From Candidatus Thorarchaeota archaeon (GTDB taxonomy: Archaea > Asgardarchaeota > Thorarchaeia > Thorarchaeales > Thorarchaeaceae): DNA of 53,917 nucleotides. The translations under genes were made by a program, and so were the position numbers. The notes beneath the pieces are model-generated. The model saw nothing but the letters and a program-made list of their open reading frames with translations. It had not been told where the DNA came from and did not search any database. The stretch is taken from assembly GCA_046758445.1 (NCBI GenBank), contig JBHIAE010000020.1, positions 1 through 53,917 on the forward strand, in the 5' to 3' direction. Shown piece after piece: positions 1-53,917 of this stretch. Within the stretch, counting starts at the first letter, position 1, and every line of letters starts with the position of its first letter.

Positions 1-7
1 AGTCAGC

Positions 8-1246
8 TTGCTCTGGATGTTTTGGGTGCCTCTGCTGATGGGAGTCTGGGGATTGATGGCGTTGGAGATCTACAGCCCTCTTATTGCAGCCTCGGAACTT
101 TTGCTCCCTGTATTAGCGACAGGTTTTGCAGGCCTACCTCTGTTGCTCACCGGTGTCTATGACCACAGGGCGGACGTGGTTTCTCTCTTTCGTAGAAATG
201 GTGATTTACGTCCAGGCTTTCGAAGTACGACCATGCTCATTCCACATTCTCTGATGATGTGGCTCGTTCCGTTCAGTCAGATATGGGCATGGCTAATCAT
301 AGGCATTGCTGTGGTATTTGGAATATACTGGGTACTGGATCGAGTGATGCACCTTGGAACGTCTCATGCAATGGACTACCTTCCAGTCTTTGTTTGGATC
401 AAGAGTGAAGGCTCAAAGCCGTGGAAGTTCGAAAGGGCATATTGGGACAAGTTCCACTACGAGGCAGAACGTGGAGGGAGCGAGGTCCTTTCAGACAGTC
501 AAAGAGTGCGCCTACAGATGGACAATCCATGGCACTCAGTTCGGGCAGGTGGTTACGTCACTTTCCGTCTTTGGCTCCTGAACTTCCTTCCATTAGTCCT
601 GACAGTAATTGCTCTTTGTTTCGTTGTTGCAGCAGGGAATATTGTAGCTTGGCCGAATGCCGGTCTAATATTCGTCGCCCTGTTGTTCGTCTTCGTCACG
701 CTATTGAGGAATGCGGTGAGTATCCCGTCGAAGTTGGTAACGAAGCGTGATCTTAGGTCTTTGAGCCTGCCAGAGTCCAAACGCGAACTGACTCTGAGTT
801 CAGAAGCAACGAAGAACCATCTCAGCGAAGAGCGCCTCAGGGTCCTCTGGAATCTGGTGCACAGGGTGAAGGACGAACCGGATAAGATTGACGTCAGACC
901 ACGATTTGTCGTCATCACAAAGCTACAGGACCCATTCAACTTCTACAATCATCCAGGGAACTACTATGATACCTTCCGAGACGACCTCGAGTACCTCTAT
1001 GTATACATAAACCATCGATGTAGTTTCACACCTGAGGACAGAGAAGCAGGTGCCTTAGTCAAGGAAGTAGCCCAAAGACTAGACTTCCATTATGAGCCTC
1101 AAGATATGGCTGAGCTTGAGGCGGACCCAAGGATTCAGGCAGAGATACCTGCTCGAGGCCGAATTGACGAGGCAGCCAGTCGTCGTGTAGAGAAGCTGAT
1201 AGAGAGAAGACTTGCGAAACGGAAACGCAGGCCACGAAGACGCTAG
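8..1246 (+). CDS. Multi-pass membrane protein of unknown function (probably 5'-truncated by the window edge)
   Basis: 412-aa ORF with several hydrophobic segments, soluble loops (HAMDYLPVFVW, WDKFHY, DNPWHS) and a basic tail; the frame is open to the window start. Confidence 0.7.
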   Translation: MLWMFWVPLLMGVWGLMALEIYSPLIAASELLLPVLATGFAGLPLLLTGVYDHRADVVSLFRRNGDLRPGFRSTTMLIPHSLMMWLVPFSQIWAWLIIGIAVVFGIYWVLDRVMHLGTSHAMDYLPVFVWIKSEGSKPWKFERAYWDKFHYEAERGGSEVLSDSQRVRLQMDNPWHSVRAGGYVTFRLWLLNFLPLVLTVIALCFVVAAGNIVAWPNAGLIFVALLFVFVTLLRNAVSIPSKLVTKRDLRSLSLPESKRELTLSSEATKNHLSEERLRVLWNLVHRVKDEPDKIDVRPRFVVITKLQDPFNFYNHPGNYYDTFRDDLEYLYVYINHRCSFTPEDREAGALVKEVAQRLDFHYEPQDMAELEADPRIQAEIPARGRIDEAASRRVEKLIERRLAKRKRRPRRR

Positions 1247-1530
1247 CATACCCAGTGACTCATGGATCGCCAAGTGAAGTCAATTAGCTTCAGGTAGTTG
1301 TGATAAGTCGAGTTCTAGCTCGACCAAAACTCTCATCCGTGTACTACTCGGAGACATTTCGGTCCAATACATAAGGTGATAAGCAAACTCCCGCGGCACA
1401 AGAGTGCAGGAGCACCACGAAAGAGCTGCTTTTCATATTGGTTTCTTTGAGGGTTAAATCCAACATCGCACTCCACGGAAGATCATGCTAGTTTTGTAGG
1501 ACCTGTTATTCTCAAGTGAGAGTATATACA

Positions 1531-2037
1531 ATGAGTTACAACGACACAGAGCCTATTGAGGCTACGGTGGCTGAACTGAAGCCACGTATGAAGAATGTCA
1601 CCATTTCCTTCAAGGTCATGGAGACTGGTGAAGAGCGCGAGGTCACTTCCCGTAATGACGGAGAGAGCCATCGCGTGCTAGACGCTGTAGTTGGAGATTC
1701 AACTGCAGTTGTATCTGTACCCCTCTGGGATGCAAAGATTGACGAAGTGGAGGTTGGAAACACCTACACGCTGAAGAACGGCTACACGGGTCTTTTCAGA
1801 GGCAACCTGCGACTCAACATAGGGAGATATGGAGAGCTGTCTGATGCTGATGAGGCAATAGACGAGGTCAACATGGACGTTGACATGTCTGCTGAGGAGC
1901 ATGAGGACTCGCGCCGCAGGAGCTATGGCGGCGGTGGCGGCTATGGTGGCCGTGACCGTGGCGGCGGCTACGGCGGCAGAGACCGTCGTGGTGGTGGCGG
2001 TTACGGTGGCGGCGGTCGCAACAGACGCCGGTACTAG
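1531..2037 (+). CDS. ssb: Single OB-fold ssDNA-binding protein (crenarchaeal SSB/hSSB1-like) with Gly/Arg/Tyr-rich tail
   Basis: VAELKP..NVTISFKV, VGDSTA..LWD, LKNGYT.LFRGNLRLNIGRYG OB-fold motifs; GGYGGRDR-repeat tail; ATG at 1531. Confidence 0.88.
   Translation: MSYNDTEPIEATVAELKPRMKNVTISFKVMETGEEREVTSRNDGESHRVLDAVVGDSTAVVSVPLWDAKIDEVEVGNTYTLKNGYTGLFRGNLRLNIGRYGELSDADEAIDEVNMDVDMSAEEHEDSRRRSYGGGGGYGGRDRGGGYGGRDRRGGGGYGGGGRNRRRY
1912..2034 (+). repeat. Low-complexity coding repeat (GGGGYGGRDR-like units) in the SSB tail
   Basis: Three imperfect GGYGG(RDR) units, rich in GGN codons. Confidence 0.85.
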
Positions 2038-2065
2038 AAGCCACTGACGACACTCACAATCCTAT

Positions 2066-2112
2066 GCAACTCACAGTAGTTGCGAGAACGGGCAATAAAT
2101 TGATTGCTCGTT
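2066..2112 (+). terminator. Two hairpins and a T-rich tract downstream of ssb (possible terminator or 3' UTR structure)
   Basis: gcaact-N6-agttgc and aacgggcaat-N6-attgctcgtt followed by ctctttctattattc. Confidence 0.4.
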
Positions 2113-2451
2113 ACACTCTTTCTATTATTCTCTGGCTGAATGTGCATTGTAAGAGAGAGCATTTACTCTCTTATGCAGCTACCACTCTTCGATAACGCCA
2201 CGTGCCGCACGAACGTGTATTCGAGAGTCGTAATCGGGGTCGAGTTTGCTCTGGGCCGGGTATTCATCAAGCCGCAGCTGTTCCCTCAATATCTTTCCAC
2301 ATCTGACATCATTTGTAGAAACTACATCAAGGAAGGAAAGGTTTCACAGGAAGACCTTCAGTTCTAGGAAGAATACACTTTCTGTGTGTCGTAAGCCATA
2401 TAACGAGGGCACTTCTAGCGCACGTATCGTCTAGGCTCAGGAGTGTGAGAG

Positions 2452-3777
2452 TTGAGCGACCACAAGAAGCTTTACGATCAGGTCTTTGATCTTTTGGAGA
2501 AACATGATACATGGATGCAGAACACCATTAATCTAATTGCATCAGAGAACATTTCATCGCCTGCTGTAAGGTCGGCCATAGTATGTGACTTCCGGGACCG
2601 CTATGCGGAGGGCTGGCCAGGGGAGAGAGTCTACGCTGGTTGCAAGTACATCGACGAGGTTGAGCTGATAACAATCGACCTGGCGAAGAAGCTGTTCAAA
2701 GCTGAGTTCGCGGATGTCCGGCCGATCTCGGGAGTAGTCGCAAACCTAGCGATGTACACTGCAGCGATGGAGCCGGGCGAAAGAATGATGGCGCTCTCAA
2801 TCGCGCATGGTGGCCACATCTCTCATGCAAGGAAGAGCCTTGGTGGGACGGCTGGTGCTATCAGAGGGCACAAGGTTCGTAACTGGGTCTTTGACGACAA
2901 GGAGTTCAACATTGACGTTGATGCCAGTATGAGGCTGATCAAGAAGCTTCATGACAGAGGGGACGAGATCAAGTTCCTGCTTTTCGGCGGCAGCGTCTTC
3001 CCATTCCCACACCCAGTCAAGGAATTCCGCGATATCGCAGACGAGTACGGAATGACGATTGGCTACGACTCGGCTCATGTTTCTGGCCTTATTGCAGCGG
3101 GACGGTTCCAGGACCCATTGAGGGAAGGTGCCGACATTATTACGGCTTCCACTCATAAGACAATGCCTGGTCCTCAACATGGGTTCTGCATCGTGGCTAA
3201 CGAAGATCTCATAGAGCCGGTGAAAAGAGCATCATTTCCTGGATTATTGAGCAACCATCACCTGCACAATGTTGCCGGACTTGCCGTTGTTCTTGCTGAG
3301 ATGATGGAATTCGGTGTCGAGTACTCAGATCAGATATTGAAGAATGCAAAAGCTCTAGCTCGGTCTTTGCACGAAAGAGGTTGGAGCGTGATAGCTGAAC
3401 ACAAGGACTTCACCGAGTCTCACACTATCCTCGTGGATGTGACGGAAACTCCAATGAAAGATGGTAGAACAGTGGAGGAGCAACTTGAAGACGCGAATGT
3501 AGTAATCAATAGGAATCTCTTACCATGGGACAAGAAAAGGGGTAGAGACTACACAAAGCCTGGTGGTATCAGATTAGGGACAAGTGAGATGACAAGGCTC
3601 GGAATGAAAGAATCTGAGATGGACTTTATTGCTGAGTTCATGACTCGCGTTGTGATGAAGGGTGACGACATCAAGATCGTCGCGGCAGATGTTTCAGAGT
3701 TTCGCAAGGACTACCAGAAGGTGCACTATGCCTTCGACACCGAAACTGACGCTTATGCACACCTGAGATTCAAGTAG
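2452..3777 (+). CDS. glyA: Serine hydroxymethyltransferase
   Basis: INLIASEN, YAEG.PG.R.Y.GC, GGHISH, STHKT PLP-lysine motif, GIRLGT. Confidence 0.97.
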   Translation: MSDHKKLYDQVFDLLEKHDTWMQNTINLIASENISSPAVRSAIVCDFRDRYAEGWPGERVYAGCKYIDEVELITIDLAKKLFKAEFADVRPISGVVANLAMYTAAMEPGERMMALSIAHGGHISHARKSLGGTAGAIRGHKVRNWVFDDKEFNIDVDASMRLIKKLHDRGDEIKFLLFGGSVFPFPHPVKEFRDIADEYGMTIGYDSAHVSGLIAAGRFQDPLREGADIITASTHKTMPGPQHGFCIVANEDLIEPVKRASFPGLLSNHHLHNVAGLAVVLAEMMEFGVEYSDQILKNAKALARSLHERGWSVIAEHKDFTESHTILVDVTETPMKDGRTVEEQLEDANVVINRNLLPWDKKRGRDYTKPGGIRLGTSEMTRLGMKESEMDFIAEFMTRVVMKGDDIKIVAADVSEFRKDYQKVHYAFDTETDAYAHLRFK

Positions 3778-3809
3778 GGCCTATGTTCTTGTAGGCCCAT
3801 CTCCGAGGG

Positions 3810-4112
3810 ATGAGAATGGACACCAGAGAAGCACAGGACATGATGCGAAGAATCTACTTCAAAAGAGATGAAGCGAGAGGCGTTGAGAGGACACTCCTGC
3901 GGACTTTCCATGAACTTGGAGAGCTCAGTGACGCGGTTCTAAGGGAGAAGGGCCCTGAAGCAATCAATGATGAGATGGCGGACGTCTTCGCTTGGCTGTG
4001 TTCATTGGCCAATCTTCTTGACGTTGATCTCTCGGAGGCGCTGGTCAAGAAGTACAATAACGTGTGTTCAAGATGCGGTGAGTCGCCCTGTGTATGTACG
4101 GATGCGCCGTAA
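3810..4112 (+). CDS. MazG-like nucleotide pyrophosphohydrolase with C-terminal Cys cluster
   Basis: ELGELSDAV...DEMADVFAWLCSLANLL, C-terminal CxxC..PCxC. Confidence 0.88.
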   Translation: MRMDTREAQDMMRRIYFKRDEARGVERTLLRTFHELGELSDAVLREKGPEAINDEMADVFAWLCSLANLLDVDLSEALVKKYNNVCSRCGESPCVCTDAP

Positions 4113-4192
4113 GGTCAAAAAGCATCTTTGATATGTCGGAAGGATTAAAAACTCAGGACTGGCTTTGTTGGCCATCCAGGAGATGCAATGGG

Positions 4193-4390
4193 ATGCCAAA
4201 GACCACCAAGAAACGTAGGAAGAAGAAAGGGGAGGGCCCAATGCCCTCGGGTGGCGCCGGTCTAATCCGCTTCTTTGAGGACGAAACGCCTGGAGTGAAG
4301 GTAGGTCCGACTTTGGTGGTAATATTCGCAGCGATAGTCGTAGCCGTGACCATCATTGCTCACATTGCAGATGGATTCGGCCTGATCTAG
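4193..4390 (+). CDS. secG: Protein translocase subunit Sec61beta (archaeal SecG)
   Basis: Basic N-terminus, GAGLIRFFEDETPGVKVGP followed by one TM helix; ATG at 4193. Confidence 0.93.
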   Translation: MPKTTKKRRKKKGEGPMPSGGAGLIRFFEDETPGVKVGPTLVVIFAAIVVAVTIIAHIADGFGLI

Positions 4391-4699
4391 TGCGTCGTGC
4401 GCCACAGCTCCATTGTGACATGCCGTTCATTGTAAGTTGGACTGACTTGGACACGGGAGTGATGTCCTCCCAGAAACGGCACTGGGATGAACTCCCTGAG
4501 GTCGGAGAACGTGTCGAGTTAACCTCAAGTTGTTGTTCAGGAACTGAGTATGAAAGCACGTCACCGAAGTGTCCTTGTTGGTTCAACAGTCTTCTAATAA
4601 ATGTCTGACTTTGTCCAAGTTCTCTGCAGCTGTTGGATACCTTAAGGATTATAAAGAACTGAGGGTCGAGTCCCAAGGCCCAAGACTGGTGACTCTCAC

Positions 4700-4981
4700 A
4701 TGAAGATCAAGAGCGAGATGAACAAGTACTGTCCGCGATGCAGAAAGTACACTGTCCACGCCATATCAACGTACAAGAAGGGCAAGGACCGAAGTCTAGC
4801 TGAGGGCAGGCGCAGAATGGACAGGAAGACCAAGGGATATGGGTCGTTTCCGAAACCGATCCAGAAACGCTTTGCCAAGACGACAAAGAAGACCGTGCTC
4901 AACTACAAGTGCAATGAGTGCGACTACATAGTGCAGTCTAAGAGCATGAGACTGAAGAAAGTGGAAGTACAGCGTACGTAG
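4700..4981 (+). CDS. rpl44e: 50S ribosomal protein L44e (eL42)
   Basis: YCPRCRKYTVH...YKKGK...GYG...KTTKK...CNEC. Confidence 0.97.
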   Translation: MKIKSEMNKYCPRCRKYTVHAISTYKKGKDRSLAEGRRRMDRKTKGYGSFPKPIQKRFAKTTKKTVLNYKCNECDYIVQSKSMRLKKVEVQRT

Positions 4982-4990
4982 GTGATTTGA

Positions 4991-5191
4991 TTGACGAAAG
5001 GAGAGATTGTTCAACAGCCCCGGTCACGGTTTCTGAAAGTCAAGTGTCTTGAATGTGAGAATGAGCAGATAATCTTCGCACATGCATCGACTGAGGTAAA
5101 GTGTCTGAGTTGCGACAAGGTCTTGGCTCGACCTAGCGGCGGTAGAGCCAAGCTAGAGGACATAGCCAGAGAGATTGACCAGTACTCATGA
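4991..5191 (+). CDS. rps27e: 30S ribosomal protein S27e
   Basis: PRSRFLKVKC..C.NEQIIF.HAST.VKC..C...LARPSGG. Confidence 0.97.
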   Translation: MTKGEIVQQPRSRFLKVKCLECENEQIIFAHASTEVKCLSCDKVLARPSGGRAKLEDIAREIDQYS

Positions 5192-5282
5192 AAATGGTCG
5201 TTCCGACTGTTGTCTTGTGGGTGTCGTCCTCCCAAATCTATATTAGCGCAGCCTTTGGGTTCCCCCAGAAGGAGTACAAACA

Positions 5283-6077
5283 ATGGTCTTGAAACGTGCT
5301 GAATGGCCAGAACCGGATGAATACGCTGTGGCAGTAGCTTCTAAGGTGGCCGGTTATGGTGCATATGTGACACTTCCAGAGTACGGTATGAAGGAGGGGT
5401 TCATTCACATCTCAGAGATAAGCAGCACGTGGGTAAGGAACATTCGTAACCACATTCAAGAGAATCAACGGGTCGTTGTGAGAGTTCTTCAAGTTGACAA
5501 GCAGAAGAAACACATTGACTGTTCTCTCAGAAGGGTTTCTACTGAGGCGAAGAGAGCAAAGAACAACGAGTGGAAACGTGCTCAGAAGGCTGAGAGACTG
5601 CTGGAGCTCATTGCACGAGAGAATGGCGTTGCTCTTGAAGTGATCTATCAGAAGATAGGATGGCCTCTTGAGAATGCCTTCGGTGAGATATACAGGGCCC
5701 TAGAGGTAGCTGCCGACACTGGCGTTGAAGCTTTTGAGAATGTCCAGGCCACAAAGAAGCTAAAGAAGCAAGTGGCTGATCTCGCAAAAGCTAGGATCGA
5801 GATTCCCTCCGTCGAGATTGAGGGGGAGATGAAGATACTTGTGCCAGGACCTGAAGGAGTAGAGGTGATTAAGAAGGCGCTATCAGATGGACTCAGCAAG
5901 AAGGAGTCCAAGGACAAGTCTGACATTGAGATCTACACCCTTGGTTCACCGCGTTACAAGCTGCGCATCACCAGTCCCGACTACAGGGAGGCTGAAGAAC
6001 TACTATCCGACGTTCTCGGAACCGTCACTAAGGCTGTGGAAGGCAAGAATGGAACTATAGACTTCGAGCGGAAGTAG
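5283..6077 (+). CDS. eif2a: Translation initiation factor 2 subunit alpha
   Basis: S1 domain YGAYV.L.EY...EGFIHISEIS, IDCSLRRV, GSPRYK; conserved L44e-S27e-aIF2a-Nop10 order. Confidence 0.96.
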   Translation: MVLKRAEWPEPDEYAVAVASKVAGYGAYVTLPEYGMKEGFIHISEISSTWVRNIRNHIQENQRVVVRVLQVDKQKKHIDCSLRRVSTEAKRAKNNEWKRAQKAERLLELIARENGVALEVIYQKIGWPLENAFGEIYRALEVAADTGVEAFENVQATKKLKKQVADLAKARIEIPSVEIEGEMKILVPGPEGVEVIKKALSDGLSKKESKDKSDIEIYTLGSPRYKLRITSPDYREAEELLSDVLGTVTKAVEGKNGTIDFERK

Positions 6078-6086
6078 TGATTGGTC

Positions 6087-6260
6087 ATGACTCGCCTCTT
6101 CAAGTGCAGGGCATGTGGACATTACACCCTTGAGAGTCGGGATTGTCCTAGGTGTGGAGAGTCTGTGGTAACGCCGCATCCTCCTAAGTACAGCCCTCAA
6201 GACCGGTACGGTGAATACCGTAGGAAGGCAAAGAAGAGGGCAAGACTACATTATGAGTAG
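6087..6260 (+). CDS. nop10: H/ACA RNP protein Nop10 (57 aa; below the ORF-track cutoff)
   Basis: Manual translation MTRLFKCRACGHYTLESRDCPRCGESVVTPHPPKYSPQDRYGEYRRKAKKRARLHYE; expected position after aIF2alpha. Confidence 0.95.
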   Translation: MTRLFKCRACGHYTLESRDCPRCGESVVTPHPPKYSPQDRYGEYRRKAKKRARLHYE

Positions 6261-6326
6261 GAATAGGCCACCTGAGAGATTCATATGGCGATTGATGGGT
6301 TGAACAGTTGCCGAATCTGCGCTATA

Positions 6327-9080
6327 TCAGTACAGCTGCACTTCAGCCCAGACCGTAGTCCAGTCTGAGTCGAATGTCGGTTCGCCCGAGTTCACGTTGT
6401 TCCAGAACAACAGCCGGAGCTCATAGTTCATCCCGGGGTGGATGGCAATATCCTGGGGACTGTTTTCGTCCATTTGAAGGTAGAACTCAATCACATTGTC
6501 GCCAGTAGCAAACTCGGTAGCGTTCACTTGACCCGAGTCCGCAACCCAAGAACCGTCGAAGGCCACATGTCCGTCAAAGAACTCTTGACCATTGTAGTTC
6601 ACGAACCGTAGGTCAGAGTCTTCAGGTGAGCCAGTTGGTGCCAGCTGGATTCCGAAGGAGTCTTCTCCCAAAGTGTAGTTGTCCATGTGAATTCCATAGT
6701 AGACATGAGATGAGCTGACGCCCGTGTAGACTGTTGCCCTGTAACCGCCACCGAAGACGACTTCGTAGCTGCTCAGAGCCTTCTCACTGTCCGAGAGAAC
6801 ACCGTCCATTTCGACATCGATTAGGTCTCCTATACCAGATATCCAGTCGGCTGAGGTCCGGTTCAGGTACTGATAATACATGGTGTAGTCAATCTCGTAG
6901 ATCTTCACGGTTCCGTAGGTAGAACTGACGTAGGGCCCCTTGAAAGCGCCATGAAGATCAACGGGCATGTGAGCAAGCCACTCTTCGTCTTGGAGGTACA
7001 CGCGGTCGAGTTGAAGTCTGTCAACCGTGAGGCCCATCTGTTGAGCGTCTTCCTCACTCAGTGGTTCTCCGTAGACCATGAGCTTGTAGATTGTGGAGTC
7101 ATAGAACGCATCAAGCGTGTACTCTTCCTCGACAACGTCCGGTGTGTCTGGATTGTCACCTAGGTACCAGGCATCGTCAATCAACTGGCTTCCGAACCTA
7201 TCCTCAGCAATCCGGACCATCCAGGGCCATTTGCCGTCGTCACCGCCCAGTGCAGTCCGATGACCATAGAACACTAGCACGTGCGTGGCATCCCAAAGCT
7301 TGAACGTCTTTAGCGATTCCGTCAGATTCAGTGCCACCATTGCGTAGCCCATCAGGGCGATTTGTGTTCCATTCCACGTAGCATTATCCACTATCGTGAA
7401 CGCTCCTCCGGCGGAGTTTATCCAGTAGCCATAGTCCCACCAACTGGCAATGACTGCAGTATCGGGTAAGACATCACGGATGTAGGTCATAGATGTCTGC
7501 CAGTCAGTGATGATTTGTCCTGAAGAGAGCGTGCCCGCAGCAAACTCCGGACTACCTGCGAAGTCTGTGACATACTGTGTACCCAGTATCACGTTCACGG
7601 AGAGTAGAAGCCCTAAGAATGCAAAGGCTGCGATTGCGTGTTCTGACGTCAGAGAGGAGCTCATCCGGAAGCGCCGCCTCTCAAACACCGACTTCTGGGT
7701 GACTACTTTGCCGAATGGAGATAGTATGCCATTCACTGCAACAGCTGACAGCACTGCAGCACCTGGAGCCAGAATCAGGCTAAGGCGAATCATACTGCCT
7801 GCGAAGTAGACGGTCGTCAGTCCGTAAAGGAACATGAGATAGTCTTCATCTCGTCCGCGCCTAAACAGGAAGTACATGCCCAAAGGGAAGACAAACATGA
7901 GAAGGTTGAGGGTGTGATAAAAGCTACCCCAAGGAGTTGGGAGATGCTCCGCGACTGAGGCAAAGACACGTTGATCAAGACGGTAGAACGGATTGATTAC
8001 TGTGAGAAACTTGCCACCAATGAGCACTATGGGATTGGAGGTGTAAGGGCGGATTGAGAGGTCTAGAGTGTTCGTGTATGCAAGGTAGGCTGCCACTCCA
8101 GCTACTGGTGTGACAAGACTCAGAAGGATTGGTTTCATATGAGGAGCAAGTGCAGTGACTGTAGCCTTCCGGTAGCTCTCAATCCTCTGCCAAATCTCAT
8201 ATCCTGCAAGCAATGCACCGATGCCTATCGGCGCCAGGATGGATAGCGAAGTCAGATTGCCAAATCCGTTTCGTGGAACTAGACCTCCGATGAACATCCC
8301 AAGTGCTATGGTAATGAGATACGAGTTAAGCAATCGTCTACTGTAACGACCCGAAACTAGCATTAGAAAGGCAAAGAGTGCGAATAGATTGACAAGGAAC
8401 TCTGCAGCACCCCATGATGCTTGGAGATACCCCAATACGAGGCCGGCTCCAACGCCGGAAAGAACTGATCCGCGTTTGAGACTTCTGATGAACAAGTACG
8501 TGGAGAGCACAATTGCAAAGACGCCTACACACTCGTTGTCATAGAAGCCCACTATTGTTCTCTGTATGAAGGCAGGAATAAACGCCAAGAATAGTGCGCT
8601 CAGAAGGCCCACCGTGTTGTTCGATAGCTCTCGCCCGAGGAGGAACACTGCAATAGCGGTCAGAGCGCCCATGAAAGCGGGCATGATTAGAGACACATAC
8701 AGAATGTCAGCACCGATACCCAATCCGTTCAGGATGAAGTAGAAGAAAGCGCTCGTAAAGGGTACTCCGATGAAGCTGCTTGTGGTCATGTCGCGTCCCC
8801 ATGGGACCCATGTTGTTTCGTCAAACCATGTGAAGAATGCCCCATACCCATTGTCGACAACATACTCTGTCACTTTCAGTTGGAACCATGGGTCAAACGC
8901 CCGTACAACAGGCTGTGAATTGAGGAGAGGTAACAGACGCAACACAAATGCTGCAAAGAATATGATGACAAGTGCAAGGACGAGAATCACGGAGCCGCGC
9001 GATATCTTTGCCTTTGGCCTGCGGAAGACCTGTTTCAGGAATCTTCCAGCAGATCGTTTGAACCTATCATATTTAGACAT
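6327..9080 (-). CDS. aglB: Oligosaccharyltransferase catalytic subunit STT3/AglB (eukaryote-like) with extra C-terminal domain
   Basis: FDPWF, GFYDNE, SVAEH, WWDYG, DNATWN and DDGKWPWMVRIA motifs; many TM helices. Confidence 0.96.
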   Translation of the reverse strand: MSKYDRFKRSAGRFLKQVFRRPKAKISRGSVILVLALVIIFFAAFVLRLLPLLNSQPVVRAFDPWFQLKVTEYVVDNGYGAFFTWFDETTWVPWGRDMTTSSFIGVPFTSAFFYFILNGLGIGADILYVSLIMPAFMGALTAIAVFLLGRELSNNTVGLLSALFLAFIPAFIQRTIVGFYDNECVGVFAIVLSTYLFIRSLKRGSVLSGVGAGLVLGYLQASWGAAEFLVNLFALFAFLMLVSGRYSRRLLNSYLITIALGMFIGGLVPRNGFGNLTSLSILAPIGIGALLAGYEIWQRIESYRKATVTALAPHMKPILLSLVTPVAGVAAYLAYTNTLDLSIRPYTSNPIVLIGGKFLTVINPFYRLDQRVFASVAEHLPTPWGSFYHTLNLLMFVFPLGMYFLFRRGRDEDYLMFLYGLTTVYFAGSMIRLSLILAPGAAVLSAVAVNGILSPFGKVVTQKSVFERRRFRMSSSLTSEHAIAAFAFLGLLLSVNVILGTQYVTDFAGSPEFAAGTLSSGQIITDWQTSMTYIRDVLPDTAVIASWWDYGYWINSAGGAFTIVDNATWNGTQIALMGYAMVALNLTESLKTFKLWDATHVLVFYGHRTALGGDDGKWPWMVRIAEDRFGSQLIDDAWYLGDNPDTPDVVEEEYTLDAFYDSTIYKLMVYGEPLSEEDAQQMGLTVDRLQLDRVYLQDEEWLAHMPVDLHGAFKGPYVSSTYGTVKIYEIDYTMYYQYLNRTSADWISGIGDLIDVEMDGVLSDSEKALSSYEVVFGGGYRATVYTGVSSSHVYYGIHMDNYTLGEDSFGIQLAPTGSPEDSDLRFVNYNGQEFFDGHVAFDGSWVADSGQVNATEFATGDNVIEFYLQMDENSPQDIAIHPGMNYELRLLFWNNVNSGEPTFDSDWTTVWAEVQLY

Positions 9081-9328
9081 TTGGAGTGTTCTCTCCGTAC
9101 TGACTCGAGGTCATCCGAGCAAATCTAGGTTGTGCTAAAAAGGTTGCTGTTAGTATTACTACTGTACAAGTCCTTCAGGGTGTCAGAAATCACGCCTGGC
9201 ATCGACAAGGACTTGTGTCCATTTGACCAAAGTGTCAACCAAGAAGATGATTAGCGGGAACCGATTCTTGAGGGCAGAATCGGAGCTTTCTTAGCTCACC
9301 TCAGCTCCAGTCTGAGTATTAGACGACT

Positions 9329-9739
9329 CTATTCAGACTCAGTGAATTCGATATAGGCTGCCGCGTCCATTAGAGCCTTGAGGTCTTCATCAAGGTTTGA
9401 TGGTTTGATCTTCATCATCCAGCCCTTTCCATACGGATCCTCGTTTACAAGCTCCGGAGCGTCCTCAAGTTTCGTGTTGACCTCGGCCACTTCTCCAGAA
9501 ACAGGGGAGAAGATGTCAGATGATGCCTTCATTGATTCGACTAGTCCGCATTCTACATTGGCCTCCACTGTCGAACCAGCCTCAGGGAGCTCTACGAACG
9601 TTATCTCATGAAGTGCGTTCTGTGCGTAGTCAGTGATGCCCACAATCACAAGGTCGCCCTCGACTTTGACCCATTCGTGGTCTTTGCTGTACATGAGGTC
9701 TTTTGGAGTCTTGAGTGTGTCCTCGCTCATTTTGGTCAC
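9329..9739 (-). CDS. gcvH: Glycine cleavage system H protein
   Basis: YSKDHEWV, GITDYAQ, VESMKA lipoyl-Lys, VNEDPYGKGW. Confidence 0.96.
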   Translation of the reverse strand: MTKMSEDTLKTPKDLMYSKDHEWVKVEGDLVIVGITDYAQNALHEITFVELPEAGSTVEANVECGLVESMKASSDIFSPVSGEVAEVNTKLEDAPELVNEDPYGKGWMMKIKPSNLDEDLKALMDAAAYIEFTESE

Positions 9740-9775
9740 AAATCGACTGCGGAGGCAAGCACCTAATGAATCCTT

Positions 9776-10939
9776 TCATTGGTTTCCCTTGGTTCGCTTG
9801 GTCCGTGTCGCACCGTACTTCTCAGTGTCATAGAAAGGCCAGCCTGTGACCTCGGCCTTCCTTATACGACCCTTGATGTCCACTTCTACTACGTCGCCCT
9901 CTTCGACGACTCTGGGTCTGACAAAGGCCAATGCTATCCCCTTCTGTAGAACTGGTGACATGCCTCCACTAGTGATCTCGCCGATCGGCTCACTCTTGAG
10001 TAGTACGGGATATGGCTTTCTTGGAATGCCCCTATCAATCATGATGAGGCCAATGCGGGTCTTCTTGACTCCTTCTTCCTTCTGTCGCTTGAGTTCATCA
10101 TATCCAATATAGTGGGGATCAACCTTGAACTTGACAGCATATGGGATTCTGGCCTCTAATGGGGAGGATTCCTCGTCAAGCTCGTGTCCATAGAGCACCA
10201 GACCTGCCTCAAGCCTTGTAGAGTCTCTCGCACCAAGGCCACAAGGTCGAATATCCAGCTCTTCGCCCTCCTTGAGAAGCTGTTCCCAGAAGTCAGTCGC
10301 TCTCTTCTTACCTGCGTCATTGAATGGTGTATTGAGAACAAGAATCTCTGCACCGTCCTCTCCCGTGTAGCCGGTTCTACACAAGTAGCAGTCGTATCCT
10401 GCGAGTGTTACAAGGTGACAGGTGAACCTCCCATATTCATTGAGGTCCTCATCGCTCATTTTTTGCAACAATGCCATGGCCTTGGGGCCCTGTACGGCAA
10501 TCATAGTGATCTCTCTGGACTTGTCGTGCACGTCAACGTCAAAGTCCACTTTGTACTTCATCAGATGGGCACGAATCTTTGGTCCATTGACCGCATTAGT
10601 GACCCAGATAAACTCCTGTTCTCCAACTCGATAAAGCATGAGGTCGTCACGGACTCCTGCACGCTCATTGAGGCAAGTGGTATAGTGGCCTCGGTTCACT
10701 TTCAACTTCCTAACATTGTTGGTCGTCAGAGTCTGGAGGAACTCCATGGCCTGTGGCCCTCTTATCATGAACCTATACATGTGAGAGGTGTCGAAGATAC
10801 CGACCGCGTCACGTACGGCCATATGTTCCTCACGGATGTCGGTGTATCGGACTGGCATCTCCCACCCTGCAAACGGGACCACATCGCCGTATGTCCTGTG
10901 CCATTCATAGAGGTGCGTGCGTTCAAGCTTCTCGGTCAT
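9776..10939 (-). CDS. gcvT: Glycine cleavage system T protein (aminomethyltransferase)
   Basis: FAGWEMPVRY, GIFDTSHM, RTGYTGEDG.E, GLGARDS.RLEAG..LYGHE. Confidence 0.96.
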   Translation of the reverse strand: MTEKLERTHLYEWHRTYGDVVPFAGWEMPVRYTDIREEHMAVRDAVGIFDTSHMYRFMIRGPQAMEFLQTLTTNNVRKLKVNRGHYTTCLNERAGVRDDLMLYRVGEQEFIWVTNAVNGPKIRAHLMKYKVDFDVDVHDKSREITMIAVQGPKAMALLQKMSDEDLNEYGRFTCHLVTLAGYDCYLCRTGYTGEDGAEILVLNTPFNDAGKKRATDFWEQLLKEGEELDIRPCGLGARDSTRLEAGLVLYGHELDEESSPLEARIPYAVKFKVDPHYIGYDELKRQKEEGVKKTRIGLIMIDRGIPRKPYPVLLKSEPIGEITSGGMSPVLQKGIALAFVRPRVVEEGDVVEVDIKGRIRKAEVTGWPFYDTEKYGATRTKRTKGNQ

Positions 10940-11026
10940 GGCAATTCACCATAAGTCTTACAGCGTCTGGGCACTTGCGCTAGGTTTTATTTCCTTTCAT
11001 CTATACCCTGGTCGAGGTAGTTCCAA

Positions 11027-12241
11027 TTGACTCCCCACACAGTAAGAGTTGGCAAGGCGGAGTTGGGTGCCAATCATCCAGTTCGTATAATGGGGGTTCT
11101 CAACCTCTCCCCCGAGTCCTTCTATTCAGGCTCGGTGGCCACCACAGAGGGACAAATCAGGGATAGAGTCAGACAGATGGAGAAAGAGGGGGCGGACATC
11201 ATAGACATCGGCGGTGCATCCACAGCGCCCACGAGCATCTATGGAACGTCTGCTGTTACAGAGGAAGAGGAGCTTGAGAGAGTGGGTCCTGCCCTTGATG
11301 TGGCCAGAGAAGCCACCAAACTGCCACTTTCAATAGATACCACTTCCTCGGTGGTTGCGAAGAAGGCAGTGGACTTGGGAGCATCACTAGTTAACGATAT
11401 TTCAGGACTTCGGAAGGATCCAAAGATGGCAAAGCTTGTTGCAGACCTTGAAGTGCCAGTTGTTTTGATGGCAATGTGTAAGAAGCCTTGTGATAGTGTG
11501 CTGAAGTCAGTGAGTGCGCTTCGAGAGTCCATAGAGATATCTGAAGGTGCAGGGATTCCGACCAACAATCTCATAGTAGATCCGGGGGTTGGCTTCGGGA
11601 AACCTGCTCAGACGGACTATGACCTGCTCAGAAGACTGCCTCTGTTCACCATGTTTGGACACCCTGTACTTGTGGGAGTTTCAAGGAAAGCCTTCATAGG
11701 CGATCTGCTCGGGCTCTCAGACCCCGAGGACAGATTGATTGGCAGTGCTGCAGCCACGGCAATCGCTGTTGCCAGGGGTGCTGATGTGGTTCGTGCTCAT
11801 GATGTGGAGGAGGCGAGGATGGCAGGGACAATTGGAGAGGCTCTGAGGGCCACCTCAAGATTGTCCGAACATGATGTAGAGCTTCTCAACATTCACAATG
11901 AGAGGGAAGCCGAGATTGTGATTGAAAGAGTTGGAGTGGGTTCTACTATCAGGCCGGCCCTGTCAAAGAAGGCAGTGACTCTCAATCTCTTGTTAAAGGA
12001 TGTGAGAACACCTGCGGCATTGATTATCAAACAAGAGATGCTTGCTCTTGGAGGAGATGCGGCTTACCACCGTGATACGATTGACTCCGGTGTGGACAGT
12101 ACAGACATGCTGATGATGGGGACTCCTATTCAGTTGGAGAAGCTGACTAAGAAACTCTCCAAGATGACTTACTTCGGCCTTGATAAGACTGCTGAGATGA
12201 TGGACAAGTTGTTGGACTTACGTGAACGTCGCCTGTGGTGA
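11027..12241 (+). CDS. folP: Dihydropteroate synthase with extra C-terminal domain
   Basis: IMGVLNLSPESF, DIIDIGG.ST, VNDISG, VDPGVGFGK, GVSRKAF, VRAHDV. Confidence 0.92.
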   Translation: MTPHTVRVGKAELGANHPVRIMGVLNLSPESFYSGSVATTEGQIRDRVRQMEKEGADIIDIGGASTAPTSIYGTSAVTEEEELERVGPALDVAREATKLPLSIDTTSSVVAKKAVDLGASLVNDISGLRKDPKMAKLVADLEVPVVLMAMCKKPCDSVLKSVSALRESIEISEGAGIPTNNLIVDPGVGFGKPAQTDYDLLRRLPLFTMFGHPVLVGVSRKAFIGDLLGLSDPEDRLIGSAAATAIAVARGADVVRAHDVEEARMAGTIGEALRATSRLSEHDVELLNIHNEREAEIVIERVGVGSTIRPALSKKAVTLNLLLKDVRTPAALIIKQEMLALGGDAAYHRDTIDSGVDSTDMLMMGTPIQLEKLTKKLSKMTYFGLDKTAEMMDKLLDLRERRLW

Positions 12242-12246
12242 GATGG

Positions 12247-12960
12247 ATGAAATGGTCAGAGTGGAAACCACAGTATGATGACATAGTGGTCAGGCTCGGT
12301 CTGAATCCAAAGGCTGACCGTCAAGCCACAGCGATTCTGAGCTCTCTTCTTGAGAATAGGGATCCATATCCAGTTTTGGAAAGGATTGAGAGGCTGATCA
12401 AAGACAGACAAGTCATTGTATGCGGTGCAGGTCCATCGCTCGAACGTCATTTGAAAGAGGCAATTCCCTTAGAAACTCTGATGGAATCAACGTGCGTCGC
12501 CTCAGACGGGGCAGCGTCGGGACTCTTGGAACTCGGCCTTAGTTGCGACATTTTGGTGACAGACCTCGACGGGGATCTTCAGAATGTCCGCGAGGTAATA
12601 AGGAGAGGTGCAATCCCTGTAGTGCATGCTCACGGGGACAACATAGACCTAGTGAGAGAGATTGTCCCTACGCTTGAAACAGTCCTCGGCAGCACCCAAG
12701 TTGAGCCGACTGATCGTGTGTTCCTTTGGGGCGGATTCACTGACGGGGACAGGGCATGCCATCTTGTTTCACACTATGGTCCTTCAAGAGTGATACTTGC
12801 CGGAATGGACTTCGGCAGCGTTGTTGGTCGCTGGTCGAAACCAGGACACTCGAGTAACTACCCTGCCGATGACCAGAAGAGAGCGAAGCTAAGCATAGCA
12901 GAGGAGCTGATAGCGAATCTTATCTCAGATGGTAGTTTCGAGTGTACTCTGTTGAAGTGA
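12247..12960 (+). CDS. mptE: 6-hydroxymethyl-7,8-dihydropterin pyrophosphokinase MptE (DUF115)
   Basis: GAGPSL, ASDGA, VTDLDG, HAHGDN, GGFTDGDRA, GMDFG; directly downstream of folP. Confidence 0.9.
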   Translation: MKWSEWKPQYDDIVVRLGLNPKADRQATAILSSLLENRDPYPVLERIERLIKDRQVIVCGAGPSLERHLKEAIPLETLMESTCVASDGAASGLLELGLSCDILVTDLDGDLQNVREVIRRGAIPVVHAHGDNIDLVREIVPTLETVLGSTQVEPTDRVFLWGGFTDGDRACHLVSHYGPSRVILAGMDFGSVVGRWSKPGHSSNYPADDQKRAKLSIAEELIANLISDGSFECTLLK

Positions 12961-13013
12961 GAAGGATTGTTTTCTCTGTCAGTCAACAACTGGAGCCTTT
13001 GTGGTCTTGATTC

Positions 13014-13430
13014 TTATGAGAGCTTTTCTGCCATCATGTAGGTCAGAACAAGAAATGCGGTGCCAGCCAGCAACATGCCTAGTACAATCAGACGGGTTGC
13101 GTAGCCTGGTTGGAAGACGTACTTCGAGGCGTAGTATATGAGGCCAAGCCCGAGGGTTCCAATCATTACCACGACAGAGGCAACTATGCCTTCCATTCCG
13201 AGCTGAAGGTCGAGGCCAGGGGCAATCAGGATTGGAGCGCCACCGGAGGGATTGCCTACGATGGCTGGAGGAGTTCTGATCAGTGTGTAGATGTTACCTC
13301 CAAGGATGAACAGTATCGCAACAAAGACTAGTGCGAATACAACGGTGTCTGGAGGCCTGGACGGCATCCCAAATCGGGGTCTTCTGAGCCTTACTCTTGG
13401 CTTTACTATGAACCGCGGCCACCAGGGCAA
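13014..13430 (-). CDS. OSTC/DC2-like (OST3/OST6-family membrane domain) oligosaccharyltransferase subunit
   Basis: 3 TM helices; GG.IY..I..PP..G and Q..MEG..AS motifs; N-terminal P+basic segment as in DC2; probable TTG start at 13430. Confidence 0.78.
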   Translation of the reverse strand: MPWWPRFIVKPRVRLRRPRFGMPSRPPDTVVFALVFVAILFILGGNIYTLIRTPPAIVGNPSGGAPILIAPGLDLQLGMEGIVASVVVMIGTLGLGLIYYASKYVFQPGYATRLIVLGMLLAGTAFLVLTYMMAEKLS

Positions 13431-13521
13431 TTCTATACACCTGAGCGGTCTGGTTTGGCGGTCTGCTTTTAAGACTATCGTGGGAAAGAGGATTGTACCA
13501 AACAATGAGAGGCGACACAGA

Positions 13522-15654
13522 CTGTCTAGAATCCTGATAATCTCTGAGAAACCGACCGCCGCAAGAAGAATCGCTGAGGCGCTGGATCAAGACGGTTCTC
13601 CTGTGGAGATAAAGAAGAGAAAGGTGTCATATTACGAGTGTAGGAGAAACGGAGATACTCTTCTGGTTGTGTATGCTCTTGGACACCTGTTTGAATTGCG
13701 CCAGACGGAGAAGGGTTGGACATACCCAAGACTGTCCACAGAATGGGTTCCGAAATATGAGGTCAGTAAGAAAGCGACGGATATCAAGCCAATTATCAAT
13801 CTGATCCGGAAGATATCGAAGGATGTGGACCACTTTGTTGTTGCCACAGATTACGACATAGAAGGCAGCCTAATCGGTTATTTGACATTGAAGCACGCAT
13901 GTCGAGCTGATCCCAAGCAGGCAAAACGGATGGTCTTCTCCACACTTACAAGAACTGAATTGGGAACGGCCTATGAGAATATGACACCAACTCTCGATTT
14001 CCCAATGATTGAGGCGGGTCACGCGCGCCATGAGATGGACTGGCTCTATGGAGTCAATCTCACAAGGGCCCTCACACTCGCCATAAAGAACGCTTCTGGT
14101 TGGTTCAAGATTGTTTCCACCGGTAGAGTGCAAGGACCAGCACTAGCATTTGTAGCCGAGCGTGACCGTGAGATCAATGTCTTTGTACCCACGCCATTCT
14201 GGACAATCCTTGCAACCGGCAGTAGCGATGGCCATGACTTTGAACTGGAATACTCAGTGAAACGAATCAATGTCAAGAAGGATGCAGATGATATTGTAGA
14301 TGAGCTCCAAGATGAAACTGCGATTGTGGAATCCATAACTGCAAAGAAGATATCACAAAAACCACCAGTCCCCTTCAATCTCAGCGGCCTTCAGTCTGAG
14401 AGCTATCGTCATTTCGGTTTCAAGCCCAGTAGAACGATGGGAATAGCTCAGAAGTTGTATCTTGACGCACTAATCTCCTACCCCCGAACTGGAAGTCAGA
14501 AGATTCCTCCTAGTATTGATGTTAAGGGAATCCTCGGCGATTTGAGAGAACAGAGGAAGTACCGCAGCCTTGCCACTCAGGTTCTAGACCGTGGTAATTT
14601 GACCCCAGTCCAAGGGAAGAAGGATGACCCGGCTCACCCGGCAATTCATCCTACAGGAACGATGTCTGAAAGAAGACTCACACCGAGTGAGAGCAAGGTA
14701 TACGACCTCATTGTTCGGAGGTTCATGGCTCTATTCGGGGAAGCAGCTGTCAAGGAGAAATTGCGAGCGGATATCAAGTCGGGAGTGCACCTTTTCTATC
14801 TGAGAGGGTTGAAGGTTCTCAAGCTTGGTTGGATGGCCTTCTACGACCCATACGTAAAGCACAACGAGAGGCTTCTTCCTCCAGTTGGCAAGGGTGATGA
14901 GGTTTCGCTCACATCAGTGACGACTGAAACCAAGCATACGTCATCACCTCCCCGTTTCAATCCGTCAAGCCTCCTGAAACTCTTGGAGAAAGAGAATCTT
15001 GGGACTAAGGCCACCAGAGCCTCAATTGTTGACTCTGTAAGGTCCCGAGGATACACTCTTGGGGATAGATTTGAGGTGTCTACTCTTGGATACGCACTCT
15101 TTGAAACACTGAACCAATACGTTCCAGAGATATTGTCTGCCGAGTTTACTCGTGGTTTTGAGTTAGAGATGGAGAGTATTCAGGCAGGAAAGACCGACAG
15201 ACAGAACGTGTTGGGACGTGTCGGGACAGAGCTTGTTCAGCTGCTTGAGCGCTTCAAAGGGCAAGAAGAAGTCATCGGAGAAGCCCTTGTGAGCGGGCTA
15301 CAACGTTATTGGAAGGCAAAAGAAGAGGTCGGCTCTTGTTCCAAATGTGGAATAGGCACTCTCACCATAGTGCGTTCTCCAAAGACAGGAAAGAGGTTCG
15401 TTGGGTGCACGCAATACAAAGAAGGTGGTTGTGACCAGACCTTTCCGCTCCCACAAAAGGGAAACATTAAACCTCTGGACAAAGAGTGTCCCCATTGTGG
15501 CCATAGAATGATGAAAGTGTCATCCGGAAGACGAGCTTGGGAGACCTGCATCAATTGGGCTGAGTGTCCCGGACGACAGGATGATTTGAAGACTCTGCAG
15601 GAGAAACGAGAGAAAGCTGCCCGTTCTGTTAGGGAGGAAGGTACAGATGAGTGA
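13522..15654 (+). CDS. topA: Type IA DNA topoisomerase (TopA/Topo III-like) with C-terminal Zn ribbons
   Basis: IISEKP, ATDYDIEG (Toprim), STGRVQ, ISYPRT catalytic Tyr, AHPAIHPT, LGTKATR; start uncertain (possible CTG at 13522; ORF open from 13291). Confidence 0.95.
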   Translation: MSRILIISEKPTAARRIAEALDQDGSPVEIKKRKVSYYECRRNGDTLLVVYALGHLFELRQTEKGWTYPRLSTEWVPKYEVSKKATDIKPIINLIRKISKDVDHFVVATDYDIEGSLIGYLTLKHACRADPKQAKRMVFSTLTRTELGTAYENMTPTLDFPMIEAGHARHEMDWLYGVNLTRALTLAIKNASGWFKIVSTGRVQGPALAFVAERDREINVFVPTPFWTILATGSSDGHDFELEYSVKRINVKKDADDIVDELQDETAIVESITAKKISQKPPVPFNLSGLQSESYRHFGFKPSRTMGIAQKLYLDALISYPRTGSQKIPPSIDVKGILGDLREQRKYRSLATQVLDRGNLTPVQGKKDDPAHPAIHPTGTMSERRLTPSESKVYDLIVRRFMALFGEAAVKEKLRADIKSGVHLFYLRGLKVLKLGWMAFYDPYVKHNERLLPPVGKGDEVSLTSVTTETKHTSSPPRFNPSSLLKLLEKENLGTKATRASIVDSVRSRGYTLGDRFEVSTLGYALFETLNQYVPEILSAEFTRGFELEMESIQAGKTDRQNVLGRVGTELVQLLERFKGQEEVIGEALVSGLQRYWKAKEEVGSCSKCGIGTLTIVRSPKTGKRFVGCTQYKEGGCDQTFPLPQKGNIKPLDKECPHCGHRMMKVSSGRRAWETCINWAECPGRQDDLKTLQEKREKAARSVREEGTDE

Positions 15655-15892
15655 GTGTCCAGTTTGTGGACGTCAGAGTGACAGTGAAAACGCGCTCTGT
15701 CAGTATCATAATCTGGCCATGGAGAATCTGCAGAAAGAATTCGAGGTCTGGAAGAGAGCCTTGGATATCGATTGGGAGTCCTATCTTGATTACGTATATG
15801 CATTAGAGAGCCTAGGGACTTGGGTCAGAGATGTCATAGATCACATCAGGTCAGTAGATGATTCTTCAGAGATGTCATTAGCTCGATCATGA
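15647..15892 (+). CDS. Small Zn-binding hypothetical protein coupled to topA
   Basis: CPVC...CQYH motif; start overlaps the topA 3' end; GGAGG upstream. Confidence 0.7.
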   Translation: MSECPVCGRQSDSENALCQYHNLAMENLQKEFEVWKRALDIDWESYLDYVYALESLGTWVRDVIDHIRSVDDSSEMSLARS

Positions 15893-16190
15893 CCTTCTGA
15901 GTCATTCCCTTTACAGCCACAACAATCATGCAGGTCTTACCTGTCCAAGACACTATCCTCTCGGCGAGTGTACGAGCCAAGATTGTGTCTAGACCTTCAG
16001 AGAAGAATCCCGAAGATGCTGGCTCTGATTCGTCTCGACCAGGAGGCACTGCAACTGCCGACAGGCCTAGTCGGAACTTGTCTGAATCAGTCAGGAGAAC
16101 CAGAGTGCCATTCTCGAGGTCCATCACTCGTATCCTGATTTTGCCCATATCAGTGTCTGACTCAAGGTGTCTGATATCTTTGAAGTCCAT
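15846..16190 (-). CDS. Proteasome assembly chaperone 4 (PAC4/PSMG4)-like protein
   Basis: 114 aa from ATG 16190; VMxL, L..AVA, SxP.S, DT...LA.R...T.K pattern matches PAC4 as recalled. Confidence 0.62.
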   Translation of the reverse strand: MDFKDIRHLESDTDMGKIRIRVMDLENGTLVLLTDSDKFRLGLSAVAVPPGRDESEPASSGFFSEGLDTILARTLAERIVSWTGKTCMIVVAVKGMTQKVMIELMTSLKNHLLT

Positions 16191-16307
16191 GGACGAAACC
16201 CAGTCGGTGATTCTCGTTTCTTGATAAATCCCTAACGGATTGATGATTTTGGATGCAGATGGCAACAGTGTTATCAGGTGAACGTCGGTCACAAGTGTGA
16301 GGTATAG

Positions 16308-18239
16308 ATGACTGAGAAACTCACCTACACGGAGTTCTTTCCGTATCAGGAACCACGCAAGGGCCAAGATGAGATGATGATTAGCATTGATGATGCGGTA
16401 CGAGATGGTACTCATATCTGTGCTGAGGCCCCTAACGGATTCGGAAAGACATGTGCTACATTGAGTGGTTCCTTACCTTGGGTGAGAGAGAACAACGGTA
16501 AGATTCTGTATTGTGCACGAACGCACAGACAGTTGGACCGCGTCATGGAAGAGTTGGACACCATCCTAAAGAAGATAGAGGTAAGCGGAGCTTCACTTCG
16601 AGGTAGACGGCACATGTGTATCAATCAGTTTGTCTTGGAGAACGCTGACCTAGTGGCACCAATAAGTGAAGTATGTGGACAGTTGAAGGCCACTCGAAGA
16701 TGTTCATACTTTGAGAAACTGAGAAAGGCCGGGTCCCCAGAGGACCTTCTGGCGGATATGCCAAAACGCGTGCTTACTGCTCCTGAATTGGTTGACATTG
16801 GTAGGAGCGGATCGATTTGTCCGTATGAGCTTGCGAAACGCCTTGCGAAGATTGTTGACGTTGTCGCCCTGTCCTATCTCTACGTCTTCGATCCCTGGAT
16901 TCTGGAGACCTTCGCGCCTGAACTTGAAACTCCTATGTCAAGGATGGTCCTTGTGCAGGATGAGGCGCATAATGTTCCCCATACAGCACTTGACTCGGCC
17001 AGCGATTCGCTCACGATTGGTGCTGTGAGGCAGGCGATGCGAGAAGCGACCACATACAATGACTCCATCTCCAAGGAGTTCTCTCGGAGTCTTGCAAAGT
17101 GCATAATGGAGCTGTCCACAGAGATGACGGATAATGATGAGAGAGCCATCGACCCACATGCTGTATTCAGACTCGCTCTCGAGGGTTCGGGAATGAGTCC
17201 GGAAACAGACGCTTTGGGTTATATGAAGAGTCTTGGAGTTAAGATTCGTAGGGGTCTTCTAAAGGCCGGGAAGTTCCCTCGATCGTCCATCCATCGTGTC
17301 GCTGATTTCATGCAACGATGGTTAAGGTGTACCGAACGTGACGATTATTCCTTCATACTAGCATCAAGACGTGGGGCAAAGGAAAGCAGGAAAGTGTCAC
17401 TGGATCTTCTAGCACTAGACCCTACGGCTGTAACGAGCCCAATTCTGAATCTTGTGCACAGCTGTGTGGCAATATCGGGGACTATCTCGCCGATGGATGC
17501 GTACTCTGAGATGCTAGGTTTCGGGCCCAACGCAACGAAGGCATCCTTTAGGAACCCATTTGCCATGCGCAACAGACTCTGTCTCATAATAGAGGGCGTA
17601 GACACCTCATTCCAAGCGCGAAACGACAAGATGTTTGGAAGATTGGTTGACCACTGCGTGGCAGTGGCACATGCGACTCCAGGAAATACTGGCATTTTCA
17701 CCACCAGCTATCTTGTTGCCAAGTCACTCTTGAAAGCTGGGCTTGAAAAACGTCTGAAGATGAAACTGTATCAAGAGAAGCCAGGTATGAAAGGGACTGA
17801 GAATGACAAGATGATTGAAGACTTCAAGCGAAAAGGAGAGAAAGGTGGTGCTGTTCTCTTGGGCGTTCAGGGAGGACGTAATTCCGAGGGAGGGGATTTT
17901 CCGGGCCCGTCCATGGAGAGTTCGGTCGTTGTTGGGGTACCATATGCAAGACCAACACCCCGAATGTCAGCATTGATAGAATACTATGATAAGAGATTCA
18001 ATAAGAAGGGAAGAGATTACGCATATGTTTTGCCTGCAATGACGCGTGCCATTCAGGCTGCCGGGAGGCCCGTTCGGAAACTCGATGATAAAGGAGCGAT
18101 AATCCTGTTAGATCAAAGATTCACTACTCCACATCTCAAGAGATTCATTCCGTCATGGCTAGAGGAGGTTGCGCAGACAGTCCCAGACAGTCCACATATA
18201 GTAGCACAACAGGTGGAAACCTTCTTCTCGAGTCAATGA
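16308..18239 (+). CDS. xpd: XPD/Rad3-family Fe-S ATP-dependent DNA helicase
   Basis: EAPNGFGKT, RTH.Q, four Fe-S Cys incl. CPYE, DEAHN, SGTISP, SEGGDF, QAAGRPVR..DDKG. Confidence 0.94.
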   Translation: MTEKLTYTEFFPYQEPRKGQDEMMISIDDAVRDGTHICAEAPNGFGKTCATLSGSLPWVRENNGKILYCARTHRQLDRVMEELDTILKKIEVSGASLRGRRHMCINQFVLENADLVAPISEVCGQLKATRRCSYFEKLRKAGSPEDLLADMPKRVLTAPELVDIGRSGSICPYELAKRLAKIVDVVALSYLYVFDPWILETFAPELETPMSRMVLVQDEAHNVPHTALDSASDSLTIGAVRQAMREATTYNDSISKEFSRSLAKCIMELSTEMTDNDERAIDPHAVFRLALEGSGMSPETDALGYMKSLGVKIRRGLLKAGKFPRSSIHRVADFMQRWLRCTERDDYSFILASRRGAKESRKVSLDLLALDPTAVTSPILNLVHSCVAISGTISPMDAYSEMLGFGPNATKASFRNPFAMRNRLCLIIEGVDTSFQARNDKMFGRLVDHCVAVAHATPGNTGIFTTSYLVAKSLLKAGLEKRLKMKLYQEKPGMKGTENDKMIEDFKRKGEKGGAVLLGVQGGRNSEGGDFPGPSMESSVVVGVPYARPTPRMSALIEYYDKRFNKKGRDYAYVLPAMTRAIQAAGRPVRKLDDKGAIILLDQRFTTPHLKRFIPSWLEEVAQTVPDSPHIVAQQVETFFSSQ

Positions 18240-18997
18240 ACAACCGCATCCAGAATGCTCTCAATGGATTCCTCATCCAATAGTATCGACTTTGCCTCAG
18301 CTTTGGTGAGAGCTATCTTACCATCAGTGATTCTGGAGAAGAGATGCTTTAACGACTTTACGTATCCATCCTTCACCTGCAGAACTAGGTCGTCGTCAGT
18401 CACAAGACGCCCTTTTCGAGCTGCGATTAGCACTGCTGACGATTGATCAGACTCACCAACCTTCGTTGTATGACGTTCATCTACGAGCTCTACTCGAGAT
18501 TCAGTGAAAGCATTCTGGATTCCACGCAGGTAGAGTGCGGAATACAATCTTGAACCACTTCCGACGCGTACAAGGACTCTGCTTGGAAGAAGGTCATTGA
18601 AGTAATCGATCCACTGCAGGGTGTCGTTCGCCGCAATTGAAGGAGTCTGAGCAGTCTTTGTGTATATCGTGTTGCCGTCAGCCACTAGGGCCAAGCCGAT
18701 TTGCATTCCAGGATCAACTCCTACAACTACCATTGACGGCTCAAGAATACCCTGCAGTCTGAGCATGATTTCGATTGCCGTGGTGTCCTGATTGAAGATA
18801 TCTTCAACCACCACAAGGCTCTGGGCTGCAAGATTCTTTGACTCACTTGCTGTTGTAACTACGACTTTTGCGGTGGCACACTCCTTGTCATCTGGTGTAC
18901 ATAACACGAAGCCGATGTCCAATCGTTTGAGGAGATCGACAACCAGATAGAGTGTCTTGGAGTTCCTTGTGGCGACGGCGACTTCAAGACCCGACAT
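18233..18997 (-). CDS. Conserved archaeal hypothetical protein with RNase H-fold (YqgF/RuvC-like) motif
   Basis: VVGVDPG..IGLA, VRVGSG, VDE..TT, D..SA..IA. Confidence 0.65.
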   Translation of the reverse strand: MSGLEVAVATRNSKTLYLVVDLLKRLDIGFVLCTPDDKECATAKVVVTTASESKNLAAQSLVVVEDIFNQDTTAIEIMLRLQGILEPSMVVVGVDPGMQIGLALVADGNTIYTKTAQTPSIAANDTLQWIDYFNDLLPSRVLVRVGSGSRLYSALYLRGIQNAFTESRVELVDERHTTKVGESDQSSAVLIAARKGRLVTDDDLVLQVKDGYVKSLKHLFSRITDGKIALTKAEAKSILLDEESIESILDAVVH

Positions 18998-19028
18998 TAC
19001 GGCTCTCCTTCTGAGCTATGCTTATCAC

Positions 19029-19745
19029 ATGGTGAGTGTCAACTTGAAGCTGGTGAAGGGTGATTTGATTCTTCCGTCAGGTGTTTCGGTTCTGGACCGG
19101 CTCCTCAACGGCGGGCTGCCTACTGGGAGTTTCATTCATGTCTATGGTGAAGCGGCCTCGGGTAAGACCACTTTTGCCCTTCAGTTTGTCAGCGCAGCCT
19201 GTAGGATCGGAGTTGATACGATATATGTCAACTCTGAAACTGGTTCCCCAGTTGAGAGACTAGAACAGATAACTGGGAAGAAGTTCAGCGAGATTGAAGA
19301 CAGACTCAGAATCCTGTCGCCAAAGGACTTCATTGAACAAGGGGCACTCATTGATGACATCGATCTCTATGCACGAGAAGGTACGAGACTTGTTGTGGTC
19401 GACACGCTCACAAGGTTGTACAGATCGGTGTTAGACGATCGAAAGACGAACTATTCGAACCACCGCGAGCTAAACCGCCAAGCAGGGATGCTGAAAGGGT
19501 TGGCGGTGCACAGAGATCTAGCAGTGCTTGTTCTGAATCAAGTACGCGGAAGTATGATAGAGATGGGAGGGTTTGAACCAGTGGCGAAGAATATCATGGA
19601 CTACTGGTCTGATTATGTGGTGAGAGCACGTCTTGGTAAGACAACAGGATATAGGATATTTGACAGGACAAGACCCGAAGGAGATCCAACGTTCAGTATA
19701 CTATACCTCACAGAAAAAGGACTGGCGACTGAACAAAAACAGTGA
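19029..19745 (+). CDS. radB: RecA/RadB-family ATPase
   Basis: LPSG...LD.LL.GG, GEAASGKTT Walker A, LVVVD Walker B, VLNQV. Confidence 0.82.
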   Translation: MVSVNLKLVKGDLILPSGVSVLDRLLNGGLPTGSFIHVYGEAASGKTTFALQFVSAACRIGVDTIYVNSETGSPVERLEQITGKKFSEIEDRLRILSPKDFIEQGALIDDIDLYAREGTRLVVVDTLTRLYRSVLDDRKTNYSNHRELNRQAGMLKGLAVHRDLAVLVLNQVRGSMIEMGGFEPVAKNIMDYWSDYVVRARLGKTTGYRIFDRTRPEGDPTFSILYLTEKGLATEQKQ

Positions 19746-19786
19746 AATGCGACACATATTGGGTTTTGAGGTAAGGAGTCACATCC

Positions 19787-20347
19787 ATGTACTTGCCGCT
19801 AGCGTTGTTCGAGCTCTCCCTATGGATTGGTCTGCCTGCTTGGATTGCGAATGCAACTCCTGTAATCTTCGGAGGAGGTAGACCCATAGATGGAGGCCAA
19901 GTACTGCGTGACGGGCACAGAATTCTCGGTGATGGAAAGACCATCCGGGGTTTCATTGTGGGTGTGGTTCTGGGCACTCTGACTGGCCTTGCCCAGTATT
20001 TATCGGCCCCTTACCTCCTCCCAGTTTTGGACCAGTTTGTGACGGTGTCACCGGACATGGAGTATGTGTTGTTCATGACTGTTCCATCAGCCATTCTCCT
20101 TTCCGTGGGAGCCCTATCTGGCGATCTTCTTGGCTCCTTTCTCAAGAGAAGAGCGAGTATTCAGAGTGGGAGTCCCTCGCCTATGCTTGATCAACTCGGT
20201 TTCATAATCATGGCACTGATCTTCGCATACCCATTTCTGCAGCCTCAGTCAGTCTATGTAGTCATACTGATACTCACTACTCTCGGAATTCACTGGCTTA
20301 GTAATGCTGTTGGCTATCTTCTTGGACTAAAGAAACACCCATGGTGA
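19787..20347 (+). CDS. carS: CDP-archaeol synthase (DUF46)
   Basis: PAWIANATP, PIDGG, ILGDGKT.RG, GDLLGSFLKRR, LDQ, LK..PW. Confidence 0.93.
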   Translation: MYLPLALFELSLWIGLPAWIANATPVIFGGGRPIDGGQVLRDGHRILGDGKTIRGFIVGVVLGTLTGLAQYLSAPYLLPVLDQFVTVSPDMEYVLFMTVPSAILLSVGALSGDLLGSFLKRRASIQSGSPSPMLDQLGFIIMALIFAYPFLQPQSVYVVILILTTLGIHWLSNAVGYLLGLKKHPW

Positions 20348-20531
20348 GCTTTTGTTTATGTACCGTGCGGCTTGGCATATGACATCAATGGGCCATTAAC
20401 GTTTTATAGAGAAAGAGAGTAGGTCCTTAACGGCCCTATCTCGTTCGGTCACTGCCGCTGGGCCAGAATGGTCTGTTGCAGGAACATAGTGGTATGACAC
20501 GCCCTTTCTATGATAGTGGAGTAACGTCAAC

Positions 20532-21380
20532 ATGAAAGTCGCTGATTGCATGCAGTCTGATGTAGTCTACATATCTGTCCCTGGCACAAGAGAAGATGTC
20601 CTGCAAATGATGGCTGAGAAACAGATCAACGGTTTCCCCGTAGTGAAGAAAGGAACAAAGACCTTGGTGGGAATAGTCACAAGAAACGATTTGCTGAGAA
20701 AGGCCGACGAAACTCAGCTGGCAATGTTGATGGTCAGAAACCCGGCGACAGCAACGCCGCGAACAAAAGTCAAGACTGTGGCCAAGATGATGCTGGAGAA
20801 GGGTTTCAGAAGAGTCCCTGTCGTCGACAAGGATGAATTGGTGGGTCTGGTCACGGTGCCTGACATCCTAGGGGCTGTGCTTGAAGAGAGCGAGGAGTTT
20901 CAGAACATTCTGGTAAAGGACTACATGAGAACTCAGATTACTGCTGTCTGGGACGAGACTCCCCTTCCTCTTACGTACATGGTTATGGAGATGGCAGGAA
21001 AGAATGCCCTCGTACTGATGAACGAAGGCGGAGGAGTCACTGGAATGATTACTGTCAGCGACTATATCCGTCTCTCAGAAGTGACTGTCGAGGACAATGT
21101 CAGCAAGACCTACTCAGGAACTGACTCGGCGGTCGAATGGGGCTGGACATCAAAGGACTTCCTTGTGGTTACCAAGAAGCTGCTGAGGCTTCCCAACGTG
21201 CCCGTGAAGGATGTAATGACTAAGAACATCATCAGCGTGAGTGAGGTCATGACAATTCCTGAGTGTGTAAGGGAATTCAGAAAGAATGACATAGATCAGG
21301 CACCCGTACTATCAGCAACAAGTAGTCTAATTGGCATGATAGAAGACACAGACCTGTTGAAGTTGACTCTCGGGGACTAG
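20532..21380 (+). CDS. Four-CBS-domain protein
   Basis: Repeated CBS motifs (FPVV...LVGIVT, VPVV...LVGLVT, VKDVM, APV...LIGMI). Confidence 0.9.
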   Translation: MKVADCMQSDVVYISVPGTREDVLQMMAEKQINGFPVVKKGTKTLVGIVTRNDLLRKADETQLAMLMVRNPATATPRTKVKTVAKMMLEKGFRRVPVVDKDELVGLVTVPDILGAVLEESEEFQNILVKDYMRTQITAVWDETPLPLTYMVMEMAGKNALVLMNEGGGVTGMITVSDYIRLSEVTVEDNVSKTYSGTDSAVEWGWTSKDFLVVTKKLLRLPNVPVKDVMTKNIISVSEVMTIPECVREFRKNDIDQAPVLSATSSLIGMIEDTDLLKLTLGD

Positions 21381-21391
21381 TAGGGGGAGTT

Positions 21392-24300
21392 CTAAGAGTC
21401 TGAGAAATCGGACCAGGATGTCTGTTCAGACACGAACAGTGAGTCCAAGGCTGAGTTGACAAGATTCAATCGCTGTTTCAGATACTGACTGAGATCGTGT
21501 TCACCAATCAGCTTCTCTGCAACTCCTACGTACTTTGAGATATTCTTCTGACTCACGGTCAGTAGAAGGCCCTCTCCGCAGACGCATCTTCCAGACATCG
21601 GGACTCTCCGATAGATTCTGTTACATTTTCGACATCGAGTCTTCTGAGTCGAATAGGCTCTCAGGTTTCCTCTGATGTCACGAATAAAGTGGTGTGACAG
21701 TACTCTCTCAGCAACATCTCTTGAGTCTACAGCGTCAAGCAGTACAGCCAATTGAAGCTGTGCTTCGAGCTTCTCGTTCATGGTTCCTAGAGTCTTGTAC
21801 CTTGTGTTGCGAGGGCCCGCATCAATTGAAGATGTGTCGTGGGTGAAACCGAATCCTTCGTATTGTGCTTCGGTTCCAAGTCGAGACTGAATTGTGTCAA
21901 CAAGGTCCTTGACGGTCTTTGGGTGTTGAGCCTCAGCAACCATCTCAAAGAACTCAGCAGGATATCGGTAGCACACCTCAATGTTGTGGCTCTCATCATC
22001 CACCTCTTCTGGGTTTAGAACCACGGATAGTACAAGAGGTGCGTCCATGAAGCCACCTCTACCGGCGGGGAGATACTCCTTTGAGAAATTGATGAGAGCA
22101 TCGAGTACCAGAATCAGAGCGTCCTCGTCGCCATCGCAGTTGCGTCTCTTCGCGGCATGCCAGTACGGATGGGCATAACAGACACTTGCATTCGTGAACC
22201 CAACAATCCTTCCGATTATCCCCGCGGAAGTATGTGGAGCTAGACCCACTACCAGTTGACCAATTACATCCTCGTGCAACCTGAAGTTGTAGTACCTCTC
22301 CAGTCCATAGATCTTTTCCAGACAGTCGTCTACGAACTTGCCAACTCTGACCATATAGTCAGCACAGTTCTCAGGTACAATCAGGTCCTGAACCTTGAGC
22401 TCGACTATCTGTCTATCAGAAACCAGTGGTGCACCTTGATGGTCGCTGATATATCCAAGCTCGCGGAGCTTCTTTACCGAAACTCCCACCTCATACGGTC
22501 TGAAGTGTGTCAGTGGAGCATCAGTGACATCAAATCTTGCTGTTCCGTCCCGATAGCAGTACACGTCGTGTTTTGCTCTTAGGATGCCCTTACCGAGATA
22601 CTCGGGAATCTTCAGATTACTGGTTAGACCCAAGACGGCTCTGAGATTATATGCATGCGGCTCTCCTATCTCGGTCTTCACACGTTCTAGGAGCTGGTGG
22701 ATGTTGACCGAAACCGTCCTTGTGGTGCGATGTCCATATGGACACATGCCAGTGGACCGGTCCACTGGTTGACCACAGAGTTGACCTTGATCCTCTGCCG
22801 AGCATGATTCTTGGAGTTCGGTATGCGTGCCGCACACAGGACATCGAGATTCGAATGTTTCATTCTCGCACTCTGGGCATACTCGATCGACGAGTTCAAG
22901 GTTCACTCCCAAATCGGCTGGTGGATCTACCAGTTCTCCCGAACAGGAAAACGAGTATTGGCCGGCAGTCAGTTGTGTGCTCTTAGCAACCTTCTCAATG
23001 CCTCTTTCAGTTCCCAGTGTGCGTCCTACAGGGAAGAGCACCTGCACAGGAGGCCTCATCTTACGCTCCTCTGCTTTCTCAGGCCGACCCATTCGTGCCC
23101 CGATTGAAAAACCGGTCTTATTCCTCAGTTCGACATGCGAACATGAGTTGAGTGCCTCAAGGGCATTACTTCCTGCGGCGGTGGCTGACTTCTCCCCCAG
23201 CTGTGCAAGTATTGTGACAGGACTATCACTCAGCACAATACGCTTGCCGCCATTAGTCACTTCGTGGGGCGCGCCTATTCTCTCAAGCAGGACCTTGTGT
23301 TTCTTGCTATTTCGCAGAGAGATCCTGTCACCATCGGAGGTCTTCTCGAGTTTGTGCTTGGTCAATATCCACCCTCTCAGGTCCAGCATCTCCTGAAGAG
23401 AAAGAATGGACCACCGGTACAAGTATCGCGGGTGTAGAGGAATTCTGAACTTCTCCGAGAGACTGATAGCTTCTTCCGGATTCGGTATTCTGTCGAATGG
23501 GGTTTCCACGAATGACTCGATATGATCAGAATCCATGTTCATCTCAGCAAGCAGTTTGCCAATCTGTTTCTTGCCCAGTCCACTGAACGCGCGCTCTAAA
23601 TCGTGAGACCACCACTCCTCGCAGTATCCAGATGGAACGAGTGGATGGTTGTTCTCCAGAAACTCTCCGAGTCCTACCAATATGTCGCCTAGGTAAATCA
23701 CTCGGTCTATCTTGCCCTGCAACTCACGTGCCTCTTCGACTGTGTAGACTTGTCGCACTGAACCGTTTCTCAATAAGACAGTTGGACCCTCAATCGTGTC
23801 AACAGGAGCAACTATCGAACCCTTACCAGGGCGTTCTGTTCTGATGTGAGTCCCAGGAGCCAAGAACTCGTCGACGAGAAACATCGTGGCTGGATGGACA
23901 CCGACACCAGCCAGACCGGTATTCCTCGAACGGCCATATCTTAGTCGAAACCCTCCGAGATGGGAGGGATGAGAGAATACAGGTCGACCACCAATGACAT
24001 CCGTCAAATAGTCAGACTTCGGCTCGAGCTTCTTATCAACCAAGTCATCTGCCTCAGACGGTACTGCCTTAGACATCGTTGCTGCCACATCATTGAGCCA
24101 TTCCCATCCCTTGATGGCCATGTCAGTGACGTTCTTTGCCAGCTTTGTCGCTTTTCCTACGACCCCATCACTAAGGACTAGTACTGCTCCACCACGAACG
24201 CGGTTGGTTTCTATTCGTTCGAGATCCCGAGTGCCAGTGACCTCGAACTCCTCGGTAGGCTCACCTGTGAGCATTATCGGAAGCTTGGAAGCAACTAGTC

Positions 24301-24940
24301 GAACTAGCTCAGGTTGAACCGGGAATTGTAAGTGTGCCAATCGAGCATAAAGCTCAACTTCCTCTAATGCACGTTCAACCTCCTGTTCAGTGGCTACAAA
24401 TGCAGGCAGACCAAGCACTTGACGAACGTGGTCAGCAACCAAGACTGTCATTGCTGTTTCTGTGCCACCAGCCGCTCGAATGGGACCAGCTAGGTAGAGT
24501 GCGAGATACTTGTCATCTCCGGAACCCCGGATTCGTACTTTGGATATTCCCTCTATAGGAGCCGCGGTTATACTCTCTGTAAGTATGGCTAAAGCCACTC
24601 GTACAGCCTTGTCAACTGCTTTCTCGGGACCCTCTATGTTTCCTAGCTCTCCTTTTGCAATCTCTTCTGCGACTGCAAAGGCCACCTCTTCTCGTGTTTC
24701 GAGTTTCTCTCTCAGTTCTCTGATGCGCTTGGCAACACCTACAGGACCTTCTAGAGTGACTTCAACGCGAGCTGCAACATCGTGTGCTGGAGGAATCTCA
24801 ATCTTGATGGTTGGGTCATACCCTTTGGACCGAGCCTTCTCGGCGACTGAATAGATCTGCTCGACCTCTTTGTTAAGTGCTTCAAAGTACTGAGCATAGC
24901 TAACACTGTGTTTCGGAAGATTCGGCTCAGACGCGGTCAC
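21392..24940 (-). CDS. polC: DNA polymerase D large subunit DP2
   Basis: AGPIRAAGGT, GGFRLRYGRSRN, GARMGRPEK, HAAKRRNCDGDED catalytic motif, C-terminal Zn finger and PIP-like QTSWSDF; no intein evident. Confidence 0.98.
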   Translation of the reverse strand: MTASEPNLPKHSVSYAQYFEALNKEVEQIYSVAEKARSKGYDPTIKIEIPPAHDVAARVEVTLEGPVGVAKRIRELREKLETREEVAFAVAEEIAKGELGNIEGPEKAVDKAVRVALAILTESITAAPIEGISKVRIRGSGDDKYLALYLAGPIRAAGGTETAMTVLVADHVRQVLGLPAFVATEQEVERALEEVELYARLAHLQFPVQPELVRLVASKLPIMLTGEPTEEFEVTGTRDLERIETNRVRGGAVLVLSDGVVGKATKLAKNVTDMAIKGWEWLNDVAATMSKAVPSEADDLVDKKLEPKSDYLTDVIGGRPVFSHPSHLGGFRLRYGRSRNTGLAGVGVHPATMFLVDEFLAPGTHIRTERPGKGSIVAPVDTIEGPTVLLRNGSVRQVYTVEEARELQGKIDRVIYLGDILVGLGEFLENNHPLVPSGYCEEWWSHDLERAFSGLGKKQIGKLLAEMNMDSDHIESFVETPFDRIPNPEEAISLSEKFRIPLHPRYLYRWSILSLQEMLDLRGWILTKHKLEKTSDGDRISLRNSKKHKVLLERIGAPHEVTNGGKRIVLSDSPVTILAQLGEKSATAAGSNALEALNSCSHVELRNKTGFSIGARMGRPEKAEERKMRPPVQVLFPVGRTLGTERGIEKVAKSTQLTAGQYSFSCSGELVDPPADLGVNLELVDRVCPECENETFESRCPVCGTHTELQESCSAEDQGQLCGQPVDRSTGMCPYGHRTTRTVSVNIHQLLERVKTEIGEPHAYNLRAVLGLTSNLKIPEYLGKGILRAKHDVYCYRDGTARFDVTDAPLTHFRPYEVGVSVKKLRELGYISDHQGAPLVSDRQIVELKVQDLIVPENCADYMVRVGKFVDDCLEKIYGLERYYNFRLHEDVIGQLVVGLAPHTSAGIIGRIVGFTNASVCYAHPYWHAAKRRNCDGDEDALILVLDALINFSKEYLPAGRGGFMDAPLVLSVVLNPEEVDDESHNIEVCYRYPAEFFEMVAEAQHPKTVKDLVDTIQSRLGTEAQYEGFGFTHDTSSIDAGPRNTRYKTLGTMNEKLEAQLQLAVLLDAVDSRDVAERVLSHHFIRDIRGNLRAYSTQKTRCRKCNRIYRRVPMSGRCVCGEGLLLTVSQKNISKYVGVAEKLIGEHDLSQYLKQRLNLVNSALDSLFVSEQTSWSDFSDS

Positions 24941-25090
24941 GGCTCGTCAGGTCTTTGTTGCTTGATCGTGTCTTTTATCTTTCGGCCTGGACACGTTAGC
25001 TCGGATTCTTCGAGCAGTGAGGTTTAAAGCATCGATAGGGGACCCTTAGTTGACCAAACGCGGCCAGTGGTTGTCAGGACGGTAATAGTA

Positions 25091-26863
25091 GTGCTTACAC
25101 TCGAAGAAACAATCGAACTGATTCTCAAGAATACGGACTACGAACGTCAGGATGTCCTGAAGATGATTGAAGAGAAAAGGCAGGAGCTGGGTCCAGAAGT
25201 CGTGAATGAGGAATCGGCTGCCATGATTGTCGCCCGAGAACTTGGGATAGACCTGCAGCAGATATCTGCAAAAGCACGACTCAAGATTGAGGACATCACT
25301 GAGAGTACAAGGAATGTAACCCTCACTGCGAAAGTCATCAACGTGGGGTCCGTCCGAACCTTCACGCGTAAGGGGGAGGGTGGAGAGGGCAAAGTGGCAA
25401 GTCTTGTTATTGCCGATGAAACAGGGGAGATTAGAGTTGCACTCTGGGATGAGAGAACCAGAATAGTTTCCGAAGATGTCGTCAAGACAGGAGACGTCAT
25501 TCAAGTACGTGGGGGTTACGTGCGAAAAGGACTGAATGACAGACTAGAGGTCAATATGGGACGTATGTCTGGGATTAAGGTTCTTGATGAATACGAGCTT
25601 GAGGACCTTGATATCGAGATTGGCGAGGCCCCTGCAGGGAAGATTGCAGAACTTCAGGATAGAATGTTCAACATCACTCTTCTTGCCAAGGTGCAGAGGA
25701 TATTCCCACTGTCAACCTTCACCAGAAAGAGTGACGGGACTGAGGGAAAGGTCCTGAGCATGATTGTTGCAGATGAAACGGGGAGTACTCGTTTGGTGTT
25801 CTGGGACAAAGATGCTGAGCAGATGGAGAGTGCAAAGGAAGGTGAGGTCATCAGAGTGAAGGGAGCCTACTCCAAGACGGGGCGCTACGGGAACATCGAA
25901 GTCCATGGGGGCCGTTCCTCACAGATTGAAAGAGGACTAAAGATCAAGATTGATGCCGTAGAAGTTGCACCGGGAACAACAGCACCTACACCAATCGGGA
26001 AGAAGGAGATTGCAGAGATAACCACTCAGATGCGAGATGTAGACGTCGAGGGGAGAGTCGTCAGAGTGTTTCCGATTAACACTTTCGACCGAGAAGGAGG
26101 AGAGGGCCGCGTCCAGAACATAATCATAGCAGACGAAACGGCTCAGATTAGACTGACTTTCTGGAATGAGGATGTTGAGAAGATCGAATCCCTTCAGGAA
26201 GGGGACATAATTAGCGTCACACATGCATATGCCAAAGAGGGCTTTCGTGGGGGAGTAGAGGTGCATGCGGGTCGTAAAGCCGAGATTGAGATCAATCCCA
26301 AAGGCTCTCGACTCGAACAGCTCGCCCTCTCTGATCTGTCATTACAACCAAGGTCTATTGCCGCGGGAAGAGTGATGATAGGGCATATAGATGAGAACAG
26401 CGAAGGAAAGAGTGTCGAGATTTATGGTATTGTGGTAGGGATTACTCATGCAAGCCCTGTATATCCAGCATGTCCGAGCTGCAGAAAGAAAGTCGAGGAA
26501 ACTGAGGGGAAGTTCACCTGTAGTGTATGCGGTGACGTGAAGAAACCTGAGTATAGAATGCTGTACAAGATAACCGTGGATGACGGGTCTGGCTCCATAA
26601 GGGCTACACTGTTTGGCGAAACTGGAGAGGAACTTCTAGAAATGACTGCAGAGAAGGCCCATGAGCTCATCGAGAAGTCTGGGAACAAACTTGAGCCCTT
26701 GGAACAGAACTCTGACAGAATGCTGGGTAGATATGTTGCAGTGCAGGGTCGAGTTTCAAGATTCCGAGATTCCCTTGATGTCACGGCTAGTGGACTCACA
26801 TTTCCGGACCCTGTCGAAGAGAGCAAGCGCATGAGACAGACGATTGATGAGCTGATGGGATAG
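25091..26863 (+). CDS. rpa: Replication protein A large subunit (multi-OB fold + Zn finger)
   Basis: Three ADETG/A..(R)..W OB repeats, CPSC...CSVC Zn finger, VDDGSG; probable GTG start at 25091. Confidence 0.92.
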   Translation: MLTLEETIELILKNTDYERQDVLKMIEEKRQELGPEVVNEESAAMIVARELGIDLQQISAKARLKIEDITESTRNVTLTAKVINVGSVRTFTRKGEGGEGKVASLVIADETGEIRVALWDERTRIVSEDVVKTGDVIQVRGGYVRKGLNDRLEVNMGRMSGIKVLDEYELEDLDIEIGEAPAGKIAELQDRMFNITLLAKVQRIFPLSTFTRKSDGTEGKVLSMIVADETGSTRLVFWDKDAEQMESAKEGEVIRVKGAYSKTGRYGNIEVHGGRSSQIERGLKIKIDAVEVAPGTTAPTPIGKKEIAEITTQMRDVDVEGRVVRVFPINTFDREGGEGRVQNIIIADETAQIRLTFWNEDVEKIESLQEGDIISVTHAYAKEGFRGGVEVHAGRKAEIEINPKGSRLEQLALSDLSLQPRSIAAGRVMIGHIDENSEGKSVEIYGIVVGITHASPVYPACPSCRKKVEETEGKFTCSVCGDVKKPEYRMLYKITVDDGSGSIRATLFGETGEELLEMTAEKAHELIEKSGNKLEPLEQNSDRMLGRYVAVQGRVSRFRDSLDVTASGLTFPDPVEESKRMRQTIDELMG

Positions 26864-26871
26864 TATTCCGA

Positions 26872-28104
26872 CTATGATGTGGCGTCAATCAGAGCTCGCA
26901 TCCCCTCAAGGAATGTTTGCACGTCGTCCAGATTGTTGTATAGATAGAAGCTAGCTCTTGCAGTCCCCATCGTGGGGGCAATCCCCAGTTGGTAGTGGAA
27001 TGGATGTACGCAATGGGCTCCAGAACGAACCATAACACAATACTCGTCGTTCAGAAAGGCTGCAATATCGTGCGCGGCCTCCACGCAGTCCACACTGAAT
27101 GTTACTAGTCCAGTCTTTTGGTTGATGTCATCAGTCCCCAGAATCTTGACATGATCCATCTCTTTGAGTTCTCTCAGAGCGACTTCCAAGAGGGCTCTCT
27201 CGTGGCTTTCTATCTTCTGCATTCCGATATCCTGCAAGTACTCGGCTGCTGCGCCGGCACCAATGGCCCCTGCGTAGTTCTGTAGTCCAGCCTCGAACTT
27301 CTCAGGTGGTGGGAGGTAGCTGGGGACTATCTGGCCATTCTCGTACCGAACATCTTCAACAGTGTCTCCGCCCACGAGAAACATCTTCATCGATTTCAGA
27401 TGCTCTAGTTTACCATAAAGGACCCCCATTCCTGTTGGGCCACACATCTTGTGAACTGATATTGCTGAGAAGTCCACGTCAGACTTCTGGACATCAAGGG
27501 GATGATGGGGTGCATACTGTGCGTCGTCAGACATCACAAGGGCACCACAGTCATGAGCGATCTCGATAATCTCTTCGAGTGGTGCAACCGTGCCTGTGAC
27601 ATTTGATGAATGTACTATTGAAACCAACCGTGTCTTACTGTCAAGGGCTTCTTTCCAATCTTCTATATCAAAGGTGCCGTCAGCTCTTGCCTTCACCACC
27701 TCAATCTTCAGGGAATCTCGCTTGGCGCGTTCCACAAAGGGAAGTGAACCGCTGTGATGTTCCAGAGTAGTTGTCACCATCTTGGCATCTCTTGGGAGTT
27801 CTGTTGAGCAGGCAACGATGTTTAGAGCCTCTGTGGCGTTTCGCGTCCAGATGCACTCTGATGCCTCAGCAGCATTCAGGAAACCAGCGAACTTTTCCCT
27901 TGATGCGGAGTAGGCATTGGATGCCTCTTCACCAAGCTTGTGGATGCTGCGGCCACCACAAGCAGGATACTTCTCATAGTACTCGTTCATGGCTTGGACT
28001 ACTCGCACAGGCTTGAGTGCCATACAGGCGCTGTCAAGGTATACAATGGGCCGCCCATTTATCGTGCGCTTCAAGACTGGAAAATCAGATCTTACATCCA
28101 ACAT
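26872..28104 (-). CDS. sufS: Cysteine desulfurase, SufS type
   Basis: DFPVL, YLDSA, EHHS, SNVTG, SVHKMCGPTG.G, RSGAHC, RASFYLYN. Confidence 0.93.
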   Translation of the reverse strand: MLDVRSDFPVLKRTINGRPIVYLDSACMALKPVRVVQAMNEYYEKYPACGGRSIHKLGEEASNAYSASREKFAGFLNAAEASECIWTRNATEALNIVACSTELPRDAKMVTTTLEHHSGSLPFVERAKRDSLKIEVVKARADGTFDIEDWKEALDSKTRLVSIVHSSNVTGTVAPLEEIIEIAHDCGALVMSDDAQYAPHHPLDVQKSDVDFSAISVHKMCGPTGMGVLYGKLEHLKSMKMFLVGGDTVEDVRYENGQIVPSYLPPPEKFEAGLQNYAGAIGAGAAAEYLQDIGMQKIESHERALLEVALRELKEMDHVKILGTDDINQKTGLVTFSVDCVEAAHDIAAFLNDEYCVMVRSGAHCVHPFHYQLGIAPTMGTARASFYLYNNLDDVQTFLEGMRALIDATS

Positions 28105-28109
28105 GTGAA

Positions 28110-28349
28110 TCAGTCGCCTTTCACTATTTGCCAGCGATACCCGCCTTTTCCGAGCTTCCTAGTTATGAGCCCCTTGTCCACGAGTTGCCTTGCGGCCACA
28201 ATGAATGTGTCGCCACCCGCGCAATCTCGACATATGTCAGCATACTCATCGCTACGAGCAATCTCAAGAACTTCCGATGTCATGAGAGGGTTGACTGCAT
28301 TCTGTAGTATTCTTAATACACATTGGGCGTTTCTTGAGAGGTCTGACAT
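28110..28349 (-). CDS. Small winged-helix-like protein with CxxC, directly upstream of sufS
   Basis: 79 aa from ATG 28349; CRDC; L..KGLI.R...GGYRW wing signature; 5-nt gap to sufS. Confidence 0.65.
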   Translation of the reverse strand: MSDLSRNAQCVLRILQNAVNPLMTSEVLEIARSDEYADICRDCAGGDTFIVAARQLVDKGLITRKLGKGGYRWQIVKGD

Positions 28350-28505
28350 CGTGTTGGGCTGCGGTGCAGGACCCAATAAGAAAGCTTTGATTGATGGTCC
28401 CCTTTGACTCATCATAAGCCTTAAATGAATTCTATCAGGGTGCAGCCCGCTCTTTCTATGGAGACTCCTGCCCAAGTTGTGGGTAATAGGCAGAGGTGAA
28501 TCATT

Positions 28506-28760
28506 GTGGGAAGAAGACGAAGACAGAAAGTACGGCGACGCCCTCAGAAACGGATTCCAGATGTGTATCCATGCCCTGATTGTGGTAACACTGCAATCAA
28601 GATCGAACTCCAGCGTAGCAATAGTCTTGCAAGTGTCAAGTGTGGGTCTTGTGGACTGGAGATGGCAGTTGATGATGTCAACCCCTTAACAGAGCCCGTT
28701 GATATCTACGGTACTTTCATAGACAGGTTCTACGAGGAGCGCAGTGCAGAGGCTGCCTAG
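28506..28760 (+). CDS. elf1: Transcription elongation factor Elf1
   Basis: MGRRRR basic N-terminus, CPDC...CGSC Zn ribbon, LTEPVDIY..FID. Confidence 0.93.
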   Translation: MGRRRRQKVRRRPQKRIPDVYPCPDCGNTAIKIELQRSNSLASVKCGSCGLEMAVDDVNPLTEPVDIYGTFIDRFYEERSAEAA

Positions 28761-28784
28761 TTCGGGCCCCATAATCAGCAATGG

Positions 28785-28790
28785 TTATAA
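28785..28790 (+). promoter_or_regulatory. TATA box for the microprotein/hypothetical/lhr unit
   Basis: TTATAA about 31 nt upstream of ATG 28821. Confidence 0.55.
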
Positions 28791-28820
28791 GTGAGGCAAA
28801 TCCGAGAACGCGGGATTTCT

Positions 28821-28934
28821 ATGCAAATCGAACTCATCCAGTCAATCTTGTCTCTTCTGCTCATCACCATGGGTATCGTGGCCCTGATGCTGATCTTTGC
28901 CTATTCGGTCTGGGGTGAGGAGGAAGATGAGTAA
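28821..28934 (+). CDS. 37-aa single-TM microprotein, OST4-like
   Basis: Manual translation MQIELIQSILSLLLITMGIVALMLIFAYSVWGEEEDE; own TATA box; fills the intergenic gap. Confidence 0.6.
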   Translation: MQIELIQSILSLLLITMGIVALMLIFAYSVWGEEEDE

Positions 28935-28952
28935 TGACACGGGAGGTCCCTC

Positions 28953-29189
28953 TTGATGAGTTCAGACGAGCTTCTTCTTCATGCCTTTGAGAACATTGGA
29001 GGACACTTGGCCAATCTAGACTCAGTTCGTTCCATTGTTCAGGAGTTCAATGGCCATGGCCATTCAAGTGATGAATTGATTCGGTTGCTTGAGGAAAGAA
29101 TGGAAGAAACTGAGGTAACACTGAGGACTGACCTGCGCATATTGATTAATGAGATTCGACACCTGATGAGAGGGAAGTTCTCTGGATGA
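28953..29189 (+). CDS. Small helical hypothetical protein coupled to lhr
   Basis: GGAGG upstream; stop overlaps the lhr start (ATGA). Confidence 0.75.
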   Translation: MMSSDELLLHAFENIGGHLANLDSVRSIVQEFNGHGHSSDELIRLLEERMEETEVTLRTDLRILINEIRHLMRGKFSG

Positions 29190-32029
29190 GTGCCTTTTCT
29201 CAATTGAGCCAGGAGATTAACGAGTTCTTGGTTAGTCAAGGAATGACTTCACCGACACCGATCCAAGAACAGGCGATTCCGGTCATACTCGATGGTCAGG
29301 CAGACATTCTTCTTCTCTCCCCAACGGGCTCTGGCAAGACTGAGGCAGCCCTGCTACCACTGCTTCATCGTCTACATCAGCTTCAGCAGGAGCGCGAGCT
29401 CTTTGGCTTCTATATACTCTACATCACTCCCCTGAGAGCTCTCAATAGGGATGTCTTCAGGCGAATTGAGAAACTCTGCGTACACCTTGGACTGACTGTC
29501 TCGGTGAGGCACGGGGATACTACTCAATATAGAAGAAGGCAGCAGGCCATCAAGCCCCCGAACTTGCTCATTACTACCCCTGAATCCCTTCAGGCGATTC
29601 TTCCGGGAAAGAGACTCAGATATCATTTGAAGACCGTCTTTGCTGTAGTCGTAGACGAGGTCCATGAGCTGGCTGATAGTAAGAGAGGGGTTCAGCTGAG
29701 TCTAGGTCTTGAGCGCCTCGAGCATCTGATAGGAGGAGAGGTTCAGAGGATAGGGCTGTCTGCTACGGTTGGAAACGTGAGAAATGTAGGGAAGCTCCTC
29801 TCAGGTTCGAGCAGTGCTGTCAAGACCATCTGGGCAGGGTATGATCTCCGGGAGATGAATCTCAGAGTAGAAGCTCCCGTTCCCAGCCCTGAACATGAGA
29901 AGCTAAGTAGAAAGCTCTCTTATCCCTTGCATTCTACGGCACGTCTAGAGAGAATAGTCGATTTGATTGGAGGGCATTCGTCGACTCTAGTCTTCATAAA
30001 CACGCGTTCCTTTGCCGAAACCTTGGGAGCTAAGATGAGGGCATTGAAGCCAAGCTACGAATTCGATGTTCATCATGGGTCGCTCTCAAGGGACGTTCGT
30101 GTGTCGGCTGAGGAGAGATTGAAGACAGGTGCCTCCAAGGCAATCATCGCTACTTCGAGCCTTGAGTTGGGAATAGACATAGGACAAGCAGATCTTGTAA
30201 TTCAATATAGCAGTCCTCGAGAGGTTTCTCGAGCCTTGCAACGAACAGGACGAGCGGGTCATGGAATAGGCAGGGTTGCGAATGGTATCATAGTTGCAAC
30301 AATGAACTTGGATGATATTACCGAGTCAGGAGCTATTGTTAGACGGGCACTTCTGAATAAGGTTGAGAAAGCAAATATCCCAATAGGGGCGTGGGATGTC
30401 CTCTGTCACCAGATTGTTGGCATTTTGCTTGATACACAGGAGATTGAGATTGAGAGTCTATACAAGATTGTCACGTCAGCGTTTCCCTATGCAGACTTGG
30501 ACGTACAGGACCTTGATAGAGTGCTTCAATTCATGGTTGAGAGGGGCTGGGCAGAAGTGAGTGGGAGCTTGGTTAGAAGAGGAAGGAGGGCACGGATCTT
30601 CTACTATGAGCACCTTAGCACAATACCTGACGTTCACAAGGTCAACGCATTAGATATGGCTACACGTTCAAGCATCGGTGTATTGGATGAGGAATACGTG
30701 ACGCAGAACATCGAAACAGGTTCCGTCTTTGTGATAAGAGGACGGCCATGGGAGGTTGTCAGCATTGAGGAAGACGAAGTGCTGTGCGCCCCAGTCACAG
30801 ATACCAACACAGATGCACCTAGATGGATTGGCGAGATGATACCAGTGCCTTTTGAGGTGGCAACAGAAGTTGCCAAGGTGTGGAATGTTGTCGGAGAGAG
30901 AAAGACTCGTGATAGTAGGAAGTGGTTGGAGAGGGAGTATGGAATCACGGACGAGGCACAGACTCATGTGATTGAAACCGTCAAGCTAGCAAAGAAGGAA
31001 TTGGGCCGATTACCCTCGGAGAATCTCATCATAGTGGAGGACTTCAACGCTGGCGTCGTTCTGCATGTTCCACTCGGGACGAAAGCTAACGAAACGTTAG
31101 GTGTGGTCATTGCCGCACTATTGACAACTCGGCTTGGTGTAGAGGTGGGTGTTGAGAGAGACCCTTATCGCATCCTGCTGACTTCAACAGGCGGTCTGGA
31201 TGCAGAACAGGTTGTGGATGCTCTCAAGGACTATACGGGAGAGCAGGTATCTACAATTCTGAGGTTAGCTGCCAAGTCCACACATAACTTCTCATCTCGA
31301 TTCATCCACGTGGGCCGACGAATGGGAATCATCAGAAGGGACGCGAAGATGAGAGAGATTCCAGTCCGGAAGCTCATCAGAGCTTATGAGGGGGCACTCG
31401 TGTTTGACGAGGCAATGAGAGAAGTCCTGCAGGAGAAGCTTGATGAGTCCCGAGTGAAGCGGCTGTTTGACAAAGCCGCAAATGACGAGATTGAGATTCA
31501 TATTGCAAGAACTGACATGCCCTCTGCTCTTGCTCGACTAATAGTGGAGGAGAAGACGCGCTTTGAGGTGATAGGGGAGATCACTGATGAGGATGAGGTG
31601 CTGGCGGTTATGGAAGAGAGACTACTTTCTCGCCGTTTTAGGCTGGTCTGCATGGGAAGTGGTGACTGGAGCTCGATACGAACAGTTTCTTCGATGGAAG
31701 ACAGTGTAAGTTGTCCTGTCTGCGGATCTACAATGATTGCTGCGCTTCCAATGAAAGACACCGAGTTCAAGAAGATTGTAGCAAAGCATGTGGCTGGTAA
31801 GCCGCTAACACGTAGCGAGAAGAAGAAGTACAGAGCAGGAGGACTGAGTGCTACACTTGTTTCCAGCTATGGTAAGAGAGCACTAGTCGTGCTTGCAGGT
31901 CGTGGTATTGGACCCGACACTGCGTCAAGGATATTGCGACCGGGACTTGATGACCGTCACTCTCTACTGAAGGAAATAGCCATGGCAGAGAGAGAGTATG
32001 CAAGGACCAGGCCATTCTGGAGGGACTGA
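29186..32029 (+). CDS. lhr: Lhr-family SF2 DEAD/DEAH helicase
   Basis: SPTGSGKT, PLRALNRD, TTPESL, DEVHE, LSATVGN, HHGSLS, TSSLELGIDIG, QRTGRAGH. Confidence 0.95.
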   Translation: MSAFSQLSQEINEFLVSQGMTSPTPIQEQAIPVILDGQADILLLSPTGSGKTEAALLPLLHRLHQLQQERELFGFYILYITPLRALNRDVFRRIEKLCVHLGLTVSVRHGDTTQYRRRQQAIKPPNLLITTPESLQAILPGKRLRYHLKTVFAVVVDEVHELADSKRGVQLSLGLERLEHLIGGEVQRIGLSATVGNVRNVGKLLSGSSSAVKTIWAGYDLREMNLRVEAPVPSPEHEKLSRKLSYPLHSTARLERIVDLIGGHSSTLVFINTRSFAETLGAKMRALKPSYEFDVHHGSLSRDVRVSAEERLKTGASKAIIATSSLELGIDIGQADLVIQYSSPREVSRALQRTGRAGHGIGRVANGIIVATMNLDDITESGAIVRRALLNKVEKANIPIGAWDVLCHQIVGILLDTQEIEIESLYKIVTSAFPYADLDVQDLDRVLQFMVERGWAEVSGSLVRRGRRARIFYYEHLSTIPDVHKVNALDMATRSSIGVLDEEYVTQNIETGSVFVIRGRPWEVVSIEEDEVLCAPVTDTNTDAPRWIGEMIPVPFEVATEVAKVWNVVGERKTRDSRKWLEREYGITDEAQTHVIETVKLAKKELGRLPSENLIIVEDFNAGVVLHVPLGTKANETLGVVIAALLTTRLGVEVGVERDPYRILLTSTGGLDAEQVVDALKDYTGEQVSTILRLAAKSTHNFSSRFIHVGRRMGIIRRDAKMREIPVRKLIRAYEGALVFDEAMREVLQEKLDESRVKRLFDKAANDEIEIHIARTDMPSALARLIVEEKTRFEVIGEITDEDEVLAVMEERLLSRRFRLVCMGSGDWSSIRTVSSMEDSVSCPVCGSTMIAALPMKDTEFKKIVAKHVAGKPLTRSEKKKYRAGGLSATLVSSYGKRALVVLAGRGIGPDTASRILRPGLDDRHSLLKEIAMAEREYARTRPFWRD

Positions 32030-32030
32030 A

Positions 32031-32621
32031 TTGGAGAAGCCGCTGGTGGTATTTGCAGGCAGAAGCAACGTTGGGAAAAGCAGTATCATAAGGGCACTCA
32101 CTGGTAAGAGAGTAAGAGTGGGGAAGCGGCCTGGCAGCACAAAGTGGGAGTACATGATCGACCTTGGACCTGTGACTTTGGTTGACATTCCAGGGTTTGG
32201 ATACATGGCAGGAACCAGCAAGACTGACATCGAAGAAATGAAAAGGACATTGATTCAGAAGCTAGAGAACTGGAGTAGCCGACTGGCCCTCGCAGTCTTG
32301 ATAATCGACATATCGCTCTTCAGAACACTAGTGGACCGGTGGGAACGCCGGAATGAGATTCCAATTGATGTGGAGTTCTATACGTTCCTGTCTGAGATTG
32401 CTGATAGTGTGATCATAGCTGCAAACAAAATCGACAAGCTAAAGAAACGTCAACAGACAGTTGAGTTAGAATACCTTTCAATGAAACTGACTGAGGCCAT
32501 TCCTGAAAAAGCTCCTCGAATAGTCCGGATGTCAGCCTCCAAGAAACATGGAATCATAGAGCTGAAGAGCACAATAGAGGATACTCTTCGGATTGCAGGG
32601 ACTGACAAACCTCAGTGGTAG
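32031..32621 (+). CDS. engB: GTP-binding protein EngB/YihA
   Basis: GRSNVGKSS, RPGST, DIPGFG, NKID, SA; TTG start at 32031. Confidence 0.92.
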   Translation: MEKPLVVFAGRSNVGKSSIIRALTGKRVRVGKRPGSTKWEYMIDLGPVTLVDIPGFGYMAGTSKTDIEEMKRTLIQKLENWSSRLALAVLIIDISLFRTLVDRWERRNEIPIDVEFYTFLSEIADSVIIAANKIDKLKKRQQTVELEYLSMKLTEAIPEKAPRIVRMSASKKHGIIELKSTIEDTLRIAGTDKPQW

Positions 32622-32624
32622 GCG

Positions 32625-33722
32625 CTATCTCAGCTTCCTGAAGGTGTAGTAGACTGCGCCCACTGCTAGTATGGTCAAGGAGATCATGAGCATAGAGTTA
32701 ATTGCGCCGGGAGGCTCTACGAAACCTTCAGAGAGCCAATCTAGTATATTCATGAACAGACGAGCATTGTCAGCGGTATAGAACCACCTAGACTCACTCC
32801 CGGGTATATCAAGAACAAGCCCAGAGAACATTATTGCAGAACCTGAGATTACGACTCTGCTGTTACCATACTCAAAGGCAGACATCCAAGGTGGAAATGT
32901 CCCATTTATCGCTGAGTATGACCGCGGGCTCTCAGCGAATTCATCCAGTGTCATATTTGGAAAGCTGTAGTTTGCCATTGAGATAGGGTTGAGTCTGAAC
33001 TGGGCAAACGAAGATTCGTGGCCCGTCGCAATGGTGCTGACCAAATCTAGGGGTTTCAGAGTAGCTGTCATCACGACTAACTCATTGATGTTCTTGAAGA
33101 TAGGATGGCTAGCGTCCCATGTGCTTGAGTCCATTAGAGTGATCCATGGCGAAGACTCGTTGACTGCATGCTCGTAGTCAAACATTGAATCCGACCAAGC
33201 CCTGAGTTCTGTTTCATTGACACTAAACCGTGGACCTGTGATATTGAGTGCATGAAGAAGTCGATTCAAGGCGATGTTGTCCCCCATGTCTTGCAGTGCC
33301 AGGTCATCCCAGTATCCGGTGTTGTTTCCAATTACTGGGTCACCAAGGAACAGTATAGAGCTGCCATTGTTCATCATCTCAGCGATTACATTAACTTCAG
33401 TGTCATCAAACGTGTTGGCAGGGTCGGGATCTGCCACAATTAGAACGTCGACATCACTCAATGTTGTGTTCTCGATTGGATCTGTGTTTACTCTCACAAT
33501 GTATTTGGTTGATGCATTTACCATGTCAAGCATCAGCTTGAAACCCGTGTCATCATCGGCTGCAAACTGGGGGAAGTGGGATGCATCATATAGAACAACG
33601 ACTGGATCTAGAGCAGCCTGGGCACTTACCGTGGACTGAAGGGAAGAGAAGAGAACCAATGCTGCAACTGTAACCGCCACGATGTGAGCTGTTCTTTTGA
33701 AACGCGTCATGGGCTCATTCAA
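32625..33722 (-). CDS. Type I membrane glycoprotein with GIFT-like (GldG/IFT52/Wbp1-OST48) domain
   Basis: Signal peptide, YDASH, DVLIV, ILFLGD, LN.LL, RVVISGS..MFS, N..LF.NILDWL, C-terminal TM + basic tail; 10 N-x-S/T sequons. Confidence 0.7.
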   Translation of the reverse strand: MNEPMTRFKRTAHIVAVTVAALVLFSSLQSTVSAQAALDPVVVLYDASHFPQFAADDDTGFKLMLDMVNASTKYIVRVNTDPIENTTLSDVDVLIVADPDPANTFDDTEVNVIAEMMNNGSSILFLGDPVIGNNTGYWDDLALQDMGDNIALNRLLHALNITGPRFSVNETELRAWSDSMFDYEHAVNESSPWITLMDSSTWDASHPIFKNINELVVMTATLKPLDLVSTIATGHESSFAQFRLNPISMANYSFPNMTLDEFAESPRSYSAINGTFPPWMSAFEYGNSRVVISGSAIMFSGLVLDIPGSESRWFYTADNARLFMNILDWLSEGFVEPPGAINSMLMISLTILAVGAVYYTFRKLR

Positions 33723-33801
33723 CCATTCTGCTGAGTCAGCGTGCCAGACTCTAGGCCGTGTTAAAAAGTTATCCTCAGTTCAACAAGTGTGTCAGCTTGT
33801 T

Positions 33802-34188
33802 TCAGTCAGTTCTACGTAGCTCAACGCTCATCTTGCGGCGCTCTGCATCAACTGATTCGATTGTTTCATATTGGTCGCGAATCTCGGCGATTCTCTGAGC
33901 TAGCAGGTGGTAGCACATGTCTACTTCTCTGTCCATAACAACTGAGTGATAGAAACTTCGACACGTGCAGAATACTCTCGGGATAACAAGGTACTCGCGG
34001 CGTTTTCCGAGTACAATCCATCTAGTAGTTTCACTAGGGTGGAACCGATGTTTCGTCACCCTTCCCTCCTCTACCGCTCTGAGTGCCCGTACGAATCTCC
34101 TATCATACTTGGTACGAAAGTACTCGATGTCACTCTGCGTCAGCTCGTCCTTCGAGAGCATCTTTACTTCGTTAGGGAGAAGTGACAT
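33802..34188 (-). CDS. SWIM zinc-finger protein
   Basis: FCTCRSF...CYHLLA (CxC-n-CxH). Confidence 0.85.
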   Translation of the reverse strand: MSLLPNEVKMLSKDELTQSDIEYFRTKYDRRFVRALRAVEEGRVTKHRFHPSETTRWIVLGKRREYLVIPRVFCTCRSFYHSVVMDREVDMCYHLLAQRIAEIRDQYETIESVDAERRKMSVELRRTD

Positions 34189-34253
34189 GTTTCTCAGCTA
34201 CAGTTTCAGACGGTCAGGTTAAAATGTTGTAGGATTGATGACAGAGAACGGCT

Positions 34254-35087
34254 ATGGAAACCGTTTTCGAAGATCGCGCGTTGGTTGTTCAGACAGAGAG
34301 TCAGACAGCTCTGTTGTTGTCCGACCTACACCTCGGGTTTGAACACGAACTCTATGAGAAGAAGGGTGTTGCATTTCCAGCTCAACATACAAGCATATTC
34401 AATAGAGTGGCATCACTGGTAGAGAATCATTCCATCAATGAGATCTATGTAATTGGCGATGTCAAACATACAATTGCTACGGACAGCCGCTTCAATTGGC
34501 AATCAATACCTGACTTCATGACAGCAATATCACAACTCTGTCCAACCTATGTCATACCTGGAAACCACGATGGCAACTTACTTCCTCTTCTGCCAAGGAA
34601 TGTGACAGTCACTGATGTTCGCGGTGTCTTGGTGGGCGAATATGATGATGCCGTCGGAATCATACATGGCCATGCGTGGCCTTCGCCAGAAGTCTTAATG
34701 GCCAATATGCTCGTTGTTGGACATAATCACCCAACACTGCGAAATGTGAGAGTCGTTGACGCGCCAGAGATTGATAGGGCCGACAAGCGAAAGTTTGCCG
34801 GCGTCATCCCGGTTGCCATACGCTCCAAGTTGGACAAGAACTGTGTTCGTCAAGCCATCGGCGTTCTGGAGATTCCTGATAATCCAGAGGGCGTTATTGT
34901 CACTCTTCCAAGCTTCAACGAGCTCTTCTCAGGAGTGCAGGTAAACACTCCAAAAACGGACTTCCTTGGCCCCATCTTTGAGAATCACTGTGCCGACCTC
35001 CAGAGCTCTGAAGTCTTTAGCATAACTGGAGTCTACTTGGGCACTGTGGAATCGTTGCGTAGTCGTTTCAACGAAATCATTAAATGA
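34254..35087 (+). CDS. Metallophosphoesterase (calcineurin-like)
   Basis: SDLHLG, GDVKH, PGNHD, IHGH, GHNHP, LPSFN. Confidence 0.92.
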   Translation: METVFEDRALVVQTESQTALLLSDLHLGFEHELYEKKGVAFPAQHTSIFNRVASLVENHSINEIYVIGDVKHTIATDSRFNWQSIPDFMTAISQLCPTYVIPGNHDGNLLPLLPRNVTVTDVRGVLVGEYDDAVGIIHGHAWPSPEVLMANMLVVGHNHPTLRNVRVVDAPEIDRADKRKFAGVIPVAIRSKLDKNCVRQAIGVLEIPDNPEGVIVTLPSFNELFSGVQVNTPKTDFLGPIFENHCADLQSSEVFSITGVYLGTVESLRSRFNEIIK

Positions 35088-35114
35088 TTCACTCAGAGGA
35101 GTCACTCCAGCCAT

Positions 35115-35191
35115 GGGTCGGTGGTCTAGCTTGGTATGATTCGTGGTTCGGATCCACGGGATCGCGAGTTCAAATCTCGTCCGGCCCACCA
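35115..35191 (+). tRNA. tRNA-Pro(CGG), CCA encoded
   Basis: Acceptor GGGTCGG/CCGGCCC, anticodon arm CGTGG-TTCGGAT-CCACG, T loop TTCAAAT, ends ACCA. Confidence 0.95.
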
Positions 35192-35252
35192 TCTTTTCTC
35201 TCTCCTTTCTAGGGCATACAACTTATCTCAAAGTGGCCAACCTAGAAGTATC

Positions 35253-35966
35253 ATGACTGACGTCTACAAGATAATGGCGAAGTATTACGACCTCATGTAT
35301 TCGTGGAAGGATTATGATAGCGAAACCCAAAGACTCCACAAGATTGTACAGGAATACAAGACTTCGCCTGGAGAGGACCTCTTGGAAGTCGGATGTGGCA
35401 CAGGAGGACACGTTGAGTATCTAAAGCAATACTATGAGGTCAGTGGGTTGGACCTCAGTCAGGAGATGCTTGCCATTGCCAGAGAGAAGCACTAGGACGT
35501 TCCATTCATCTGTGCGGACATGACGAGCATGGAACTGGACCACGAGTACGAAATAGTCGCCAGTTTCTTTGGGTCTACAAGTCACCTCACAACACGGGGA
35601 GCTCTGATAGATGCGATTCGGTCATTCTCAAGACGCACTAAGCCGGGTGGCGTGGTCATCATTGAACCTTTCGTGACTGCAGAAACTGTGCGTCCCGGGT
35701 CTATGGGTATTAACTGTGTGGACCTATCAGATGTCAAGATTAGTCGTGTTAATAGAGGTAGATTGGAGGGAGATATCGTATACCTTGATTTTCACTTCCT
35801 CATTGCAACAGAGAATGGAGTTGAGCACCTCTTTGACCCAAGTCCAATGGGTATCTTCCCAAGAGCTGTCTTCAAGGACATAATGGAGGACAATGGGTTC
35901 ACTGTAGACCATGTTGAGCCGGGACTCATGAAGAGGACAGGACTATTTGTTGGGGTTAGGAGCTAG
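35253..35966 (+). pseudogene. Class I SAM-dependent methyltransferase interrupted by an in-frame TAG (35493-35495)
   Basis: YYDLMY..KDY, LLEVGCGTG.H, GLDLS.EML..AREKH*DVPFICADM continues in frame into PGGVVIIEP...LDFHFL. Confidence 0.8.
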
Positions 35967-35983
35967 TCAGAGCCCTCAATGTA

Positions 35984-36460
35984 TCATGATTGTGCAACAT
36001 TCAGACCATGGAGAACCACTGCTGCTGATCCTGCAGGGCCTATGTCGACACGGGCATCAAGGCTGAAACACTCACCCATGTCCATTTCTTTCCTAGAAAA
36101 TGAGGTGTTACTTCCTGAAAACACAATGACAACTCGCTCTTCGGAGTTCACACGTTGGGCAAGACTGCGGATATCTAGTTGCGTCATCTTCAACACTGGT
36201 GATGTAATCAGAATGGGTCTATCTACACCTAGGACTTCAATGACATCACTAAGATGAGGAAGAACCATGAAGCTTCCCTTCATCTTCATCGCTAGACGAT
36301 TGGCCCCGGGAACCCCTGTCTGGGCGGCTGAACCTTCAGCTTTGGAAACCACGAAGTTCTTGAAACCTAGTCCATAGACTACCTGTGCCGTGTCAAGAAC
36401 CTTGCTTACCGCATGAACATCATGAAGCACAACGTAGACATTCTTCAGCAAGTCACTCAA
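35984..36460 (-). CDS. SPOUT-like protein (COG4080/DUF2122-type)
   Basis: VVLHDV.....D.A..VYG, SKA.GSAAQ.GVP, VIVFSG...SFS..E, DIGPAG; overlaps the C5-MTase stop. Confidence 0.72.
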   Translation of the reverse strand: MSDLLKNVYVVLHDVHAVSKVLDTAQVVYGLGFKNFVVSKAEGSAAQTGVPGANRLAMKMKGSFMVLPHLSDVIEVLGVDRPILITSPVLKMTQLDIRSLAQRVNSEERVVIVFSGSNTSFSRKEMDMGECFSLDARVDIGPAGSAAVVLHGLNVAQS

Positions 36461-37418
36461 GATGCTTTTGAACCTCCTCTGCAATCAGATGCGAGATTAG
36501 CGGTGGGACGCTTTCACCCACCTGATTATACTGGCGATCTGTTGGACCCTTGAATACGAATGTGTCAGGATAGCTCATGAGTCTTGCGTGCTCCCGAACT
36601 GTGAGAAGCCGATCTTCGAAAGGATGTATGTAACGCGAAAGCCCGATTATTGATGTAGAAACTTGATCAGGTGCGAGACGGACCCAATTCGGCATCGTGC
36701 GGGTCTTAGATGCTCTAAAATGCTTGGCGCCATGGCGCCACCGGGTCCTTCTGATAGTCTTTAGCCAGCCCTCGGTCAAAGAGTGCAGGTCATGATTAGC
36801 AACATGGTCGCTTGGAGCAAAGAGTGCATCTATGCCGAGAAACGGGAGGTCTCCAATTGCCTCCATAACCTGCGGAGGGATTCCTCGGGGAAGGTTGAAT
36901 TTCACGTTGCCGATGAATACTCTGAGGCGCTTTGAAGGGTTGCCATGTTGATGAGCACGTACCATGTTGAACCAGACATTGTCAATCCCAACTCGTTCAA
37001 ACTCTTTTCGCACAATCTCACTGCCACCCCTATGAAGCAGCGCCGCCACATTCTCGATTAGGAAGACTGACGGTGTCAGGTCTCCAATGACTCTAATGGT
37101 ATCGAGAAGAAGTCTGGCTGTCCCAGTACCATAGATCCGCTCGGCTGCTGGAGTGTCACTATCAGGATTCGCACGACTGAACTCTTCACAGGGCGGAGAG
37201 GCGATTATGATGTCAGGTTTGCTGCCAAGCTCGTTCAGAATCTCAACAGAATGAGTGGCTCCTATGTCCCTTTGGAGTGTTATTGCTCCGGGACAGTTCT
37301 CGGAGAAAGTAAGCAAGGCAGAAGGATCTATGTCCACAGCTAGATGTGTCGCATCAAAGTTCGATATGAAGCCTGATGAGAATCCACCAGCACCTGAGAA
37401 TAGGTCCAATACCTTCAT
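36453..37418 (-). CDS. Orphan C5-cytosine methyltransferase
   Basis: DLFSGAGG (motif I), SPPC (IV), ENV (VI), R.R.F (VIII), LTVRE.ARL.SYPD, GESVPP; ATG at 37418. Confidence 0.9.
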   Translation of the reverse strand: MKVLDLFSGAGGFSSGFISNFDATHLAVDIDPSALLTFSENCPGAITLQRDIGATHSVEILNELGSKPDIIIASPPCEEFSRANPDSDTPAAERIYGTGTARLLLDTIRVIGDLTPSVFLIENVAALLHRGGSEIVRKEFERVGIDNVWFNMVRAHQHGNPSKRLRVFIGNVKFNLPRGIPPQVMEAIGDLPFLGIDALFAPSDHVANHDLHSLTEGWLKTIRRTRWRHGAKHFRASKTRTMPNWVRLAPDQVSTSIIGLSRYIHPFEDRLLTVREHARLMSYPDTFVFKGPTDRQYNQVGESVPPLISHLIAEEVQKHLE

Positions 37419-37558
37419 GTCTGCTTGCGATTCGTGTGAAGTGAACAAGAGTCTTGCGTAAAGATTAGTCTTGGTCCACTTTGAATAGTGACGAAGGAAG
37501 AGTTCAAAAGTGGCGATACGCCTTCCCGCTGCAAATCTCAACGATTGAGTGTGAGAGA

Positions 37559-38500
37559 ATGGGAAGAGGCACCGGGCGCGGCAAGAGCATCTTGTTTGGA
37601 GAGCACTTTGTTGTCTACGGCCTTCCTGCACTGGCCGCAGGCATATCTGCAGAAACGGTAGCATATGTTAGCAGATCAAAGGACCTAGGCTGGAGATTAG
37701 ACGATAGAAGACCCGAAGTGCCAGGCTACAAGGCCAAGAAGCTGGATGAACAGACCGTTTCAATCAATAACGTTCTTAGAGCGGCAGGAATGGACATGAG
37801 TGATAAGGGAATCTTTATCGAGTATGAGGGGGACTTGGTCTGCGCTTCTGGATTTGGAGCCAGTGCCGCCAGCTGCGTGTCACTTGCCCGTGCATTGAAC
37901 GACGAGTTCGGCCTCGGATTTGACGATGATACGATAAACGAGATTGCATATGAGGGAGAGAAGGGGTATCACGGAACCCCGTCGGGAATTGACAATACTG
38001 CTTCAACTTTTGGCGGCCTCGTGTGGTATGTAAGAGATCTAAGTGGCGGCGCTCCCACCTTTGAGAAGCTCAAGCTCAAGAAGTCAATTCACCTCACAAT
38101 TGCATCCACAGGCCTTACAGCAAGCACTTCTGACGTCGTTGGCGATGTTCGAGCCAAGAAAGAGGAGAATCCTGATTGGTTCAATGCAATTGCCACCAAA
38201 TACGAGGGATTGGTTCATCAGGCAAGAGAGGCGCTTCTTGAGGTCAATTTGAACCAAGTTGGAGAATTGATGAACAAGAACCACGAATTGTTACAGATTC
38301 TGACTGTTTCCTGCAAGGAACTGGACGAAATGGTTGAGAATGCTAGGAAGAACGGAGCTCTTGGAGCGAAACTCACTGGAACTGGACGTGGTGGTAACAT
38401 GATTGCCGTTGCGCCAAACGAAGAGGTTCAGAGGCAAATTGGTGATTCATTGGAGGAGGGTGGAGCGCCTCTTGTCTACAACACGACTTTCGGACTTTGA
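37559..38500 (+). CDS. mvk: Mevalonate kinase
   Basis: GKSILFGEHFVVYG, SGFGASAA, HG.PSGID, GAKLTGTGRGG. Confidence 0.94.
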   Translation: MGRGTGRGKSILFGEHFVVYGLPALAAGISAETVAYVSRSKDLGWRLDDRRPEVPGYKAKKLDEQTVSINNVLRAAGMDMSDKGIFIEYEGDLVCASGFGASAASCVSLARALNDEFGLGFDDDTINEIAYEGEKGYHGTPSGIDNTASTFGGLVWYVRDLSGGAPTFEKLKLKKSIHLTIASTGLTASTSDVVGDVRAKKEENPDWFNAIATKYEGLVHQAREALLEVNLNQVGELMNKNHELLQILTVSCKELDEMVENARKNGALGAKLTGTGRGGNMIAVAPNEEVQRQIGDSLEEGGAPLVYNTTFGL

Positions 38501-38507
38501 TTGAGGT

Positions 38508-39821
38508 ATGAAAATGATACTTGAGAAATACATAGAGCGTCTTCTCAAAGAAGGAAAACTCAGGAAGATAGACACTAGCATATCCAAGAATCTGGAAATA
38601 GCCGGCGTCCTGAATTCAATGGAGCCCATGCCAGCACTCTTTGATGATGTCAAGGAGTCCGAGTTCAGAGTTGCTGGTAATCTTTACTGCACAAAAGAGC
38701 AGATTGCAGACTATTTCGACATAGAGATCAAGGAAATCATCCCAACACTGGCTAGTGCCATTGAGAGTCGCAGTCCACCAGAAACGACTGATGATGCTCC
38801 ATGTCAAGAGATTGTGAGAAGAGATGTGGATTTGGACTTGCTGCCAATACTGCTTCACAATGAAGTGGACGGTGGACCCTATATCTCATCAGGAGTTGTG
38901 GTGGCCGCAGACTCTGACTATGGTCAGAATCTGGACTTTCACAGGGCAATGCAGATTGAGAAGGATCGGATGGTAGCAAGAGTTGTACGCGGGCGTGACT
39001 TTCACAAGTTCCTTGAGAAGAACGGCGAACTTGATGTTGCCTTTTGTATTGGCAACACTCCAGAAGTCTTGATCGCAGCAGCCACGTCAGTTGAAACGGG
39101 TGTAAATGAGCTGGAGATTGCAAATGCCTTGAAACCAATCCGAGTGACTAAGGCAAAGACCGTGGACCTGATGATTCCCGCTGACTGTGAGTTCGTTCTC
39201 GAAGGAAGAGTCACTCTGGAAGAGAAACATGATGAGGGCCCATTCATAGATTTGACTGAAACCGTGGACGTCATTCGGCAGGAGCCTGTATTCGAAGTCA
39301 AGAAGATTACTCACAGGAAGAATGCAATTTGGCAGGCATTGCTACCAGGGCGGCTCGAACACAAGATACTCATGGGAATGCCTCGTGAACCTACAGTATT
39401 CAGGAACATCAAGGAGCGCGGAGTTGATGTCCTGGATGTAAACATCACTCCCGGTGGCACAAGTTGGCTGCACATTGCTGTGCAGATTAGAAAGAAACAT
39501 GAAGACGATGGACTGAAGGCGATTGAGGGGGCTTTTACAGGTCATCGAAGTGCGAAACATGTCTGGGTCTATGACGGGGATATTGACATCTATAACGAAG
39601 AGGAGAGAGAGTGGGCCATGGCAACCCGATTCCAAGGAGATGTGAACCTGCTGATAAAGGACAAAGAACCGGGTAGCTCGCTGGACCCAAGTGCTGAGCC
39701 TGGTACAAAGATGACAACTAAGATTGGCTTTGACTGCACAAAGGTACTAGATACCAAAGGTAAGAGCTTCGACAAGGCGGAGTTTCCAAAGGTCGATTTG
39801 AAGAAGTTCATAGGTGAATGA
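38508..39821 (+). CDS. UbiD-family decarboxylase (likely trans-anhydromevalonate 5-phosphate decarboxylase)
   Basis: DGGPYI, HR, E.VLEG, EGPF, WAMATRFQ, SSLDPS; operon context. Confidence 0.88.
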   Translation: MKMILEKYIERLLKEGKLRKIDTSISKNLEIAGVLNSMEPMPALFDDVKESEFRVAGNLYCTKEQIADYFDIEIKEIIPTLASAIESRSPPETTDDAPCQEIVRRDVDLDLLPILLHNEVDGGPYISSGVVVAADSDYGQNLDFHRAMQIEKDRMVARVVRGRDFHKFLEKNGELDVAFCIGNTPEVLIAAATSVETGVNELEIANALKPIRVTKAKTVDLMIPADCEFVLEGRVTLEEKHDEGPFIDLTETVDVIRQEPVFEVKKITHRKNAIWQALLPGRLEHKILMGMPREPTVFRNIKERGVDVLDVNITPGGTSWLHIAVQIRKKHEDDGLKAIEGAFTGHRSAKHVWVYDGDIDIYNEEEREWAMATRFQGDVNLLIKDKEPGSSLDPSAEPGTKMTTKIGFDCTKVLDTKGKSFDKAEFPKVDLKKFIGE

Positions 39822-41010
39822 TATGGCACTTGAACTCACGTCAGAAGAACAGGATATGCTTGAGGGCAAGTATGGTAATGCCACAAGGAAGGCCATGGAG
39901 ATTATTGCCACATTAGGCGAGATCTATGGCGCTGAACGACTGATTCCTGTTGTTAGCGTCCAGATAGCGGGTGTTTCATACCATAATCTAGGAGAGGCCG
40001 GTCTAGATTACCTCTCAGAGATGGCAGAGGATGGTCAGACGCGCGTTCTGACGACTCTAAATCCCGCGGGTATGGACCTTTTGGAGTGGAGGAAGCATGG
40101 GATTAGCGAAGAATTCGCGGAGAACCAGCAGAGAGTTGTCGATGCCTTCTCAAAGATGGGGGTGGTAACGACCTGCACTTGCACACCCTATCTGATCGGC
40201 AACCTGCCACACTATGGTGAACACATCGCTTGGGCAGAGTCCTCAGCTGTCTGCTTCGCGAACTCTGTGATTGGTGCTCGTACAAACAGGGAAGGAGGGC
40301 CCAGTGCCCTTGCTTCTGCACTCACTGGCAAGACTGCGGAGTATGGCTTTCATCATGAGAAGAACAGAATGGCACAGGTAGGCTATGAGATAGGAACAGA
40401 GTTGAAGACAACTGATGATTTTGGTCTGCTGGGGAAGGTCATTGGGGACCGTACCGGGAAGCAGATTCCCTATATTACCGGAGTGTCTCATGCTACCACG
40501 GACCATCTAAGGTCGTTCTGTGCATCTGTCGCGACATATGGGGGGATTGCTCTCTTCCATATGGAGGGGATTACGCCCAACCGAACAACAGAACCTGAGA
40601 TTGCAGAGATTGTGACCCAAGATGACCTTGAGAAAGCCAGACAGGAACTCGATGACGAGGCCGCACAGATTGACTTCATCAGCGTAGGATGCCCACATGC
40701 AAGCATCGCGGACATAGCCAAAGTGGCCGCGATGCTTGACGGCAAGAAGGTGGCAGAAGGAAAGACTGTGTGGATAACCACAGCGAAACCGACCAAGGAC
40801 GTGGCCATCAAGATGGGCTACTATGACAAGATAGAGAAAGCTGGTGCGTTCTTGGTTAGTGATGCGTGTTGTGCAGTGGCACCACTAAAAGGCCGATTCC
40901 AGGGCCTGATGACAGACTCAGCAAAGGCTTGTTTCTATGCACGAGGAAAGAACAGGTTCAATGTGAAGATTCGAACAATAGATGAATGCATCAAGGAGGC
41001 GGTTTCGTGA
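39814..41010 (+). CDS. Aconitase X catalytic subunit (likely phosphomevalonate dehydratase large subunit)
   Basis: GVSY.NLG, TTLNP.G, TCTCTPY, AWAESSA, GARTNREG, GCPH, TDSAK. Confidence 0.9.
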   Translation: MNDMALELTSEEQDMLEGKYGNATRKAMEIIATLGEIYGAERLIPVVSVQIAGVSYHNLGEAGLDYLSEMAEDGQTRVLTTLNPAGMDLLEWRKHGISEEFAENQQRVVDAFSKMGVVTTCTCTPYLIGNLPHYGEHIAWAESSAVCFANSVIGARTNREGGPSALASALTGKTAEYGFHHEKNRMAQVGYEIGTELKTTDDFGLLGKVIGDRTGKQIPYITGVSHATTDHLRSFCASVATYGGIALFHMEGITPNRTTEPEIAEIVTQDDLEKARQELDDEAAQIDFISVGCPHASIADIAKVAAMLDGKKVAEGKTVWITTAKPTKDVAIKMGYYDKIEKAGAFLVSDACCAVAPLKGRFQGLMTDSAKACFYARGKNRFNVKIRTIDECIKEAVS

Positions 41011-41408
41011 CTGAGCTCCAAGGACGCAAGATCTACAAGGGAAAGGCGGAAGGCGAGGCGCTTGTTACTGCAATGGATATCAGTTTCTATGGAGGAGTTG
41101 ACCCCGAAACTGGTGAGGTTGTGGAGAAGAATCACCCCTTAGAAGGCAAGTCAGTGGCTGGAAAGATACTGGTCATGCCGAGTGGGAAGGGTTCGACTGT
41201 CGGATCATATGTTCTGTATGCTCTAAAGAAGGCCGACAAGGCTCCTGCTGCCATCGTGAACAAGGAAACGGACCCAGTCATTGCGGTTGGGAGCATAATC
41301 TCAGAGATCCCTACTGTAGACCATATTGATATTGATAAGATTGAAACCGGACAGTCAGTGGAAGTGGACGCCGACCGGGGCGTCGTTTCCATCCACGAGA
41401 AGAGCTAG
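41007..41408 (+). CDS. Aconitase X swivel subunit (DUF126; phosphomevalonate dehydratase small subunit)
   Basis: ISFYGGVDP.TG, HPL.G.S, GKGSTVGSY; GTG start overlaps the upstream stop. Confidence 0.9.
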   Translation: MTELQGRKIYKGKAEGEALVTAMDISFYGGVDPETGEVVEKNHPLEGKSVAGKILVMPSGKGSTVGSYVLYALKKADKAPAAIVNKETDPVIAVGSIISEIPTVDHIDIDKIETGQSVEVDADRGVVSIHEKS

Positions 41409-42043
41409 AACCGCTGCATCTGAGGCTCAAAGTCATCCGGAGTGAAGGTGGTTTCACCATCTTCAGGGATTGTTCCCCGCTCCCTCAAGACCTGACGGGT
41501 TAACAAGAAGTAGATAAGTGCCAAGGCTTTCCTGCCTCTGTTGTTCGAAGGCAAGACGAGATCTACGCCTGTTGTCACATTGTCAGTATCACAAAGAGCG
41601 ATGACAGGAACTCCGATTTTGCCTGCCTCTGAGAGTGCTTGCTGGTCAGTTCGCGGGTCAGTTAGAATGACCAAATCAGGCTCTACGTAGACACGAGGAC
41701 CTGCGATATTGGGATTGGTGAGTGATCCAGGCACAAACCGGTCTGTGAAAGCATGTGCGCCTGTGTAGTAGGCAAAGCTTTCCACGGGGCGCTTTCCATA
41801 GACTCGACCTGACACCACAACGACCTTTGAACGCTCGAATCGTGCAATGAACTTGGCCGCTACTCTGATGCGTTCGTCTGTCTTTCTGACATCCAGAACG
41901 TATAGTCCAATTGGACGTTGTCTGTAGACAAATGGATCCATGTCCTGCGTCTTAACCTGCGTCCCGATATGGCAGCCAGCAGCCAGATACTTGTCCATTG
42001 GTGTCAATAGTTCAGCTTCGGGGATTTCTATCTCGCTCATCAC
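41405..42043 (-). CDS. rps2: 30S ribosomal protein S2
   Basis: [37 protein letters not shown]. Confidence 0.97.
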
Positions 42044-42258
42044 TGCTTGCCCTCCACCACCTCAGTTGTAGCAAACGCCATGAAGCTGTCAATGATGTCG
42101 ATATGTGACAAGAGCATTCTCCGACAACAGTACCTATGAAGTCCTAAACTGTCAAGGACTACTGCTGGGTCCTCTCCCTGGCGAACTTGACGCTTGAATT
42201 GCTCGAACTTGTCAGCAACCACTTTTCCACATGTGAAACAACGGACTGGTATGATCAT
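42040..42258 (-). CDS. rpoN: RNA polymerase subunit N (Rpo10)
   Basis: [12 protein letters not shown]...RYCCRRM. Confidence 0.98.
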
Positions 42259-42267
42259 CTTGATTCC

Positions 42268-42672
42268 TCACCTGTATGATTTCTGATAGCGGGAGCGTGC
42301 CGAGGGCCCACCGAACTTCTTGGGCTCTGTGCGTCGAGGATCCCCAACTAGCATTGTCCTATCGTGCTCCAGCATTCGCGACCGCGCTTCAAAGTCTTGA
42401 CTCATTCGGAACAGACCAGTAGCAACGGCCATTCGTACGGCATCAGCTTGGCTCATGAAACCTCCACCCTGAACTCGTACCCTGATATCGTACTTCTTCC
42501 AGTCTTCTCCAAAGAGAATCAGCGGCTCCATTACCTTGAGTCTGACTATCTCTGGCTGGAGCACCTCGAGAGGTCTTCCATTCACTCTAATGCGACCCTG
42601 GCCATTCTTGATTGTGGCCTTTGCCAGTGATGTCTTTCTCTTTCCAGTGGAAACGACAACTCTGATAGACAT
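42268..42672 (-). CDS. rps9: 30S ribosomal protein S9
   Basis: GKRKT, GGG..SQADA, GDPRR.EPKKFGG..AR..YQKSYR. Confidence 0.97.
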   Translation of the reverse strand: MSIRVVVSTGKRKTSLAKATIKNGQGRIRVNGRPLEVLQPEIVRLKVMEPLILFGEDWKKYDIRVRVQGGGFMSQADAVRMAVATGLFRMSQDFEARSRMLEHDRTMLVGDPRRTEPKKFGGPSARSRYQKSYR

Positions 42673-42673
42673 C

Positions 42674-43126
42674 TCATGTGACCTCCGGATTCCTCCATCC
42701 GAGTTCATTACTCAGATCTTCAACAGTGATGTGTTTTCGTGTAAGACTCTTGTAGCGTGAGCCCTCAAGTACAATCTTCTCAGAGTCCATCAGACTCTCA
42801 GGCACTCCGATGTAGACTTTGACGCGTTTGTAGGCCTCCTTGCCACGAGGGGTAGGCCATGGTAGCATTCCTCGAATCATCCGACGGACCATCTTGTCGG
42901 GACGGCGGTGATGGAAAGGACCTTTTCTTGGATTGTATGAGGTACGAATGTTGAACTTCTCCTTGTAAGCTTCAATGACGGTGCGCCTGTCACCGGTGAT
43001 AATGGCCTTCTCGGCGTTCACGATTGCAACAGTGTCACCTAGGAGAACAGCCTTGGCGACCTTAGAGGCCAATCTTCCTATGACCATGTCCTCTGCATCG
43101 TAGATTATGACTTCTTTCTCGCTCAT
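42674..43126 (-). CDS. rpl13: 50S ribosomal protein L13
   Basis: GRLAS.VAK, VNAEK..ITG, GPFH.R.P, RGMLP. Confidence 0.97.
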   Translation of the reverse strand: MSEKEVIIYDAEDMVIGRLASKVAKAVLLGDTVAIVNAEKAIITGDRRTVIEAYKEKFNIRTSYNPRKGPFHHRRPDKMVRRMIRGMLPWPTPRGKEAYKRVKVYIGVPESLMDSEKIVLEGSRYKSLTRKHITVEDLSNELGWRNPEVT

Positions 43127-43135
43127 TGATACCAC

Positions 43136-43498
43136 CTAGATGATGATTGTCACTCCCTTCCCCTTGGGGACTTGGTCAAGTAGTTCGTCTATGCTGATTA
43201 GTGACCCTCCTGCACCCACGATTACCCCCCTAGCTGAAGCTGAGGCATTCAGGGCAGCAACAGTCACTTTGTGCGGGAGACTTCCTGAGCCTAGGACCTT
43301 TCCGGGCACTACGACGACATCGCCTGCACGAGTATGGCGACCTATCTTCCCGACATTCACTGCAGGACGCTTTCTCGCAGGCCGTGCCACTAGTTCTGCG
43401 ACTCTCTTCCAAATCTTAACATTGTGTTTCGCAGATGTCTTTCTGAGCGTATTGATCAATGCACGAGTGTTGGGGTCAGTTGGGCCGGATCTTACCAA
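43136..43498 (-). CDS. rpl18e: 50S ribosomal protein L18e
   Basis: IWKRVA..., VNVGKI, VVPGKVLGSG. Confidence 0.96.
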   Translation of the reverse strand: MVRSGPTDPNTRALINTLRKTSAKHNVKIWKRVAELVARPARKRPAVNVGKIGRHTRAGDVVVVPGKVLGSGSLPHKVTVAALNASASARGVIVGAGGSLISIDELLDQVPKGKGVTIII

Positions 43499-43509
43499 TT
43501 GTACTCACC

Positions 43510-44310
43510 TCATAGTTTACCAACAAAGTCAAGAGTCTCTCTGAATCTCGTTCTCAGATTCTCGGCTGCCTTCTCTACGATTGTTTCAGGCGGCAGTGCA
43601 CCCGTGGACTCAACCCTGAACAAGATGGCGTTCTTCTTAGACCCTATAGTGATTGCCTCGGGCTCACATTCCTGAACACACATCTCACACATGTTACAGT
43701 CTAGAGTGTTCTGTGTCACCAGTGTGTCCTTGTCTATCACGAAGATCTTCCTTGGACAGACCTCGACACATGCCTCACATTTAGTGCATTTCTCCTTGTC
43801 CACCTCGACTATGGGCACGTGTTTGTAGGCCACTGTAGACACCGGCTGGAACTTGGCATTCTCAGCTCCAGTACCTAGACGAGCATACGCCTCGATTATC
43901 AAGCGTTGATTGGGAGCGAGCTTGACAAGAGGAATGTCATTCGTTGCAGGAACCACCTTTGGGTCCTGTGAAACGAGATCGCCAGAAAAGACGACAAGGT
44001 CCTCACTTCCAGATTCCTTCTCCAGAGTGAGTGTACACTGGCAGAGGCTACAGCCTTTTCCCTCGCAATCACACTCTTCGGGCAAGTTGTAGCTCTCAAG
44101 ATCCGTCACAAGAGGTACCAGTCCAAGTCTATGAGCAAGTATCTCATCGTACATAACGCTGGTGTTCTCGAGCACAAGCACCTCGTCAATTGTCATTGCG
44201 GGCACTCTAGTAAGCATAGTTCTCCGAAGTGCATTTGCAAATACAACATCAATGCCTTCCACGAGAAAGTGGATTGCATCGTCTTGCTTGTGAATGATAG
44301 TGATTTCCAT
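43510..44310 (-). CDS. rpoD: RNA polymerase subunit D (Rpo3) with ferredoxin-like insert
   Basis: ANALRR, NTS..YDE.LAHRLGLVP, two CxxCxxCxxxCP/E motifs, VESTG.L. Confidence 0.96.
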   Translation of the reverse strand: MEITIIHKQDDAIHFLVEGIDVVFANALRRTMLTRVPAMTIDEVLVLENTSVMYDEILAHRLGLVPLVTDLESYNLPEECDCEGKGCSLCQCTLTLEKESGSEDLVVFSGDLVSQDPKVVPATNDIPLVKLAPNQRLIIEAYARLGTGAENAKFQPVSTVAYKHVPIVEVDKEKCTKCEACVEVCPRKIFVIDKDTLVTQNTLDCNMCEMCVQECEPEAITIGSKKNAILFRVESTGALPPETIVEKAAENLRTRFRETLDFVGKL

Positions 44311-44484
44311 TGACTCACCAGACCACAGAGGTGTTCACCCAAAACACATTATCCCGGACGGACTCGCTACAAGAGTCGAGTTCAGGTAGCTCTGTCGCCC
44401 ATGCCCTGGGCAATTTCCTCAGAAAGAAGTCTGTTTAAAAGCGTTGCCTTAGGACTTTGCAGACGAACTGCGAATTGCAGCTGT

Positions 44485-44982
44485 CTAGGCTGCTATCTGT
44501 ACCATGTCTTTGAGACCGTTGACAATCACTTTGTATCCATCAAGGCGCTGTTTTGGATCAATGGCAATCATTCCATAAGTGGGAACACCAAGAAGGTCCT
44601 CAACAGACCGAGGCTTCATTGATCCCGGAATATCCTGTTTGTTGGCTATCGCAATCACTTGTGCTCCACTTAGCTTGTCCTTGTACTTGTGGAGTAGTTG
44701 ACGAGTCTTCAGGACAGCCTTTGGATTGCTCTCAGTGACCACGAGGACCATCTTGCTCCCTTTGAGAAAGCTGGCCCACATGAACTCAAAGTGAGATTGA
44801 CCCCCCATCTCGAAGAGTGTGACCTTCGTGGTGTCATCAATCATGATTGTACCTACGTCGCAACCGACAGTGGGCTGATAGTTCGCCTTAAGATCCTCAG
44901 TATCATCTGTGAGAAGCTTGATGAGTGTGGACTTGCCTGCATATCCGGAACCCATCAGGGCGACCTTGATGTATCGGGTCAT
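44485..44982 (-). CDS. Small Ras-superfamily (Arf/Rab-like) GTPase
   Basis: G1 GSGYAGKST, G2 PTVG, G3-like EMGGQ, G4 NKQD; about 165 aa. Confidence 0.88.
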   Translation of the reverse strand: MTRYIKVALMGSGYAGKSTLIKLLTDDTEDLKANYQPTVGCDVGTIMIDDTTKVTLFEMGGQSHFEFMWASFLKGSKMVLVVTESNPKAVLKTRQLLHKYKDKLSGAQVIAIANKQDIPGSMKPRSVEDLLGVPTYGMIAIDPKQRLDGYKVIVNGLKDMVQIAA

Positions 44983-45187
44983 ATTGCTTGACTCCAAGGG
45001 TCAATACGTCAGTTGCGGTGCGCGAAGATATCAGCTGATGTATTTTCTAGGTAACACTGGCTATTGCCCCGGCGCCGGGTCCATGTACTACTTAAGACTA
45101 CTGTAACTGCTCAATGACTACGACAGTTCGGCGCCTAATAGAAGGGCTTAACAATCGGGCGGTGACCATCAGCGAGGAGCTGATTGG

Positions 45188-46189
45188 ATGTCCACTGTAG
45201 ACCCCCATTTCATCGTTATTGAGAGAGGGGCTCTAAGCAAAGTGGATGACTTCTTGGAGGACTACCAGCGACCAGTATTCATAACCGATGATCTCCTGTA
45301 TTCTGAGTACAGAGAAAGTGTTGAGAATCTGATGGGTCAGGAACAGACTTGGCTTCTTGTGTCTGAGTATGAGAATGATGTGCCTTCCAAGGTCGTTGAC
45401 AGGGATGTAATACTAGGATTTGGAGGTGGCAGGAGTTTAGATACTGCCAAACTTCTGGCTAGAAACACGGGACTAGCTTGGATAGCAGTGCCAACAGCCG
45501 CCTCACATGATGGAATAGCCAGTGATGTTGCTTCTGTGAGTCATGATGGATACAAGTACTCAGTGAAGTGTAAGAGTCCCATTGGTGTCATAGCAGATCT
45601 CTCCATAATCGAGAGAGCTCCACCTAAACTGAGGCTCGCAGGGATTGGGGACATCATCTCAAAGGCTTCCAGCCTAGCAGAATGGCGGCTGGCACATGAA
45701 GAACGTAATGAGCCCTTTGAGAAGAGAGTCTATGCGTTGGTCGAGTCTGCACTAGAGTCTGTTCTGAATAGTGAGAGTCTGGAAACCTTGGTCAGGGCAG
45801 AAATAGACGCAGGAAGGGCCATGAGTATCTTTGGCAGCTCTAGACCCTGCTCAGGCACAGAACATGCGATTTCTCATTCGATGGACAGGCAGTCTGTCGA
45901 GCTCCATGGTCTTCAGGTTGCCTTTGCGACTCCGCTGTGTCTATACTACCTCCGTGAGGCGGGCTATGCAGACTACCAGGCAGAGGACTTGCATGGATTC
46001 CTAGTTGAGAGAGAGATGCCCGCAACCCTTGAGGATTTGGATGTTTCAAATGACCAGCTCCTCGACCATGTGCATCATGCCCTTGACATCATGAAACGTA
46101 GAAGCCGATATTCAGTTCTACAACATCTTGAGGTAGAGGACCCAGACATGTTGAAAACCCTGACGAAACTCGGATATTCTGAGGATTGA
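45188..46189 (+). CDS. egsA: sn-glycerol-1-phosphate dehydrogenase
   Basis: GFGGG..LDTAK, VPTAASHDGIAS, AG.GD, SRPCSG.EH..SH, HG.QV. Confidence 0.92.
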   Translation: MSTVDPHFIVIERGALSKVDDFLEDYQRPVFITDDLLYSEYRESVENLMGQEQTWLLVSEYENDVPSKVVDRDVILGFGGGRSLDTAKLLARNTGLAWIAVPTAASHDGIASDVASVSHDGYKYSVKCKSPIGVIADLSIIERAPPKLRLAGIGDIISKASSLAEWRLAHEERNEPFEKRVYALVESALESVLNSESLETLVRAEIDAGRAMSIFGSSRPCSGTEHAISHSMDRQSVELHGLQVAFATPLCLYYLREAGYADYQAEDLHGFLVEREMPATLEDLDVSNDQLLDHVHHALDIMKRRSRYSVLQHLEVEDPDMLKTLTKLGYSED

Positions 46190-46280
46190 AGCTTCCGAAC
46201 AGAAGAGAACAGCCTACTACACTTCGGCACTGATTTCTTGTTACCGGGAAGATGGGAGAACATGCCGTTGTGGAGCATTG

Positions 46281-46493
46281 TCAAGATGGAGAAATCTTAG
46301 AGGGTTCTCTTTGCCTCTGACAAAGTATGTACCATGTTGCGATAGTGAAGAACATGAGCAGCCAGTTTGCACTCTCCAAATCTAACATCCACTGGGGTGA
46401 GAGATTAGTAAGTGTAACCGCAAACAGAAAGAATACGATAGTTTCTACAGCAAATGCGTACCCGAGTGCCCGGCAGAGGACGTGTCTTCTCAT
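46281..46493 (-). CDS. Small two-TM membrane protein of unknown function
   Basis: 70-aa ATG ORF with two hydrophobic helices in an otherwise empty gap. Confidence 0.55.
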   Translation of the reverse strand: MRRHVLCRALGYAFAVETIVFFLFAVTLTNLSPQWMLDLESANWLLMFFTIATWYILCQRQREPSKISPS

Positions 46494-46776
46494 GACTAGT
46501 ACTGATGTTACATCACTTGGTATTAGAAGATTCTATACTAGTTCTGAATCATTGACACTCCGAGGTACAAGGACATTCTTCCGCCCATACGAATTGATGG
46601 CAATACGTTTCAGTAGTAGTCAGTTGTTGTGCGAAGAAACCCGCAAACGGAAGTTCTGAATAACCCATTGGGAAATGATTAAAAGAGAAATCATTGCTCG
46701 GCGGGTGAGAACGCATCCGGAGATGGGTGTGTCCGATTTGTATCAATACCAATGAAGTGCGAACAGAGGTAGAAAA

Positions 46777-47148
46777 ATGCCAAAGCCGTCATTTGTAGAA
46801 TGGGAAGCTACTGAGGAGCTTCAGAAGAAGGCCCTAGAGGCTCTAGAGATAGCCAAAGACACAGGCCGTATTAAGAAAGGAATCAATGAAACCACAAAGA
46901 GCATTGAGCGTGGACTTGCCCGCCTAGTGATTGTCGCAGAAGACGTGGAGCCCCCAGAGGTGATTATGTACCTTCCAGGTCTTTGCGACGACCGTAAAGC
47001 CCCCTACATCTTTGTACCCAACAAGAGAGATCTTGGGATTGCCGCGGGAATTGAGAGACCCACTGCCGCAGTTGCTATTGTTGTCGAAGGGAAAGCAAAG
47101 GATCTACTTACCGACGTTGTCGAGAAGATTGGTGCTCTACGTAAGTAA
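46777..47148 (+). CDS. rpl7ae: 50S ribosomal protein L7Ae
   Basis: KKGINETTKSIERG.A.LV..AEDV.P, LG.AAG. Confidence 0.97.
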   Translation: MPKPSFVEWEATEELQKKALEALEIAKDTGRIKKGINETTKSIERGLARLVIVAEDVEPPEVIMYLPGLCDDRKAPYIFVPNKRDLGIAAGIERPTAAVAIVVEGKAKDLLTDVVEKIGALRK

Positions 47149-47168
47149 CTCTTGGGTGATGGCTTTCA

Positions 47169-47399
47169 ATGAGCAAGAAGGACGAAGAAACTGTAACTCC
47201 TGCAATACCCGCTGAAGTTATTCAGTTGCTGGGAAGAACCGGAGTGACAGGAGAGATCACTCAGGTTCGTGTGAAGATACTGGATGGCAGGGACAAAGGA
47301 CGAGTCCTCACACGTAACGTGAAGGGGCCAGTCAGAATGGGGGACATTCTCATTCTGCGTGAAACCGAACGCGAAGCCCGCAAAATGAGGAGACGTTAA
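47169..47399 (+). CDS. rps28e: 30S ribosomal protein S28e
   Basis: [31 protein letters not shown]. Confidence 0.97.
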
Positions 47400-47401
47400 T
47401 C

Positions 47402-47599
47402 ATGGTAGGCACTCAGAAATGCGTCTTCTGTGGAACGGATATCGAACCAGGTACGGGTTCGGCTTTCGTGCAGACAAAGGACGGTGCAGTGCTATGGTTC
47501 TGTTCCAATAAGTGCAAAGTGGCCCGGCTGAAGCGTAAAATGAAGCCGAGAGCTACGAAGTGGACTGCGGGCTTTGAGAAGGGCGGTAAGGCCCGGTAA
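47402..47599 (+). CDS. rpl24e: 50S ribosomal protein L24e
   Basis: C.FCG..IEPGTG...DG....FCS.KC....KPR..KWT. Confidence 0.97.
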   Translation: MVGTQKCVFCGTDIEPGTGSAFVQTKDGAVLWFCSNKCKVARLKRKMKPRATKWTAGFEKGGKAR

Positions 47600-47659
47600 C
47601 CTACTCTTCCTAGAGATTAGGACTTACTCAGGCGGCCCTCAACGTGCCACCAGAGGTTT

Positions 47660-48322
47660 CTATCGCTTCTCGACCTCTTCTTTCACGAAGTCAAAGACAG
47701 CCAGGGCTAAGGCATTGATTTCGCTCTCATCGACTCCGTCACTGTCCTTGCCAAAGAGCTCCTCCAATGATTCTAGCACGGTACGTGAAGTATTACCCCT
47801 CTCGATTGACGAACGCACTAGGTCACGGATCTCTCCTGTATGGTCCACACCTGTTGAGGCATACTTCTCGACATAGGCGTGAGCAGCACTCTCTGCATCG
47901 TCAGACTCCACCAACCCGCCCTCTTCGGTCCAAAGTCTGATTTCAGTTGCTGCAGTTTCAGGGCCATCAGATGCATGTGCAATGTTGATTCCAGACCATA
48001 CTCCGTACTTGCCGCGAAGCGACTCTGGCGTTGCCTCTTGCACGAATGTGGCACCAAGGGCGTTCCTGACACCTTGAATTACACCTTCAGCCTCGAGGAT
48101 CATCGCGAGGACTCGAGCGGATGTGATGAACTGGACCAGCCAAGAGAAGAAAGGCTTCTCCTTGTGAACATCGTAGTGTAGTCTGGCCAATGGCTCGGTG
48201 ACCTTCATCTCCTTGAACGCCTTGACACGATAGCCGCGGTGCATGAGGTCCTTGAGCACTAGGGCACCGATGGTTCTCCTGACTACGCCGTCAGGTTTGA
48301 TTATCACTAATGAGCGCTCCAT
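47660..48322 (-). CDS. ndk: Nucleoside-diphosphate kinase with C-terminal extension
   Basis: ERSLVIIKPDGV, HY..H.EKPFF, SLRG, NIAHASD catalytic His. Confidence 0.92.
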   Translation of the reverse strand: MERSLVIIKPDGVVRRTIGALVLKDLMHRGYRVKAFKEMKVTEPLARLHYDVHKEKPFFSWLVQFITSARVLAMILEAEGVIQGVRNALGATFVQEATPESLRGKYGVWSGINIAHASDGPETAATEIRLWTEEGGLVESDDAESAAHAYVEKYASTGVDHTGEIRDLVRSSIERGNTSRTVLESLEELFGKDSDGVDESEINALALAVFDFVKEEVEKR

Positions 48323-48473
48323 GATTCTCACTTCTGCCACTTGTCTTGGTGTCACGACGCTTGTTGGGGCTATTTTAGACTTGTGACCAGACGTTTCAGA
48401 CTGGTTAGCCTAGGCAATAGTTTCAAATACATTAGCACGTGCTCGGCTGCAAGTCTGCTTGTGATGTGTCACT

Positions 48474-50270
48474 ATGACTGAAACTAGATCCCGACCAAGT
48501 GCCAAGTTACGCTCACCTATTGTCACGGTACTTGGCCACATCGACCACGGTAAGACCTCCCTCTTGGATAAGATACGTGGCACGGCAGTCCAGGACCGAG
48601 AGGCTGCAGGGATAACTCAGCACATAGGAGCTTCATTCTTCCCAACAGAAACGATTCGGTCAATATGCGGCAATCTTCTTGACAGCGTGAAGACTGAATT
48701 GACAATTGACGGCCTCTTGTTCATCGATACTCCTGGCCACGAGGCATACTTGAATCTCAGGAGGAGAGGAGGAGCCATAGCAGACATAGCGATTCTTGTC
48801 ATAGACATCAACGAGGGTGCCCTGACACAGACGTATGAATCATTGAAGATTCTTCAGTCTGGTAGGACCCCTTTCCTTGTGGCAGCAAACAAGCTGGACA
48901 AAGTCCCAGGTTGGAGAGAGAAATCTGACATGAACCTCTTCCAGGCAATCAAGGCGCAGGGGACGAGCACTCAAGCTGAAGTTGACCGACGCCTCTATGA
49001 GATTGTGGGTGCACTCTCAGCCAATGGGTTCGATTCGGAGAGGTTCGACAGAGTGGAGGACTTCTCAAAGGTCGTGGCCATTGTGCCCACCAGTGCAAAG
49101 ACCGGGACCGGGATTCCTGAACTTCTCATGGTCTTGTCAGGTCTTACTCAACAATACATGAAGGACCGGCTTCAGATCTCAGACGGCCCAGCAAGGGGAG
49201 CGATACTGGAAGTCAGAGAGGAAATGGGACTTGGAATAACGTTGGACACCATCATCTATGAGGGGATTCTGAAGAAGACTGACACAATAGTCGTCGGTGG
49301 GCTCGACGATGTGATTGTTGCAAAGATTAGAACTCTGTTACAGCCCAAGGAACTTGACGAGATTAGGGATCCGAAGGAGAAGTTCAACCCGGTTGAAGAG
49401 GTGCATGCAGCAGCAGGCGTGAAGATAGTAGCACCGGACATAGAGGGTGCCGTGGCTGGAGCACCGGTCTACGCAGTGGAGAGTTCAGATGAGCTGGATG
49501 CTATCAAGCAGAGAGTGCAAGAAGAGGTCAGTTCGATACGAATTCAGCGAGACTCTTCAGGAATCGTGGTAAAGACGGATACTCTTGGCTCATTAGAGGC
49601 AGTCACCAAGTTCCTACGGGATCGTAGTGTACCGGTGCGCATAGCAGATGTGGGGACGATAGTGAAACGCGACATCGTTGAGGCCAAGGCCGCCGGAGAC
49701 ACTGATCCTTTGAATGCGGTTGTTCTAGGCTTCAATGTGAAATTCGCCCCCGATATAGAGGACTTGGCTGCAGAGTATGGTGTGGAAACCTTCCTCAATG
49801 AGGTCATCTATCGGCTCTATGATGAGTACAATGCTTGGTTGATTGTCAAGAGGGAACAGGCAAAGGCAGAGTCTCTCAGCTCAATAATCAGGCCTGGTAA
49901 GATAGAGTTGATGCCTGAGTATGTCTTTAGACATAAGGACCCGGCAATAGTCGGAGTAAGAGTCCACGGCATCATAAAGCCAAGGACTGGGCTAATCAAC
50001 TCCGAGGGGAAACGTATCGGCACGATCCTACAGATTCAGGACAGGAGCGTGACCATAGATGAAGCCACTAATGGAATGGAGGTGGCTGTGTCTATCAGGG
50101 GCCCAACTATTGGTAGACAGGTGAAGGATGACCAGACCCTCTATTCCGACGTTCCTGACAAGCACATTTTGGTCATGAGAAAGAAGTTCCTAGATGATCT
50201 TACACCTTCTGAAGTGCAGGTCTTGCAGGAGATTACCGAGATCAAGAGAGAGGCGGGTGCCTTCATCTAG
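48474..50270 (+). CDS. infB: Translation initiation factor aIF5B (IF-2)
   Basis: GHIDHGKT, GITQHIGA, DTPGHE, NKLD, TSA, DTLGSLEA. Confidence 0.98.
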   Translation: MTETRSRPSAKLRSPIVTVLGHIDHGKTSLLDKIRGTAVQDREAAGITQHIGASFFPTETIRSICGNLLDSVKTELTIDGLLFIDTPGHEAYLNLRRRGGAIADIAILVIDINEGALTQTYESLKILQSGRTPFLVAANKLDKVPGWREKSDMNLFQAIKAQGTSTQAEVDRRLYEIVGALSANGFDSERFDRVEDFSKVVAIVPTSAKTGTGIPELLMVLSGLTQQYMKDRLQISDGPARGAILEVREEMGLGITLDTIIYEGILKKTDTIVVGGLDDVIVAKIRTLLQPKELDEIRDPKEKFNPVEEVHAAAGVKIVAPDIEGAVAGAPVYAVESSDELDAIKQRVQEEVSSIRIQRDSSGIVVKTDTLGSLEAVTKFLRDRSVPVRIADVGTIVKRDIVEAKAAGDTDPLNAVVLGFNVKFAPDIEDLAAEYGVETFLNEVIYRLYDEYNAWLIVKREQAKAESLSSIIRPGKIELMPEYVFRHKDPAIVGVRVHGIIKPRTGLINSEGKRIGTILQIQDRSVTIDEATNGMEVAVSIRGPTIGRQVKDDQTLYSDVPDKHILVMRKKFLDDLTPSEVQVLQEITEIKREAGAFI

Positions 50271-50316
50271 ATGATGACTTCGGAACGTTTTTACGAGAAC
50301 TCATTCTTGATTCTAT

Positions 50317-50632
50317 TGCAGCGGGTAGGGTCGGGTCGTTTGCCGCGACCTGTAGCCGGTATGGCAATAGCCGGGACTAGTAACCAACGCTGAGGACGAA
50401 CCCGGACGCTCATGTGTCCTTTCACTGGACGTTGACGAGCAGTCTCTGGAGTCTGTCACAGCCACAGCAGCAGTCGTAGGACAGCTGTGAGTGTGCTCAA
50501 AATGTCGAAACGGGTCAGGCCCTGGCGGGAACAGCCCTAAGACTAGGTGGTGGAGCCCCAGAGAGCGCTGCTTTGAGAAAGGTGTTAGATAGCACTGAGA
50601 AAAAGGACGATCGACGCTGCGGGGCCGCTGCA
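50317..50632 (+). ncRNA. ffs: Signal recognition particle (7S) RNA
   Basis: Helix 1 tgcagcgg/ccgctgca, Alu UGUAG motif, helix 6 gtc-GTAG-gac, helix 8 GGGTCAGGCCC-TGGC-GGGAACAGCCC; about 316 nt; TTTTTA ~25 nt upstream. Confidence 0.9.
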
Positions 50633-50710
50633 CCCACTTTCTACGATAGATAAGTGAATGGTAAGTGCGTATTGTATGACTCGCTTTGGTGGGTCAGCGA
50701 GATTGGGGGC

Positions 50711-51463
50711 CTAGCTCTCCCGTCGACTATTAGATAGGCGCAGGATTCCTGTCGGTTCGCATGGAATACTCTCAGGTGCTGGAGCAACTACGCTTACAGA
50801 AAGAACAACCGGATTCGCAAGCGGCTTCTTCCAGTCTTCTCGACGTTGTCCTCTAAGGGATTCGAATTCATCAAGGAAATCTTGGACCTTCATCAGCAGG
50901 GTTTCGACGTCGTCAATGCTGTCAACACAGAATGCCATCATCTTGATGATTCTAGCCTCTTCTTCGCTATCGGACTCATCTGTAGCGTATTTCATGGTGA
51001 GAAGATGCTGAGATGCGAATCTGTTGAGGCTCGACGGCAGGGTTTCCAGAGCTTGGTACCAGGCTTGGAGAGGCTTGATTCTTCCTCTCGCCTCCAGCTC
51101 TCTTGCGACTTCTTTGGTGACTAGCTTCTTGCTTAGTTCCATCAGGTCTCGTATGACATGGTAGTAGAGATTGTATCGCCGGTCGGCAACATCTGGGTCT
51201 TCTTCCTTGTCGGCAATACCTGCCTCAGATAGAAGGGCCAGACTTCTAAATACCGTTGCATTACTAAGTCCAGTCTTTTGCCTGAGTTTTGCCGCAGTGG
51301 TCTTTCCAAAGAGAGTCAAGAAAGAATAGATCTGTAGGCATGAATCTAGTGTGGCGATTCTGGTCAAGAGAGCGATTCTCTTCAGTTGATTGTCAAGATT
51401 CAGGGGGGTTGGTGTGGCGGTCATATTGATGTCCTCTCTATTGTGCTGCAAAGCGCAAGCCAC
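50711..51463 (-). CDS. Winged-HTH (ArsR/MarR-like) transcriptional regulator
   Basis: TAAKL...TGLSNATVFRSL..L.EAG HTH + wing RRYNLYY; start at TTG 51463 or ATG 51424. Confidence 0.8.
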   Translation of the reverse strand: MACALQHNREDINMTATPTPLNLDNQLKRIALLTRIATLDSCLQIYSFLTLFGKTTAAKLRQKTGLSNATVFRSLALLSEAGIADKEEDPDVADRRYNLYYHVIRDLMELSKKLVTKEVARELEARGRIKPLQAWYQALETLPSSLNRFASQHLLTMKYATDESDSEEEARIIKMMAFCVDSIDDVETLLMKVQDFLDEFESLRGQRREDWKKPLANPVVLSVSVVAPAPESIPCEPTGILRLSNSRRES

Positions 51464-51498
51464 AAGTCTATGTGATGGTTCGCAAACCTCACATTATG

Positions 51499-51522
51499 GT
51501 GACCTATATCTCCACTGAGATA
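51499..51522 (-). promoter_or_regulatory. Putative operator/promoter copy 1 (perfect TATCTC-N4-GAGATA palindrome)
   Basis: gtgacctatatctccactgagata, 19/24 identical to 52465-52488. Confidence 0.65.
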
Positions 51523-51565
51523 CTTATTTGTCCTAGCCTTTTGCCGAGTTTCGGCGTCAGCCACC

Positions 51566-52426
51566 TTAGGTATGTGTACTTCGTCTGTCAATCAACGCGA
51601 AACGTTCCTGTGGATAGTCAATTATGAGTTCAAAGTCCTTTAGAAACGGATAACCAATGATGCCGTTCTCAATGACCTTGCCCTTTGGAGAGACAATCTT
51701 GAGATCGATGACTCCAATCACAAGACGGGTCTGTTCGGCCGGACCAATGGAGATGGTGTCGACAGTTGTACCATATCCGACTGCTACACCGGCAACGCCT
51801 TCACAGCGGCCTTCCGAACACCCAGAGTCACCATCAGGTGGCATGTGATCCAACCCCAACTCTTTTGCCATTGTAGGGGTCATGACGTTCCCACCAGAGC
51901 CTGTATCGATTGCAAATTCAGAAGGACCCTGACCGTTGATGTGAACTGGAACTCCCACGAGATGTGAATCACGAAGGTATCTGAATTCCATCCAGTCGAT
52001 TTTGTCCTTCAATGATCTGCCATTGCTGTTCTCAAGACGAAAGACCATACTTTCATAGTCTAGCAACATTCGATAATGTTTGAGCATTGAATGGCCAATG
52101 ATTCCATCGAAACTTGAACACGAAGTGGCCTCGAAATCCATGACAATGACTCCTTCATCTTCGAAAGTTTCAGTACCAATCCTGAAAGAGTCGACCTTGG
52201 CACTCTTGATACTAACGAGCCCTCCAATGGCGGCTGCCTTAGCATCTTTCATATCGATCATCTCCAAGCCTAGATCCTCTGCAACTCTTGTGGTCAGAGC
52301 TGTGTACCCACCTCCAGTGTCTAGATGAAACTCAAAGGGCCCCTCTCCATTGATATAGACCGGTATTAGGGGATGCCCACTTGCCGGATCTATATTGAAC
52401 TTCATTTCCATGTCTAATCGCTCCAT
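51566..52426 (-). CDS. Single-chain tandem retropepsin-like aspartic protease (two DTG domains)
   Basis: V.ING.GP..F.(L/I)DTG twice, each followed by GIIG..(ML/FL)...DY; no signal peptide. Confidence 0.88.
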   Translation of the reverse strand: MERLDMEMKFNIDPASGHPLIPVYINGEGPFEFHLDTGGGYTALTTRVAEDLGLEMIDMKDAKAAAIGGLVSIKSAKVDSFRIGTETFEDEGVIVMDFEATSCSSFDGIIGHSMLKHYRMLLDYESMVFRLENSNGRSLKDKIDWMEFRYLRDSHLVGVPVHINGQGPSEFAIDTGSGGNVMTPTMAKELGLDHMPPDGDSGCSEGRCEGVAGVAVGYGTTVDTISIGPAEQTRLVIGVIDLKIVSPKGKVIENGIIGYPFLKDFELIIDYPQERFALIDRRSTHT

Positions 52427-52464
52427 TTTCTCATCAAGTCATACCATTCTGAGAATGTCGATAT

Positions 52465-52488
52465 GTAACCTATATCATCTGTGAGATA
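52465..52488 (-). promoter_or_regulatory. Putative operator/promoter copy 2
   Basis: gtaacctatatcatctgtgagata, at a similar distance upstream of the protease start as copy 1 is from the regulator. Confidence 0.65.
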
Positions 52489-52541
52489 TATCAAGCTTAT
52501 TGTGTGCGCAGGCAGCAAGCCCTCATGCCCCTACAGGACTT

Positions 52542-52598
52542 GAACCCGTAGAGGGTACTGATTTTGGGAAGGCGAATAGTAGCACTGAGAAGAAGGAC
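52542..52598 (+). repeat. Degenerate direct repeat of the SRP RNA 3' segment (50553-50608)
   Basis: tagcactgagaagaaggac (52580-52598) vs tagcactgagaaaaaggac (50590-50608), 18/19 identical; gapped similarity extends about 38 nt upstream. Confidence 0.7.
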
Positions 52599-52691
52599 TG
52601 GCAATGAGCAATTCTAATGACAAAAGTTCTACTCTTCACTCGCCTTGGGAATGACAAGTTTTAAGAGAAGATTACAGACCGCAGAATCCAA

Positions 52692-52834
52692 GCTGGGGTA
52701 GCCAAGCCCGGACCGGTTCGTCTTTGAGCGTCCGTGGAGCACTATGGCGCTGGATTGCTATTGGCAGCTATATGTAGTCTGCAAACATCCAGTGTGCTAT
52801 GCACTCGCGAGTTCAAATCTCGCCCCCAGCGCCA
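52692..52834 (+). tRNA. tRNA-Ser(GCT) with canonical 37/38 intron (52761-52786) and ~30-nt D-loop insertion; CCA encoded
   Basis: Acceptor GCTGGGG/CCCCAGC, discriminator G, CTGGA-TTGCTA[intron]A-TCCAG with TTGC/GCAA BHB core helix, long variable arm GTGC-TAT-GCAC, T arm GCGAG-TTCAAAT-CTCGC; TTTTAAG at 52659. Confidence 0.88.
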
Positions 52835-53197
52835 CAATCTTCTTCGAGGATCTTGCTAGCGAGAACTGCCTCGGGTGTTGTTCATCCATTATCCTCATGT
52901 GTTTTCATTAGAGACCAGGATGACTGTCTAAGTTATGTCATCGGAAAGAATGACTGCAGACAACATAATACTCCCCATCCTCTATGCGATTCCGCCAGCA
53001 ATGGGAGCAGTCGCCATTGAACTACCCCTCATTGGTCAACTGGTTGACTGGAGCCTCTTCATTGATTCACACCCGCGGTGTGGGCTCTTGCTAAAAAGGA
53101 GTAGAAAACGGACCGAGAGAAGTCTGAAAGGGCATCATTCATCTAGTCGGCGCCTTCAGCCAGTTCCTCTTGAGCTTCGGTCATTGTCTGGGGTTCA

Positions 53198-53917
53198 TCA
53201 GCCTCTTCGTAGTTTGACTTCGGCGATAATGAGCAACACCCCCGCTATGCCAGCGATAGCAACGATTGCTAACATGAGTTGGTCCCTTGGTGAAATCGGA
53301 GGAAGTGGTATTGGAGTCGTGGTGGTTGTAGGTGCGGTGGTCGTAGTGGTTGTTGTTGAGGTTGTGGTTATAGGAATGACTATGACCATTACTTGGTCGG
53401 ACGCGGTATTGTCACCAATGTCTGTGACTACAATGGTATAGTTGAAAACACCAAACGGGAGTCCATCAACAGATATGGTTATTGTTTCTGATGTGGAGTT
53501 CCAGGCGCTTGAGTGGATCAGCGTTCCGTTCCTGAATACATCATACAATGAGGGATGAAGGTCTGACGGACTCCATGTTATCGAGTTTCCAGTATCTCCC
53601 TCGTTGTATGTGACATCGGACGGACTATCGATCACCGGGGAAGTGCCATCTGACACTGACACTAGTACCATGTCAGTAGCAGAATTGCTACCAATGTCAT
53701 AGACTACGATTGTGAAGTTATATTGGCCTACCACTAGTCCACTAACTGAGATGGTGATGACCTCAGAGCTCGAGTTCCAAGCACCTGACCTGACGAGTAT
53801 CCCATCTCTGAAGATCTCATAAGACACGGGATGAAGATCTGATGGACTCCAATCAATAGAGATTCCAGTATCACCCTCGTTGTAAACGATGTCTAATGGC
53901 GCATCTAATGTTGGAGC
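53198..53917 (-). CDS. C-terminal part of a cell-surface protein with tandem ~92-aa Ig-like repeats, Thr-rich linker and TM anchor (5'-truncated)
   Basis: Frame open to the window end; 276-nt-period repeat (P.ID.P.D..YNEGDTG.SI.WSPSDLHP..Y...R.G.L..S.AWNS.SE.ITISV.GL..G..N.TIVV.DIG.N.A.D.V.V); poly-Thr; TM + KLRRG. Confidence 0.88.
   Translation of the reverse strand, partial: APTLDAPLDIVYNEGDTGISIDWSPSDLHPVSYEIFRDGILVRSGAWNSSSEVITISVSGLVVGQYNFTIVVYDIGSNSATDMVLVSVSDGTSPVIDSPSDVTYNEGDTGNSITWSPSDLHPSLYDVFRNGTLIHSSAWNSTSETITISVDGLPFGVFNYTIVVTDIGDNTASDQVMVIVIPITTTSTTTTTTTAPTTTTTPIPLPPISPRDQLMLAIVAIAGIAGVLLIIAEVKLRRG

Follow-up and report, generated by a model that had tools for sequence, protein, structure and literature searches.

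Subcomplex II of the eukaryotic oligosaccharyltransferase (OST) is formed by STT3, Ost4, and a third member, Ost3 or DC2. One-helix proteins also stabilize other membrane enzymes, as KdpF does in KdpFABC and sarcolipin or sarcolamban on P-type ATPases. Among such proteins, the closest known system to the gene described here is the eukaryotic OST4 (Ost4p in yeast; Pfam PF10215; PDB 1RKL and 2LAT; complexes 6EZN, 6C26, 6S7O, and 6S7T), a protein of 36–37 residues. According to a review of yeast OST structures, Ost4 lies between TMH1 and TMH13 of Stt3 (PMC7226087). The N-out/C-in topology of yeast Ost4p has been shown experimentally (PMC3687696), and its critical residues, 18 to 24, lie toward the cytoplasmic end of the helix (PMC7226087, PMC3687696). 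Using distant-homology methods, Eme et al. 2023 (Nature 618:992, PMC10307638) reported that most Asgard classes have homologs of Ost4 and Ost5. Hence, one would expect an Ost4-type subunit in the lineage studied here, and the novelty claimed by the original prediction, which knew of no established prokaryotic OST4, does not hold. The Asgard Ost4 set of that work makes the same claim in kind as is made below, the two being likened by description and not by sequence.

The window, i.e., the whole stretch of 53,917 nucleotides of a Candidatus Thorarchaeota contig that was analyzed, contains a microprotein gene (Table 1) whose product has a short polar N-terminus, a single hydrophobic stretch of about 23 residues (helix at approximately residues 8–31), and a tail in which Glu or Asp account for five of the six final residues. 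The original prediction had read the 37-residue ORF, its TATA box, its one transmembrane helix, and its charged tail from the letters, all of them correctly, and had been wrong in calling the gene unannotated: the gene calls of NCBI, JGI, ENA, and Logan already contain this very protein and its relatives, either as "hypothetical protein" or nameless. The conservation of the ORF, which had been left to be checked, is strong. It is present in all 24 same-family genomes (six-frame search among 40 relatives), a profile made from the alignment of 22 members matches 84 of 85 same-family (Thorarchaeota) genomes at E < 1e-10, the sole genome without a match being 87% complete, and the median dN/dS is 0.23 over the usable pairs, with mostly synonymous substitutions. 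Across 25 loci the proteins have 36–41 residues and one hydrophobic stretch each. Gly18, Leu22, Tyr28, and Gly32 are invariant among the 22 aligned members; the near-invariant positions are Leu14, Ala21, Ile25, Val30, and the final Glu.

Table 1. Features of the window, with the genomic context of look-alikes from other Asgard families
Feature	Coordinates	Strand	Remarks
STT3/AglB catalytic subunit, 917 aa	6327..9080	-	Predicted partner; Pfam STT3, E 1e-51
N-terminus of STT3	8991-9080	-	First 29 residues
OST3/OST6-family membrane protein, DC2-like	13014..13505	-	Without thioredoxin domain; PF04756, E 2.4e-10
CarS (CDP-archaeol synthase)	19787-20347		
121-residue protein	28110-28475	-	No Pfam match; beside elf1 in almost every family locus examined
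elf1, Elf1-type zinc-ribbon gene	28506-28760		Stop precedes microprotein; PF05129, E 2e-18
BRE-like stretch and TATA box of the microprotein gene	28776..28791	+	Distance to the ATG constant throughout the 22-25 compared loci, nine genera
TATA box (TTATAAG)	28785-28791		31-36 nt 5' of the ATG
Conserved block, TATA box to ATG	28798..28820	+	Weak 5-bp inverted repeat; short leader or initially transcribed region
Microprotein gene	28821..28934	+	ATG at 28821, TAA at 28932-28934; 37 codons plus TAA; one transmembrane helix, acidic C-terminal tail
orf78, small four-helix protein, 78 codons	28956..29189	+	Between microprotein and Lhr in f1 and f15
Lhr-type helicase, 947 aa	29186..32029	+	Pfam DEAD, Helicase_C, WH_Lhr, DEAD_assoc
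Look-alike, f15			Microprotein-orf78-lhr triad kept; other flanks differ
Look-alike, f32			Directly upstream of lhr
Look-alike, f21 (L060/L064)			2 kb from lhr and metallophosphoesterase
Look-alike, f13 (L052)			Upstream of RPA
Look-alike, f18 (L054-L059)			Between HerA and ribosomal protein S3Ae
Look-alike, f24			Adjoins Rce1-like protease
Look-alike, f9, Loki-like (L075, L077, L079)			Convergent with Obg-like (YGR210-type) GTPase

On balance, this microprotein is probably an Ost4-like accessory helix on the STT3 of a Thorarchaeal oligosaccharyltransferase of eukaryotic type. The reading, to which we give slightly more credence than to its negation, rests on a predicted docking that is controlled but purely computational, on the topology, on the pattern of conservation, and on the presence of the other members of subcomplex II. 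In the mechanism that we propose, the helix would be inserted with its N-terminus outside and its C-terminus in the cytoplasm, and the half lying in the cytoplasmic leaflet, from Gly18 to Gly32, would pack in a groove of STT3 made by TM1, TM3, TM12, and TM13. The acidic tail would then lie near the very basic cytoplasmic N-terminal segment of STT3 and its TM12–13 loop. By analogy with Ost4, on which the stability of STT3 and the incorporation of Ost3/Ost6 depend, the microprotein may stabilize STT3 and help to hold the Ost3/DC2-like subunit. The original prediction had spoken of a resemblance to OST4, which covers two things: that the protein works like Ost4 is backed by prediction, whereas sequence does not establish that it is a homolog of Ost4.

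The STT3 of the window is of the eukaryotic type, since its best PDB matches are the eukaryotic STT3A and STT3B and the yeast Stt3 (E from 1e-87 to 1e-81); its closest named homolog, from Ca. Thorarchaeota SMTZ1-83, has 80% identity, and the homologs of this STT3 assign the genome to the Thorarchaeota (Asgard). Judging by hydropathy and by where the catalytic motifs lie, TM1 spans residues 31–52, TM3 159–177, TM12 435–460, and TM13 482–503. The complex was predicted from a 41-row alignment of STT3 and a 22-row alignment of the microprotein. Its ipSAE was 0.79, 0.78, and 0.78 in the three runs, against 0.00 for the best of three controls (two other 37-residue proteins, not necessarily membrane helices, and one unrelated 890-residue partner), a pass that supports binding without showing it and to which memory of the solved eukaryotic OST complexes may contribute. 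Among solved complexes, 58 of 80 attain this ipSAE mark, as do 2 of 110 mismatched pairs. At least 97% of the contacts are common to the runs, and the pLDDT of the partner is about 80. The predicted interface on STT3 comprises residues 27–54, 154–167, 450–461, 486–505, and 517–519, which by the same assignment fall on TM1 and TM13, on the inner half of TM3, and on the inner end of TM12. Docking at the OST4 site of STT3, which the original prediction had put forward as a test, is thus what the model gives: as with Ost4, the microprotein is predicted to be N-out/C-in and flanked by TM1 and TM13 of an STT3 of eukaryotic type.

The orientation comes from the model. The residue pairs of lowest error match STT3 47, 43, 39–40, and 36 with microprotein 14, 17–18, 20–21, and 24–25, i.e., the helix runs antiparallel to TM1, which would place its N-terminus outside and its C-terminus in the cytoplasm; further pairs of lowest error match STT3 156–163 with microprotein 25–18. 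The microprotein sequence has no basic residues to set the topology, and there is no positive-inside signal in it. The part enclosed in the model, residues 17–33, is the conserved half of the family, and the best-defined contacts include those of Leu14, Gly18, Ala21, Leu22, and Ile25. As in Ost4, the conserved half would be the one toward the cytoplasm. Toward the outside, the helix positions predicted to make contacts are no more conserved than the others. The first 29 residues of STT3 are cytoplasmic and include about eleven Lys or Arg, and just before TM1 there is a Pro-Lys/Arg-x-x-Ile/Val motif that recurs in the STT3 of four other Asgard families. The N-terminal tails of STT3 are basic in f1, f13, f15, f21, and f24, and not clearly so in f18. 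This basic N-terminus could face the acidic tail of the microprotein. Since a basic cytoplasmic tail is the general rule among membrane proteins, that of STT3 is not counted as support for the pairing.

The window also codes for a putative third member of the subcomplex. The OST3/6-family protein scores 40.8 bits (cut-off 27), the match lying on the C-terminal membrane part of PF04756, so that the genome shares with the Ost4 systems the presence of such a subunit, and STT3, the OST3/6-family protein, and the microprotein co-occur in the same window. The STT3 gene lies between eIF2-alpha and glycine-cleavage genes. Since the OST genes are dispersed in the genome, the distance of the microprotein gene from STT3 is uninformative. 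If the microprotein binds STT3 at the Ost4 site, then subcomplex II (STT3, Ost4, and Ost3/DC2) would have been already assembled in Asgard archaea, which would fit the published view that the multi-subunit glycosylation machine is older than eukaryotes. The idea of an Asgard Ost4 is already published (Eme et al. 2023); added here are a gene with its coordinates, the signature of selection on it, a controlled docking prediction, and the conserved linkage with orf78 and Lhr (see following). The microprotein would also be a concrete and very small subject for direct biochemical testing.

Sequence comparisons with Ost4 used as probes the yeast protein (identical to the chains of 1RKL, 6EZN, and 6C26, and correctly given in the original prediction) and the human one (identical to 2LAT and 6S7O). 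The eight identities over 14 positions that had been counted against the yeast protein are right in that register, but their excess over chance is only marginal. Pfam Ost4 (PF10215, gathering score 25 bits) has no match by hmmscan in the protein of the window (E ≤ 1) or in any of the 22 family members (E ≤ 10). In a six-frame search of the same genome, this model lists three unrelated membrane segments (best 15.8 bits), the microprotein not being among them, and no genome among 400 of the phylum gives it a score above the cut-off. The weak matches of Pfam Ost4 across the phylum were discarded, as they are membrane helices of larger proteins, such as the C-terminal helix of a 345-residue protein in f9. 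In the reverse direction, the HMM of the family finds no OST4 chain in PDB at E ≤ 10. Without filtering, it gives yeast Ost4 5.3 bits, a score equaled by 28 other six-frame segments of the genome (approximately 6,800 membrane-like windows), and human OST4 −0.1 bits, a level attained by 2,493 segments. A wider HMM that includes the remote Asgard look-alikes raises yeast Ost4 to 9.1 bits, with only three background segments as high, and leaves the human protein at 0.3 bits; scores of about 0 bits, such as the human one, are reached by about 1,500–2,500 random six-frame segments of the genome. With a crude HMM made from the two Ost4 sequences, the microprotein ranks 88th among 61,495 segments, the copy of the window being the highest in its family (7.3 bits) and most members lying near zero. 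The resemblance to Ost4 thus peaks in this genus and not in the consensus of the family, a pattern typical of chance likeness.

The alignment of profiles is borderline. Using hhalign, the family aligns with yeast and human OST4 at a probability of 8% (P = 0.0043), pairing Gly with Gly and Tyr with Tyr, and this score is equaled by 6 of 200 nulls with shuffled columns in the membrane core (empirical p of approximately 0.03). The profile-profile match that had been suggested as a check therefore fails or is borderline, depending on the method: Pfam Ost4 is silent on the family and no OST4 chain of PDB is retrieved, whereas hhalign gives the values above. To set the scale, the match between the yeast and human OST4 themselves is at just E = 0.07–0.08, and with sequences so short, sequence alone can neither prove nor exclude common descent. 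The family and Ost4 belong to one size range (36–41 against 36–37 residues). They also share a spacing, Gly-x9-Tyr, where the invariant Gly18 and Tyr28 of the family are in register with Gly15 and Tyr25 of Ost4 (ten residues apart in both); the spacing is kept in remote Asgard look-alikes. There are also differences. The His that follows the Tyr in eukaryotic Ost4 is absent from the family, which has Ser, Thr, Ala, or Met instead (in the comparison with the known system, Ser, Thr, or Ala). The tail is strongly acidic, whereas that of Ost4 is basic or neutral, a caveat already raised in the original prediction that is kept here and counted against the likeness. Finally, the microprotein has no significant match to the Pfam model or to the solved OST4 chains, and its gene is clustered with those of a four-helix protein and of the Lhr helicase. 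Homology with eukaryotic Ost4 is plausible and unproven from these comparisons: the two may share ancestry or may just occupy the same site. A helix of CarS is matched weakly both by Pfam Ost4 (13.3 bits) and by the HMM of the family (7.8 bits), which indicates that short hydrophobic profiles easily match unrelated helices.

These results leave room for another membrane partner or role, e.g., as a subunit or regulator of another complex, in which case the placement on STT3 and the likeness to Ost4 would be artifacts of a generic helix. This is unlikely, if well short of negligible. It would account for every sequence test against Ost4 being nonsignificant or borderline and for the chance-level matches to other one-helix families, the model being possibly prone to seat any suitable helix where Ost4 is seen in the eukaryotic OST structures. 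Such a generic effect fits less well with a pass that is large (0.78 against 0.00), reproducible, and specific with respect to the controls described above, or with the coincidence between the buried part and the face and half of the helix that are conserved; moreover, the tests run here suggest no alternative partner. The one-helix stabilizers mentioned at the outset offer a further comparison. Like KdpF, sarcolipin, and sarcolamban, the microprotein is, in the model, a tiny helix lodged in the groove of a large polytopic enzyme. Unlike them, it lacks a consistent sequence match, a single member among the 22 matching Sarcolamban weakly (E = 0.002), and the context of a P-type ATPase is not seen.

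The neighborhood of the gene suggests a different alternative. The order cysteine desulfurase, elf1, microprotein, orf78, lhr is found in 25 of 25 loci of the family, with the 121-residue protein before elf1; orf78 starts 18–21 nt past the stop of the microprotein, and its end overlaps the start of Lhr by four bases. In f1, f15, and f32, Lhr is found downstream of the microprotein. The AlphaFold2 model of orf78 is a four-helix bundle (pLDDT 89.5) whose best, and only good, fold match is the uncharacterized PF2048.1 of P. furiosus (PDB 6E4J, TM 0.76/0.82), without a functional clue. Its core, Thr..Thr-Asp..Ile, is invariant and is kept in two distant Asgard families. The orf78 product may be an Lhr-associated factor. 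Public entries of 122 residues (proteins P0136, P0137, and P0142, and positions 186–554 of L082, an ENA contig) show an apparent fusion of the microprotein with orf78. A true fusion would have backed both a physical link and a cytoplasmic C-terminus. These entries, however, can be translated only if TAG is taken as Gln, so the fusion is a gene-calling artifact and the argument was dropped.

One could accordingly propose that the microprotein, as first cistron of a unit formed with orf78 and Lhr, would serve as a membrane anchor or regulator of orf78, of Lhr, or of both, with no role in glycosylation. We regard this as rather improbable. The constancy of the order in all family loci, the close spacing and overlap of the three genes, and the nature of the conserved neighbors, which are orf78 and the Lhr helicase and not glycosylation genes, speak for it, and so does the situation in other families: the order is the same in f15 despite different flanks, the gene of f32 is directly 5′ of Lhr, that of f21 is in the vicinity of Lhr and a metallophosphoesterase, and further look-alikes are beside RPA or HerA. 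Against it, the look-alikes of f13, f18, and f24 are away from Lhr, and in f9 a look-alike with the Gly-x9-Tyr core lies beside an Obg-like GTPase, an ortholog of Lhr not being found in five f9 genomes with this Lhr query at E ≤ 1e-40. Only about six residues would be outside the membrane for a soluble partner, the apparent fusion is the TAG-as-Gln artifact, and genes for small housekeeping membrane subunits often lie among information-processing genes, as secE does next to nusG and secY in the spc cluster. In conclusion, the linkage with orf78 and Lhr is old and real, and it is not universal, the microprotein persisting without it; we read it as that of a housekeeping gene joined to its neighbors by history or by co-transcription.

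The look-alikes behind these comparisons are the weak matches of the profile elsewhere in the phylum. They are small ORFs of the same design, one helix followed by an acidic tail, and they occur in eight or more families of the phylum. The helix has an Ile-Leu-Ala-Tyr-type end, usually with a Gly ten residues earlier, and several of the genes are preceded by a ribosome-binding site of the GGAGG type. In f9, the look-alike has 38–51 codons, the Gly-x9-Tyr core, and a tail of mixed charge (Lys or Arg, then Glu or Asp). Its start varies, being a TTG after an AGGTG site in one genome and upstream ATGs in others. The f18 form is without the Gly, and has an acidic tail of 13 residues with a hydrophobic last residue. 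The forms of f13, f18, and f21, whose neighbors are genome-maintenance genes, are putative homologs of the microprotein.

In a dual function, the microprotein would have a second and lineage-specific role bound up with its operon: the acidic tail might recruit orf78, Lhr, or both to the membrane, possibly at the OST or translocon site. We consider this very improbable; if true, a helicase of genome or RNA maintenance would be linked to the membrane in Asgard archaea.

The ORF is a real gene under purifying selection. Column entropies for codon positions 1, 2, and 3 are 0.79, 0.47, and 1.36, the third position being the most variable, and in one pair of sequences pS is 0.58 versus a pN of 0.046. 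The ATG, the length (36–41 codons), and the position of the stop are constant in 25 loci, while TAA, TAG, and TGA replace each other. The start codon can be fixed, because in one genus the frame opens only two codons 5′ of the ATG. It is scarcely credible that this would be a chance ORF inside a conserved noncoding spacer or leader, as its very small length and the high conservation of the upstream spacer might suggest, given the contrast between third and second positions and between pS and pN, the more than 80 genomes that keep an open frame with its start and stop positions while the stop codons interchange, and the absence of any Rfam match in 28600–29100. A MifM/SecM-type arrest peptide, monitoring membrane insertion, was likewise rejected by inference: by the time the ribosome reaches the acidic codons, the helix would not yet have left its tunnel.

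A 47-residue open frame used as a query retrieved nine close relatives, all without names or Pfam domains. Look-alikes in the ESM Atlas (best score 0.84) fall in clusters without names and gave no lead. A profile search against 1.84 billion representatives gave 23 clusters at E ≤ 0.001, all of the same small family, the eukaryotic Ost4 being absent from them. A scan of the collection with the family alignment gave 20 loci; those that have an organism name are labeled Thorarchaeota or Promethearchaeota (one labeled Hermodarchaeota), the rest being from "uncultured archaeon".

The region upstream of the gene is conserved in its own right. In the spacer between elf1 and the ATG (28776–28820), conservation across nine genera is near that of the coding sequence. 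The BRE-like stretch and the TATA box would act as a promoter. The spacer as a whole could be a regulatory or initiation element. The 23-base block that precedes the ATG, of the type ATCCGAG..ACGC.GGATTCC, is nearly invariant within the genus and recognizable in other genera.
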